A stretch of DNA of 43,730 nucleotides from contig CAZXAD010000001.1 in the NCBI GenBank assembly GCA_964638825.1, forward strand, positions 1 through 43,730. Reading direction: 5' to 3'. The notes beneath the pieces were generated by a model. That model was not told the DNA's origin. It saw only the letters and a program-made list of their open reading frames with translations, and made no database searches. This stretch comes from an uncultured Candidatus Saccharibacteria bacterium (GTDB lineage: Bacteria; Patescibacteriota; Saccharimonadia; QS-5-54-17). The translations under genes were made by a program, and so were the position numbers. Each line of letters opens with the position of its first letter. Position 1 is the stretch's first letter. Below are positions 1 to 43,730 of the stretch, piece by piece.

Positions 1-57
1 ATGTATTGCTCAACAAGGCAAAATGCTTACCAAGCCGTACTCGGAGAAGAATACAAT

Positions 58-85
58 AAACCGGTAAATCATGATTTACCGGTTT
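58..85. terminator. Perfect 12-bp palindromic hairpin (aaaccggtaaat catg atttaccggttt) followed by T-rich sequence; possible terminator of a gene ending at the left edge
   Basis: Inverted repeat read directly; tttatt follows on the plus strand. It lies inside an open frame running from position 1, so the role is uncertain. Confidence 0.3.
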
Positions 86-384
86 ATTGGCGCATTGTCG
101 ATACTTTATTTGTTTCAAAACTTTATAATTTCTTCCTTATGTGCTGAGCCGCAGCCCGCGGAATGGAGGTTACCGGTTTTAAACGAATGGAGTTGAAAGT
201 GGAAGCCCACTTATTTTCTTTTCCGCTTATTAAATCGCTCAGGATCATCCCTGCAGCCGTCCCGTCGGAAAGATTTCTCTGTTTTTGGGAGCTTTATCAT
301 AATTTTATTTTAGTACAAAAGAGTTCAGGCGAGGAAATTATCGTTGATCGCACATCCCTTCAGTCACGAAATAAATTGAGAACG

Positions 385-819
385 TCAAGTTTGTTCAACA
401 ACCTCTACACTTGTTATATGCTGACCTTCTTTATCAAAAACGATGGGTTCTGTAGCATCCGGTGAGCGCCCCCATAGGTAATGCCCGGTTATTAGTCCCT
501 CGTAATAAGGTGAGAAGGCATATTCTTGATGTGATTTACCTGCTAATACATCGCCATTTTGCACCGGGTTTTCCCGTGGCGTTGTCCATATACCACAGCC
601 ACGTAAAGAAAATGGCAAGGGGCCCACGATAGTACCATCCGGTCGTATCTCCTTCAATGTGCCATTCGGCCATTTTTCTGATACATCGTCCACTACAAAT
701 TCATACCTAAATGCTTCCTCGGTCTCCCCTAGAGTTATGTGTAACGTATCACCGTTACGTAACTGAGAAAATTCAATTCTATCCTCGGGTTGTTGCACGG
801 TTTCTCTGGTCATGTTCAT
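385..819 (-). CDS. Hypothetical protein (144 aa), no recognisable motif
   Basis: ATG-started ORF (cat at 817-819) with non-repetitive protein-like composition; no family recognised by eye. Confidence 0.55.
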   Translation of the reverse strand: MNMTRETVQQPEDRIEFSQLRNGDTLHITLGETEEAFRYEFVVDDVSEKWPNGTLKEIRPDGTIVGPLPFSLRGCGIWTTPRENPVQNGDVLAGKSHQEYAFSPYYEGLITGHYLWGRSPDATEPIVFDKEGQHITSVEVVEQT

Positions 820-1076
820 TATTATAAATACCCCGTGTTTTTATGCAAGGAATAAGAAATTCAGAATATATTCCAGGCACTAAGTATCTGATTGATGTGT
901 ATACACGCCCTTATACGCCGCAGAATTGGCGTCAGAACCTATCCGCCTTCGGCGGATACTGGGTTCGAATAATACATGAATGCCGGGTACAATACTATAC
1001 CTGGCTAATCACAATTCAGCTTTGGCGAAGCCAAGATCAATGCTAAACCTGGCGCAACCAGGCGCAGAATTGTGCC

Positions 1077-1152
1077 TGGAGGGCCTGGTGGGATTCGAAC
1101 CCACGACACATGGCTTAAAAGGCCACTGCTCTGCCAACTGAGCTACAGGCCC
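1077..1152 (-). tRNA. tRNA-Lys (anticodon UUU), CCA encoded
   Basis: The reverse complement gives GGGCCTG TAGCTCAGTTGGCAGAGCA GTGGC CTTTTAA GCCAT ... GTGGGTTCGAATCCCAC CAGGCCC T CCA. The cloverleaf is complete and the anticodon loop is C-T-TTT-A-A. Confidence 0.92.
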
Positions 1153-1274
1153 GTGTAGGGAAGTATCCCGTATTATGTATGACGTATTAAGTATAAAGCA
1201 AATCATACTTACGAGTCATATGTAAACCAATTTAATATAATAGCGAACCTCCCCCAGAATAAGCAACTGTTGGA

Positions 1275-1778
1275 TTATGAACTGCTACTTTTACCTTTCT
1301 TACTCGTTGATTTCTTCCTCTTCTTTTCCTTTTCTATGTGGCTACGATGCTGCACGCTGTCGATTAAAATAAGAACTGCGGCTGCCAGTGTATACCATGT
1401 AAAGTAGCTTAATACCCTCCATCCTATGATAGACTGCTCCACAATGACATCTTGATACGCTGGTGGGAGAATATGCGTAATACTGGAAAGGAAAAACAAC
1501 GTAAACACCAAAACGAAAATAATTTTCCAAAGAAAATTGGTTTTACGCTTATCAACAGTGTGGTTTACCCCCAACACAAAAGCGGGAATAACAAGTAAAA
1601 CTACTTTGGCAATACTGGTTATTTCCGGACTGGTAAAATATGTTTCAAACGGTATAACATCCAATAACACGAAACCGATAAACACGCCGAGCGCGACAAA
1701 TTTAACATGGCTTTTGAAGTGAAGTATCAGGGCGCTCACCCCGATAACGGCTGCTACTATAGCAATATCAATATTCAT
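1275..1778 (-). CDS. Hypothetical integral membrane protein (about 4-5 TM) with Lys/Ser-rich C-terminal tail
   Basis: ATG start at 1776-1778; long hydrophobic segments; C-terminus EKEKKRKKSTSKKGKSSSS. Confidence 0.65.
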   Translation of the reverse strand: MNIDIAIVAAVIGVSALILHFKSHVKFVALGVFIGFVLLDVIPFETYFTSPEITSIAKVVLLVIPAFVLGVNHTVDKRKTNFLWKIIFVLVFTLFFLSSITHILPPAYQDVIVEQSIIGWRVLSYFTWYTLAAAVLILIDSVQHRSHIEKEKKRKKSTSKKGKSSSS

Positions 1779-1863
1779 TTGTTCTACCCAACATTATGCC
1801 GCAATCATACCACTTATGATTATTAAGAGGAAACGCACCCTTCTGAGATTTTTAAAGGATGAG

Positions 1864-2343
1864 TTAATCATACCGCAAAGAAGCAATATCGCCTATACCA
1901 ACGTTATGCCTCCGGCTAAACCCGGCCGGTACCTCGAGAACATAGTGCGCCGGCACGCGTGAGGTAACCGTTCCCGGGTACGAATCCGGCGATAAGGATC
2001 GGGTAATATCAACTACTTTTCCCGTTTCATCCATCCAAATAATATCGATGCTGAAATTCATGTCTTTCATGTGGAAATCGTATCTCCCGGGTTCCTCATA
2101 TACAAACAGCATACCTGTTTCGTCGGATAAAGACGTGCGGCCCGATAAACCCTGAGCGCGCTTCTTGGGAGTATCAGCCAGTTCTACTTTTACTGAAACT
2201 CCCTCGAATACCACCTGAGAAGTAGTATTTGAGTAATAACCATGGTACCAAACGCCAAGACCTATTGCTGCAATTATTCCCGCCAGAAAGAAAACAAGCA
2301 GTTTAGGCACCGACTTTATCTTTTTTGGGTTTTCTTGTGGCAT
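1864..2343 (-). CDS. DUF192 (COG1430) family protein with N-terminal membrane anchor
   Basis: Characteristic DUF192 core: RAQGLSGRTSL...GMLFVY...FHMKDMNFSIDIIWMD...YVLEVPAGF. ATG at 2341-2343; overlaps the rimK 3' end by 41 nt. Confidence 0.75.
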   Translation of the reverse strand: MPQENPKKIKSVPKLLVFFLAGIIAAIGLGVWYHGYYSNTTSQVVFEGVSVKVELADTPKKRAQGLSGRTSLSDETGMLFVYEEPGRYDFHMKDMNFSIDIIWMDETGKVVDITRSLSPDSYPGTVTSRVPAHYVLEVPAGFSRRHNVGIGDIASLRYD

Positions 2344-3208
2344 TAATTTCCACGTATTTAATAACCTTGGCGGCGATATTGCGTCCAGTAGCAGATTCCA
2401 CGCCTTCCAGTCCCGGCGAAGAGTTTACTTCAATTACGAGCGGGCCGCGTTCTGAACGTAATAAATCCACCCCTGCTATATCCAAACCGAGTTGCTTGGC
2501 TGCTTTTATGGCGATACGCCGCTCATCCTGCGAAAGCTTTACCTTTTCACCTGTTCCACCTTGGTGTATATTTGACCGGAATTCCTCATCCAGTCCTTGC
2601 CTGCGCATAGCACCGACAACGCGGCCTCCAACAACGACAGCACGAATATCGGCTCCCCCTGACTCAGCAATAAATTCCTGAACCAAAATAGATTGGTTGA
2701 TACTGTAAAAGGCCTGGATAACGGAGCGGGCGGCCTTTTTTGTTTCGGCCAGTACCACACCTTGGCCATGCGTGCTTTCGACCAATTTAACGATCAACGG
2801 AGTACCCCCGACAAGCTCGACAAGATTATTTATATCCGTCGTTCTGTTCGCAAATGCTGTTTTAGGAATATCGATTCCCGCGCTTGATAAAAGCTGCAAG
2901 CTGCGGAGCTTATCCCGGGAGCGCACGAGCGCGATCGATCGGGTAACGCTGTATATATCCTGCATCTCAAACTGACGGACAACAGCGGCCCCATACCCCG
3001 TAAAAGAAAATCCGATACGTGGAATAATAGCGTCGATACTGGGCAATGCTTCCCCTTGATAATGCACGTTGGGACGGCCTTGTTCCATGCCGACATAGCA
3101 TTTGGTATAGTCGATGACTTGTGACTCATGTCCGCGCTCATGTGCTGCTTGCACGAGCCGTTGAGTAGTATAGTTATCGGTACCTCGTGAAAGAATAGCT
3201 ATCCGCAT
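2303..3208 (-). CDS. rimK: RimK-family ATP-grasp alpha-L-glutamate ligase
   Basis: N-terminus MRIAILSR plus ATP-grasp motifs (PLIVKLVESTHGQGVVLAE, FIAESGGADIRAVVVGGRVVGAM, AGVDLLRSERGPLVIEVNSSPGLEG). The track start at 3211 is GTG. The ATG at 3208 sits 5-7 nt after AGGAAGGAAG and is preferred. Confidence 0.9.
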   Translation of the reverse strand: MRIAILSRGTDNYTTQRLVQAAHERGHESQVIDYTKCYVGMEQGRPNVHYQGEALPSIDAIIPRIGFSFTGYGAAVVRQFEMQDIYSVTRSIALVRSRDKLRSLQLLSSAGIDIPKTAFANRTTDINNLVELVGGTPLIVKLVESTHGQGVVLAETKKAARSVIQAFYSINQSILVQEFIAESGGADIRAVVVGGRVVGAMRRQGLDEEFRSNIHQGGTGEKVKLSQDERRIAIKAAKQLGLDIAGVDLLRSERGPLVIEVNSSPGLEGVESATGRNIAAKVIKYVEINATRKPKKDKVGA

Positions 3209-3231
3209 CACGACTTCCTTCCTTTAATGCA

Positions 3232-3681
3232 TTAATGGTTATTTATTTCGTATTCGTCTATATTGTCTTGGGGGTCATCTAAGGAGACATCCACGACAAA
3301 ATTTTCGCGTAGTAACTTTCTTCCGAGCAGTATCGGGAATTTCATGTCTTCCCTATTCGATAGAGAAAATTCGGCAATGTACTGCTTCCCGTTGATTGTA
3401 ACATCGAGCTCCACTATCGGTCTTTGTTGTGCCTCTCCGTTCGAGCTTTTAATATAGGCAGTACTTTTTTGTTTCAGGGTTACATAGTCACTGATCGGGT
3501 GGCCGGAAAGATCGGTTATACGCACCTTTAAATAGGTATTACCGTCGCGCTCGAACTGTTCAATAAAATCACAATGTAAACTGCTGCGGTACGCGCCAGT
3601 ATCTACTTTTGCTTTGACGTTATAAAAACCTACTGCCGGGATGTCGATATACACCCAGCGGCCAATAATATCTTTTTCCAC
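3232..3681 (-). CDS. Retropepsin-like / putative ATP-dependent zinc protease (DUF785, COG4067; RimB-like) commonly paired with RimK
   Basis: KAKVDTGAYRSSLHC (D-T-G aspartyl-protease-like signature) and the C-terminal ILLGRKLL motif; sits immediately upstream of rimK (23-nt gap). GTG start. Confidence 0.7.
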   Translation of the reverse strand: MEKDIIGRWVYIDIPAVGFYNVKAKVDTGAYRSSLHCDFIEQFERDGNTYLKVRITDLSGHPISDYVTLKQKSTAYIKSSNGEAQQRPIVELDVTINGKQYIAEFSLSNREDMKFPILLGRKLLRENFVVDVSLDDPQDNIDEYEINNH

Positions 3682-3855
3682 CTTTATTTACCTTACTGTA
3701 ATAGACTTACTTACTATACCATATTAATTTTAAATTGTCCATTACCTGTACTTTACTAAGGTAAAAGCATAGACAATCTGTTACAAAAATTCAAGCCATT
3801 AATACGGGCTGGTGGCAGCTGCCTGCTATTTCACTGCTAAATATACCGGCAAAGT

Positions 3856-5346
3856 TTACCCGCGTTGTTCCGGTTGCCCGCCACGGATTTTTCGATACTG
3901 GTCCTTGTATTTTTCAATGGTTTTTTCTACTTCCTCGTTGGTGATCCGGGTCCGGAGCAAATCCACGGCATGGAGGGATTCATAAACATCGAGTTTATGT
4001 TCGAGTTTGTATATGGCATCACGCCATAGAATGGCTTCTTCATAATCACGTTGCTCGACAGCGGCTTGCTCCCGCTCTTTCATCATATCGATAAAGGCAT
4101 CGTAAACACCCTCTTCAGCACCGCCCGCTTCTAATGTGCGCTCTTTGAAGGGGATATTCTGTTTTTCGCGGCGTTCACGGCGCATTTGTGAAATCTTGCC
4201 GCTACGCTTCCATTCAAAGGTGGTAGAAAGAATGCGATTATAAAGATCCTGTGCTTTTTTGCGGTTCGTCTCCTCGGCATTCGGCTGTTTCTGAATTATC
4301 TGGAGTAAAGAGTAAGCCCCCTCTTCTATCATGTCTATACTCCACCAGGGCTTCGCAGACGCCCAGAAAAACTGATCGCTCGCGACCGCATAATCGAGCT
4401 TGTGGCGCAAATCATCGTACGCCGGGTCGTCCGCGGGAAGCTGGTAAAACTCATCTATGACTAACTTCCACAATTGCCATTGCAAAGTATGGATATCATT
4501 ATCCGGATCCGACCAGGATATGAACTGGATACCGTTATCGATATCTTCCTGGCTCGAGGCCCAGGTAGAGGCAACCGGATCAACTTCTTCAGTGTTGTTG
4601 TAGTGGTCTATTACGTCGGAGATGCGTACGAGGTTAAACGCAGGATCCTCGAAAATTTCAAACAGCAAATTTTCCAAACCAATACGATGATGGCCGAATG
4701 TCTCGCCATCCATGCCGGTAATGGAGTATCGGGAACTAGCTAAATCATCCTGTATCGCTTCCTTGAGTGAATCGGACGAACGCACAACTGCGCTCATGAT
4801 CAGGTTACTAATCCGTCGTTCACGGAAGAACGCATACACATCGGTACCTTTGATTTTATATAGGCGCGTATTATCAGGTGAGTCAATTTTGCCGCCATAG
4901 GCGATCTCATCCAGTAACACCCAGTCGAATCCGGCTTCTTCGATAACAGGAGCAACCTCCGGACTATAAGCCATTTCCGGCAAAAATATGCCTTTGGGTT
5001 GATACGCATCTCCCAGGTAATGGCAATTGGTTTCATGGTTGATCGATATTTGGCGCAACATTTCCTCCCGTGGGAGAAACGGCAATAAGGCGTGGTATTT
5101 CGCCGATCCGGTAAATTCTATCTTGCCTTGGCGCCCGCCCTCAGCAATCGTGTCAATCAGTTCGTGATACCCGTACTTATCAAACAACTCCAGCAAGGCG
5201 GCGTTGATGTTAACCGTTATGTAGGCGTTTTCATATTGCAGAATGCCTTTAAAAACCGGCTCATAGCATTGTTGGATGATTGCTTCGAGGACGTCAGGAT
5301 CCTGTCCGTGCGGTTGGTAAACATGTAGAAAATTTCCCCAGAGCAT
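3856..5346 (-). CDS. Glycoside hydrolase family 57 protein (alpha-glucan acting) with C-terminal UVR-like motif
   Basis: GH57 conserved regions: HVYQPHGQ, GIFLPEMAYS (nucleophile Glu region) and GMDGETFGHH (acid/base Asp region). The C-terminal RDYEEAILWRDAIYKLE resembles a UvrB/C (UVR) motif. Confidence 0.8.
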   Translation of the reverse strand: MLWGNFLHVYQPHGQDPDVLEAIIQQCYEPVFKGILQYENAYITVNINAALLELFDKYGYHELIDTIAEGGRQGKIEFTGSAKYHALLPFLPREEMLRQISINHETNCHYLGDAYQPKGIFLPEMAYSPEVAPVIEEAGFDWVLLDEIAYGGKIDSPDNTRLYKIKGTDVYAFFRERRISNLIMSAVVRSSDSLKEAIQDDLASSRYSITGMDGETFGHHRIGLENLLFEIFEDPAFNLVRISDVIDHYNNTEEVDPVASTWASSQEDIDNGIQFISWSDPDNDIHTLQWQLWKLVIDEFYQLPADDPAYDDLRHKLDYAVASDQFFWASAKPWWSIDMIEEGAYSLLQIIQKQPNAEETNRKKAQDLYNRILSTTFEWKRSGKISQMRRERREKQNIPFKERTLEAGGAEEGVYDAFIDMMKEREQAAVEQRDYEEAILWRDAIYKLEHKLDVYESLHAVDLLRTRITNEEVEKTIEKYKDQYRKIRGGQPEQRG

Positions 5347-5374
5347 GAGGTGATTATAGCAGCCATCAAGTATA

Positions 5375-6922
5375 TCAGTCGATGCGTTGTTGGTATGTCA
5401 AGGGAGGGTTGGAGGTAATGGCTTCACGACGGTAATCTATCGTGCGATCATATAAGTTGGCGTACTTTTCAGCTACCTTGTCCCAGGAAAAATCCTGCAA
5501 CATTATTCGTTTTACCAATTCCTCCCAAGCCTCACCGTCTTTATATACCTCAAGCGCTCGTACGAGCGCCACTAGAAAACTTTGAGGAGAGAAGTCACGG
5601 AAGCTGAATCCCGTACCGGTACGGTTTTGCGTATTATAATCTTGCACGATGTCAGCTAAACCGCCGGTGGCCCGAACGAGCGGGACCGCACCATACCGCA
5701 TAGCTTCAATCGCTACGATCCCGCCCGGCTCATAGTAACTCGGCATTAACACGATATCCGCTCCGGCAAAAATTTTCCGCGGCAAAATGAAATCGGGCAT
5801 CAAGTGAGCGCCGACCCTGTCAGGATATTTCCGCTCCAATTCTTCAAAGAACTGTATGTAGTGCGCATCACCACCACCCAGCACGATAAACTGCACTTCC
5901 AGCTCCTTTAATACGAAATCGATATTCTCCAATACCAAATCAAGACCTTTCTGCCCATCTAACCGGCCGGAAATAGCTATGATGGGCACATTCGGATCCT
6001 GCTCTAAAAGAAACTCTTTTTGTAGGTCTCTTTTGTTGTCAGCACGCCTGTTGATGCTGCGGCTCGTAAAGTTTTGGGCAATAATTTTGTCGCTGGAAGG
6101 ATCAAAATCCGTATAATCGAGCCCGTTGAGAATACCGGACATCTTTCCTCTGAGTTCACGGAATAACCGATGTAATCCGTTTCCGTACTCCTCCAGTAAT
6201 AACTGTTTGGAATACGTTTCTGACACCGTATTCATGCGATCGGCGCGCATAACCCCCCGTTTGAGTGCGTTCTGCTTGTAAAATGTTTCCGAATAAAACG
6301 GCGACAGAGGGGATTTCCCGTCATCAAAGTCCATTTCACTCGCCCTGCCGTAATCGAAATTTCCCTGGTAGGTATTGTGTATGGAGAGGAGACTGGCTAC
6401 CTCTTTTAATTCTTTGTCTTCCTGGCGTACAAAGTACAAATCATTGATTAGATAGCCGGTATGCCAGTCATTACAGTGAACTAAATCCGGCACGAACTCC
6501 TTGGTGAGCATGAATTCCAAAGCCCCCCGGCTTAACAGACCGAATCGTATATGGTCGTCGTCATATCCGTACACATTGGCACGTTTTTCAAAATATTCTT
6601 CATTCTCGAGAAAATAAATCGTCGGCTCGAACGGATCTTCGGGTTCTTCGCACACTTTGATATTACATTCTATGAATTCAGGATTATCATCTTTGTCGGT
6701 ATGGCCAGTCGGGACTTTTAACCCCTTCATCAACGTTTTGAGATGATACCGCTCATCAGCGATACGGCCATACTTGGGCGTGAAAACCCGTATATCGACT
6801 CCGGTTTTGCGCAAAGACCGGGGAAGGAAATAGGCTACTTGGCTCAGGCCACCTTGTTTGGAAAACGGCGCAACTTCAGCCGATACAAACAGTACTTTGG
6901 CGTCATGCTTCGGTTTTGCCAC
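5375..6922 (-). CDS. glgA: Glycogen/starch synthase (GT5)
   Basis: KVLFVSAEVAPFSKQGGLSQV (K-x-GGL motif) and C-terminal PSYYEPGGIVAIEAMRYGAVPLVRATGGLADIV. GTG start preceded by AAGGAGGA. Confidence 0.9.
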   Translation of the reverse strand: MAKPKHDAKVLFVSAEVAPFSKQGGLSQVAYFLPRSLRKTGVDIRVFTPKYGRIADERYHLKTLMKGLKVPTGHTDKDDNPEFIECNIKVCEEPEDPFEPTIYFLENEEYFEKRANVYGYDDDHIRFGLLSRGALEFMLTKEFVPDLVHCNDWHTGYLINDLYFVRQEDKELKEVASLLSIHNTYQGNFDYGRASEMDFDDGKSPLSPFYSETFYKQNALKRGVMRADRMNTVSETYSKQLLLEEYGNGLHRLFRELRGKMSGILNGLDYTDFDPSSDKIIAQNFTSRSINRRADNKRDLQKEFLLEQDPNVPIIAISGRLDGQKGLDLVLENIDFVLKELEVQFIVLGGGDAHYIQFFEELERKYPDRVGAHLMPDFILPRKIFAGADIVLMPSYYEPGGIVAIEAMRYGAVPLVRATGGLADIVQDYNTQNRTGTGFSFRDFSPQSFLVALVRALEVYKDGEAWEELVKRIMLQDFSWDKVAEKYANLYDRTIDYRREAITSNPPLTYQQRID

Positions 6923-7034
6923 CCTGTTTCCTCCTTCTCGTGCTGCTTGTGGTTATTGTAGCATGGCCTATCTTTTTGCTCATAGCAATTAATCGTTCTT
7001 TCATAAATAAGGGGGTCACAGCTTCCTTTTTCAT

Positions 7035-8648
7035 TCAAGTAATCCGGTAGAGGTATTGTTTGTATTCGGTAAGCATGCGCTCAGTATTGAATTGGTTTTC
7101 GACTATCTTTTGTATCAGTTTCATGCGTTTTACCCATGCGATAGGAATGTTTTCTTCATTCCGCTCGTAATACAAGGGGGCTATCTCGTGCTCGAGATAT
7201 CCATACAACGTATCGGCTGTGTTTATATCCGGCAAAACCCACCCATGGCCACTGGCATCAATTTCATCCACCCAGCCGTCGCTTACGGAACACTGCAATA
7301 CTCCATTGCTGCCGGCCTTCATGCCGCTCGTTCCTGAGGCCTCATACCCTTTTTCCGGCGTATTGAGCCATACATCAGCCCCATGGACTAATCGGTACGC
7401 TGACTCCAAATCGTAACTAGACAGATACGCGATATTACCCCCGAAGCGCGGATTCAACACATGTTCCCCGATTTCCCGGGCCATCTCTAGACCTACTTCA
7501 TCTTCCACATTCGGTTTGCCGGCAATAATAATCTGTACCGGCCTATCCTGGTGGGTAATGATCCGCTCCAGGCATTCCAAATCATTAAAAAGTTCGAGCG
7601 GACGCTTGTATCCGGTAATCCTCCGCGCCCACACGAGCGTTAAAACATCCGGGTTAAGCCGACTGTCTGACCGTGTATTAACAAACTCAATAAGCCGGCC
7701 TTTCAGTTGTTGGTGCGCTTGCCATACCTCTTCGTTATTCGAGGCCTCAGCAACCTCCCTGGCCTGCCATCGTTGCAAGTTAATTCCGTTGGTGATGTAT
7801 TGCAGGTCAAATTCACTGTCGGGGTGCATCTTGCGCTCATTTTGCTGATGGGAACGGCTCACCGCGTTAGTAATATTCGCCATGCTCAACATCAATCGGG
7901 TAGTGGTAAATTCGTCCTTACGGAGAGGATCCTGGGCGAGCGCGAATACCTTTTCCTGGGGTAGCTGGACTTCCTTTAAGTACTCTCCGAGTATCTCTTC
8001 GAAAATATCATGGGAGATATATAACCCAGCGCCGGAAAGTACGGTATGCTTGCTTGCCACGGTTTCAGCGACTACCGCCTCGCACAACTCTTCAAAGGTA
8101 GCATGCGGTTTCTTGTGTTTATGAGTGGCCAAGCGGGCTATGGCAGCAAACGCCGTATGGCCCTCGTTCAAATGGAATACGCGAGGAGAGATATCGAGCG
8201 CTTCAAGAAGTTGTACGCCACCGATTCCCAGTAAAATATTCTGTTTAAATTTCACGCGGAAATCCTTGTCATACAAAAAGGCGGTTAAACCGCGATTTTC
8301 CTCAGTATTCTCTGAAATATCGCAATCAAGAAGATACATCGTTACACTACCGGATTGTTTGCTCCATATTTGGTAGTACACCTCTTCCCCGGACAGTTTG
8401 ACGGAGAGTATCAGCGGTTCTTCATCTTGTTGAACGATACTCCATCCGGCCGCGGCAATATCAATCCGTTCCAGCTGAGACGTATCCGTGGGAGTGAACC
8501 CGTAATGGTAAAACAAGCCCACGCTTACGCAAGGGAAATCTTGCAGACTGGCCTCACGCAGGTAATCGGTCGCTAATACGCCGAGTCCGCCCGCGAAAAC
8601 CGGCATATCATCAAAGGCATATTCGGGAGAAAAATAGGCGACCTGCAT
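7035..8648 (-). CDS. glgP: Alpha-glucan phosphorylase (GT35, short bacterial/archaeal type)
   Basis: GGLGVLATDYLREAS near the N-terminus; PLP-lysine motif EASGTSGMKAGSNGVL; ATG at 8646-8648. Confidence 0.85.
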   Translation of the reverse strand: MQVAYFSPEYAFDDMPVFAGGLGVLATDYLREASLQDFPCVSVGLFYHYGFTPTDTSQLERIDIAAAGWSIVQQDEEPLILSVKLSGEEVYYQIWSKQSGSVTMYLLDCDISENTEENRGLTAFLYDKDFRVKFKQNILLGIGGVQLLEALDISPRVFHLNEGHTAFAAIARLATHKHKKPHATFEELCEAVVAETVASKHTVLSGAGLYISHDIFEEILGEYLKEVQLPQEKVFALAQDPLRKDEFTTTRLMLSMANITNAVSRSHQQNERKMHPDSEFDLQYITNGINLQRWQAREVAEASNNEEVWQAHQQLKGRLIEFVNTRSDSRLNPDVLTLVWARRITGYKRPLELFNDLECLERIITHQDRPVQIIIAGKPNVEDEVGLEMAREIGEHVLNPRFGGNIAYLSSYDLESAYRLVHGADVWLNTPEKGYEASGTSGMKAGSNGVLQCSVSDGWVDEIDASGHGWVLPDINTADTLYGYLEHEIAPLYYERNEENIPIAWVKRMKLIQKIVENQFNTERMLTEYKQYLYRIT

Positions 8649-8774
8649 TTTCCTAACTATAGCATAAGCGGTTTTATAAGCGGTAATCCAGAAAAGTAGT
8701 TATGATTCCGTATTCAAATTCTGTCCACATATAAAAAATGCCTGAGCTCTTCTATTGAGTACTGGCGTATTACC

Positions 8775-9902
8775 TTAAAGCCGTTTCTTTTTACGGTGTT
8801 TGCGCAGTTCTTCCATTAGTTCCTTCTGTTTATTGGTCAATCGTTTCGGAATTGCCACGTTCACCGTTACCAAATGATCCCCGCGGGTATCCCCTCGTCC
8901 ATACGGCACACCGCTTCCCGCGATACGGAAAGTCTGTCCGTTCTGGGTTCCAGCCGGTATTTTCAGTTTCTTTTTCCCGTCTACCGTTTCAACTTCTATT
9001 TCGGTACCGAGTGCTGCATCGAACATATCGATCGTTTTCTCAGAAGTAATATCCTTGCCGCGACGGGTAAATTGTTTACTGGAACGTACCGATACATGGA
9101 CATACAGATCGCCTTTCCGCCCGCCTGATCCGCCAATGGGCGGCGCTTCGCCGCGTTCCTGTAAACGGATTGTAGCCCCATCATTGATTCCGGCAGGGAT
9201 TTTAACGTTTATCTGATGCCTGCTCCGTTTCGTTCCTTTGCCGCCGCATTCGCTGCATGCTTTTTCCGGAATCGAGCCGTGGCCATGGCAATCAGGACAG
9301 GTGGTAGCGTGTTGAATGGTGCCCAGCACAGTCCGCTGCGCCTGTATGACTTGTCCTTGGCCGCCACAGGTATCGCATGTCTTGGTACTGCTTCCCGGTT
9401 CTGCCATGGAACCTTCACACCGAGGGCACGTGTCTTCCAGGTTCAATGCGACCGTTTTTTCCGTACCGAAGACCGCTTCTTCGAAATCGATGGTTATTCT
9501 GGCTTCAACATCCCTGCCACGGCGGGTTTGTTGCCGGCGGCCACGTTGGGTGCCGCCTCCAAAAAAACTCCCGAAGATATCACCGAGATCCATGTCGCCC
9601 AAATCGAATTCAAATTGCTGGCCTCCGCCGAATCCACCGAACCCGAACGGATCAGCGCCCGCGCCGGCGCCGCCAGCACCTTGTGCCGACTGATACGCGT
9701 CATGCCCGAACCGGTCATAACTCTGGCGTTTCTGGGAATCGCTGAGCGTTTCGTAGGCTTCGCTGACCTCTTTGAACGTTTGTTCATCGCCGCCTTCTTT
9801 GTCCGGATGGTATTTGGCGGCTAATTTACGGTAGGCGCGCTTTATATCGTCCGCGGATGCATCTTTGGAAACTCCCAGAACTTCGTAATAGTCCTTTGCC
9901 AT
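8775..9902 (-). CDS. dnaJ: Molecular chaperone DnaJ (type I: J-domain, G/F region, four CxxCxGxG zinc motifs)
   Basis: DYYEVLGV...YHPD; G/F-rich linker; CPRCEG, CDTCGGQG, CPDCHGHG, CSECGGKG. Confidence 0.97.
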   Translation of the reverse strand: MAKDYYEVLGVSKDASADDIKRAYRKLAAKYHPDKEGGDEQTFKEVSEAYETLSDSQKRQSYDRFGHDAYQSAQGAGGAGAGADPFGFGGFGGGQQFEFDLGDMDLGDIFGSFFGGGTQRGRRQQTRRGRDVEARITIDFEEAVFGTEKTVALNLEDTCPRCEGSMAEPGSSTKTCDTCGGQGQVIQAQRTVLGTIQHATTCPDCHGHGSIPEKACSECGGKGTKRSRHQINVKIPAGINDGATIRLQERGEAPPIGGSGGRKGDLYVHVSVRSSKQFTRRGKDITSEKTIDMFDAALGTEIEVETVDGKKKLKIPAGTQNGQTFRIAGSGVPYGRGDTRGDHLVTVNVAIPKRLTNKQKELMEELRKHRKKKRL

Positions 9903-9947
9903 GGTTTACCTTGCTCTACCTATTTACGCCGGCCAACAGAGACCGCT

Positions 9948-11876
9948 TTATTTTTCATCGGTTTTGTTTTCCTCATCGTCGACCACTTCGCCTTCTTCTA
10001 CGTCGGATGGCTGCTCGGTTTCACCCTCGACTTCGGTTTCGGCCTTCTCCGCCTCTTCGGATGCCTCTTGTTGCACGTTTTCGTGCATTTTAGCACCGAT
10101 CGGCTGTATCTTGTCCAACAATTCCTGGGAAGCTTTTTCAAGGTCTTCTTTGCTCAGATCAGATTCAAGCTTTTCCTTGGCTTCCTTTACTGCTTCATCG
10201 AGCGTTTTTCCGTCTTCTTCTGAAAGTTGGTCTTTGTGGTCAGATTGCATCTTTTCGGCAGTGTAGATTGCCGTTTCAAGCTGGTTGCGAGCCTCGGCCT
10301 TTTCGCGTTTCTTCTTGTCTTCTTCGGAATGCGCTTCAGCGTCCTTGCGCATCTTTTCTACTTCTTCTTCTGAAAGGTTGCCGCTGTTTTCAATGGTAAT
10401 CGACTGCTCTTTTCCGGATGATTTGTCTTTGGCGCTCACGTTCAGAATGCCGTTCGCATCAATGTTAAAGGTGACTTCTACCTGGGGGACGCCGCGCGGA
10501 GCGGGAGGAATACCGTCAAGAATGAACCGCCCCAGCGATTTGTTATCGGCTGCCATTTCACGCTCACCCTGGAGAACATTGATCTCGACTGACGTCTGAT
10601 TATCGGCCGCGGTCGAGAACACTTGGCTTTTACTGGTCGGAACGGTGGTGTTGCGCTCGATCAATTTGGTCATGATGCCGCCTTCGGTCTCAATACCCAA
10701 TGACAAGGGAGTGACATCGAGCAAAAGCACGTCTTTGACATCTCCGCCGAGCACGCCCCCTTGGATAGCCGCACCCAGGGCTACTACCTCATCAGGATTA
10801 ACGCCCTTCAGCGGATCTTTGCCGAATATTTCCTTTACTTTCTCCTGGACTGCCGGCATGCGGGTCATTCCGCCCACCAAAATCACTTCGTTTACATCGT
10901 TCGCCTGGATGCCCGCGTCTTTCAAAGCGTCTTTGCAGGGTTTTTCGGTTTTGGCGATCAAATCGTTTACCAGCTGTTCCAATTTGGACCGGGTCAACTT
11001 GTATTCAAAATGCTTCGGTCCTTCAGTATCAGCGGTCAAGAACGGAAGATTGATATCGGTTTCTTTGGTGCTTGAGAGCTCCGTTTTGGCTTTTTCAGCC
11101 GCTTCTTTCAACCGCTGTACCGCAGCTTTATCTTCTGATATATCGATACCTTCCTGTTTTTTGAACTCCTCGATTAGGTGGTTCATGATGGTTAGGTCGA
11201 AATCTTCACCGCCCAGGTGCGTATCACCATGAGTGCTTTTCACCTCAAACACGCCGTCGCCAAGTTCCAGTATGGAAACATCGAACGTTCCCCCGCCAAG
11301 GTCGAATACGGCGATTTTCTCTTCTTCCTTTTTATCAAGGCCGTAGGCCAATGCGGCAGCTGTTGGCTCGTTGATAATCCGTTTTACTTCGAAGCCGGCG
11401 ATTTTGCCAGCATCTTTCGTGGCCTGGCGCTGGGAGTCGTCGAAATAGGCCGGCACTGTGATAACCGCTTCGTTTATCGTCTCGCCGACATATTCCTCGG
11501 CATCGGTTTTCAGTTTCTTAAGAACCATGGCTGAAATTTCTTCGGGGCTGTAATCCTTATCGCCCATGGTAACCTTTACGCCGTCATCGGCTTTATTGAT
11601 CGCATACGGCATCAGTTTAATGTCGCGCTGCACTTCTTCATCGTCGAACTTACGTCCGATTAAACGTTTGGCTCCATGGATAGTATTCTCCGAATTGACG
11701 ACTGCCTGACGTTTGGCCATTTGCCCTACGAGCCGTTCGCCGTTTTTATTTACGGCTACTACGCTCGGAGTAGTCCGGTTGCCTTCGGCGTTGGAAATAA
11801 CCGTGGCATTTCCGCCTTCCATGATTGCCATGGCTGAATTAGTTGTTCCTAGATCGATACCTAAAATTTTACCCAT
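9948..11876 (-). CDS. dnaK: Molecular chaperone DnaK (Hsp70)
   Basis: [30 protein letters not shown]; acidic C-terminal tail. The start ATG shares one base with the grpE stop (TAATG). Confidence 0.98.
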
Positions 11877-12484
11877 TATTCTTCCTCCTTATTCTCTTGT
11901 TCTTCTTTAGATTGCTCATTATTGTCCGTTGGCCGGGATTGCTCGGATGGATTACCTACCTTCACCATTGCCGGACGCACAACGGTATCATTCAATGTGT
12001 ATCCGGTACGCAATACTTCCGTAACAATCTCATCATTGCCATCACCCTCTTCGAACTCAACAGCCTCATGGAGTTGTGGATCAAACGGTTGGTGTAATGC
12101 ATCGATTCTCGCTACTCCCATGTCGTTCATTTTCTCCTGTGCCTGTTCATACACTTTTCCGACTCCTTGAGCCCACGGGTTACCGCGTAACTCTTCGGGT
12201 ACATGCGATAACGCGCGTTCCAAATCATCAAATAATGGGAGAAGCTGGGTGATGACTTCCGACCTCGCCCGGGAAAGGATTTGTTCCTTCTCCGATTCCA
12301 TCCGGCGTTGATAGTTCGCAAAATCAGACCGCTCCCGTTGCAGGTCATGAGTCAAATCTTCCACTTGCTGCTTTAGATCAGCCACTTTCTTCGTGTCGCG
12401 CTTACCCTTTGACTGTCCGGACCGCGGTTGCTTCTGTTCTTCCTCCGCTTGCTGCTGAGTCTTCTCGACGTCTTCCTCACTCAT
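11876..12484 (-). CDS. grpE: Nucleotide exchange factor GrpE
   Basis: [15 protein letters not shown]...[12 protein letters not shown]...FDPQLHEAV...[16 protein letters not shown]. Sits between hrcA and dnaK; 8-nt overlap with hrcA. Confidence 0.93.
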
Positions 12485-13178
12485 GTAAAACCTCCTCTAA
12501 TGTGCGCGCACTATGTTCAATGATGCGCATTACGTTACCGTAGCTTTGGCGGGTCGATCCAACGACTCCTACATAATTGGTAGTACTATACGGAGAAATG
12601 TATCCGGACACTATTACCGCACATCCGCTTGATTTCCCTACGGCATTTTCTTCGCCGATAAAGGCCTCGGCCGTATGGCCGGGGCGCATCTCCTGGAGCC
12701 ATGCTTCCAAGTTATCCAGCAATCCGGCAATTTCGCCGACACTATCGGCGAATTCCGGTTGATGGAATAATTGGGAAAATCCTTTGGTATACATGGCCTC
12801 CCCCATAGTAGCGAACGCTACATTGCGGGTCGCGTGTACAAGCGAGTCTACCGTTACCTTAATCGCTGCCTGCGGAGACCCGGCATTGTGAATGCGTCGT
12901 TCGATCGCTTTTCGGGTACGCGTTGTCGCATCGAGTTTATGCTGTGGTCCCGTAAGCGATTCCACATAGAACCGGTACCCTTTCTCCGTCGGTATACGGC
13001 CGGCACTCGTATATGGATGCGTAATATGTCCCGCCTGTTCCAAGCTGGCCATTTCAGCCCTGATAGTCGCAGGCGACACACCGTACTGATCGGCAAGCAC
13101 CTGTGAGCTTATGGGGGTAGCAGCTTGCACGTAATACTCAACAATGGTTTTTAAAATACGTTCTTGACGCACTGTCAT
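12477..13178 (-). CDS. hrcA: Heat-inducible transcription repressor HrcA (unusually short, about 233 aa)
   Basis: N-terminal wHTH RQERILKTIVEYYVQAATPISSQVLA...VSPATIRAEMASLEQAG, and a C-terminal GVVGSTRQSYGNVMRII block typical of HrcA. The ATG at 13178 lies 5 nt after GAGGTGG. The track GTG at 13187 overlaps that RBS and was rejected. Confidence 0.88.
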   Translation of the reverse strand: MTVRQERILKTIVEYYVQAATPISSQVLADQYGVSPATIRAEMASLEQAGHITHPYTSAGRIPTEKGYRFYVESLTGPQHKLDATTRTRKAIERRIHNAGSPQAAIKVTVDSLVHATRNVAFATMGEAMYTKGFSQLFHQPEFADSVGEIAGLLDNLEAWLQEMRPGHTAEAFIGEENAVGKSSGCAVIVSGYISPYSTTNYVGVVGSTRQSYGNVMRIIEHSARTLEEVLHE

Positions 13179-13197
13179 GCGAACCACCTCTATGGCA

Positions 13198-13224
13198 ATA
13201 GCACTGTGCTATTATGAGTGCTAA
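13198..13224. promoter_or_regulatory. CIRCE operator 1 (aTAGCACTg-N9-GAGTGCTAA)
   Basis: Matches the CIRCE consensus TTAGCACTC-N9-GAGTGCTAA at 16/18 arm positions; 20 nt upstream of the hrcA ATG. Confidence 0.8.
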
Positions 13225-13243
13225 CACTTTAATAATAAAAAGT

Positions 13244-13270
13244 TTAGCACTCAAACGTCAAGAGTGCCAA
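13244..13270. promoter_or_regulatory. CIRCE operator 2 (TTAGCACTC-N9-GAGTGCcAA)
   Basis: 17/18 arm positions match the consensus with exact 9-nt spacing; 4 nt downstream of the gmk stop, so it may also act as the gmk terminator hairpin. Confidence 0.85.
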
Positions 13271-13273
13271 CTT

Positions 13274-13861
13274 CTATTGTACTATAATTTTTTCGACTTC
13301 GGAAACAGCTTTCTCTAGATCGTCGTTGGTAATAACGTAATCATACCTATCAGGACCGATTCGCATTTCCTCGTCAGCTGTTTTCAGCCGTGTTTCAATA
13401 GCAAGTTCAGTATCGATATTGCGATTCAACATACGTTCACGTAATGCTTCCTTGTTGGGTGGCTGTATAAAAATTAACACAGTATCTTCATATTTTTGCT
13501 TAACGGCCAAACCGCCATGCACATCTATTACTAGTAATACGTGCCTGCCTTCTTGAAGTTTTTCTTCCACTGGTTTCTGTAGCGTCCCATACCAGGTGCC
13601 ATGTACTTGAGCATATTCTAAAAATTCGTTATTGCGGAACTTGGCCTTGAAATCTGCTTCACTCACAAAATAATAGTCAAATCCCGGCACTTCTCCTCTG
13701 CGCGGATTACGAGTGGTGATACTGATTGAACGCCATACGTTATCATTTCGTTTCGCTATTTCATCGCCAATTGTCGAATGTCCTGAGCCGCCCGGACCTG
13801 AAAGCACATACAGCTTTCCTTTTTGGGGCGGTGACTTGGAGAATTTAGAGAAAATGGACAT
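13274..13861 (-). CDS. gmk: Guanylate kinase
   Basis: P-loop GPGGSGHST; SITTRNPRRGEVPGFDYYFVS; EYAQVHGTWYGT. Confidence 0.9.
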   Translation of the reverse strand: MSIFSKFSKSPPQKGKLYVLSGPGGSGHSTIGDEIAKRNDNVWRSISITTRNPRRGEVPGFDYYFVSEADFKAKFRNNEFLEYAQVHGTWYGTLQKPVEEKLQEGRHVLLVIDVHGGLAVKQKYEDTVLIFIQPPNKEALRERMLNRNIDTELAIETRLKTADEEMRIGPDRYDYVITNDDLEKAVSEVEKIIVQ

Positions 13862-13961
13862 AGCTTTCCTGTATTGTATAAGCCCTGAGGTAGCATGTAC
13901 AATTTTGTTTCATTTTATACGTTGAGCGAGTGCATGCGGCCGATTTTGCTACCATAGAAGT

Positions 13962-14564
13962 ATGTCGGATACCCGTATCGAACGACTGGTGTTAGGAGGG
14001 TTGGATAATAATGTCTGGATTATAGTAGACAGCGGCGAGTCTCTCATCATCGATGCCTCGTTTGAGGCCGCGTCCATCGCGGCGAAAATCTCGGAGACAA
14101 CCTCGAAAGGCATCGCTATAACCCACGGGCACTTCGATCATATTAATGCTGCCGATGAATTACGAAAACAAACGAATACTCCGATATACCTTCACTCCGA
14201 AGACAAACCCTTATGGCGCCAGCAATACTCGAACGCAGAGCCTGACCACTCTCTTCAGGACGAAGAAAAGCTGCATGCAGGAGATACGCATGTGCGCATA
14301 CTGCACACTCCGGGCCACACTCCGGGAAGCGTGTGTTACTACGTTGAAACACTTAATACCGTGTTCACCGGTGACACTTTATTCCCCGGCGGACCGGGTG
14401 CCACCCGGTGGGATTATTCAGATTTTACTCAGATAATTGAATCGATTCGCACGAAACTGTTTACGTTACCTGATAATACGCAGGTACTTCCCGGCCATGG
14501 CGAACCCACCACCATCGGAGCTGAAAAACCCAAACTCCAAGAGTGGATTAAGCGCGGATGGTAA
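13962..14564 (+). CDS. MBL-fold metallo-hydrolase (glyoxalase II-like)
   Basis: THGHFDH metal motif, HTPGHTPGS, and GDTLFPGG...LPGHG downstream. Confidence 0.85.
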   Translation: MSDTRIERLVLGGLDNNVWIIVDSGESLIIDASFEAASIAAKISETTSKGIAITHGHFDHINAADELRKQTNTPIYLHSEDKPLWRQQYSNAEPDHSLQDEEKLHAGDTHVRILHTPGHTPGSVCYYVETLNTVFTGDTLFPGGPGATRWDYSDFTQIIESIRTKLFTLPDNTQVLPGHGEPTTIGAEKPKLQEWIKRGW

Positions 14565-14598
14565 ACTAAAAAATCGTCTTTAAAGAAGTGTAAGCAGA

Positions 14599-16389
14599 TT
14601 ATTCGTCTTTTTTGAGTAACACGGTAAACGCTTCCGGCGGTATCTCTACTCTCCCCATGTTCTTCATGCGTTTTTTCCCTTCCTTTTGTTTCTTCAAAAG
14701 TTTCTGTTTCCGCGTCACGTCTCCCCCGTATAGTTTCGCGGTTACGTTCTTTCCGAGCGGCTTAATGTCATCCCGGGCCAGTATCTTACCTCCGATTGCT
14801 GCCTGCAAACTTACCTCATACATATGTCGCGGAATTACTTCTTTAAGCCGGCTGATAGTATCACGGCCCGCGTCATACGCTTCATTGCGGTGAACGATCC
14901 GGCTTAGCGAATCTACTATATCGCCGTCTATTAAAATATCCAGGCGCACTAAGTCTTCACTGTAATATCCGGCTGGCTCGTAACTGAATGATCCATACCC
15001 GCTGGTCGTACTCTTTAACCGATCGTAAAAATCGGTTAACACATTGGCGAGCGGCGCTTTAAACGTAAGCAATGCGGTATATTCTTCCGGATAACTAATG
15101 CTTTCTTGTTGACCGCGTATGGAATTAATAAGACCGATTACATTACCGACGTACTCTTTGGTAACCAATATCTCTCCTTTGATCCATGGCTCCTTAATAT
15201 CGGAAATATTGGTCGGATCGGGCAGTTCGCTGGCAGAGCGGATCAATTCCGTATCACCTGAATTATAGGTTACCTCGTAATCAGTAGATGGATTGGTGAC
15301 TACCAGCTCCATATCAGATTCCCGTTCCAGGCGTTCTTTCACGATTTCCAGATGAAGCAACCCGAGAAACCCGATCCGAAAACCAAACCCGAGAACATGG
15401 GAATTTTCAGGAGTAAACTGCAAAGCTGCATCATTGAGCTGCAGTTTTTCCAAAGCATACTTGAGCGGCTGGTATTGTTCTCCCGAAGCAGGGTAAAATC
15501 CGGCAAATACGAACGGTTTTACCACTTTGTATCCGGGTAATGGTTCCGGAGCTGGATGGTGTTTCGCCGTCACCGTATCGCCCACCTGCGCCTCGCGCAC
15601 CGATTTGTACCGCGTTACGACATATCCGATTTGTCCTGAATATAAGGAATCAACGATAATCGGAGCGGGTCGGAAAACACCGATCTCCGTCGCTTCGCTC
15701 TGTTTACCGCTCCCCAAAAGGGTGATGCCGGTATTGGTTGTCAGCGCTCCGTCGACAATGCGCACATACAGTATTACCCCTCTGTACTCATCGTAAATCG
15801 AATCGAATATTAACCCTCTGAGGGGCGCATCTTCCGCGCCGGAAGGCGGCGGAATTTGTTCTGCTAATGCGTCCAATATGCTTTCGACGCCCTTGCCGGT
15901 TTTGGCCGATATGCGCAGGACATCTTCCGGAGCACATCCGAGCAAATTGGCTAATTCGTTCGCCACTTGATCCGGCTGGGCGGCCGGGAGATCGATTTTA
16001 TTAACGACAGGGATAATTTCCAGATCGGCCTCGATCGCTAAATACATATTGGCGAGCGTCTGGGCTTCAATGCCTTGGGCGGCATCGACCACGAGAATCG
16101 CTCCTTCGGCGGCAGCCAAACTCCGTGCCACTTCATAACTGAAATCCACATGCCCGGGAGTATCGATCAAATTCAGTTCATAATTTTTCCACCGCATACT
16201 CACCGGTTGCAGCTTGATCGTGATACCTCTCTCTCGCTCCAACTCCATTTGGTCAAGTAGTTGCTCCTGCATTTCCCGCTGCTGCACCGTTTCGGTAAGC
16301 TCCAGCATACGGTCAGCCAAAGTCGATTTGCCATGATCGATATGAGCGATAATACAGAAGTTTCGTATGTTTGATTGATTTATTTCCAC
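14599..16389 (-). CDS. lepA: Translation elongation factor 4 (LepA)
   Basis: IRNFCIIAHIDHGKSTLADR, DTPGHVDF, NKIDL, and the C-terminal LepA-specific region ending GRVEIPPEAF. GTG start 7 nt after GGAGG. Confidence 0.96.
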   Translation of the reverse strand: MEINQSNIRNFCIIAHIDHGKSTLADRMLELTETVQQREMQEQLLDQMELERERGITIKLQPVSMRWKNYELNLIDTPGHVDFSYEVARSLAAAEGAILVVDAAQGIEAQTLANMYLAIEADLEIIPVVNKIDLPAAQPDQVANELANLLGCAPEDVLRISAKTGKGVESILDALAEQIPPPSGAEDAPLRGLIFDSIYDEYRGVILYVRIVDGALTTNTGITLLGSGKQSEATEIGVFRPAPIIVDSLYSGQIGYVVTRYKSVREAQVGDTVTAKHHPAPEPLPGYKVVKPFVFAGFYPASGEQYQPLKYALEKLQLNDAALQFTPENSHVLGFGFRIGFLGLLHLEIVKERLERESDMELVVTNPSTDYEVTYNSGDTELIRSASELPDPTNISDIKEPWIKGEILVTKEYVGNVIGLINSIRGQQESISYPEEYTALLTFKAPLANVLTDFYDRLKSTTSGYGSFSYEPAGYYSEDLVRLDILIDGDIVDSLSRIVHRNEAYDAGRDTISRLKEVIPRHMYEVSLQAAIGGKILARDDIKPLGKNVTAKLYGGDVTRKQKLLKKQKEGKKRMKNMGRVEIPPEAFTVLLKKDE

Positions 16390-16410
16390 TCTCTATCCTC
16401 CGTATATATA

Positions 16411-16433
16411 ACAAAAACGGGAGCGAAACCCCG
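16411..16433 (-). terminator. Weak terminator/attenuator-like hairpin plus T5 between murJ and lepA
   Basis: The minus strand reads CGGGGTTTCGCTCCCG followed by TTTTTGTT, about 25 nt before the lepA RBS. The stem is only 4-5 bp. Confidence 0.3.
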
Positions 16434-16573
16434 CACCTCCGCCAGCCGACGGATGGTGCTGCGGTGGGCGATAATACAGAAATTGCGGATGTGAGATTGC
16501 TGTTGTTTTACCGACACACGTGTATTCCTTGTACTTATCTACGTCGCTATTACTTTGGCTCGTATTGTGTATT

Positions 16574-18154
16574 CTATCCTAATGGTACACGTTTAAACAT
16601 GATACGTTTCAACCGGGTGCTTACATTTACCGCTTCGGGGAGATGGAACCTTGTTCCGATTAGCACGTAGACAGCAAAGCTAATAAGCACGATTGCGCTG
16701 AACTTCGGTGCCAGAGTAAAGAAACCGGTTTCCCCGGCCAGTAACGGAAATACGTACCGTACCAGCACATAGGTAACTCCCGTCATTAAAGCCGCACTGA
16801 TAACAGTCTTCAATATATTCATTAAAAACTCTCTGTTGAAGAAAAATCCGAGCCGTCGGACCAAGATGACAAACAGGAACGATACTTCGATTACCGCCAC
16901 GATAGATTGTGCCATGGCCAGTCCGACCACTCCGAACGTATGCGCCAACATAAGCGCCAGGATAATGTTAAGAATAATAGCAATGATGCTGGCATATAGA
17001 GGGGTTTTCGTGTCCTGCTGGGCATAAAAAATCCGGGTTACCAGACGCAGGAGCGTTTGGAAAAGTATCGCTAAGGCGAACCATCCTAAAATATTGGCAA
17101 TTGTCGTATCCCCGAATCCGAGCAGCAAACGGACAATGTATCCGCGGAGTATTACGATAGCCGCAGCGGTCGGAATGGCGAACCACAGAATCGCCCGGGC
17201 CACTTCACGGATTTCTTTTTTGAGTAAATCAGTCCGGGTGCCAAGCGCCCGGCTGGATATTGACGGAAATGCCGCAGTCGCGATCGCGGTCCCGATCAAC
17301 GTAATAGGATAATTCTTTAAGCCGAACGCGAATTGATACGACGCGATAGCACCGACGCTCAATCCTGACGCAATAGCGCGCTCGATCAAGGCGATCAAAT
17401 GCTCGATTCCTTCATCGATCGACCGGGGAACGATCAAACGGATTACTTTACGGAACCCGTGATTGCGCCAGAAAACGTGCGGTTTATAGGTGAACCCGAG
17501 CCCCTGTAAGCCCATTATTTGTATCCCCATTTGAGCGATCGCCCCGATGACGACGCCGTAGGCCACTCCGTAAATCCCGTACCATTCACTTAAGTACACT
17601 ATGCCGAAAATAATGCCCAGGTTATATATAACCGGCGCCAAAGCGAAAAAGAAAAACCGGCCGAATGCCTGCTGGATAGTACCGAATACGCTAGATAGAG
17701 AAAAGAAAAACGGATTCAAAGCAAGAATACGCATAATATTGACAGCGATTTCGTGCCGCGTCTCACCAAAACTGGGAGCGATCACACTAATAATCGGGCT
17801 GGCGAATATGAAAATTGCTATGCTGGCTACCAGAGTTAGTATCGCCAGCACATTGATTAAGCTGGAGGCGACTTCCCAGGCGGATTTTTTATTGTGGTGT
17901 TGCAACCGTTCGTTCAGAACAGGGAGCAACGTAACTACTAAGGCGCCCGAAACCAAGATAAAGAATAGAAGATCCGGCAAAGAAAAAGCAGCGAAATAGG
18001 CATCAAGCGTGCCGGATACCCCGAACCGCGCGGCTAACAAGCGATCGCGCAACAATCCGAATATACCGCTCAATAAGTAGCCGCCCGATAATACGGCGGC
18101 TGCTGTCGTAATAGTTAATGACCGGTTTGCGCGCTTTAAGACTTTATTTACCAT
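16574..18154 (-). CDS. murJ: Lipid II flippase MurJ (MVIN/MOP family)
   Basis: 526 aa and about 14 TM segments. N-terminal LSGIFGLLRDRLLAARFGVSGTLDAYFAAFSLPDLLF is the typical MurJ signature. Confidence 0.9.
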   Translation of the reverse strand: MVNKVLKRANRSLTITTAAAVLSGGYLLSGIFGLLRDRLLAARFGVSGTLDAYFAAFSLPDLLFFILVSGALVVTLLPVLNERLQHHNKKSAWEVASSLINVLAILTLVASIAIFIFASPIISVIAPSFGETRHEIAVNIMRILALNPFFFSLSSVFGTIQQAFGRFFFFALAPVIYNLGIIFGIVYLSEWYGIYGVAYGVVIGAIAQMGIQIMGLQGLGFTYKPHVFWRNHGFRKVIRLIVPRSIDEGIEHLIALIERAIASGLSVGAIASYQFAFGLKNYPITLIGTAIATAAFPSISSRALGTRTDLLKKEIREVARAILWFAIPTAAAIVILRGYIVRLLLGFGDTTIANILGWFALAILFQTLLRLVTRIFYAQQDTKTPLYASIIAIILNIILALMLAHTFGVVGLAMAQSIVAVIEVSFLFVILVRRLGFFFNREFLMNILKTVISAALMTGVTYVLVRYVFPLLAGETGFFTLAPKFSAIVLISFAVYVLIGTRFHLPEAVNVSTRLKRIMFKRVPLG

Positions 18155-18233
18155 GTGTTCGCTCTTAATGCAGTATTATGCCACCTCACACGCTGTTCGG
18201 GCAATCAAAAACCGGATTTTTTTATCACAACTA

Positions 18234-20081
18234 TTATGCTACTTGTGATTTGGGGTCGACGGTATCTTTGAGAATTTCTATCACTTCTTCTTCGACGAGT
18301 GTTTCTTTTTCCAATAACTCTTTGGCGAGTTTCTCGAGTGCTTCCTGATTTTGTTTGATTACCGAGCGTGCCCTGGTTTCCGCTTCTTCAAGCAGGGCGC
18401 TAATAGCTTTGTCGATTTTCTCCGCCGTTGCTTCGGAATAGTCCTTGGTTTGTGAAAGTTCCTTATCGAGTAAAATGGAATTGTCACTTGAATCCAGATA
18501 CTGGTTGGCCAGTTCTTCGCTCATACCGTATTTTATGACCATATCCCGGGCAGTGTTAGTAACATTGCGCAAATCATTGCTGGCACCGGTCGTAATTTGA
18601 TCATGTCCAAAGATAATTTCTTCGGCTACACGGCCACCCATCGCCATGGCCATAGAATCTTTGAATTCAGCTAAGGAGTGGTAAATCTTATCCTCTGTAG
18701 GCAAGCTCCACGTTATCCCGGCAGCACCGCCGCGACTGATAATCGTTACTTTGTGGATTGGATTGGCATGTTCCAGAATGTGGCCGATAAGCGCATGGCC
18801 ACCCTCGTGGTATGCCGTCACTTTCTTTTCATGATCGCTGAGTACCTTGGTTTTACGCTCAGGACCGATCGCCACTTTTTCGAACGCGTCATCAAGATCT
18901 TTGTTGATAATCTTTTTCCGGTTAGCACGGGCAGCTAGAATAGCTGCTTCATTTATGACATTGGCCAGATCCGCGCCGCTCATGCCGGCCGTTTTCCCGG
19001 CCAGCGCGTCAAGATCGATGTCATCCCCGGTCTTTTTCTCTTCCAAGTGGACTTGCAGGATGGCGTGGCGGTCTTTACGGTCGGGAAGTTCCAGTTGTAC
19101 TTGACGGTCGAACCTGCCCGGACGAAGCAATGCCGGATCCAACACGTCCGGGCGGTTAGTAGCCGCCATGACGATCACATTGGTACCCTGTTCGAACCCG
19201 TCCATCTCTACCAGGATTTGGTTCAACGTTTGTTCGCGTTCATCATGGCCACCGCCCATGCCGGAACCGCGCTTACGGCCGACGGCATCGATTTCATCAA
19301 TGAATATAATGCAGGGGGCGTTTTTCTTGGCTTTCATGAACAAATCACGGACACGGCTTGCCCCGACGCCCACAAACATTTCTACGAATTCCGAGCCGGA
19401 AATACTGAAAAACGGAGCATCGGCTTCACCTGCCACCGCCCGGGCAATCATGGTTTTCCCAGTACCCGGCGCACCGATCATAAGCACGCCTTTCGGAATA
19501 CGGGCACCGATATCAGAGAACTTCTTGGGCGTCTTCAGAAACTCGACAACTTCTTGTAGTTCCTCCTTGGATTCCTCGGATCCGGCTATATCCTTGAACA
19601 TAACTTTTTCTTTTTCGTTGCCGTATAACCTGGCTTTGCTCTTGCCGAATCCCATGGCTTGGTTGCTCTGCCCTTGGGCCTGGCGCATCATGAAGTAAAA
19701 GAAGGCAATAATAACTACGATCGGCAAAAAGGATATTAACAATATATCCAGTAAACGCCCTTGGTCGGACGGATCCTTGGTAGTTACCGTTACTTCGCTC
19801 GGGTTAATCCCGTATTCGGTAATGCTTACCCCTGGATCTTCACGGTAGGTTATCAATTCCGGCGCCCCTTCCTGGGTGGGGACAGCGGTAATCTTGCTGC
19901 CATCGATCACTAATTCTTCGATTTTTCCTTGATTAACTTGCTGCACTACTTCGGACAACGAAACCTGTTCCGTGTTCGTATCGGTATTGGTAAGTGCTAG
20001 TACCACCAGGACAATCGCGACAATAACGGCAATAAATCCGAGATTACGGCTCTGATTATTCATATTTTTCAATGGCTTCAT
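18234..20081 (-). CDS. ftsH: ATP-dependent zinc metalloprotease FtsH
   Basis: Walker A GAPGTGKT, Walker [12 protein letters not shown] region [19 protein letters not shown], zinc motif HEGGHA. Confidence 0.98.
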
Positions 20082-20239
20082 AAAACGTCACATCCTTTAA
20101 TATTCTTAGTATAAAATAAATTAGCTCAACTCACTAGCGTATAGTTTCCGCGTTTTCACTTAAGAAAAGCGTAAACACCAGCTGCTGCACCCACGTGAAT
20201 CACGAATAAGTCTTGAGTTTATGGCTATAATCAAACGAA

Positions 20240-21166
20240 TTAGTGCGCCGCGGGAGCATTAGCAACAAATACTACCATAGCATCCGCCTCCATGCGCGCC
20301 CAAACCCGCCGGGACAACGAGAGCTGTTTTCCTTTCTTGGCTGTTTTATAAAAATGCTCAAGCCGCACCACCGCATCAAAATCGACTTCCATGTAACCCT
20401 GAAAATACGTTTTTAGCATCATATACAACACGTCGCGCGCTGTCGCCACATTATACGTGCGCAACTGCGTCCGGTCGATATATATGCCGTTGTCCGAATA
20501 TGTCACCGTCTTGTTAAGCACCGTATTTATGTATTGTTCACGGATGCGCCGTTGCTCGTCATACTCACGTAACTGTTTATACAATTGCTCTCTTTGGGTG
20601 TCGCTGAGTTGTTGGCGGATGCGGTTGCGCAGAGTAAAGGACGGATCACGGTTAGTCGGGTCTTCACGCCATATGAGAGTATGCCTATCGGCGTATTTGA
20701 GTAATTCGTATTTTGTAACTCCGAGCAATGGGCGTTTAATGAGTTTTGTTTCGTGTAGCGGTGAAAGACCGATCCAACCGGCACCGCGCTGTTTATTCAA
20801 AAGCATGGTTTCTATCCGGTCATCCAAGTGATGGGCTGTGATAATCCCGTCCGTATTCTCCTCTTCATACATCGAGTACAAGAAGTCGTACCGTGCGCGA
20901 CGGGCAGCATCTTCACTTGTTTCTTCCAGTTGCAGTCGAGCGGTTTTTACGTCCAGACCGTACTGTTTTGCCGCTTCTCGCACTAACTTTTCATCCTCAT
21001 CAGCACCATCCCGCAAACCATGGTTGCAGTGGACCACGACTAATTCATATCCCTCTTGTTGCGTAAGCATATGCAACAAACTCATCGAGTCCACCCCGCC
21101 GGAGATCGCTACGACATACCGGCCGCTTTCGGGAAAGGTAATTTTTTCCATTAATCCATCTTCCAT
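20240..21166 (-). CDS. tilS: tRNA(Ile)-lysidine synthase TilS
   Basis: PP-loop VAISGGVDS; HCNHGLR; AHHLDD; classic position upstream of ftsH. Confidence 0.9.
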   Translation of the reverse strand: MEDGLMEKITFPESGRYVVAISGGVDSMSLLHMLTQQEGYELVVVHCNHGLRDGADEDEKLVREAAKQYGLDVKTARLQLEETSEDAARRARYDFLYSMYEEENTDGIITAHHLDDRIETMLLNKQRGAGWIGLSPLHETKLIKRPLLGVTKYELLKYADRHTLIWREDPTNRDPSFTLRNRIRQQLSDTQREQLYKQLREYDEQRRIREQYINTVLNKTVTYSDNGIYIDRTQLRTYNVATARDVLYMMLKTYFQGYMEVDFDAVVRLEHFYKTAKKGKQLSLSRRVWARMEADAMVVFVANAPAAH

Positions 21167-21183
21167 GTAATAATTGTAGCAAT

Positions 21184-21789
21184 ATGGATAAGCATGCGGT
21201 GTTTGATGAGTTGAACGATCTGCAAAAGTTTCTGCTCGATTTCCGGGAAATCGAACGCGTCACCACGATTCCGGGCACATACAGCCGAATACACGAAAAC
21301 GACGTTGAACATAGTTATTTCCTGGCTATGTCAGCGTGGTATGTGTCAGATAAATTAAGGCTGCCGCTTGATCGCGAAAAAGTACTTAAGTACTCATTGG
21401 TGCACGATCTTCCAGAAACATACGCGGGCGATGTAGACGCGTTTGCCAGTCAAAAAGAGCGCCAAGCGAAAAAACACCGTGAAGCCGAAGCAGTAAAAAA
21501 AATAACAGCACGGTTCGGCAATACATTCCCCGGAATGCTAGAAACACTACATGAATACGAAGCCCAGAAAGACGAAGAAAGCCGCTTTATTAAAGCGCTG
21601 GATAAACTCATGCCGCCGATCATGATCGCCTTGGATGAGGGCAGAAGCTGGCAGGAACACGGAATCACGCAGGAACGGCTTATTGAAAACAAATTACAAA
21701 GTACGAATATCTCCGAACCGGTGAGCCAAGTTTGCAACGCATTACTGGAATACTTACGCCAACATCCGGAATATTTTGCTGCCGAGTAG
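21184..21789 (+). CDS. HD-domain phosphohydrolase (YfbR-like 5'-nucleotidase family)
   Basis: H...HD...D pattern: ENDVEHSYFLA, LVHDLPETYAGDV, KALDKL. Confidence 0.75.
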   Translation: MDKHAVFDELNDLQKFLLDFREIERVTTIPGTYSRIHENDVEHSYFLAMSAWYVSDKLRLPLDREKVLKYSLVHDLPETYAGDVDAFASQKERQAKKHREAEAVKKITARFGNTFPGMLETLHEYEAQKDEESRFIKALDKLMPPIMIALDEGRSWQEHGITQERLIENKLQSTNISEPVSQVCNALLEYLRQHPEYFAAE

Positions 21790-21827
21790 GCGCGTTCTTA
21801 GGTGTACATTCATAATGCAAGTAGAAA

Positions 21828-22154
21828 TTACTGTTCTAAGTTTGTAGCTCCAGTATCACTCTGTTCATCCTGCCCATTGTAGACTTCATCAATGACTGCC
21901 CCCCATGCTGCTTCTACTCTACCGTCAACTAAATATATATATTCTAAATGTCTTTTTAACGCTTCAGGGTCGCTTTCGTATTCAGCTATATCTTTGATAC
22001 ACTCTCTCATAGCATCGTCTGCTTTTCCATTCAAATTATCGTGAAGTAAACGCTCAACTACTAGCTGAAGTTTCTTAATTCGAATAACATATTCGTCTTG
22101 CTCGATTTCGTCATCCTCTCTAAACCCCGGACTATATAAATGTAGCGCTTCCAT
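21828..22154 (-). CDS. Hypothetical acidic protein (108 aa)
   Basis: ATG-started ORF in a low-GC segment; no family recognised. Confidence 0.5.
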   Translation of the reverse strand: MEALHLYSPGFREDDEIEQDEYVIRIKKLQLVVERLLHDNLNGKADDAMRECIKDIAEYESDPEALKRHLEYIYLVDGRVEAAWGAVIDEVYNGQDEQSDTGATNLEQ

Positions 22155-22522
22155 GCTTTCAATCTACACCCAGGACTAAACTAATTTCAAGTCATAAAAT
22201 TGAAATTTTGTTAAATTTTTATGCTTTTTTATGCTACACCCCATGAAAAAGCTGCAAAATTTATTTTTAAAAATTGTATTTTTGGGTAATTATTTACGCA
22301 ATCCAAGCTTGGAAACTTTTAACTTCACGGATTCTAAATTCGAATCTGCTATCTCCGGTGGCTAAAGCAAATTTAAAACCACCCGAGTAGTATTTACTTT
22401 TTCGCCCGCTTGAAACGTTACTGTTTCAAACGGAAAAGGAGGAATATACAAAATCCTAGAGCTGATATCGGGCAGCGCTTTAGCTGGTGCTGATATTAGC
22501 GTAAGGTTTGTATATTCCGACG

Positions 22523-22599
22523 TGGTACCAGGGGTGGGATTCGAACCCACGACGCCGGGCTTATGAGTCCCGTGCTCTAACCAACTGAGCTACCCTGGC
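22523..22599 (-). tRNA. tRNA with CAU anticodon (elongator Met or Ile2/lysidine type), CCA encoded
   Basis: The reverse complement is GCCAGGG TAGCTCAGTTGGTTAGAGCAC ... CTCATAA ... GTGGGTTCGAATCCCAC CCCTGGT A CCA. The D-arm and T-arm are canonical; there is a G1-U72 wobble and an A31-G39 mismatch in the anticodon stem. Confidence 0.85.
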
Positions 22600-22718
22600 C
22601 TGTAATATAGTGTACCACCTACGGAATGCTAAACCGCACTAGGATTATAGGAATTTTGCAAATAAAATTCAAAAGCTTGATTGCTATATTTAAATTTTAG
22701 TATACCTAACAAGCCCTA

Positions 22719-23066
22719 TTACACATCACCATAAGAAGCCAATGGTCCAGTTCTATTAGTTAAATAAATAGCCCGTCCTTCTTCCGTATCTATAAACAAG
22801 TCGCCGTTCCCGTCTCTTGCTCCGTATTCTGCTATTTGCTCTACGAAACCGTTAAACTCTTCACCGCTTACACTCCACTCAGCAGCAATACGTGCTAACT
22901 CTTCAAGTTCTTGAACAGCTAACTTGTGTGTTGAATGATTATCAGGATCATTTTTTGCACGAAAAGCCGCTTCGTATAATCGAGGACCGTACCGTTCTTT
23001 GAATCCTGTAACGTCACCGCCAAAGAGGGTAGGGTGGAATTCCGGATATATTGTTTCATGTTTCAT
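22719..23066 (-). CDS. Hypothetical protein (115 aa)
   Basis: ATG-started ORF; no family recognised. Confidence 0.5.
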   Translation of the reverse strand: MKHETIYPEFHPTLFGGDVTGFKERYGPRLYEAAFRAKNDPDNHSTHKLAVQELEELARIAAEWSVSGEEFNGFVEQIAEYGARDGNGDLFIDTEEGRAIYLTNRTGPLASYGDV

Positions 23067-23116
23067 CGGTTCAATACTACTATAAATATGCTTGCCAATA
23101 AATGCCTGGGGAAGGT

Positions 23117-24853
23117 TTACCAGCTTCCGCCACCCCCGCCGCCGACACCGCCTCCGGAGAAGCTGCTGCCGCTGCCCGTGGACGAGCTGCTTGAGAAGTT
23201 GGATTCGGCATAACTCTTCAATCCGGTGGAGAGACTGGACGCTGCCGCCGCAGCCGACATGTTATGCATGTTCGTACCCCTATACCAGTGCTGCTGGGAA
23301 ATAACATCGATATCTTCAAACTGTTTGGCCCATTTTTTCTCGACGCCGAGCGCGATAGCATAGGGAAGATATTCATTGAACTGCTTGGGGTTGCGCTCCG
23401 GCGCGTCATGAAAGTCGAGCCGTTCTTTCTGGGTGAACATCAAGAACTCCTTAAACCCTTCTATTTCCGCCCAGCCGGAATAACCTTTCCTGGTTACTCG
23501 TGAATGCAACGAGGTGTATCGCCATACGCCATAAAAAAGCACTACGACCATAACCCCGAACAGCAGTACTGGGTATATAAACACAATTATTCCCGTAATG
23601 ATGAACCCGATAATCCAGGCTGTTTTCGGTCCTTTCAGTTTAATGACCTTTGTTCCTTTCGAGTCATCTTTTTCCCGATAATATCCTTTCTTTTCCAGAC
23701 GTGTTACGAGAGTCTCGTGCATCTGTTTGATGGCTTTGTTCATTTTCTGAGAGTCTACGGATTCCATGTCTACGGAATCTCCGCTGCTAAATAACGGCTC
23801 CAGTATATCGCGTTCGAAATCTTCCAGAGCATCAAAGGGTTTCTGTTTGTGTACGCGATACGTCGTATCCGTAAAGAAGAGCAGTTTTCTATCTTTTTGC
23901 TGTTCTATGGTGATGTATCCGCGTGTAGCCACATCTATCAATGTCGCCGTAAATTCCGTAGCGTCGCTGTCATTGTCACTTAATAGCCCGACCTCTGCCG
24001 GTTTTAAACCTTCGGGTGGTTTATACTGGGGTACGACAGTCTGATCCGCTCTGCGTTTACGATACATTAGATACGACCACCCCAGTTTGCCAAGTAGCGC
24101 CAGCACTCCCGCGCTAAACAGTCCGACAAGCCCGAGGACGGCCCACGAAGTATTATCTCCGCTGCGTTCCATTGGTTTTACTTCAGGGTATTGGTTGAAA
24201 CTATCCGGTGGGAACGCAGCTTCAATAGTCAAACCTTCGCCGGAATCAAGCCCTTCCATAACAGTGAACGTCGCAAGAATGCTGCTGGTATTCGTATTGC
24301 ATTTCTGCGTGTTTTCTCCAAATTTTCCCGTATAGCACTCAATGTTTGTTACATCCGGTTGGCTCATCAACCGTGCGCTTGCTTGTCGGATCGGCACGTC
24401 CCACTCATTCCCTATCACATCCAATCGGAATATGTCTTCAGTTTCGCCTGGCAAAGCAACCGGTTGTAAAGTATAGCGTATCTCATAGGTGTGCTGACCG
24501 GTGATATATACATCCGGATTGCCGATGCGGATTCTGACAGTATTTTCTTCTTCTGTAACTTGATAACTTTCTTGTGTTGTTTCTTTACGTTCAACTGACT
24601 GCAGGTTGAATTCGGTTTCAAATCCTTTTTCTTCTTCTGTGAAATAACGTACGGGAATTTCACGGTAAATGCCTCGACGTTCATTGCTGCCGAAATCATA
24701 GGTGATGTGCTCGGTAATAGCGACAGTATTCTCTTTGGTAAGTTTTATCTCGCTCTCAAAATTTTGTATATATTCGCCACTGGCTGAAACATTTTGTGAC
24801 AATACCACAGATAATACCAACAGTGTTACTATTAGTAATCCCTTGAATTTCAT
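23117..24853 (-). CDS. DUF2207-family membrane protein with Gly-rich C-terminus
   Basis: Signal peptide, large N-terminal extracytoplasmic domain, TM segments, and a tail SSSSTGSGSSFSGGGVGGGGGGSW typical of DUF2207 proteins. Confidence 0.75.
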   Translation of the reverse strand: MKFKGLLIVTLLVLSVVLSQNVSASGEYIQNFESEIKLTKENTVAITEHITYDFGSNERRGIYREIPVRYFTEEEKGFETEFNLQSVERKETTQESYQVTEEENTVRIRIGNPDVYITGQHTYEIRYTLQPVALPGETEDIFRLDVIGNEWDVPIRQASARLMSQPDVTNIECYTGKFGENTQKCNTNTSSILATFTVMEGLDSGEGLTIEAAFPPDSFNQYPEVKPMERSGDNTSWAVLGLVGLFSAGVLALLGKLGWSYLMYRKRRADQTVVPQYKPPEGLKPAEVGLLSDNDSDATEFTATLIDVATRGYITIEQQKDRKLLFFTDTTYRVHKQKPFDALEDFERDILEPLFSSGDSVDMESVDSQKMNKAIKQMHETLVTRLEKKGYYREKDDSKGTKVIKLKGPKTAWIIGFIITGIIVFIYPVLLFGVMVVVLFYGVWRYTSLHSRVTRKGYSGWAEIEGFKEFLMFTQKERLDFHDAPERNPKQFNEYLPYAIALGVEKKWAKQFEDIDVISQQHWYRGTNMHNMSAAAAASSLSTGLKSYAESNFSSSSSTGSGSSFSGGGVGGGGGGSW

Positions 24854-25038
24854 GCGCCTTATTGTACCAATAAATTATAGAAACGTCCGTTTATCATTAA
24901 TTTCGAAAAAGGGAATTAGAAATCATATTTAAATCATATTTCCGAAATAGGGAACAAATAATTCTGGATCTCTGTATTCGCTAAAGTTTTTACGAAACAG
25001 GCAAGATCACAAAAAGGAGTGGTGGAAAAGTAGCCGGC

Positions 25039-25353
25039 TTATTCCGAATTCTCTTTGGGTTCTTTCCCTAAACCGTCATTATACTGTCTTACATCAAAGT
25101 ATGCATCATACGCAAAGCCGAAGGCTATCATTGCCCCCGCGATTGTCATCACTATGACGCCCGGGTCAGTTACTAACGATTGCGGATCTACCGTTACATC
25201 CTGGGCGTATTGGGGTGTAGGACCAAACATCCATAACACCATTGCCGCGATAAGCAATACGCCGAACCGTACTCTCGTTCCCGCATACAGATACCCTGTT
25301 CCCGGAACGAGGAAATTCAAAATAGCTGCTATCCATGGGTTTTTCTTTTTCAT
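25039..25353 (-). CDS. Small membrane protein (104 aa, about 3 TM)
   Basis: NPWIAAILNFLVPGTGYLYAG motif and hydrophobic helices. Its ATG overlaps the PBP1A stop (ATGA), implying translational coupling. Confidence 0.65.
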   Translation of the reverse strand: MKKKNPWIAAILNFLVPGTGYLYAGTRVRFGVLLIAAMVLWMFGPTPQYAQDVTVDPQSLVTDPGVIVMTIAGAMIAFGFAYDAYFDVRQYNDGLGKEPKENSE

Positions 25354-27797
25354 ACCCGCATCCTAACAGAAAGGTATCCGAAACGCTTCTTGTTCAAAAT
25401 ACTCGTATCTTCCCCGCCTCCTGAATCATTAGAGTCTTCACTCTTAGTATCAGCGCTGACAGTATTGGATTGATCGCTCTCATTTTCGGCTTCATCATAG
25501 GCTGTCACGTAATATGTATACTTTGTGTCCGGATCGAGCCCGGAATCGGTATAGGAAGTAGTACTGACATTGGCAACTTGCGTTCCGTCCCGGTAGACGT
25601 AGTACCCAGCCACACCGGTATCGTCAGTACTTTTATCCCATTTCAGCTTGATTTCACTTGAACTCTGCTCTTTGGCGGTTAGGTTAGAAGGTGCTGTGGG
25701 ATCTTGCGTGTCTTCCTCGGTATCCTCTTCCTCTTCTTCATCCTCGTTGTTTTGATTCCGATTTCTTTCTTCCTGATCGTCTTCTTCCTCCTCTTCTTCA
25801 GGTTCCGGTGCTTCGCAATTACCGGAAGGTACGGTACCCCGCAAGAAATGCTCCGTGTATGTTCCTTCGAATGGACGCTCGGCGGGCAAGTAATTGCTCC
25901 GGCACAGCAGAACGGCTTCCACGCTTTCGGGTTTCTGGAAGTCAACTGGTTCAAGGTCCGCCAAGAACGACTGCATGGCTTCCCGCCAAATCGGGCCGGC
26001 GCCGCTCGATCCGCCGATGCCGTTCATCGGTTCATTGGAATTGTTTCCAACCCATACCCCCACGGTAAGGTTCGGGGTATAACCGACCGTTAGAGCATCC
26101 CGACTGTCTTCAGTGGTGCCGGTCTTTACGGCAGCAGGACGGTCGATCGTTAAGCTGCCGCCGAAAGTCGGCGCCCGGGCCGCGTCATCGGAAAGTATGG
26201 ACGAAATTAAGAATGCCGGGCCTTCCTCTACCACTTGCTCACCTTCTGGTTCATGCGTGTAGATGGTTTCCCCATATTTATCCTGTATCTCTTGGATGGT
26301 TGTCGGCTCAAACTGTGTTCCCTGATTGGCAAAGGCGGCGTACGCGTTCGTCAAATTCAACAATTCAACTTCAGCAGTGCCGAGCGCGAGCGACAAGCCG
26401 TAAGAATCCGGGTTGTCTACTTCTTCCATACCTAATTTTTGAGCCATACCCACTGCTTCCTCCACGCCCAGCCGTTCCATAACTTTCACCGAAGGTATGT
26501 TCAGTGATTGCGCGAGCGCGTCCCTGACTGTTACATCGCCGCGGTAGGCAAAATCGAAATTTTCCGGCTGATAATCGGTTCCGAATGTCGTCGGTTCATC
26601 GCGGATAATCGTGACCGGCGTGATTTCGCGCTGTTGTAGTGCTTCGGTATAATAAATAGGTTTAAAGCTAGAGCCCGGTTGGCGCGGAGTGGTGGCCATG
26701 TTTACCTTGCCGAACTCTTCATTTTCCCAATCCGCGCTGCCGACTAGGGCTCGTATCGTGCCGTTTCTCGGGTCGATCGCTACTAGAGAGCCGTTGGTAG
26801 CACCGGCTGATTTTATACTCTCTATTTGGTTTTGAACCGCGGTATGGGCCTGCCTTTGCCACGTAATATCCAAAGTCGTGGTAACCCGGAATCCGGAACG
26901 GGCTATCTCTTCTTCTCCGTAGCGCTCTTTTAGTTCGTCTATGGCCATATTGGCATAATGTTGAGCAAAACTGTCTCCTTCCTCCGGCGGCTGCTGGAAT
27001 TGCAAGTTTTGGTTTAGATATGCGGTCTTTTCTTCGGAAGTTATATATCCCGCCTCTTCCATGCTCGTGAGTACCGTTTCCTGCCGTTCTTTGGCGGCCT
27101 CTTTATCACCGGAGATCGGCGACATGGCAGAAGGACCGGGAAGAATGCCTATCAGTAGACTGCTTTCGGCTACGGTTAGTTCCTGAGCCGGTTTATTAAA
27201 GTATGTGTTGGCCGCGTCTTCTATGCCGAATGCACCCTCACCGAAATATACGGAATTAAGATACATTTCCAGTATCTCGTCTTTGCTGTAATAGCGTTCG
27301 ATCGCGATCGCAAGCGACAACTCCTGGTATTTACGCAAATATGTTTTTCTATTGGTGAGCAGTGCGTTTTTAGCTAATTGCTGCGTAATAGTCGAACCAC
27401 CGTAATGCTTTAAGTCTTTTTGAAGCACATTACCGTATAACGCAGCCAGCATGGCTTTGACCGAATAACCCCCATGGTCGTAAAACTCGCGATCTTCGGT
27501 GGCGATGAGCGCTTGTGGTACATGATCGGGCATTTTCTCCAGTGGTATATCCTCGCTATCAGAGGATTCGGCACCATACGCACGGTAGAACTCTTCTCCA
27601 TGCCGGTCTACCAACACCACACCGGTATCCTTGCGGTTCATTAACCGTTCTTTATTGGCGATATCACGAGCGAAATAGGCGTAGGTTAGTAGCGGAATCA
27701 ATACCAGTATAACTGCTACTACGCCACCTACTACTGCGATTTTACGACGCAGCGTCAGCTCCCGAAACCACGTATACGTGTCCTTTAAAACTTTCAT
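25350..27797 (-). CDS. Class A penicillin-binding protein (PBP1A-type glycosyltransferase/transpeptidase) with acidic linker and C-terminal FN3 domain
   Basis: GT51 motifs EDREFYDHGG and GGSTITQQLAKN. Transpeptidase motifs SSFKP (SxxK), SLN and KTGT. A poly-E/D linker is followed by an FN3-like segment: PSNLTA...IKLKWDKSTDDTGVAGYYVYRDG...YTYYVTAYDEAENES. Confidence 0.93.
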   Translation of the reverse strand: MKVLKDTYTWFRELTLRRKIAVVGGVVAVILVLIPLLTYAYFARDIANKERLMNRKDTGVVLVDRHGEEFYRAYGAESSDSEDIPLEKMPDHVPQALIATEDREFYDHGGYSVKAMLAALYGNVLQKDLKHYGGSTITQQLAKNALLTNRKTYLRKYQELSLAIAIERYYSKDEILEMYLNSVYFGEGAFGIEDAANTYFNKPAQELTVAESSLLIGILPGPSAMSPISGDKEAAKERQETVLTSMEEAGYITSEEKTAYLNQNLQFQQPPEEGDSFAQHYANMAIDELKERYGEEEIARSGFRVTTTLDITWQRQAHTAVQNQIESIKSAGATNGSLVAIDPRNGTIRALVGSADWENEEFGKVNMATTPRQPGSSFKPIYYTEALQQREITPVTIIRDEPTTFGTDYQPENFDFAYRGDVTVRDALAQSLNIPSVKVMERLGVEEAVGMAQKLGMEEVDNPDSYGLSLALGTAEVELLNLTNAYAAFANQGTQFEPTTIQEIQDKYGETIYTHEPEGEQVVEEGPAFLISSILSDDAARAPTFGGSLTIDRPAAVKTGTTEDSRDALTVGYTPNLTVGVWVGNNSNEPMNGIGGSSGAGPIWREAMQSFLADLEPVDFQKPESVEAVLLCRSNYLPAERPFEGTYTEHFLRGTVPSGNCEAPEPEEEEEEDDQEERNRNQNNEDEEEEEDTEEDTQDPTAPSNLTAKEQSSSEIKLKWDKSTDDTGVAGYYVYRDGTQVANVSTTSYTDSGLDPDTKYTYYVTAYDEAENESDQSNTVSADTKSEDSNDSGGGEDTSILNKKRFGYLSVRMRV

Positions 27798-27979
27798 GAA
27801 ATACCTTCTAAATTAATGGTTTTGCAAAAATGAATTAATAATAAATTTTCCACTATTCGGACTTCACTCACATTATATCATGATACATTCGCATGCTCAC
27901 CGTTCGAGTTTGAAGTCGTTTGATGTGGTTTAACTGCATTGATTTTAATAATAATCAAAAAACTAATAACAAAATTTGA

Positions 27980-28573
27980 TCACTTTTCGATATACGTCAC
28001 AATTTGGCTGTATCCGAACGGGTTTTCAATAACCTCATTCAATTTAAAACCGCTGCTGGTAAGTTGGTTAATCCTGTTGAAATTGCTGTCTTTTTCCGCA
28101 TCATAAAACCCCATAATCAAACGACCATCGGGCTTCACCATTTCCAACAAATCACTGACTTGCTGATATTTTTCGCTTTCATCAAATTGCCAATTATCCC
28201 ACACATTCCAATATATAAAATCATAAACTTCAAGCAGATGGTGGTTACCCGCTATGAAATCCCTGAAACTCACAAGTTCAAAGTTTTTTCCGTATTCGGT
28301 AAATAACTTCTTAGCACCCTCAAGATACTCATCGTTGACATCAATACCATACGGAGTAAGTGTATATTCAGACCACTCCTGCAAACACCAGAGCAAAAAT
28401 CCGTTCGCACATCCTATATCAATAATCGAACCTGGATGATGGATGATTTGCGCAATGAATCTCCGTTGTTTCTCCCAGAGTTCATAATCAGCACCATGAA
28501 CACAACTACCTTCGATTAGCTCGGCAGCTCGCACTGGATCGTCTATTAGTTCTTTGAATTTATCCTTCGTCAT
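27980..28573 (-). CDS. Class I SAM-dependent methyltransferase-like protein
   Basis: Motif I-like IIDIGCANGFLL; size and beta/alpha pattern are consistent; substrate unknown. Confidence 0.6.
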   Translation of the reverse strand: MTKDKFKELIDDPVRAAELIEGSCVHGADYELWEKQRRFIAQIIHHPGSIIDIGCANGFLLWCLQEWSEYTLTPYGIDVNDEYLEGAKKLFTEYGKNFELVSFRDFIAGNHHLLEVYDFIYWNVWDNWQFDESEKYQQVSDLLEMVKPDGRLIMGFYDAEKDSNFNRINQLTSSGFKLNEVIENPFGYSQIVTYIEK

Positions 28574-28678
28574 GACCTAATTCTAAGATAACTTTCCGTC
28601 GTATGTAAGTTTTAGCAAGATTTTGCTTTTTTGTGTTACGCTAATGTTAAATAATATACATTAAAACAGGAAACGAAC

Positions 28679-29293
28679 ATGTCTGCTGGGCTATCATTTG
28701 AAACAAGGCGCGATGATAGCCGCTGTGTGCTTAATACCGAACCTATCCCTGACCTGACCGAAATACGCAACGAACAAGAAAAAGAGAAGTGCCACCGCGC
28801 CTTAGAACACTGCGAGAGTATTTATCGAGATGAAGAAGCAATCAGGCCGGAGCTTACGGGTTTTTTTGCAAACTTCATCAACCGTTCAACTATTTTTTCC
28901 CAAATAGAAAGTCAAACAGGAACGTTAGAAAGCCAAACAGGAATGCCAGACTGGGTACGGCGAGGCTGCATCATAACCCATGAAGCTTATCTTATGAATG
29001 CTGTAGACATTCCTGATGCTGCCACGTACTACCGCGCATATGAAATGATGGCTTCGGGCGACAAAATTCCAGGCGACAATATTGATGGATACATAAAAGA
29101 ATTTTGGCGAAACAATGAACTTTTAGCTGACACTATCTATACGTATGCTGAAAGGTATGTCCATTCTGCCGATCAAGTAAACACTTGCTTGCATGTCTTA
29201 TGCGGCGCGGCAATGACTGAATTGGCATGGCAGCATACCCAAACGGACAGACAAGTAGAGATCTCCCCCGACCCCGTTTGGATTAATAAGTAA
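28679..29293 (+). CDS. Hypothetical protein (204 aa)
   Basis: ATG-started ORF; internal short repeat ESQTGTLESQTGM; no family recognised. Confidence 0.5.
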   Translation: MSAGLSFETRRDDSRCVLNTEPIPDLTEIRNEQEKEKCHRALEHCESIYRDEEAIRPELTGFFANFINRSTIFSQIESQTGTLESQTGMPDWVRRGCIITHEAYLMNAVDIPDAATYYRAYEMMASGDKIPGDNIDGYIKEFWRNNELLADTIYTYAERYVHSADQVNTCLHVLCGAAMTELAWQHTQTDRQVEISPDPVWINK

Positions 29294-29362
29294 ATATACG
29301 ATTTTAACTGAGAGTTATCATATTTCTATCTTGAGAACTTTTATGAGAGAGACACGCTACAA

Positions 29363-29875
29363 CTACTGTTGCAAGCCCTGTGGAAACTGCTGAGTCGGTT
29401 CAGGTTCAGGTAAACTGTTTACGTAAAAGTAAAATACAACGATTGCCACCAATGAAAGCAGGAAGCTGAACATCAATGCTTTGCCGAGTCTGCGGAGTCC
29501 GTGCCGTTGATAGTAGGAAACTACCGGTACTACTACGAGTCCTACTAATCCAACGAGAAATGCCAAATCACTCAGCGCTATCCAGTACGATATCAAGTTC
29601 TGGGAAGATGAAGTGAATATTTCATTAGTCAATGTAAACTGCATATAATACTTGCCCGCACCCAGCAACCCGGCTACTACGGCTACGTAGAATCCGAAAA
29701 AGAGCGGAGTAGAATCAGCAAGATACTGATCGAACCGGACTCTTTCCTTCACCTTAGTATCTTGAGCAGCTTTTTTCGTACTTGCTTGCTGACCCTTTTT
29801 TGTGTTCGAGCCAGTACTTTTTCTCTGTGTACTCTGTGTAGTTTTCTTTTGTGAGGTCTTTTTTTGTTCCGCCAT
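29363..29875 (-). CDS. Hypothetical membrane protein with basic Lys/Thr/Ser/Gln-rich N-terminus
   Basis: ATG start; N-terminal low-complexity segment followed by about 4 TM helices. Confidence 0.6.
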   Translation of the reverse strand: MAEQKKTSQKKTTQSTQRKSTGSNTKKGQQASTKKAAQDTKVKERVRFDQYLADSTPLFFGFYVAVVAGLLGAGKYYMQFTLTNEIFTSSSQNLISYWIALSDLAFLVGLVGLVVVPVVSYYQRHGLRRLGKALMFSFLLSLVAIVVFYFYVNSLPEPEPTQQFPQGLQQ

Positions 29876-29984
29876 TATGAAGTTTTCTCCTTGTATCTTA
29901 TTTATTTACAATTATGGCTTTACTGTACGCTATTTTGATTCTGAGGTAAAGGAGGGTTAGATTACTCATGGCGCATAAACGGAT

Positions 29985-30707
29985 TTATCTATGTTCGGGA
30001 TTTTCAAAATCAAACCGGCAGCCCGCTTCCCATTCAGTGCGTTGGTTACCATGAGATGATATACCGTCGTTAGCTTTAAACATTGCGGCCAAATGCAGCA
30101 GATTCCACGTCATAAACGTGGTGTTGCGGTTCGTAAAATCGTTATCCAACCCCGCGCCGTTCTCGCCGTAACTAGGGCCGGGCCCTGCTTCACCGATCCA
30201 TCCGGCATCCGCCTGCGGAGGGATGGTATACCCGATATGCTGCAAGCTATATATGACGTTCATAGCACAATGCTTAACGCCATCTTCATTGCCGGTAAAT
30301 AAGCAGCCGCCCACCTTGCCGTAGTAGGCATACTGCCCTTTCTCATTCAAAAGACTGGAACACGCGTACAGGCGTTCGATAATCTTTTTCATTTGGGAAC
30401 TATTATCCCCAAGCCAAATCGGCCCGCCGAGCACCAGGATGTCAGCGTCCATCACTTGTTTATACATCTCAGGCCACTCATCAGCTTCCCATCCGTGTTC
30501 ACGCATATCCGGCCATATACCAGTGGCAATATCGTGGTCAACCGGCCGTATGATTTCCGTTGTCACTCCTTGTTTATCCATGATGTTTCGGCTCGCTTTG
30601 ATAAGTAATTCGGTGTGGCTTTCCTCGGGCGACCTTTTCAGCGTGCAGTTAAAAAATAATGCGTTCAGATTATGAAATGTCCGGCTCGAATTTTCCTGCT
30701 TCGGCAT
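29985..30707 (-). CDS. Flavodoxin-like fold NAD(P)H-dependent FMN reductase/quinone reductase family protein
   Basis: LFFNCTLKRSPEESHT...ADILVLGGPIWLGDNSS pattern. The track start at 30737 is TTG. The ATG at 30707, preceded by AGGAAAG, is preferred. Confidence 0.75.
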   Translation of the reverse strand: MPKQENSSRTFHNLNALFFNCTLKRSPEESHTELLIKASRNIMDKQGVTTEIIRPVDHDIATGIWPDMREHGWEADEWPEMYKQVMDADILVLGGPIWLGDNSSQMKKIIERLYACSSLLNEKGQYAYYGKVGGCLFTGNEDGVKHCAMNVIYSLQHIGYTIPPQADAGWIGEAGPGPSYGENGAGLDNDFTNRNTTFMTWNLLHLAAMFKANDGISSHGNQRTEWEAGCRFDFENPEHR

Positions 30708-30757
30708 GGCTTCTTTCCTGGTTAATTCTACAACCAACTATACCTTGTAAACGCTCT

Positions 30758-31627
30758 CTAATCACCCGGCTCTTCAACAATCCTATCAATTGCCTGGTGC
30801 CCTTCACGTACGATCAATGTAGCCGCCTGCACCGCTGCCGCGCCGGCCTGGAAATACAAGTCCGCATCTTTTTTGCTCTCGATACCACCAACCCCTATTA
30901 CGGCTATATCTTCCGGCAATCGTTGCCTGAATTGACGTACTTGCCCCAAGCCAATAGGGAGCATCGCGCGGCCGCTGACTCCGCCGAGTCCGGCAGCCAG
31001 TACCGGTTGTCCGTTTTCCATCATAAATCCGTTAGGAAATGTGTTAGCGGTTACGACTCCCGCTGCCTGATTCGATTCGGCAATCATATCCGCAACTCGT
31101 TTTAATTCATCAGGGTTGGAATACGGGGACAACTTCACATTTAAAGGAATGCTGGTCGTTTCATAGACCGCCGCTACAATACTTTGCATAGTTTCAATGT
31201 CGAAACTGACAATAGGTTTTTGTTTCCCATCTTCAGAAATATTAGGGCATCCGAAATTCAGTTCTAAAATATCCACTTCCGCCTCATCGGCCATCCGGGC
31301 AAGTTCCACGTACTCATCCTGGTTAAAACCGGCAAGATTAGCTACGAATAATTTGCCTGATTCATGAGCGCGGGCGACCATGCCCGGCAAATGTTTTTGA
31401 TAGTATTCTCTGCCCCCATTCGGCATACCAAATGAATTCAACCCGTAGTCATCACCTTCATGCCATCGTGGTTCCGGATTGCCGTCGCGGGATTCAACCG
31501 TGATGGACCCTCCGACTACCGCACCGATTTTAGTCGCACAAAGCGTCTCCACATCTTCTAGTGTTTTGGCTTCACTGCATGCCGCGTTCATGACTGGCGG
31601 GTTTACCGCTTCAATATTTGTCCTCAT
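30758..31627 (-). CDS. Class 1 dihydroorotate dehydrogenase-like FMN TIM-barrel protein
   Basis: LELNFGCPN (class-1 catalytic Cys context), VKLSPY, TANTFPNG, GGVSG, IGVGGI. The true substrate cannot be told from sequence. Confidence 0.75.
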   Translation of the reverse strand: MRTNIEAVNPPVMNAACSEAKTLEDVETLCATKIGAVVGGSITVESRDGNPEPRWHEGDDYGLNSFGMPNGGREYYQKHLPGMVARAHESGKLFVANLAGFNQDEYVELARMADEAEVDILELNFGCPNISEDGKQKPIVSFDIETMQSIVAAVYETTSIPLNVKLSPYSNPDELKRVADMIAESNQAAGVVTANTFPNGFMMENGQPVLAAGLGGVSGRAMLPIGLGQVRQFRQRLPEDIAVIGVGGIESKKDADLYFQAGAAAVQAATLIVREGHQAIDRIVEEPGD

Positions 31628-31703
31628 AGTTACATTTAATAATAGCAGTTAGACCATGTAGAGCAAGAGTTTCTGAAATGAGTTCATTGCTATTAAGTAT
31701 TTA

Positions 31704-32624
31704 TTAATTCCGTGTGTTCATATTTATCGTCTCTGAAGCGATTTCGATATCATCACGAGATTCAATCGCCTCAAGAAGCTTTTCGGTGATTTGATTGTGG
31801 ATGAGTCTCCGGTCGCGGATTTCAACCACGAAGCGAATATGGAGTTCTATCCAGTTATCAGTCATTGTTATATATACCGCCGGTTCAGTATTACGCTTGG
31901 AGAGATAGTACCGCTCGCCGATTTTCTGTATACCCTCTTCAGCGGACTGGGTGGCTTCAGCCGTTTCCCGGGAAACGATTTCAGTAATGACTTCCTGGGC
32001 TTTACGCCAATCGCTTTCGTAGGTGATGGGTATGCTTATCTCATCCCACAAGAAATTGTGGTCTTTCGAGTAGTTGTGAATGGCTTTAGATATGACGTAG
32101 CCGTTCGGGATAGTATTGATTCTTCCCGTGGCTTGATCTCCATCAACCCAACCCTGGATTTCAAGTAACGTAGTATAGAGCATGCCGACATCCATGACAT
32201 CGCCCTTGATGCTATCAACTTCAATGCGATCGCCCACACGATACATACGGCTCGTGAGCAACATAATGCCGCCGACGAAGTTTTTGAAAAAGTCCTGTAA
32301 AGAAACAGCTATGCCTGCTGCGACAAGACCGTACGCAACCATTATGGCTTGTGGATTTTCTACGACTGCCCGAAGGGTTATGAGTACCACAATCACCCAA
32401 AAAACAAGGGAGATGGTTTTACGCAATTGGTATCGACTACGTTCATCTTCGCTGCGTTTTAGCGCTCCATACTCGATTACTACACGAGTTACATAGATGG
32501 CCGTGATAGTAGACAGCGTTAGCGTCCATTTCGTAAGGTCAGTATTGACCAGTAGGCTATCAAGTAGCCCTGCAACGGCAGTTAGTGAGAAAAATAATAA
32601 GAACAGCGGTATTCTTTGTTTCAT
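31704..32624 (-). CDS. Mechanosensitive ion channel (MscS family)
   Basis: TM helices followed by MYRVGDRIEVDSIKGDVMDVGMLYTTLLE...IPNGYV, the MscS beta-domain signature. Confidence 0.85.
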   Translation of the reverse strand: MKQRIPLFLLFFSLTAVAGLLDSLLVNTDLTKWTLTLSTITAIYVTRVVIEYGALKRSEDERSRYQLRKTISLVFWVIVVLITLRAVVENPQAIMVAYGLVAAGIAVSLQDFFKNFVGGIMLLTSRMYRVGDRIEVDSIKGDVMDVGMLYTTLLEIQGWVDGDQATGRINTIPNGYVISKAIHNYSKDHNFLWDEISIPITYESDWRKAQEVITEIVSRETAEATQSAEEGIQKIGERYYLSKRNTEPAVYITMTDNWIELHIRFVVEIRDRRLIHNQITEKLLEAIESRDDIEIASETINMNTRN

Positions 32625-32735
32625 TTGCGCTTTAGTATATCAACGAAACGCTGATGGTTAAAACGAACCACATAGGCGAAACTATTGAATCAATAAAATA
32701 AACACCAGGGAATCAAACTTGATCAATGAGCCAAT

Positions 32736-33341
32736 TTAAGAATTAAAACCGATTGGTTTGTTTGTTGCTTTATTACTACGATTTAATTCACTGATTAATA
32801 AAAGACCGGGAATGGTTATAAGCGCTAGCTGATTATCTTCATATATTCTTGTTTGCTCGTCAATTATACCCACCAGTTGTCGTACCTGGACATATCTTTC
32901 CTGTTTTGAGCCTTTGGTCCGAATCACTTTCTTACCATCCACCACATCTGGCCCGAATTGCTCCGCTATAGTAATCGAATGTTTGGTTTTTGCTTCAGCT
33001 GTTAATAACTCTATAACATCCCCGTCTTCTTCCAGTGCTTTAAGCTCTTCCAGGGCCGTGTGCATTACCGACTTGAGTTCAGCAATTTTTGTCTCGTTCG
33101 TAATAGATATGGGGTCATGCGATTCCCGGGCTACATTTTCCCAATTTACATGCGGCATATATTTGTCAGCATATTCAGATGGTAAGTCGTAAAACTTGTC
33201 CCGTTCATCAGGAGGTGTCATAGAGAATTCAGAAATGGATTCACTGTATTCAGACAAAAGCTCCTCTATCACCTGTTCAGCATTATGGATTTCAGGAGTA
33301 TTCCCTTCAGGGCCGTATTCATTCATATTACTTTTATACAA
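32736..33341 (-). CDS. Hypothetical acidic protein (start uncertain: TTG 33341 or ATG 33326)
   Basis: ORF only; no family recognised and no clear RBS at either start. Confidence 0.45.
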   Translation of the reverse strand: MYKSNMNEYGPEGNTPEIHNAEQVIEELLSEYSESISEFSMTPPDERDKFYDLPSEYADKYMPHVNWENVARESHDPISITNETKIAELKSVMHTALEELKALEEDGDVIELLTAEAKTKHSITIAEQFGPDVVDGKKVIRTKGSKQERYVQVRQLVGIIDEQTRIYEDNQLALITIPGLLLISELNRSNKATNKPIGFNS

Positions 33342-33482
33342 TATAATTCAAGTTATATCAACGTGGTGTAAACAGTTAGATGAGGTACTGAACAACCTCT
33401 AATCCGTTGCTCTCAATAGTAACGGATTTGGGCTTTGGTTTAGTGTTACTCTCTGCGCATTAATTTTTATATAATATACATA

Positions 33483-33932
33483 ATGGCCAAGAAACCGGAA
33501 AACCAAGAGCAGGATGAGTGGTCACTGGAACCGAAAGAAGAACTATTGTCTTGCATTAATGATTTAGCAAATCGTTTAAAAGAAGAAACTGAGATTGAGG
33601 AAGTCGAAGAGATTGTTGCGCATAATAAATTTATGGCAGCTATGTATAATCTAGTAGCTAAACGTGTTGAAAATATAACCGAAGGAAATGGATATATTCA
33701 CCCCGAAGGATACGCCCATGCGATAGAAACGGTTATCGATGATTGCCGGGAGCATGGAAAAAACACGTATACACAAATAGATACACCAGAAGAAGTAACT
33801 TACCAAGGAGATGAAAAATATGGAAGTTTTCGATCCCATAGTATTCAGCTGGCACATAACTTATTTGGTAATGAATTCGGAACGCAGGTAGCAACTGCCT
33901 TTCAGTTGTTATTAGAAGAAAAAAATCAATAG
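33483..33932 (+). CDS. Hypothetical acidic protein (149 aa)
   Basis: ATG-started ORF divergent from the previous gene; no family recognised. Confidence 0.5.
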   Translation: MAKKPENQEQDEWSLEPKEELLSCINDLANRLKEETEIEEVEEIVAHNKFMAAMYNLVAKRVENITEGNGYIHPEGYAHAIETVIDDCREHGKNTYTQIDTPEEVTYQGDEKYGSFRSHSIQLAHNLFGNEFGTQVATAFQLLLEEKNQ

Positions 33933-34077
33933 CAGCACGCAAGATGCCGACGACTAATCAACGAACAGTTTAAATCCGCCATATAAAGCTGTTTTGGGTT
34001 CTGCAGGATTCCGGCTTGTATTCGTTACTCTAGTAGTAGAAAGGCAAGTATGGAACTTGGTAATATATTACCCTGGT

Positions 34078-34506
34078 CTATTTCTTTGATTTTTGGTCGC
34101 TGCGTTGATGCGTGTATGGGAAAAATAGTACTACTAAACTCAATATAGGATATAGACCCATTCCTATTGATGCGAATGTGCCCGATCCACCTAGCATAAA
34201 AACGACTGTCAAATACGAAACTAATGCTATACACAAAAATACTTTACTAATCACAAACAGACTGTAAGGAAATGGCGGACGGTGCGCCAGTCCGTACAAA
34301 GCATGCGACGCAATTTCGAAGAATAACGGTATCGACAAATGTAATATCAAGTATGGTAAAGAAAAAAGCGCGAAAAGCACGGACAATAAAGAAAAAGAAA
34401 CAGAGCTCTCAAAGCCGAGCTGGTTATATATAAGAATAACCCCGAGCAATAGTGCCGCGTGGTTGATTATAAATATATTTCGTTGCACTTTTTGCTTATG
34501 AAGCAT
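34078..34506 (-). CDS. Hypothetical membrane protein (142 aa, about 4 TM)
   Basis: ATG start; strongly hydrophobic throughout. Confidence 0.55.
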   Translation of the reverse strand: MLHKQKVQRNIFIINHAALLLGVILIYNQLGFESSVSFSLLSVLFALFSLPYLILHLSIPLFFEIASHALYGLAHRPPFPYSLFVISKVFLCIALVSYLTVVFMLGGSGTFASIGMGLYPILSLVVLFFPYTHQRSDQKSKK

Positions 34507-34641
34507 GTAAACATTCTATGGTAAATAAATACCCTCGTCTATGATTTATCAATCCTACCTGTTTAAGCTAAAAATGTCCGTCCTTTATACAGGTTAAGAA
34601 TTTGGCAGTTCCTCACCTATGCGCGTGCTACACTGTTATTC

Positions 34642-35085
34642 ATGAGTAAAATAGCAACAGTTCGGGGTGTCATAGAGAGTCAGGGAAAGTTTTTGTTAGT
34701 TAGGCAAAAGTTCGATTCAACGTTTTGGTGCTTGCCTGGCGGCGGCGTTGAAACCGGCGAAGATTTGTTTACCGCCCTAAAACGCGAAATGGTCGAGGAA
34801 ACCAATATCGAACCGGTTATTGGCAACTTATTATTCATCCAGCAAGTAAGGGTTGAGGGCGCCTACCATTTTCCTGAACTCCACTTCCACATTACTAATC
34901 CGCAAGATTACTTAAGTCACGATACCGCAAATAGTACTCACGGCGAAAAGGAAATAGAAGATATAGACTGGGTAGACCCCACCCAGGTAACTATCAAGCC
35001 AAAATTTCTCGCGGAAAGATTACCAGCAGTCGCACAACAAAACTTTGATATAAAAACAGAGATTTATCTTACAGAAGCTACGTAA
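34642..35085 (+). CDS. NUDIX hydrolase
   Basis: Intact Nudix box: LPGGGVETGEDLFTALKREMVEETNI. Confidence 0.85.
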   Translation: MSKIATVRGVIESQGKFLLVRQKFDSTFWCLPGGGVETGEDLFTALKREMVEETNIEPVIGNLLFIQQVRVEGAYHFPELHFHITNPQDYLSHDTANSTHGEKEIEDIDWVDPTQVTIKPKFLAERLPAVAQQNFDIKTEIYLTEAT

Positions 35086-35089
35086 ACCC

Positions 35090-35629
35090 ATGTCTGGTGC
35101 AGAAAAATACAGTTTCACTAACCATCTTCCCGAAAATATACCGGTTTCGGATACCGAATTGGTTTTAAGGCTTTTTGAGCCCGATGATGCCGAAACATTA
35201 CTGGAAATTGCCACGGAAGAGAACACCGCAAAGTATGTACCCTGGTCTAAGGCTATTAAGGACGTGGAAACTTCACAACAAATGATCGGTAGGTTTCATA
35301 ATCAGTGGCAACAAGGCCTATTCGCGCGTTACCTGGTCACGCGGCACGATGAAGCGTGCGGATATTTTGGTATCTGGCCTGCTGACGTGCCCGATATGTA
35401 CGAGATAGGGTTCGCTGTTTTACCTCGGCACCGCGGCAAGGGAATAGCCAAACAAGTTCTGGATACGGCAGAAGAGGTAGCGATGACAAACCTTGAAGCT
35501 GCCGGATTGGTCGCTCATATAGATGAGCCTAATGAAGCGAGCCAGCACACAATAGCAAAGCAAGGTTTTCACCCTACTGATAAGTTTAATGAGGAAGGCG
35601 AAAGACGATACGAAAAGCAGCTGCGCTAG
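35090..35629 (+). CDS. GNAT family N-acetyltransferase (RimJ/RimL-like)
   Basis: LRLFEPDDAE...; acetyl-CoA motif A-like LPRHRGKGIAKQVL; 4 nt downstream of the Nudix gene. Confidence 0.8.
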   Translation: MSGAEKYSFTNHLPENIPVSDTELVLRLFEPDDAETLLEIATEENTAKYVPWSKAIKDVETSQQMIGRFHNQWQQGLFARYLVTRHDEACGYFGIWPADVPDMYEIGFAVLPRHRGKGIAKQVLDTAEEVAMTNLEAAGLVAHIDEPNEASQHTIAKQGFHPTDKFNEEGERRYEKQLR

Positions 35630-35647
35630 CTGGTAATAAATAGTGAA

Positions 35648-36961
35648 TCAACTCTGGTATTTATAACCCCAAGGGTTCATGGCTCTTTTGAGCACACTTT
35701 TTAGTGACGGAGAGTCGTCCAGAACCTTTTTCCCGAGTTCAGGATTTGTTTTTTCAAGATCAGAAAGTAATTTAGCCGTGACTTTCACTTGCCCTCGCCG
35801 CTGTTTTTCAGGATCGTGCACGAGACCCCACTCCAGCTGTTCAACTAGTTCAAGAGCAAAAGCTTGCTTAGCTAAATCCATACCGTCACCATTCATATCA
35901 TGCTGTGATTCGGCGATTTCCAGCCATTTCTTAACCGTTTCAAGTTCTTGAGGATATTTTCTGTCATCAAGCGGTGTTTTCCAATAAGCCAGTTGCCCTA
36001 AAGATCCATCGTAGCCGAATTCTTCTCGAGGCATGAAATAGAACGTGAAGGCAGACTTGGCGAACAGGTAACTCTGATATAACGACCGCTCACTTTCGGG
36101 TATATCGGTAATAGTGGTAGCATTTTCCAGGATTTGCAGCACTCTCTCCATCCTTCCTCGCTGCTCATTATCATCAGAGTCTTGATATGAAGGACCGGGG
36201 TAATATTCCGGCCTGTTCAAGATAAAAAGTCCTTCAGATGCCTGAGAGACCGCTTCTTCAAGATCCGCACCTATATGTATACCCATGTTCGGGTTACGGG
36301 GGCCGACTAGATCTTCTATATTCACCCCTGAAGCATTTAAGTCCGCGCCTGACTCATGCAAAGCACGTACAGCATATTTCAAGATTTCACGTGAGTGAAT
36401 AATCGCACTGCTTTGCAGAACATCTTCTGCCTTGGATTCTTCTACCCCGAGCCTATTGGTAAAATACGCTTTCAGTCTGGCCCTTTCATGGATATTGTTA
36501 AACACCCTTCCCGGGTTGTTTCTTTCTATTGTTTTGAATGCTATCAAAGATTGCAACGAAGCCGGCAATTCTGTGAAAGTAGATAAGTCAGAAAGTTTTT
36601 CGCCGCCCTGTCTCCCAAACACATGGTCCATATCAGTCCTGAACTCCTCAGCGCCCTCCAAGAAAGCACTTTCTATTCTCCTCTTGTCAAAGTTATCAAT
36701 ATTGAGGTCAAAAATACTACAAAAGTTTTCAATTTTCATGGCCGGAAATCTTGTATATCCGAGTCCTAAATCCTTAGTAGGTTCTATACTGAATGTCCCC
36801 AGCGCACCACGTATCTGGTACCTAAGCCCGGGTTCCTCAATGAGCCGGTCCGCGATAGACTCTCTAAAATCTGGTGCTACTTCCGGCACAGCTAATGTGC
36901 TATCTAATGATATTGTGTCTATTTCTAATTGATCGTAATCGCTCTTGGGTGTTTCACTCAT
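35648..36961 (-). CDS. Hypothetical protein (437 aa), orphan
   Basis: Long ATG-started ORF with normal composition and no motif recognised. It lies directly downstream of the terminator that closes the GC-rich operon. Confidence 0.6.
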   Translation of the reverse strand: MSETPKSDYDQLEIDTISLDSTLAVPEVAPDFRESIADRLIEEPGLRYQIRGALGTFSIEPTKDLGLGYTRFPAMKIENFCSIFDLNIDNFDKRRIESAFLEGAEEFRTDMDHVFGRQGGEKLSDLSTFTELPASLQSLIAFKTIERNNPGRVFNNIHERARLKAYFTNRLGVEESKAEDVLQSSAIIHSREILKYAVRALHESGADLNASGVNIEDLVGPRNPNMGIHIGADLEEAVSQASEGLFILNRPEYYPGPSYQDSDDNEQRGRMERVLQILENATTITDIPESERSLYQSYLFAKSAFTFYFMPREEFGYDGSLGQLAYWKTPLDDRKYPQELETVKKWLEIAESQHDMNGDGMDLAKQAFALELVEQLEWGLVHDPEKQRRGQVKVTAKLLSDLEKTNPELGKKVLDDSPSLKSVLKRAMNPWGYKYQS

Positions 36962-37220
36962 TCTATGATTCTACTTCCCGCGAATAGCCGTCGCAAGCAA
37001 AAGCTTTATAACCAAACCAGCCTACTCTTCGGGTTTTTACTTGGTAACAAACATCCGGCTACGCTCATACTTATAAAAGCAGGGTAGTGCAAATTAAAAC
37101 CACCCTTTATAATACCTTGTTTTGGTAGCAGCTCTTGAATGCGGTCTTTTTGCTCGATATATCCGGTTCTTAATTAATAAAGCCAGGGTATTCACTCCAC
37201 TATTTACAGAAGCGGCCACT

Positions 37221-37274
37221 AGAAAAAAGAAACGGCCCGCACCATTACCTCTTTACAGAGGAACAATGCGGGCC
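37221..37274 (-). terminator. Rho-independent terminator closing the GC-rich operon
   Basis: The minus strand has GGCCCGCA ... TGCGGGCC (8-bp GC stem with an inner CCTCT/AGAGG helix) followed by GTTTCTTTTTTC. It starts 10 nt after the purA-like stop. Confidence 0.8.
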
Positions 37275-37283
37275 AGGGCTGAC

Positions 37284-38687
37284 CTAGCAAGCGACAAGAG
37301 TTCGCTTGTCGGTCCGGACCGGACCGAAAGAAGTCAGCATGACGGGAGTTTGAAGCTCCTCAACCAAAAGGCCGAGAAGCTGGTTGATATCCGTCGCAGG
37401 TGCCGTTGTTTCGCTACCAGAAGATAGATCTACCCTCTGATAAAGCGGCTGACAGGCGAACAGGAGCTGAGTGAGACGTTCCTGGTGGTCGAGATTGTCC
37501 TTTCCGTCGGCGTGGATGAGCTGAATGGCTCCGCTGGCATCACGCGTCAGGTATGGTTCGAGGTCTGGATAGGTTGCTGGATGCGAGTACGCGGTGGCGA
37601 TCTGCCATTGAGCATGGTATTCCATGCGGTCGAGGCAAGTTACACCGAGCGCATCAATGCCACCACAGACCTCTATCGCATACCGCAGAGCTACCAGGTC
37701 GGTGTAGCCGACCCTGAACCCCAGTTGCCAGCGATTGTGACCGTTGTGCAGATCCGGGAGATCAGCCGAGAGCTCGGCATCCTCTGTCACGAACGGGCCG
37801 GGGCCGTGCCGGGTGGCATAGCCGCGGGTCAGACCCAGTCTGGTGACTTGGCCATCGAATCCATGTTCGTCGAGAATAGTCAAAGCGTTCTCGAAGGTAG
37901 TGGTACTCCAGGTAGTGTAGGGATGAAAACCGAACCACTCATCCAAAAGAACGCCCTGGGCGCCTTCGAAGATGACTTTATCGGCTCTCTCAAGCAGTAC
38001 GTCGAAGTACTGCTTGTCCACTATCTGGGCCCTTCGACTGAAATCCTGATACAGGGCCAGGCACTGGTCGACCATCAACGGGTCGTTCATCAGGGCTAGC
38101 TCCTGTTTCACCTGATCATTGTCGGGCAGTTGATCGATCAGTTCTCCTAGCTGTTCGCGCTTGTAGTCGCGCACCCGCTCCAGCTTCTGCTGTAGCAAAC
38201 GGGTACTGTAAAAGTCACTTACACGCACGGTTAAATCCGGAGTATTAATGGAATCGGCCATGGTTTCGCCGATCCCCTGACCACAGCTACCGTGTCTCCT
38301 ATCTCCTCTGGCTAATTCGCGTATACGGTTAGCCGACTGGTGCCAAGGAGTGATGACCTTGGCCATAGAGTCGACAGTCAATCTCTCCCAAGCATCGCCC
38401 ACTCCGACTTCACGCAGATGGCGCTCCTCACCATACAGGTTGAACGGATTGACTAACATGAAGCGCGAGAGATGGGTGCGCGCACCAGGTACGAAAGTGC
38501 CGCTGCCAAATTGGGCAAAGGTATGATGCCGACCGTCGGGAGTAGTAACGTTGTGAGCGGCCTGAGGGCCGCCGTTGAAGCGAACTACCAGAGCGGACTG
38601 TGCCTGGTTTGCCAGGTAATCGACAACCGACCCTTTACCGGCATCGCCATAGGTTAGATCGGCGACAATCACCGCTTCGCGCCTCAT
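37284..38687 (-). CDS. Divergent adenylosuccinate synthetase (PurA) family protein, 467 aa
   Basis: PurA-type motifs: GDAGKGS (vs GDEGKGK), GGPQAAH (vs GGHNAGH), GQGIGE (vs GRGIGP), FEGAQGVLLD (near identical), RHGPGPFVTE (vs RVGAGPFPTE), SFGPVR (vs STGPDR). The Asp-binding loop is not conserved. Confidence 0.8.
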   Translation of the reverse strand: MRREAVIVADLTYGDAGKGSVVDYLANQAQSALVVRFNGGPQAAHNVTTPDGRHHTFAQFGSGTFVPGARTHLSRFMLVNPFNLYGEERHLREVGVGDAWERLTVDSMAKVITPWHQSANRIRELARGDRRHGSCGQGIGETMADSINTPDLTVRVSDFYSTRLLQQKLERVRDYKREQLGELIDQLPDNDQVKQELALMNDPLMVDQCLALYQDFSRRAQIVDKQYFDVLLERADKVIFEGAQGVLLDEWFGFHPYTTWSTTTFENALTILDEHGFDGQVTRLGLTRGYATRHGPGPFVTEDAELSADLPDLHNGHNRWQLGFRVGYTDLVALRYAIEVCGGIDALGVTCLDRMEYHAQWQIATAYSHPATYPDLEPYLTRDASGAIQLIHADGKDNLDHQERLTQLLFACQPLYQRVDLSSGSETTAPATDINQLLGLLVEELQTPVMLTSFGPVRTDKRTLVAC

Positions 38688-38724
38688 GGGAAAACCTTTC
38701 TTTTTGCCGCAAGAGCGGCTGGTA

Positions 38725-38763
38725 CCCCCATGGACGGAGGAATCTTCATTCCGTCCATGGGGG
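38725..38763 (-). promoter_or_regulatory. Perfect 13-bp intercistronic stem-loop between the vWA and PurA-like genes
   Basis: cccccatggacgg (38725-38737) and ccgtccatggggg (38751-38763) are exact complements with a 13-nt loop. No T-run follows on the minus strand. Confidence 0.7.
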
Positions 38764-38773
38764 CGGATGCGTT

Positions 38774-39808
38774 CTACAGTCTCGGAGCTGGCGGATCATC
38801 AGACAAATCGGATAGCTGACCATCGCTGTCGGCAATCGCTACCGTACCTGCCTGCACTGTCGACAGAGCCTTGCCAGCAGCCTTAACGGCAGCCAGATCG
38901 GATCCGGTTTGTTGTAGATCGTCCAGCGTATCATCGAGGTCGACACCACCCTCAAACATACCGAGCGTGGCACCGATTACTTCGCAGACCGCCGATGGGT
39001 CGTCGAGCCGCAAGGCCCGCTCGCCTATCAGCTTGCGCCAGACCGGAAGCACTTCTTCGGCCTGGTAGGAACCCTGCTCCTGGAAAAGAAAGAAGACGTT
39101 GAAACGCTTCTCCAATTCCGCGAAGATCTGCTCGGTAGAGATGTCGGCTTCGAGCTGATCACCCACCAGAGCTTCCAGTGTGTGACCGGCATAGCCGAGA
39201 TAGGCACGCTTGACAGCATCGTAGGGCTTCTCGTCTCCGATGAAGAAGACGTAGCCCTTCTTGCTGAAGCGCTCGAAGGTCTCGAGATAGGTGTGGTAGG
39301 CCAAGAAGTACGCAGCCAGCTCGTAGGTCTCGTGCGTTTGGCCGCCACCATTACCTTCGAGATAGATAGCGGCCAACTGTTCGTCCATGCGGTTGTCCGA
39401 CTCGAACTGCCCCATCTGGAGCGGAACGCTGTCGGTGTGAGCATCGCCCACGGCACCGAAGAGGATCTGGGGGTCCTCGACGTAGCCCTTGCGCTGGAGT
39501 AGCCCGTGCAGTTGTGGCAGCTTGTCGTGGGCAGCCACAGCAGCAGTGTAGTTCGAGCCGGTCACATCCAGCACCACCGCGATGGCGGTCGGGTTGGAAT
39601 GATCGTCGGAGATCATGGCCTCCCGGATGTTCCGTCCGACATGCGGACCGTCCTGGTTGGCCCAGTTGGTATCAACCAGATCGTGCACCCGGGCGCTCTG
39701 ACGCCCGGCTCGGATCTGGTCGGTGTAGTCGAAGGTGCTTCTGCCAGCAGCGCGGTTCGCAGCTTGCCGCTGTTCGTATACGTCCGTCGTCCAACTTCCT
39801 CCACCCAT
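38774..39808 (-). CDS. von Willebrand factor A (vWA)-like protein with MIDAS-type motif, 344 aa
   Basis: AIAVVLDVTGS (D-x-T-x-S MIDAS variant), GGGQTHE (Thr) and VFFIGDEKP (Asp), in the order and spacing expected of a vWA Rossmann fold. ATG start preceded by GAAAGGAAA. Confidence 0.7.
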   Translation of the reverse strand: MGGGSWTTDVYEQRQAANRAAGRSTFDYTDQIRAGRQSARVHDLVDTNWANQDGPHVGRNIREAMISDDHSNPTAIAVVLDVTGSNYTAAVAAHDKLPQLHGLLQRKGYVEDPQILFGAVGDAHTDSVPLQMGQFESDNRMDEQLAAIYLEGNGGGQTHETYELAAYFLAYHTYLETFERFSKKGYVFFIGDEKPYDAVKRAYLGYAGHTLEALVGDQLEADISTEQIFAELEKRFNVFFLFQEQGSYQAEEVLPVWRKLIGERALRLDDPSAVCEVIGATLGMFEGGVDLDDTLDDLQQTGSDLAAVKAAGKALSTVQAGTVAIADSDGQLSDLSDDPPAPRL

Positions 39809-39841
39809 GGCAGTTTCCTTTCTCGTGTGTGTCTGGGCGCT

Positions 39842-40945
39842 TCAGGGCATCCTGAACTCTCTGAAGCGTCTGGGGTGGTATGGTGGTCCGAGCCGCTCAA
39901 GCAGCTCGTCGAACTCTCTGAGCAGACCCCAGGCATCCTGCGGACGGCGGCGCTGGTCTTCAATCAGCGTACCGCGCATGAATGCCCGTAAGCCCTTAGG
40001 TATATTGACCGGTAGCGTACCGTTAGTTGGATCACCTCCCAGTAGATAGACCATGCATTTAGCGGCCAGGTAGATATCGGTTGCTGGCGAGAGTGTCTGT
40101 TGATCCAGCACTTCGGACGGATACCAATCTCTATACCCTGGATCCACCAACTTGGCCGCCGGAATGGAGCCATCGTCCTCCGTATCGGCGCTGTAGCACC
40201 AATCGGTAAGAACCAGTCCGTGCATCTGCGGATGGATCATGACGTGATCGGGAAGAACGGCGCCGTGGATAACACCGTTCCAACTGGCATACCCTACGGC
40301 TACAAGCAGCCGCCGCCACATCCAAGCCATGTCGAGAGGATGGATTCCGTCCGGGTAGACTTTTCTTACTTCGCTTAGTGAGTAGAAACCCTCTAGAAAA
40401 ACAGTGACGTTCGCCCGGCGGCGGCTTCCTTCTTTCTGGTAGTCGAATGTATCGATCAGATCCGGTATGTATGGATGGAGCCTTTCGTCCGTTCCGCTAC
40501 CTCGCAGCCTCTTAAGAGCCCTGGCTTCCTGGGCGAGCAAGTCGTTATCATGCGGTGAAGCCGCGATCTTGACCATGCTCCCAACAGAGTTGCCGCTCTT
40601 GGGCGTGGTGGTGGCACGGTAGATATTCCCGATTGCGCCTTTGAACGCAGAACCGTCGATGCGATGTTGGCACCGCTTAGTCCGCAGCGTCACGAACGTA
40701 TGGCCGTAGCTGCCGCTATCCAACGCGGCTAAGGCCTCCTGATACAGCTTCGTCAGCCGCCCGAAAACCTGCGAGGCGATACCCTCATCATCACAGGCGC
40801 ATAAGTCCGGGTGGACTACACGTGAGAGACGCCGATAAGTCTGCTTAACGTGCCGGGAGGGTGAGCTTTCAGCATGCCCGAACACATCAAGATAGCTGTT
40901 GGCATCAAGTATATTTCGAGCCACGTGATCGAACTCTGTACTCAC
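39842..40945 (-). CDS. J-domain protein fused to a protein-kinase-like (probably pseudokinase) domain, 367 aa
   Basis: J-domain: SYLDVFG...KQTYRRLSRVVHPD, with HPD encoded at 40805-40813. Kinase-like: Gly-loop FKGAIGNIY, VKIA Lys, AQEARAL Glu, catalytic-loop position IHGAVLPDHVMI (Asp replaced by Ala, Asn by His), DFG position TDWC, subdomain IX ATDIYLAAKCMVYLLGG. GTG start 5 nt after AGGAG. Confidence 0.7.
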   Translation of the reverse strand: MSTEFDHVARNILDANSYLDVFGHAESSPSRHVKQTYRRLSRVVHPDLCACDDEGIASQVFGRLTKLYQEALAALDSGSYGHTFVTLRTKRCQHRIDGSAFKGAIGNIYRATTTPKSGNSVGSMVKIAASPHDNDLLAQEARALKRLRGSGTDERLHPYIPDLIDTFDYQKEGSRRRANVTVFLEGFYSLSEVRKVYPDGIHPLDMAWMWRRLLVAVGYASWNGVIHGAVLPDHVMIHPQMHGLVLTDWCYSADTEDDGSIPAAKLVDPGYRDWYPSEVLDQQTLSPATDIYLAAKCMVYLLGGDPTNGTLPVNIPKGLRAFMRGTLIEDQRRRPQDAWGLLREFDELLERLGPPYHPRRFREFRMP

Positions 40946-41009
40946 CTCTTCTCCTGTTCTTAGACTGTCAATGTTCTAAGTGTAGTTTTTACACTAACAC
41001 TCTACTCAT

Positions 41010-41039
41010 AGAGTACCTGACTACTTTGTGTATTGTCAA
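41010..41039 (-). promoter_or_regulatory. Candidate sigma-70-like promoter for the GC-rich operon (TTGACA-N18-TACTCT)
   Basis: Read on the minus strand in the 104-nt gap between the NrtR-like gene and the J-domain gene. A 6-bp hairpin AGTGTA/TACACT follows in the putative 5' UTR. By-eye call only. Confidence 0.35.
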
Positions 41040-41049
41040 CACTTAGATG

Positions 41050-41718
41050 CTAGGCGAAACGCTCTAACTCTTTAACACGGCTGTCCTTAAATCTATAAAG
41101 CAAAGCTGGACGATGCGGGCCAGTCTTCTTCTCCTTTGTTTCCTCCAGCACCCCCAGCGACAGGAACTTCTTACGGAAGTTACGCTTATCCAACTTTTGG
41201 TTGTATACGGCTTCGTACAAACTTTGCAATTCCTGAAGAGTAAACTTCTCCGGGAGAAGCGCTTGGGCAACAGTAGTATAGTTAAGCTTGTTTTTTAGAC
41301 GATCCATAGCATATTCGATAATCGAATCATGATCAAAGGCCATCTCCGGCAGTTGACGGACATCGTAGAACTGTGGGTTCTCGACCCGGCCTCCTGCCTC
41401 CGGACTGACATGGTGGTTTAGTACCATGTAGCTTACCGAGATAGCATGCCCTCGCGGATCTCTAGCCACTGTGTCAAAAGTATAAAGCTGTTCCGCATAC
41501 GCCAAAGATTCTACATCCACTCCCGTCTTCTTCTGCATAATCCGCGCTGCTGCTTCCCAGGTAGTTTCCCCTTGAGCATTGTAACCACCAGGTAGGGCCC
41601 GCTGCCCACGGAAGGGTTCATTCTGCCGCTGGATTAGCAGCACTTCAAGCGTCTCATCCTTATATCTGAAGTAGACTATGTCCACGGTTAGTGTGGGCGG
41701 TTGATAAGTATTTGTCAT
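41050..41718 (-). CDS. NrtR-type regulator: degenerate Nudix domain plus C-terminal winged-helix
   Basis: Nudix-fold N-terminus with box GGYNAQGETTWEAAARIMQKKTGV (the REx2EE glutamates are replaced by I and KK). The C-terminus FDHDSIIEYAMDRLKNKLNYTTVAQALLPEKFTLQELQSLYEAVYNQKLDKRNFRKK is typical of NrtR. The track start at 41757 is TTG; the ATG at 41718 is preferred. Confidence 0.8.
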   Translation of the reverse strand: MTNTYQPPTLTVDIVYFRYKDETLEVLLIQRQNEPFRGQRALPGGYNAQGETTWEAAARIMQKKTGVDVESLAYAEQLYTFDTVARDPRGHAISVSYMVLNHHVSPEAGGRVENPQFYDVRQLPEMAFDHDSIIEYAMDRLKNKLNYTTVAQALLPEKFTLQELQSLYEAVYNQKLDKRNFRKKFLSLGVLEETKEKKTGPHRPALLYRFKDSRVKELERFA

Positions 41719-41719
41719 A

Positions 41720-41740
41720 TTATTGTACAATATACAATAA
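41720..41740. promoter_or_regulatory. Palindrome TTATTGTA-N5-TACAATAA abutting the NrtR-like start codon (candidate autoregulatory operator)
   Basis: 8-bp perfect arms read directly; located 2 nt upstream of the ATG at 41718; no Shine-Dalgarno between them, so the mRNA may be leaderless. Confidence 0.5.
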
Positions 41741-41807
41741 GCTTTGTTAGACGTCAAAAATCAGGCTTGAATCCACCTACCCATCGATACGATCAAGAAT
41801 TAAAAAA

Positions 41808-41840
41808 AGCGGGGGCAGAATAGTCAGCAAGCTGACCTCC
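41808..41840 (-). repeat. Degenerate duplicate of the 3' half of tRNA-fMet (att-like remnant)
   Basis: agcgggggcag (41808-41818) is identical to 41988-41998 inside the tRNA. gacctcc (41834-41840) matches 42012-42018 in the same order and orientation. The sequence between them has diverged. Confidence 0.6.
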
Positions 41841-41940
41841 CTCGCTCCTCGGCAAGCAAAAATGCCAGCACTTTGTTTGCCTGCGGGGCTGCGTCCACCG
41901 AACCCAAGGGTTCTCATCCTGCCACCATTATCAAGAAGAT

Positions 41941-41967
41941 GAAATAAAACAACCCCTCAAAGAGGGG
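41941..41967 (-). terminator. Rho-independent terminator after tRNA-fMet
   Basis: The minus strand has CCCCTC TTT GAGGGG followed by TTGTTTTATTTC. An outer 12-bp inverted repeat (aagatgaaataa / ttatttcatctt) extends the stem. Confidence 0.75.
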
Positions 41968-41983
41968 CTGACTTATTTCATCT

Positions 41984-42058
41984 TGGTAGCGGGGGCAGGA
42001 TTCGAACCTGCGACCTCCGGGTTATGAGCCCGACGAGCTGCCACTGCTCCACCCCGCG
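41984..42058 (-). tRNA. Initiator tRNA-fMet (CAU), CCA encoded
   Basis: The reverse complement is CGCGGGG TGGAGCAGTGGCAGCTCGT CGGG CTCATAA CCCG ... GCAGGTTCGAATCCTGC CCCCGCT A CCA. It has an unpaired 1-72 position (C-U) and three G-C pairs closing the anticodon stem, both initiator hallmarks. Confidence 0.92.
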
Positions 42059-42131
42059 GCATAATTTATACACCCTTATATAGGTGCATTACATATTAAA
42101 ACCTACCACTGTTGAGGGGTATAGTCAAGAA

Positions 42132-42557
42132 TTACAGCTCTAGGCGGAACAGGAAGTACATCCACCGTTGAAAGTTGTCCGTTGCTGCTTCCGTAAGTGT
42201 TGGTTCAGGTTCCGATTCGGGCGGCTTTGCCGATTCAGGAATTTTATCAGGAAATATGACTACTGTTTCTCCGGGTGCTTTCAAATTGAGCTTGGCACGG
42301 GCTTCTTTCTCCACGAACGCGTCAGTTTTATAGTATGTTATCCGGTAACGCAGTTTTTGGTTTTCCAGTTCTAACACCCGGTTTTCAGCCCGTAATTCAT
42401 CAATCCGCTGTTGCAACTGATAATTGCGAGTGATGACGCTCAAGGTGGAAACGCCTATATACACCACAACGATCAGCAACACCGCAAAGATCACGTGTTG
42501 GCGCGTTAATCTCCGTTTTAGTAGCCGTTTTATGCGTCTTGTGATATCTGTTTTCAT
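42132..42557 (-). CDS. Septum formation initiator (FtsB/DivIC family)
   Basis: Single N-terminal TM, then a coiled coil LQQRIDELRAENRVLELENQKLRYRI and a conserved DAFVEKEARAKLNLKAPGETVV block. Confidence 0.8.
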   Translation of the reverse strand: MKTDITRRIKRLLKRRLTRQHVIFAVLLIVVVYIGVSTLSVITRNYQLQQRIDELRAENRVLELENQKLRYRITYYKTDAFVEKEARAKLNLKAPGETVVIFPDKIPESAKPPESEPEPTLTEAATDNFQRWMYFLFRLEL

Positions 42558-42640
42558 GTTATTCTATCTATAATTTCAGTATAACAGGTATCTATATCCT
42601 GCTAAATGTGTTTGATTGGCGTGATTTGATATACTTTTAT

Positions 42641-42743
42641 AGGAGTAACTTTGAGAAGACTCCTGTTGAATGAATATTCAATGGTGTTCAACCCGAACAA
42701 AACGATACTGTTTTGTTCGGAGAGGAATCCCGCACCTTTTTTT
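42641..42743 (+). ncRNA. Candidate small structured RNA or orphan terminator: three consecutive stem-loops ending in T7
   Basis: aggagt/actcct (42641-42664), gttgaa/ttcaac (42665-42692, enclosing the palindrome tgaatattca), and a perfect 11-bp stem ccgaacaaaac/gttttgttcgg (42693-42720). ttttttt follows at 42737-42743. There is no plus-strand gene upstream. Confidence 0.3.
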
Positions 42744-42795
42744 AAGTTGAATTTACAATTATTATATTGTGAAACTTTAAGAAAAGGTGCGGGAT
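42727..42795. repeat. 14-bp perfect inverted repeat (atcccgcacctttt / aaaaggtgcgggat) bracketing the AT-rich spacer just upstream of the third tRNA-CAU
   Basis: Arms at 42727-42740 and 42782-42795; the right arm ends 5 nt before tRNA position 1. Confidence 0.6.
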
Positions 42796-42800
42796 GACGA

Positions 42801-42876
42801 GGGGCTGTAGCTCAGTGGTCAGAGCAGTCGGCTCATAACCGATTGGCCGGTGGTTCGAACCCACCCAGCCCCACCA
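42801..42876 (+). tRNA. tRNA with CAU anticodon (Ile2/lysidine type or elongator Met), CCA encoded
   Basis: GGGGCTG TAGCTCAGTGGTCAGAGCA GTCGG CTCATAA CCGAT TGGCC GGTGGTTCGAACCCACC CAGCCCC A CCA; full cloverleaf. The D-arm and variable region resemble my recollection of E. coli ileX, but identity cannot be fixed by eye. Confidence 0.88.
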
Positions 42877-42955
42877 TTAAACTTATGCTTGCTTTTCGAT
42901 TGTTAGTGATGCTTAGTATTTGACTTGTATCTGTATTTATTATTAAGCTAACTAA

Positions 42956-43588
42956 ATGCACGTTGGATATTCACCCGAACTAGCAGAGAGTCTGACCGGT
43001 ACCCAGCAAGAAGAGTTTGAAAGAATTACCACACACTGGTTCCACGAAACTCGTAGAAGAATCGATGTCCCAGACAATATGGTCTTTACTGTCAAACCTT
43101 CTCCTGTTGAGTACGGGGCTACAGGTTTGGGTGGGTTTTGCCGAAATGCCACCAACATAGACTTAAGACTTACTGTTTCTTTATTTGGACTGGCAAAAGA
43201 AAAAGGAATACCAATAGCAGTACCTCATGAGTGCCACCACGCTGTTAGGGGGTTTCATGGGGAGACGTGGCAAGGGCCTATAATGGAGGCTGTGATTGCG
43301 GAAGGCTTGGCATCAGCCTTTGAAAGCGAAGTGTCAGGTATCCAATCACCGATGAGCCAATATCCACCAGAGGTAAATGAGTGGCTGGAAGAGATAAAGG
43401 CAGTGGGAGACGACTGGGATTATCTTGAATGGTTTAGCGGCCCAAATAAAGGTCGCTACCACCTCGGTTACAAAGTTGGTAAGTATATTGTTGATAAAGC
43501 ACTAGAAAACCGTCCAGACCAAACTGCTGGTCAATTCGTACATGAAAGCACCGAAGAGATTCTAAGTGCGGCCGACATCAGCTTATAA
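42956..43588 (+). CDS. Putative zinc metalloprotease-like protein (HExxH; DUF2268-like)
   Basis: HECHH motif (VPHECHHAVRG) followed by AEGLASAFE; the family assignment is tentative. Confidence 0.5.
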   Translation: MHVGYSPELAESLTGTQQEEFERITTHWFHETRRRIDVPDNMVFTVKPSPVEYGATGLGGFCRNATNIDLRLTVSLFGLAKEKGIPIAVPHECHHAVRGFHGETWQGPIMEAVIAEGLASAFESEVSGIQSPMSQYPPEVNEWLEEIKAVGDDWDYLEWFSGPNKGRYHLGYKVGKYIVDKALENRPDQTAGQFVHESTEEILSAADISL

Positions 43589-43730
43589 AAATTATGGAAC
43601 ATAATTGCCAATATGCAGCGTTGGAGCTGATACGTACTATGCTGGAAACATGAAAAACATGTATATACAATGGCTTTCATGGCCACCCTAAAAGAAGCAA
43701 AACAGAAACAGGATAAATTGCAAAAACAAG

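Follow-up and report, generated by a model that had tools for sequence, protein, structure and literature searches.

The window, a 43,730-nucleotide stretch of DNA from an uncultured Candidatus Saccharibacteria bacterium, carries three co-directional minus-strand genes, here called A (39842..40945; 367 aa from a GTG start), B (38774..39808; 344 aa) and C (37284..38687; 467 aa). They are separated by gaps of 33 and 86 nt, and SD-like purine tracts (AGGAG, AAGGA and GAAAGG) lie 5' of the three starts. The B-C spacer holds an intercistronic hairpin on the same strand, a perfect 14-bp inverted repeat read from the sequence (38725..38763), and 3' of gene C stands an intrinsic terminator (37222..37275, minus strand) composed of a 19-bp hairpin and then GUUUCUUUUUUC; at a dG of -32.1 kcal/mol (z -5.3), this hairpin and U-run were equalled in stability by none of 200 shuffles. 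A preliminary description had read the genes as one transcription unit with strong ribosome-binding sites and a clean terminator, and all of its coordinates and spacings were borne out. Its further claim of a dedicated promoter held in part: a putative element, TTGACA-N18-TACTCT, can be read from the sequence at 41010..41039 of the minus strand and has a perfect -35, but its -10 matches at only three of six positions and it is absent from the list given by a consensus promoter scan.

The operon is not self-contained, as had been supposed, since a conserved regulator gene and operators belong with the triad. Upstream, on the same strand, lies a gene for an NrtR-family regulator (41050..41718; 222 aa from the ATG at 41718), in which a Nudix-like sensor domain is joined to the NrtR winged-helix DNA-binding domain (Pfam NUDIX, 2.6e-13; NrtR_WHD, 2.6e-26). 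The Nudix box is degenerate, with RIMQKK replacing REUxEE, and the protein matches NCBIfam NtrR at 1.8e-46 but scores 158.6 against an equivalog cut-off of 400. A promoter-like element, TTGACG-17-TATATT (41729..41757, minus strand), was listed by the consensus scan, and its function as the nrtR promoter is inferred from that match (10 of 12 positions). Its -10 is overlapped by an operator-like palindrome with a TGT-N7-ACA core, ATTGTATATTGTACAAT (41722..41738), which is predicted to be a site of nrtR autoregulation. Two further NrtR-type palindromes precede gene A: putative site 1, AGTGTTGACAATACACA (41027..41043), departs by one mismatch from AGTGT-N7-ACACT and covers the -35 TTGACA, and putative site 2, AGTGTAAAAACTACACT (40979..40995), is an exact copy that falls just 3' of the -10 and 50 nt 5' of the gene A GTG. 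The preliminary description mentioned neither the adjacent NrtR-family regulator, nor operators shared with NAD-salvage genes, nor phage and plasmid copies.

Across the window as a whole, the degenerate TGT-N7-ACA core occurs no more often than expected (5 found, 8.3 expected), and the case for the operators rests on position and cross-locus conservation. The exact AGTGT-N7-ACACT motif occurs at 26 sites in 958 kb of loci, all of them in regulatory positions: 18 precede A, five fall at the start of nrtR, and the other three lie at pncA-like or nadE/nadD genes. Upstream of gene A the 17-mer pattern reaches distant phyla, at 19 non-Actinomycete loci besides the window. Anaerolineae loci carry an exact site at the nrtR start codon, Ktedonobacterales loci without an adjacent nrtR still carry exact sites, and Actinomycete and Rhodococcus operons have their own palindromes at the equivalent position. 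In Saccharibacteria other than that of the window, at loci L008 and L012, the 17-mer pattern also lies upstream of nadE/nadD and pncA-like genes. The motif is consistent with the GT-N7-AC core published for characterised NrtR, which is released from DNA by ADP-ribose in vitro (PMC2330246).

The triad is a genuine, conserved unit whose range takes in Actinomycetes, tiny Saccharibacteria and large phages. Its co-occurrence outside this genome, which the preliminary description had named as a check, proved to be wide: of the 85 loci fetched, 77 keep an identical A-B-C order, with at least five phyla represented, which is more than chance would produce. Clustering of all open reading frames at these loci returned C (82), B (80), A (73) and the NrtR-like gene (54) as the only conserved families, with no PP2C or other conserved partner. 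The NrtR-like gene adjoins the triad in 54 of 82 loci, about two thirds, in four different arrangements: upstream on the same strand (the window, Actinomycetes, Anaerolineae), downstream and convergent (L001, L008, L010, L012), divergent (L030), or last in the operon (Rhodococcus pR1CP1). Relatives of gene C are present in at least 567 species-representative genomes, and gene B has 2,009 representatives at 50% identity. B and C, with or without A, are also carried by some 200 cluster-C mycobacteriophages, by Rhizobium and Vibrio jumbo phages, and by Rhodococcus megaplasmids; in phages the enzyme core is present without the regulator. The GC content of the triad exceeds that of its flanks by 4-13 points in all low-GC lineages, which suggests lateral spread and not a core metabolic function. 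No published description of the module was found, and no catalogue or paper searched gives it a name.

Profile searches of the three proteins, proposed as a check, gave a strong match for C, weak ones for A and none in Pfam for B; structural models of A and B, and residue conservation, upheld the domain assignments. Gene A encodes an HPD J-domain fused to a Hanks-type kinase fold without the catalytic Asp, that is, a pseudokinase. Its Pfam matches (Pkinase, E 1e-4; DnaJ, E 2e-3) are both under the gathering score, but its AF2 model (pLDDT 94.6) matches Hanks kinases (PknB, TM 0.77) and places HPD 45-47 in the loop joining helices 29-44 and 54-76. Among 30 homologues at least 90% have the HPD, and Lys126, Glu140 and Asp248 of the ATP site persist. 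In place of HRD the family has a nearly invariant H-G-A (A229 in at least 90%), and the catalytic Asp is thus missing throughout. The window encodes dnaK in an ordinary grpE-dnaK-dnaJ operon 26 kb from the triad, which shows that a DnaK partner is present and permits no further inference.

Gene B encodes a vWA-fold protein with a MIDAS-like site, as had been proposed: its AF2 model (pLDDT 84.5, pTM 0.86) matches integrin I-domains and vWFA domains with probability 1.0, and D81-x-T83-x-S85 is invariant, accompanied by G-D192-E. The N-terminus, M-G-x-G-x-[W/Y/F], is universal and begins at residue 1 in nearly all of 202 homologues and of 150 representatives, with G2 in 202 of 202, G4 in 195 and an aromatic residue at position 6 in all 202, phage and B+C-only variants included. 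Residues 1-10 are modelled with lower confidence (pLDDT 64), which suggests flexibility. The C-terminal tail is disordered and ends in R-L; R-[L/I] closes the protein at 59 of 73 loci that have A and at none of the four A-less loci with room for A.

Gene C is predicted to encode a divergent, GTP-dependent ligase of the PurA family. Within the family (n=201), G12, D13, K16, G17, H41, R272, D311, D333, S414 and G416 are kept in 100% and Q224 in 99%, so that all catalytic and GTP residues are intact. The contacts to L-aspartate and to the IMP 5'-phosphate are gone, R131, R143, R303 and R304 among them, and new residues have taken their place: N38Q, T128S, S240W, V273H and a W-Q pair for T300/T301 are invariant, and T129C and R305F reach 97% and 94%. 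An intact catalytic and GTP set with altered substrate contacts points to an active ligase with a different substrate. That C is ordinary housekeeping purA, a chance neighbour of two unrelated genes, has a negligible probability, although it matches PF00709 strongly (E 1.5e-62) and public records label its homologues 'adenylosuccinate synthetase'. It falls far under every NCBIfam purA equivalog cut-off (168 versus 402 bits), the L-Asp determinants T300, T301, R303, V273 and R131 are replaced family-wide, and the gene is strictly coupled to B; this sequence evidence effectively refutes the idea. Actinomycetes, which carry gene C relatives, also have canonical purA. The nearest homologues of gene C form instead a distinct subfamily, in agreement with the replaced aspartate loop noted beforehand, and it is reasonable to suppose that the enzyme has a modified purine nucleotide as its product or substrate.

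It is not obvious why a metabolic role should call for a vWA protein and a J-domain pseudokinase, domains met more often in systems of sensing, scaffolding or conflict. The module might be an anti-phage or conflict system, as was first proposed, in which a DnaK-gated vWA/pseudokinase pair senses an infection cue and C makes or destroys a purine nucleotide that serves as signal or toxic effector; until infection-induced NAD+ cleavage freed ADP-ribose, NrtR would hold the system off, and phage copies would be decoys or counter-measures. We consider this unlikely. Conflict systems often contain vWA and kinase-fold modules, the triad is scattered patchily over the phyla, its GC is atypical, copies lie on megaplasmids and in phages, and AbiE or RT+UvrD genes lie near some loci. 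The kinase region of A resembles those of defence proteins (PADLOC MkoA, 8.5e-12; mad6; PD-T4-6), and conflict operons with vWA chaperones, repressed by Nudix-HTH proteins and induced by ADPr, have been predicted (PMC9503650). PADLOC, however, has no model matching B or C, and among 120 flanking proteins from 30 loci no defence family recurred and no Pfam family appeared more than twice. The proteins evolve slowly and keep highly conserved motifs instead of diversifying, no effector (nuclease, NADase or pore) is recognisable, the window locus sits among core chromosomal genes, and fixation of the module in all C1 mycobacteriophages fits a pro-viral function better. The likeness first drawn to TerY-P gained no positive support, that system comprising vWA, kinase and PP2C where the present one has a vWA protein, a dead kinase and no PP2C.

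Two other readings concern the substrate of C. C could restore nucleotide pools, either by aminating IMP, ITP or a deamino-dinucleotide with ammonia, bypassing PurB, or by rejoining ADP-ribose and nicotinamide, as a salvage route in cells and as phage counter-defence against NADase or adenosine-deaminase immunity. In its favour, the module has nadV and a nadM-like gene as neighbours, and B-C of the Rhizobium phage lie next to NARP2-type genes. The operator is common to nadE, nadD-like and pncA-like genes, the module occurs in large lytic phages of three unrelated groups, the NAD+ reconstitution pathways NARP1-3 show that phages have such a need, bulky aromatics in the Asp pocket are consistent with an ammonia or nicotinamide nucleophile, and ADP-ribose might be a substrate besides being the inducer. 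Yet the cluster-C mycobacteriophage copies have no NAD genes beside them in the 8-kb region examined. The conservation of D13, H41 and Q224 favours chemistry at purine O6 over activation of the ribose anomeric carbon, no ammonia-generating domain is evident, and the obligatory vWA partner is left without explanation; we judge this reading rather improbable. Tagging of protein, which we think more doubtful still, would have the Gly2 alpha-amine of B, exposed by Met removal, replace L-aspartate, so that C attaches a purine nucleotide to B as an N6-linked, AMP-like adduct of about +330 Da; A would read the tag in its intact ATP pocket and pass the complex to DnaK. The universal, low-confidence start of B, the exchange of the Arg-rich carboxylate pocket of C for W/H/W/Q/F, which would suit a glycine-rich peptide, the inseparability of B and C, the retention by A of Lys, Glu and DFG-Asp without a catalytic base, and the way in which the R-[L/I] ending of B tracks A would all agree. 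The case is entirely circumstantial, the B N-terminus may be a mere structural or interface element, and we know of no precedent for protein modification by the PurA family.

We propose, at about even confidence, that nrtR and A-B-C form a four-gene module of the ADP-ribose-responsive NrtR regulon of NAD metabolism. Several neighbourhoods speak for it: pncA-like, ADP-ribosylglycohydrolase, SIR2, A-B-C, nrtR, nadE and nadD-like genes at L008; pncA-like, His-phosphatase, A-B-C, nrtR, nadE and nadD-like at L012; nadV, then a Nudix gene like nadM, nrtR and A-B-C at L030; and, in the Rhizobium phage, B-C about 4 kb from PRTase-like and NMNAT/Nudix genes. Against it, such neighbours are documented in Saccharibacteria and one phage group only, and the flanks of most Actinomycete loci are not NAD genes. 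By analogy with the characterised NrtR family, cleavage of NAD+ would let ADP-ribose accumulate, NrtR would leave its operators, and A, B and C would be made; AraR, a relative of NrtR, senses arabinose instead of ADP-ribose. Gene C, judged by its residues, has all the adenylosuccinate-synthetase machinery by which GTP activates the 6-oxo group of a purine through phosphorylation. It would join a 6-oxopurine nucleotide, which need not be IMP itself, to a nitrogen nucleophile; this would be small, neutral or aromatic and not dicarboxylic, with ammonia, nicotinamide and a peptide N-terminus as candidates. Because B and C are never separated, even in phages, B is the obligate partner of C, and its invariant Gly-rich N-terminus may enable it to act as a presenter that depends on Mg2+, or else as the substrate. 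A would have an accessory part as an adaptor, binding nucleotide but transferring no phosphate, and its HPD J-domain would recruit DnaK to the complex. In related Saccharibacteria the triad would be induced together with NAD-salvage genes, and the unregulated enzyme core of phages presumably carries out the same chemistry during infection.

The module formed by genes A, B and C is real, strongly conserved and mis-annotated in public records, where B is 'hypothetical' and C is mis-named 'adenylosuccinate synthetase'. Judged from sequence, it combines a new PurA subfamily with a vWA protein as its obligate partner and, usually, a J-domain pseudokinase; it is predicted to be under NrtR-type control and is shared by large phages. 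In the window, the three genes form an operon on the minus strand, with gene A at 39842-40945 (367 aa, GTG start), gene B at 38774-39808 (344 aa) and gene C at 37284-38687 (467 aa). All are co-directional, the spacers measure 33 and 86 nt, and Shine-Dalgarno-like purine-rich tracts precede all three starts. A terminator composed of a 19-bp hairpin and then GUUUCUUUUUUC lies 3' of C (-32.1 kcal/mol, z = -5.3 by folding), and is absent from the consensus scan solely because the scanner accepts loops of up to 8 nt. The promoter proposed for the operon in the preliminary description, TTGACA-N18-TACTCT, is present at 41010-41039, but its -10 element has only three of six consensus matches and the consensus scan did not return it. 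The GC content of the triad is 0.571, as compared to 0.475 for the regulator gene nrtR just upstream and 0.44 for the surrounding 9 kb of the window. The triad is 4-13 points richer in GC than its flanks in every low-GC lineage (Saccharibacteria, other Patescibacteria and the Gammaproteobacterial MAG), while the composition of the regulator resembles that of the host.

The remainder of the window, whose Saccharibacteria affiliation is deduced from its nearest homologues, is chromosomal core, including grpE-dnaK-dnaJ (8775-12484), LepA, MurJ, FtsH, PBP1 and DivIC. Within the B-C spacer, a perfect 14-bp inverted repeat, CCCCCATGGACGGA-(11 nt)-TCCGTCCATGGGGG, occupies 38725-38763 (minus strand) with no U-run behind it, and may be an intercistronic stabiliser or processing hairpin. 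Three tRNA-Met (CAT) genes are found at 22523-22599, 41984-42058 and 42801-42876, and the nrtR promoter begins about 230 nt downstream of the second. Integration at this tRNA-Met was considered and rejected, as a repeat search with the tRNA 3' end returned the tRNA alone and gave no evidence of an att site. The spacer between this tRNA and nrtR (41760-41983) is rich in GC and hairpins, one of them terminator-like (41950-41970), and matches no Rfam family; an Rfam scan of the window returned four tRNAs only, with no riboswitch or sRNA near the module. Directly downstream of the triad, a 437-aa ORF (35648-36961, minus strand) has no match in Pfam, NCBIfam, PADLOC or PHROGs and lies beside the triad in no other locus examined. 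On the plus strand, 2 kb downstream of the triad, are genes for a Nudix hydrolase with an apparently intact box (34642-35085) and a GNAT acetyltransferase (35090-35629); a motif search of the window placed no NrtR-type operator near this pair.

Gene C encodes a member of the PurA family by both sequence and fold (PF00709, E = 1.5e-62), sharing with E. coli PurA (PDB 1ADE and others) the P-loop, the catalytic Asp13 and His41, and the guanine-specific Asp333. It differs in being always encoded beside a vWA protein and in a new invariant set of residues, Q38, S128-C129, W240, H273, a W-Q pair and F305. To define these changes, the protein was aligned to E. coli PurA, whose numbering is used here, and 201 family members were then tabulated. 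G12, D13, K16, G17, H41, R272, D311, D333, S414 and G416 are conserved in all 201, and Q224 in 99%; Thr239, the G12-D13-x-G-K16-G P-loop and the S414-x-G416-P motif are also kept. The substitutions are nearly as uniform across the same 201 sequences: N38Q, T128S, S240W and V273H in 100%, T129C in 97% and R305F in 94%, with the W-Q pair (100%) standing where PurA has T300 and T301. R131, R143, R303 and R304 are lost from the family, the R131 position reading M or Q and R303 being deleted. The positions affected are those of the L-aspartate site (T300, T301, R303, R304, V273 and R131) and of the contacts to the IMP 5'-phosphate (N38, T129 and R143), and the most divergent phage enzymes carry the H273, Gln and Arg-loss signature as well. 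Retention of the P-loop, His41, Gln224, Thr239, Asp333 and S414-x-G416-P implies that a purine 6-oxo group is activated by GTP-dependent phosphorylation. Because this catalytic set is kept while the L-aspartate determinants are replaced, C is predicted to be an active GTP-dependent ligase for which the canonical use of aspartate is impossible. The match to C in PHROGs, phrog_1211, is labelled '2-aminooxy adenylosuccinate synthetase' and mixes repurposed PurA paralogues of phages.

The partner protein B is matched by no model of Pfam (VWA models included), NCBIfam or PADLOC; its sole profile match is phrog_2971 of PHROGs, function unknown. Since a search of the B family profile against PDB sequences also found nothing, the vWA fold is visible by fold comparison only. 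The AlphaFold2 model of B (pLDDT 84.5, pTM 0.86) was matched by Foldseek, at probability 1.0, to integrin alpha-I and beta-I, SpaC and collagen VI vWFA domains. D81-x-T83-x-S85, a Thr-for-Ser variant of the MIDAS motif, and G191-D192-E193 are invariant, which predicts a MIDAS-type site, and T161 is nearly so. The N-terminus, M-G-x-G-x-[W/Y/F], is universal in a set of 202 sequences that takes in phage and two-gene variants (G2 in 202, G4 in 195 and an aromatic residue at position 6 in 202). Clustering at 50% identity leaves 2,009 representatives of the family, of which 811 have E <= 1e-30; with few exceptions they span 310-360 aa and match from residue 1, and no fusion recurs. When co-variation between B and C was considered as a test of contact, the positions proved almost invariant. 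The C-terminal tail of B is disordered and ends in R-[L/I] in 170 of the 202 sequences. This terminal motif (residues 343-344 in the window) occurs in 59 of 73 A-bearing loci and is absent from all four loci, from Myxococcota, that have room for A but do not carry it; it may be a docking motif for A.

Gene A gave weak, sub-threshold Pfam matches to Pkinase and DnaJ, the latter (PF00226) at 18.8 bits against a gathering score of 27.8, and a precomputed PF00226 match is recorded for 7 of 120 A homologues among the matches listed. An AlphaFold2 model built on a 30-homologue alignment (pLDDT 94.6) matches Hanks kinases with a PknB-normalised TM-score of 0.75-0.77. In this model, residues 3-76 form a helical bundle in which H45-P46-D47 sits in the loop joining helices 29-44 and 54-76, placed as in the helix II/III loop of a four-helix J-domain. 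Among the 30 homologues, HPD is kept in at least 90%, as are Lys126 and the DFG-type Asp248 of the ATP site, with Glu140 invariant; HRD is replaced by H227-G228-A229 (H and G invariant, A in at least 90%), and the catalytic Asp is absent. On account of the HPD loop, the retained ATP-site residues and the change of HRD to HGA, we read A as a J-domain fused to a predicted nucleotide-binding pseudokinase, and DnaK is itself encoded within the window. The preliminary description had proposed a J-domain joined to a kinase fold without its catalytic Asp, a MIDAS-bearing vWA protein and a PurA-like enzyme with a replaced aspartate loop. All three assignments hold at the level of model and sequence, by the fold, HPD loop and HGA motif of A, by the vWA fold of B with a MIDAS motif whose distal Thr and Asp are both present, and by replacement of the aspartate determinants across the 201 aligned members of the C family.

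C has relatives in at least 567 species-representative genomes. The matches listed include Saccharibacteria, WWE3, other Patescibacteria, Ktedonobacterales, Anaerolineae, Chloroflexia, many Actinomycetes, Myxococcota/Deltaproteobacteria and one Gammaproteobacterial MAG. A, B and C keep the same order and strand in 77 of 85 fetched loci. Clustering of all ORFs from 82 non-redundant loci recovered C in 82, B in 80, A in 73 and an NrtR-like gene in 54, and no further conserved partner gene; B and C are an obligate pair, and the Myxococcota loci carry these two alone. About 200 cluster-C mycobacteriophages (Bixzunavirus) encode A-B-(small ORF)-C with no NrtR-like gene, and in phage Mangeria A corresponds to gp261, annotated 'serine/threonine kinase', B to the hypothetical gp262, and C to gp264, annotated 'PurA-like adenylosuccinate synthetase'. 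The kinase and PurA-like phams are present in all C1 members and unique to them, according to a genome announcement (PMC9476963). B and C without A are found in 10 Rhizobium jumbo phages and 6 Vibrio phages, and RHph_TM30 has a PRTase-like gene and an NMNAT/Nudix gene some 4 kb away from the pair. The module is also carried by 21 plasmids, of which 11 are Rhodococcus megaplasmids, including R. jostii RHA1 pRHL1; on R. opacus pR1CP1, A and B are followed by C, recorded as 'adenylosuccinate synthetase', and then by a 'NUDIX hydrolase' of 215 aa whose Nudix box is degenerate.

Some mycobacteriophage B genes (P0221, and cluster-C records such as MK359358.1 151401-153107) contain an intein-like insertion of about 254 aa, with a Cys at each junction, exactly before the invariant F-I-G-D-E strand, and tblastn splits them into two segments separated by about 760 nt. 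In a neighbour-joining tree of B, built without bootstrap, Mangeria gp262 (L086) falls inside the clade of the window and other Saccharibacteria (L001, L006, L008) and not with Actinomycetes, which hints at gene exchange between actinophages and Saccharibacteria. The latter are epibionts of Actinobacteria.

The regulator gene nrtR (41050-41718, minus strand) adjoins A upstream, and its start agrees with the called gene. Its product matches the NrtR winged helix (PF21906, 2.6e-26) and NUDIX (PF00293, 2.6e-13) models but does not reach the NCBIfam equivalog cut-off. Inspected by eye, the Nudix box reads RIMQKK in place of REUxEE, and the catalytic glutamates are missing. NrtR operators have been described as palindromes of about 21 bp with a GT-N7-AC core, from which NrtR is freed by ADP-ribose (Rodionov et al. 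2008; PMC2330246). An NrtR-like gene is adjacent to the module in 54 of the 82 loci, and distant lineages have in common a palindrome, AGTGT-N7-ACACT, upstream of A. The 958 kb of locus DNA contain 26 exact copies, every one of them at a regulatory position. Eighteen are upstream of A, in loci that include the Gammaproteobacterial MAG and Ktedonobacterales with no nrtR beside the module; in Anaerolineae, 5 lie at the start codon of nrtR; and the Saccharibacteria loci L008 and L012 have 3 in pncA-like or nadE<>nadD-like intergenic regions. An exact putative operator of the window (40979-40995) is located 50 nt before the GTG start of A, downstream of the -10 element; a second, with one mismatch (41027-41043), overlaps the -35 of the A-B-C promoter; and a TGT-N7-ACA variant (41722-41738) overlaps the -10 of the nrtR promoter, TTGACG-17-TATATT, which is a good consensus match. 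No further site was found within the 43.7-kb window. The degenerate core is not enriched there (5 observed against 8.3 expected), and the case for these operators therefore rests on position and cross-locus conservation. In Rhodococcus, A is preceded at about 30 nt by a 21-bp palindrome that is perfect and contains the GT-N7-AC core. Neither the adjacent nrtR and its operators nor the phage and plasmid copies of the module figured in the preliminary description.

Actinomycete loci arranged as nrtR-A-B-C present a different palindrome, (G/C)TTATGTT(C/G)TTCTCATA(A/G)C (TATG-N7-CATA), which precedes nrtR by about 60-140 nt in at least 15 of 41 loci (for example L026, L033, L040, L054, L063 and L085). 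This is a predicted lineage-specific operator, distinct from the AGTGT-N7-ACACT of Chloroflexota and Patescibacteria.

Neighbourhoods in Saccharibacteria have an NAD and ADP-ribose theme. Locus L008 reads pncA-like isochorismatase, operators, ADP-ribosylglycohydrolase, SIR2, A-B-C, nrtR, nadE, operator and nadD-like gene, and L012 reads pncA-like gene, operators, histidine phosphatase, A-B-C, nrtR, nadE, operator and nadD-like gene. In a third Saccharibacteria locus, L030, the order is nadV (NAMPT), a nadM-like Nudix fusion, nrtR, operators and A-B-C. Outside Saccharibacteria the flanks are heterogeneous: among 120 flanking proteins from 30 loci, no Pfam family occurs more than twice, and neither Pfam nor PADLOC revealed a recurrent defence family or defence-island signature. 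Each PADLOC match in these flanks derives from one protein, and the models matched are kinase models throughout, consistent with a single generic kinase. An RNB-family ribonuclease adjoins the module in a Ktedonobacterales locus (L002, 3340-5595) and on Rhodococcus pR1CP1 (L089, 10195-12042); these lineages are unrelated, and the adjacency may therefore be chance.

The module resembles NrtR regulons in its Nudix-like sensor joined to a winged helix, its degenerate Nudix box and its GT-N7-AC palindromes over promoters, and L008 and L012 carry the same operator before nadE, nadD-like and pncA-like genes. The nrtX and nrtY genes, unexplained targets in such regulons, presumably encode a Band-7 protein and a PpnK-like protein (SEED annotations), not A-B-C. 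The difference is that none of A, B and C is a known NAD enzyme or appears among the targets given in PMC2330246. The closest conceptual relative is a class of Nudix-HTH/WYL-regulated operons centred on an ADP-ribosylglycohydrolase and predicted to act against viral ADP-ribosylation (Iyer, Burroughs, Anantharaman and Aravind 2022; PMC9503650). These have NrtR-like Nudix-HTH repression thought to sense ADP-ribose and an optional vWA 'peptide-binding chaperone' (PMC9503650), and L008 places an ADP-ribosylglycohydrolase under the operator of the module, while a phosphatase is present in L012. However, neither the window nor the conserved module contains the defining ADP-ribosylglycohydrolase, which among the loci examined occurs in L008 only, and a PurA-like enzyme, a DnaJ domain and a pseudokinase all go unmentioned in that account (PMC9503650). 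No description of the A-B-C gene set was found in the literature on PurA-like proteins, vWA, J-domains, NrtR, Bxz1 or phage NAD+ depletion.

As a general model, ADP-ribose or a related nucleotide would derepress the operon; C would use GTP to activate a 6-oxopurine nucleotide and join it to a nitrogen nucleophile other than aspartate; B would present or supply that nucleophile, or bridge the substrate through its MIDAS metal; and A would recruit DnaK. By its conserved residues, C is predicted to keep a PurA scaffold competent in catalysis while its pocket for the second substrate is rebuilt, and A is a predicted pseudokinase in which the J-domain motif is intact. We regard the chances of the general model as evenly balanced. 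That C is instead a housekeeping purA is effectively excluded. It has the fold and the catalytic residues of PurA, but identity with canonical PurA (adenylosuccinate synthetase, EC 6.3.4.4) was rejected because C scores less than half of every NCBIfam purA equivalog cut-off (168.3 bits against 402 for NF002223; 147.5 against 395.55 for TIGR00184) and its L-aspartate residues are replaced. PurZ, the phage succino-amino-deoxyadenylate synthase of 2-aminoadenine (Z-genome) synthesis, keeps L-aspartate as substrate and works with DatZ/MazZ. Like PurZ, C is a phage-borne PurA paralogue apparently repurposed for non-canonical nucleotide chemistry; unlike it, C has no Asp site and is partnered by a vWA protein and a J-domain pseudokinase. 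The phage regions examined carry no annotated gene for a DatZ/MazZ-type dATP/dGTP hydrolase, and the conserved neighbours there are the vWA gene and, where A is present, the kinase-like gene; across the 82 loci, conservation is limited to A, B, C and the NrtR-like gene. Identity with PurZ was rejected on this lack of association and on a score of 51.5 bits against the cut-off of 300 for the NCBIfam PurZ model (NF038379).

The preliminary description favoured a defence function and likened the operon to TerY-P, reportedly a set of vWA TerY, Ser/Thr kinase and PP2C phosphatase from the 2020 screen of Gao et al. The likeness lies in a three-gene unit with vWA and kinase-fold proteins. It does not extend to the PP2C, absent from the 82 loci, nor to the kinase, which lacks the HRD Asp and carries a J-domain, nor to the third gene, a PurA-family ligase. 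PADLOC (v2.0.0), suggested there as a check, gave no match for B or C and generic kinase-domain matches only for A, and the flanks hold no recurrent defence genes. With no PP2C, a dead kinase and no defence HMM match, the module is not TerY-P, and a defence role of the kind first proposed is unlikely. Direct amination, or restoration of NAD+ or adenylate by the module, is quite unlikely. In its favour, the NARP1 (Adps and Namat), NARP2 (Nampt and Nmnat) and NARP3 (PnuC and NadR-like) pathways of phage NAD+ reconstitution are likewise small NAD+/ADP-ribose gene sets of large lytic phages, and B-C lies near NARP2-type genes in Rhizobium phages; they are built from wholly other protein families, and NAD+ synthesis by B-C is a hypothesis. 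Tagging of the N-terminal glycine of B by C, to which the universal G2 would lend itself, is decidedly improbable. B and C, with or without A, might constitute an unrecognised GTP-driven nucleotide-ligation pathway tied to NAD+/ADP-ribose turnover and common to bacteria and large lytic phages. It would either rebuild the adenylate/NAD+ pool, adding a fourth type to the counter-measures of phages against NAD-depleting immunity, or attach a purine nucleotide through the PurA-like enzyme to the N-terminal glycine of the vWA partner, to be read by the nucleotide-binding pseudokinase and DnaK. We put this forward as a tentative proposal, more doubtful than probable.

The family is large and deeply conserved, with members in at least 567 species-representative genomes, 2,009 vWA-partner clusters at 50% identity and copies in every subcluster-C1 mycobacteriophage, and the module is testable in tractable organisms, namely M. 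smegmatis with cluster-C phages and Rhodococcus jostii RHA1 with pRHL1. A PurA scaffold in which aspartate is swapped for another nucleophile would be a new case in enzymology beside PurZ. If this reading of the module is right, 'purA' is a mistaken name for many annotated genes of Actinomycetes, Chloroflexota, Patescibacteria and phages, the NrtR/ADP-ribose regulon would govern a nucleotide-ligase activity missing from every NAD pathway map, and the presence of that activity in large phages would make it a candidate player in the NAD-centred arms race between phages and their hosts.

Follow-up and report, generated by a model that had tools for sequence, protein, structure and literature searches.

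A PurA-like protein with a replaced aspartate loop, encoded in a regulated mobile module of a Candidatus Saccharibacteria genome, is predicted to be a GTP-dependent ligase

We analyzed a 43,730-nt stretch of DNA, here called the window, from an uncultured Candidatus Saccharibacteria bacterium. The window encodes on its minus strand, at positions 37284..38687, a PurA-like protein of the PF00709 family that is predicted to be a GTP-dependent ligase and in which the aspartate loop of PurA is replaced by HNGHNRWQLGFR. The ligase belongs to a large clade, dissimilar to PurZ, whose sister group is canonical PurA. Together with a vWA protein and a J-domain pseudokinase it forms a mobile module of three genes, which occurs in numerous bacterial phyla and in over 200 large phages. 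We consider it probable that the ligase is a member of this PurA-sister clade that carries out GTP-dependent ligation with a nucleophile other than aspartate, within a regulated mobile module. We found no published study of this clade, which in many bacteria and large phages is accompanied by the vWA protein and a kinase-fold protein predicted to be inactive, and the ligase therefore probably catalyzes an undescribed nucleotide reaction.

The open reading frame has the coordinates given in the earlier note, begins with ATG, and encodes 467 amino acids on the minus strand; the excess of about 35 residues over PurA given there comes to 36 when measured against the 431 residues of E. coli PurA. 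In a Pfam profile search the protein matched PF00709 with 212.2 bits. The purA equivalog models gave 147.5 bits (TIGR00184, cut-off 395.55 bits) and 168.3 bits (NF002223, cut-off 402 bits), far under their cut-offs, and the PurZ model NF038379 gave 51.5 bits versus a cut-off of 300. An AF2 model of the protein had a pLDDT of 87.8, and its best Foldseek matches were ligand-bound structures of E. coli PurA, with TM values of 0.76-0.84, compared to 0.53-0.56 for PurZ. As modeled, the fold is that of long-form bacterial PurA.

All of the motifs quoted in the earlier note were found in the ligase, namely YGDAGKGS (residues 13-20), QAAH (42-45), GQGIG (136-140), FEGAQG (240-245), and GPGPFVTE (295-302), and the replaced loop and TCLD were located at residues 314-325 and 350-353, respectively. 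Residues were then mapped onto PurA from E. coli and Yersinia by three independent alignments (phmmer, MAFFT, and the family profile), which were concordant to within one residue. The PurA residues kept in the ligase include the P-loop Asp and Lys, His41, the FEGAQG motif with Gln224, Thr239, Asp333, and the C-terminal SxGP. In ligase numbering, Asp15 corresponds to E. coli Asp13 (Mg2+/base), Lys18 to Lys16, His45 to the catalytic His41, Gln244 to Gln224, and Asp353 to the guanine-specific Asp333. Among the 120 closest homologues, which are 47-61% identical to the ligase, each of D15, K18, H45, Q244, T259, R293, and D353 is found in 114-120 sequences, and all but T259 are invariant.

The second-substrate pocket has been rebuilt. 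The loop is shorter than that of PurA by one residue, and Trp320-Gln321 lie at the position of PurA Thr300/Thr301-Gly302. Leu322 stands at Arg303, a position that varies in the ligase family, Phe324 at Arg305, and Arg325 at Arg306, and PurA Arg131 is replaced by Gln137. The L-aspartate ligands of PurA (Thr300, Thr301, Arg303, Arg305, and Arg131) are accordingly lacking from the ligase, and by all three alignment methods they are truly absent rather than shifted. Further changes are Val273 to His294, Ser240 to Trp260, and Lys331 to Cys351, the last of which converts TKLD to TCLD at a position that is variable in the family. The former aspartate pocket now holds a set of aromatic, His, and Gln residues, of which W260, H294, W320, and Q321, together with R325, are invariant in 120/120 of the closest homologues, with M substituting for F324 in 11 and Phe kept in the other 109. 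The replacement loop signature is also kept in every cassette-linked subclade, and because of this conservation we regard the loop as a family signature and not the result of decay or chance. As the residues that bind the aspartate carboxylates are all gone, the ligase is predicted to be incapable of forming adenylosuccinate as PurA does, and no purB was detected in the source genome to use any adenylosuccinate formed.

The earlier note had described the motifs of both the GTP and the IMP sites as conserved. The catalytic and GTP machinery is indeed kept, but the IMP pocket is partly remodeled. Three of the four ligands of the IMP 5'-phosphate are altered, with Asn38 of PurA becoming Gln42, Thr129 becoming Cys135, and Arg143 becoming Asp151, while Thr239 is kept as T259. 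The first two changes are conservative; Arg143, contributed in PurA by the partner subunit, is lost. In a distant subclade of the ligase, the equivalent of Gln224 is also changed, to His. Together, the altered phosphate ligands and this change suggest that the acceptor may not be IMP.

The separation from PurA was borne out by phylogeny. In a maximum likelihood tree, 23 cassette-linked proteins were split from seven canonical PurAs with a support of 100/100, which places the ligase outside canonical PurA. Five free-living genomes were found to have both a true PurA (518-555 bits) and a paralogue of the ligase (115-135 bits). The source genome yielded neither a second PF00709 gene nor a match to TIGR00928 for purB, the latter absence being short of proof in a genome that is 88.9% complete; no HGPRT was found there either. 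The window likewise has no other gene of purine biosynthesis, in agreement with the earlier note; its gene content includes hrcA-grpE-dnaK-dnaJ, with dnaK at 9948-11876, gmk, lepA, murJ, ftsH, tilS, glycogen genes, and genes for a PBP and dihydroorotate dehydrogenase.

The gene for the vWA (MIDAS) partner, of 344 amino acids, lies upstream of the ligase gene at 38774..39808 on the minus strand. The protein has no match in Pfam or PADLOC, and the assignment was made by fold: its AF2 model (pLDDT 89.7) matched integrin beta-I and alpha-I domains and pilus vWA domains in Foldseek with a probability of 1.00. It begins MGGGSW, has an N-terminal extension of approximately 70 residues, and ends in a disordered C-terminal tail terminating in Arg-Leu. 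Across 42 homologues the DVTGS motif, Q131/G133/F135/E136, and D192-E193 do not vary. Of 150 independent representatives of vWA-family clusters, 140 have a Met-Gly start and 132 fit MGxxx[W/F/Y]. All subclades, and the phages too, show this type of N-terminus, each with a Shine-Dalgarno sequence of its own, and the AF2 model has coil at residues 1-7. The vWA partner is thereby predicted to have a near-universal free N-terminal glycine (MGxxxW), a feature newly noticed here. The vWA and ligase genes are separated by 86 nt that contain a strong 15-bp hairpin (38724..38764, minus strand) with no U-tract after it, and this gap folds at -42.4 kcal/mol (z = -5.3 versus 200 shuffles).

Further upstream, at 39842..40945 on the minus strand, is a gene for a 367-residue fusion of a J-domain with the HPD motif to a kinase fold, identified by weak Pfam matches to Pkinase and DnaJ. 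In at least 90% of 69 aligned family members the catalytic loop reads HGA-x-x-P-x-H, not HRD-x-K-x-x-N, and because the catalytic Asp is missing we classify the protein as a pseudokinase. The Lys of the VAIK motif, the Glu of alpha-C, and the Asp at the DFG position are retained in the alignment.

The three genes keep company over a wide range of hosts. Among 80 genome loci encoding the ligase, the vWA gene was directly upstream in 72, the pseudokinase gene was upstream in 66, and nrtR was present in 36; a 4-nt overlap of the vWA and ligase genes was frequent. The module was present in each of eight further loci examined, and in phage Bxz1 it comprises gp247-gp250. The ligase clade was found in at least 583 species-level genomes of Actinomycetota, Chloroflexota, Myxococcota, Patescibacteria, Planctomycetota, and others, as well as in 201 lytic Bxz1-type mycobacteriophages, to whose proteins the vWA protein is 56.5% identical. 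The vWA partner family comprises 1,096 clusters at 50% identity. In two ligase-bearing Saccharibacteria the vWA partner was undetected anywhere in the genome, and the partner is therefore not strictly obligatory. Clustering of 2,533 flanking ORFs from the 80 loci revealed no further conserved neighbor, since the clusters shared across lineages all belonged to promiscuous families (SDR, response regulator, ABC, or MFS). The ORF downstream of the ligase gene, 35648-36961 (437 amino acids), had no homologue in any locus compared.

The distribution of the gene is sporadic, with the ligase present in one of eight genomes of the order and seven of 401 of the class. The GC3 of the module is 0.62-0.70, versus 0.34-0.52 in its flanks, and the module in the source genome is a horizontally acquired, GC3-rich block. 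A tRNA-flanked island was considered and rejected; only an 11-nt copy of the 3' end of tRNA-Met was found, 165 nt from the tRNA, and no second copy bounds the cassette.

Adjoining the module is a gene on the minus strand (41050..41718, with ATG at 41718) for a 222-residue Nudix-related transcription regulator of the NrtR/AraR family, with scores of 92 bits for NrtR_WHD (PF21906) and 50.6 bits for NUDIX. No such gene was found in the other seven genomes of the order. Two operators of NrtR type were predicted by comparison with the published 21-bp consensus (PMC2330246). Operator 1, TTATTGTATATTGTACAATAA, at 41720..41740, is an exact match to the pattern; it abuts the nrtR start codon and overlaps the -10 element of a promoter-like element, TTGACG-17-TATATT (41757-41729). 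Operator 2, TTAGTGTAAAAACTACACTTA, at 40977..40997, is a 21-bp palindrome with a GT-N7-AC core approximately 30 nt upstream of the GTG start of the pseudokinase gene. These were the only two sites with one mismatch or fewer in the 668-kb genome, and both are within the module. In the 80 loci, NrtR-type boxes were enriched 18-fold upstream of the cassette, including in phyla lacking an adjacent nrtR, and boxes homologous to operator 2 precede the cassette in other phyla. The effector of the regulator is probably ADP-ribose or a related sugar-nucleotide. The nearest solved structures to the regulator are Bacteroides AraR (1e-34) followed by Shewanella NrtR, 3GZ5 (4e-29); the regulator is thus slightly nearer to the arabinose-sensing AraR than to the ADP-ribose-sensing NrtR, which counts against ADP-ribose as effector.

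These considerations suggest how the module may operate. The ligase would bind GTP and move its gamma-phosphate to an oxo or hydroxyl group of a nucleotide-like acceptor, the simplest being a purine 6-oxo group, because the equivalents of Asp13, His41, and Gln224 and the FEGAQG motif are retained. The activated position would then be attacked by a nitrogen nucleophile, and given the rebuilt pocket this second substrate may be ammonia or an amine that is uncharged, aromatic, or carried by a peptide. The ligase probably works with the vWA protein in stoichiometric partnership, with the J-domain pseudokinase probably linking the two to DnaK. The module would be switched on as the effector of the regulator accumulates, and an effector of the ADP-ribose type would signal NAD+ breakdown. 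The earlier note had taken the gene in isolation, and the module context changes which substrates of the ligase are plausible.

With such a regulator in view, the ligase may instead rebuild NAD+ or a precursor, with GTP phosphorylating the anomeric hydroxyl of ADP-ribose and nicotinamide displacing the phosphate, as a one-enzyme analogue of NARP1, or with the enzyme amidating nicotinate nucleotide. We hold this to be unlikely, for all that no NrtR-type regulon other than the cassette could be detected in the source genome and that such boxes precede the cassette across phyla. Neither a NAPRT/NAMPT, a NAD synthase, nor an NMNAT-type gene was found in the source genome, and the new pocket of the ligase forms an aromatic cage (W260, W320, F324, and H294); aromatic cages stack pyridine rings in NAMPT-type enzymes. 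Like the NARP2 genes, the module is common to bacteria and lytic phages, and in a Rhizobium phage two genes, one phosphoribosyltransferase-like and the other annotated as NMN adenylyltransferase/Nudix, are located 3-5 kb away from it. However, this was the only such case seen, and across the 80 loci the cassette had no recurrent neighbor from NAD salvage. Bxz1 itself has no NAMPT/NAPRT-type or NMNAT-type gene, and PF04095 and PF01467 were without a match in either Bxz1 or the source genome. The chemistry would have no need of the purine-lactam residues (the Asp13 base, Gln224, and FEGAQG), yet these are retained. In addition, by our estimate one GTP would scarcely cover the cost of an N-glycosidic bond, and a PurA-like protein goes unmentioned in the NARP papers.

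Ammonia as the nucleophile would make the ligase a one-step aminase of IMP (or GMP or XMP), forming AMP without PurB where the two-step route is lacking. The failure to detect purB or another purA in the source genome fits this scheme, and the aspartate pocket is occupied by bulky Trp, His, and Phe residues, in keeping with a small nucleophile. In two Saccharibacteria, moreover, the ligase gene lies beside genes for GAPDH, RpiB, and transketolase (ORFs identified by reading alone), a setting of ribose/nucleoside catabolism. Nonetheless, we give such an aminase only a slim chance: the gene is sporadic and in free-living bacteria occurs together with a full PurA, an HGPRT that could supply IMP went undetected, and the vWA and pseudokinase partners and the NrtR control would be left unexplained.

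A role in anti-phage defense or another conflict system, in which the vWA and kinase proteins would sense as in TerY-P and the ligase would act as effector or signal generator by depleting or modifying a nucleotide, is comparably improbable. The sporadic, horizontally mobile, GC3-foreign nature of the block would suit such a system, the vWA and kinase pairing recalls the TerY-P triad, and the kinase-like protein weakly resembles the defense kinases MkoA, MAD6, and PD-T4-6. These weak kinase-domain matches were the only ones from PADLOC, which gave none for the ligase or vWA protein, and a known defense system was rejected. Also arguing against this role, the cassette has no phosphatase, the kinase is predicted from its sequence to be catalytically dead family-wide, 201 lytic phages of the Bxz1 type also encode the module, and the regulator is of a metabolic type.

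The N-terminus of the vWA protein raises the question of whether the amine donor is itself a protein. The alpha-amino group of the vWA N-terminal Gly would attack the GTP-activated purine, tethering the nucleotide via N6 for the pseudokinase to read, a proposal that we find quite doubtful. The prevalence of the Met-Gly start across subclades and phages and the coil at residues 1-7 favor it, as do the frequent translational coupling of the vWA and ligase genes and the retention of the Lys and Glu of the pseudokinase nucleotide pocket. The residues lost from the ligase are exactly those that bind the aspartate carboxylates, groups that are lacking from a peptide N-terminus. Against it are the two genomes with ligase but no vWA partner, and no covariation was found between the type of vWA N-tail and the ligase pocket residues, W260 being invariant. 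We know of no such N-terminal nucleotide modification of a protein. The fullest form of the proposal, a protein-nucleotide ligase that would join a GTP-activated purine via N6 to the alpha-amine of the vWA N-terminal Gly (an N-terminal "purinylation"), to be read by the pseudokinase nucleotide pocket before the protein is passed to DnaK, must be considered more speculative still.

Finally, it is highly improbable that the ligase is a divergent but working adenylosuccinate synthetase or a PurZ-type dGMP enzyme: although it is the sole PF00709 gene of the source genome and its homologues are labeled adenylosuccinate synthase by public annotation pipelines, a divergent housekeeping PurA was rejected in view of the residue mapping, with its missing aspartate ligands, the equivalog scores, the tree, and the lack of a detected purB, a related Saccharibacterium (G003) having a canonical PurA with GTTTGRKRR and TKLD, and PurZ was rejected in view of the NF038379 score, the Foldseek TM values, and the retention of Asp where PurZ carries Ser at the Asp13 position (PMC12884076).

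The reading that we prefer, a GTP-dependent ligation with a non-aspartate nucleophile, concerns a very widespread clade with a conserved, rebuilt second-substrate pocket. A search of the full-text literature found no published description of the clade or of the vWA/pseudokinase/ligase module. PurA is among the best-understood enzymes of nucleotide metabolism, and to our knowledge PurZ is the only PurA paralogue so far shown to have a new substrate. As the pipelines label the clade adenylosuccinate synthase, metabolic reconstructions are mislabeled, and the effect would be worst for the ultrasmall Patescibacteria, in which the gene would wrongly imply synthesis of AMP from IMP. Solving the reaction of the ligase would bring to light either a novel transformation of nucleotides or a novel modification of proteins, and would probably show a new way in which NAD+/ADP-ribose sensing, chaperones, and phage-host conflict are connected.

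Among known systems, PurA (EC 6.3.4.4; PF00709; TIGR00184/NF002223; 1ADE, 1CG0-1CG4) shares with the ligase the long-form fold and the GDxGKG P-loop with catalytic Asp and Lys. Unlike PurA, the ligase has its aspartate ligands replaced, falls in a separate clade, is without a detected purB partner, and nearly always has the vWA/pseudokinase module alongside. PurZ/PurZ0, the 2-aminoadenylosuccinate synthetase of Z-genome phages (NF038379; 6FM1, 7ODX, 7VF6), is likewise a phage-carried PurA-family paralogue with a changed substrate. However, PurZ is a short form of about 340-365 amino acids that still uses aspartate, whereas the 467-residue ligase has lost aspartate binding and kept Asp13; no datZ, mazZ, or dpoZ context was seen around the ligase in the stretches examined. 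The TerY-P triad/Gao_TerY, composed of a TerY-like vWA protein, a Ser/Thr kinase, and a PP2C phosphatase, resembles the module in having a cytosolic MIDAS vWA gene beside a kinase-fold gene in a mobile cassette. The module differs in that its kinase has an HGA rather than an HRD loop, lacking the catalytic Asp, and bears a J domain, in that the third gene encodes a PurA-like ligase and none a phosphatase, and in that neither the vWA protein nor the ligase is matched by PADLOC. The phage NARP pathways are similarly shared between bacteria and large phages, but the module contains neither the Adps (PRPS-like) and Namat of NARP1, the NAMPT and NMNAT of NARP2, nor the PnuC/NadR of NARP3. The regulator of the module has AraR as its nearest match in the PDB; with NrtR regulons the module shares an NrtR-family regulator adjoining its targets and 21-bp GT-N7-AC palindromes upstream of them.

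The ligase encoded at 37284-38687 (minus strand, ATG start, 467 aa) is a genuine member of the PurA family, conserved and widespread, whose second substrate is predicted to be new, and its gene sits within a three-gene module, or cassette, with genes for a J-domain pseudokinase and a vWA protein. The reading frame picked out in the earlier note was confirmed, and every motif quoted there was found in its place. The ligase matched Pfam PF00709 (Adenylsucc_synt) with 212 bits over residues 8-371. It scored 147.5 bits with TIGR00184 and 168.3 bits with NF002223, NCBI curated equivalog models with cut-offs of 395.55 and 402, respectively, and 51.5 bits with the PurZ model NF038379 against a cut-off of 300.

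The ligase was aligned with E. coli and Yersinia PurA by three routes (phmmer, MAFFT with 120 homologues, and a 37-sequence family profile against PDB sequences), which were concordant to within one residue. Retained, with E. coli PurA numbering first, were Gly12, Asp13, Gly15, Lys16, and Gly17 (G14, D15, G17, K18, and G19), His41 (H45), Glu221-Gln224 of FEGAQG (Gln224 being Q244), Thr239 (T259), Arg272 (R293), Asp333 (D353), and the C-terminal Ser-x-Gly-Pro (S453, G455, and P456). Thr300/Thr301-Gly302 is replaced by Trp320-Gln321, Arg303 by Leu322, Arg305 by Phe324, Arg131 by Gln137, Val273 by His294, Ser240 by Trp260, Asn38 by Gln42, Thr129 by Cys135, Arg143 by Asp151, and Lys331 by Cys351. 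By this mapping the aspartate-binding residues of PurA are lost from the ligase, not displaced; the replaced aspartate loop proposed earlier therefore stands, and a mere shift of these residues is excluded. The IMP 5'-phosphate site is, as judged from the aligned residues, altered in part. The AlphaFold2 model (pLDDT 87.8, pTM 0.90) was closest to ligand-bound E. coli PurA (TM 0.76-0.84, 25-26% identity), and in the structural comparison that had been proposed with both enzymes, PurZ/PurZ0 scored far lower (TM 0.49-0.56).

Among 5.8 billion proteins searched, more than 120 matched the ligase over their full length, with 47-61% identity. W260, H294, W320, Q321, and R325 were invariant in 120 of 120 homologues, F324 was conserved in 109 and replaced by M in the other 11, and C135 was conserved in 115 of the 120; the sites matching Arg131, Arg303, Arg304, and Lys331 were variable. 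Hallmark changes were common to each cassette-linked subclade found, including gp250 of phage Bxz1, a distant group of Saccharibacteria ligases (33% identity), and Rhizobium and Vibrio phage forms. TRVG becomes TRHG, G-x-TTGR-x-RR becomes N-x-x-x-[W/Y/H/F]-Q-x-x-[F/M/I/V]-[R/K], shorter by one residue, TKLD becomes T-[C/H/G/N/W/S]-x-[D/N], and Asn38 becomes Gln except in the Vibrio phage form, which keeps Asn. The canonical PurA of a same-order Saccharibacterium has GTTTGRKRR and TKLD intact. The phylogeny proposed earlier gave a maximum-likelihood tree in which a split with 100/100 support sets 23 cassette-linked proteins apart from 7 canonical PurAs. On sequence grounds, the replacement loop is a family signature rather than decay.

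The ligase is a paralogue of PurA. In all five free-living gene-bearing genomes examined (Spirillospora, Myxococcus, Oscillochloris, Actinomadura, and Verrucosispora), a true PurA (518-555 bits) was found alongside the paralogue (115-135 bits). The window's own genome (668,405 bp in 80 contigs, 88.9% complete) yielded no second PF00709 gene, no purB match in the search suggested earlier, no HGPRT above cut-off, and no NAPRT/NAMPT (PF04095), NAD synthase (PF02540), or NMNAT-type nucleotidyltransferase (PF01467); since the assembly is incomplete, these genes count as not found rather than absent. As far as this 88.9%-complete genome shows, the ligase cannot be a purine-pathway enzyme here, and the host may import whole NAD and purine nucleotides. 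The rest of the window is housekeeping: hrcA-grpE-dnaK-dnaJ, gmk, lepA, murJ, ftsH, tilS, glycogen genes, a PBP, and dihydroorotate dehydrogenase. Unrelated to the ligase, a RimK-type ATP-grasp ligase gene (2303-3211, minus strand) overlaps a DUF192 gene (1864-2343, minus strand).

Directly upstream of the ligase gene on the same strand are the vWA gene (38774-39808) and then the pseudokinase gene (39842-40945). The 344-aa vWA partner has no Pfam match; its AF2 model (pLDDT 89.7) is a vWA/integrin-I-type domain, matched by Foldseek with probability 1.00 to integrin beta-I/alpha-I and pilus vWA domains, and its MIDAS motif is DVTGS. The 367-aa protein joins an N-terminal J domain (HPD) to a kinase fold, and is assigned as a pseudokinase because HGA-x-x-P-x-H replaces the catalytic loop HRD-x-K-x-x-N in at least 90% of 69 family members, with the ATP-pocket Lys and Glu retained. 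The host hrcA-grpE-dnaK-dnaJ operon lies at 8775-13187 (minus strand) of the same window, so that DnaK is available for the J-domain protein to recruit.

The order pseudokinase-vWA-PurA-like was seen in 8 of 8 further loci first looked at (Saccharibacteria and Ktedonobacterales). Scanning one genome per prokaryotic species gave at least 583 loci with a ligase relative, in Actinomycetota, Chloroflexota, Myxococcota, Patescibacteria, Planctomycetota, Acidobacteriota, and Gammaproteobacteria. Among the best 80 of these, the vWA gene was directly upstream in 72, the pseudokinase gene was present in 66 and an nrtR-like gene in 36, and the flanks held no further conserved gene; in actinomycetes nrtR usually leads a co-directional four-gene array, as in the window. 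The vWA family comprises 1,096 clusters (50% identity, E <= 1e-30). The ligase occurred in 240 phage records and the vWA partner in 220, the carriers including 201 Mycobacterium, 10 Rhizobium, and 6 Vibrio phages. Bxz1 encodes gp247 (annotated Ser/Thr kinase), gp248 (vWA), and gp250 (annotated "PurA-like adenylosuccinate synthetase"); in Bxz1-type phages an acidic 90-aa protein, gp249 (8729-9001 of the Bxz1 locus), with no counterpart in the window, is encoded between the vWA and PurA-like genes. The vWA stop and ligase start frequently overlap by 4 nt among the best 80 loci, whereas the window has an 86-nt gap (folding energy -42.4 kcal/mol, z = -5.3) containing a GC-rich 15-bp hairpin without a U-tract (38724-38764, minus strand), which could act in processing, in stability, or in differential expression. 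The 437-aa reading frame directly downstream of the ligase (35648-36961, minus strand) had no Pfam, NCBIfam, or PADLOC match and no homologue in about 90 related loci, and its host-like composition (GC3 0.42) places it outside the module.

The cassette lies behind a gene for an NrtR/AraR-family regulator at 41050-41718 (NrtR_WHD 92 bits, Nudix 50.6 bits). NrtR operators have a GT-N7-AC core (PMC2330246), and two 21-bp palindromes with this core were found in the window. One, at 41720-41740, overlaps a TTGACG-17-TATATT promoter-like element and abuts the nrtR ATG; the other, at 40977-40997, is about 30 nt before the pseudokinase start. These were the only matches in the whole genome with at most one mismatch to TTANTGTA-N5-TACANTAA, and two-mismatch matches were no more frequent than those to a reversed control pattern. 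Closely similar boxes, TTAGTGTA-N5-TACACTAA, also stand ahead of the pseudokinase gene in Saccharibacteria, Ktedonobacterales, other Chloroflexota, and one gammaproteobacterium, at some loci with no nrtR adjacent; across 80 loci, 27 sites fell within 4.5 kb upstream of the ligase and 5 elsewhere, an 18-fold difference in density. The closest solved relatives of the regulator are split between arabinose-sensing AraR (1e-34) and ADP-ribose-sensing NrtR (4e-29), so homology does not fix its effector. The window's genome, with no NAD-synthesis matches, still keeps this NrtR-type regulator, for which no targets beyond its own gene and the cassette were detectable.

GC3 was 0.62-0.70 in the three cassette genes, 0.34 in nrtR, and 0.36-0.52 in flanking genes. 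Within the order, one of 8 genomes had the ligase and the other 7 had no nrtR; in the class as a whole, the ligase occurred in 7 of 401 genomes. This contrast and sporadic occurrence indicate that the module is accessory and was gained by horizontal transfer. The 3' end of tRNA-Met (41984-42058) is repeated as an 11-nt copy (CTGCCCCCGCT) at 41808-41818, 165 nt downstream of the tRNA in the interval that separates it from nrtR; the cassette is not bounded by a second copy. The window has three tRNA-Met(CAT) genes (22523, 41984, and 42801).

In PurA, Asp13 takes a proton from N1, O6 attacks the GTP gamma-phosphate with the assistance of His41, and the amine then displaces phosphate. In the ligase the GTP/Mg2+/acid-base core is intact, the purine-site motif kept, the phosphate site partly altered, and the former aspartate pocket rebuilt with Trp, Trp, His, Gln, and Phe. 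From this chemistry and anatomy we infer that the ligase would activate an oxo group with GTP, and that a nucleophile lacking carboxylates would then attack the activated position. The nucleophile could be ammonia, an aromatic amine such as nicotinamide, or a peptide N-terminus.

The boldest reading would make Gly1 of the vWA protein the amine substrate. The vWA N-terminus is near-universally Met-Gly-x-x-x-[W/F/Y]-x-x-x-x-[Y/F]: MGGGSWTTDVY in the window, MGSGxWSTDVY in actinomycetes, MGYSxWS in Chloroflexota, MGYGGYSHEAH in Myxococcota, MGSGAWDSYTY in Bxz1 (annotated start 12 codons upstream of the conserved MG), MGGGRFDTNAY and MGGATWNSADY in the Rhizobium and Vibrio phages, and MGRDTF and MGYDTF in the distant Saccharibacteria subclade, each MG start being preceded by a Shine-Dalgarno sequence. 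It began with MG in 140 of 150 independent cluster representatives, the exceptions mostly resembling fragments or mis-called starts. Removal of Met would, in the model, leave a free glycine on a 7-residue coil. The last two residues of the disordered C-terminal tail are Arg-Leu in 56 of 72 genome loci and Bxz1 gp248, and these sequences suggest that the vWA termini are functional. Against Gly1 as the amine substrate, two Saccharibacteria with the PurA-like gene (L072, 10001-11389, and L094, 9986-11395) have no vWA protein or pseudokinase detectable anywhere in their genomes, and no covariation was found between the vWA tail and the ligase pocket. In both, the gene is directly upstream of GAPDH, RpiB, ribulose-phosphate epimerase-like, and split transketolase reading frames (read by eye). 

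The NrtR-type control points to NAD+/ADP-ribose turnover as the physiological trigger. In the sample analyzed, this link comes from the regulator and its operators and not from neighboring NAD genes: no NAD-salvage gene recurred beside the cassette in 80 loci, and Bxz1 had neither an NAMPT/NAPRT-type nor an NMNAT-type gene.

In the literature searched, we found no published description of the clade or the module. Viral PF00709 proteins were surveyed in 2026 and sequences grouped as PurA or as PurZ; by our arithmetic, several hundred fall in neither group and are undiscussed (PMC12884076). The papers on NARP, the phage NAD+ reconstitution pathways, do not mention the PurA-like clade. When compared with these known systems, the ligase falls outside both PurA and PurZ, and the module is distinct from both TerY-P and the NARP pathways.
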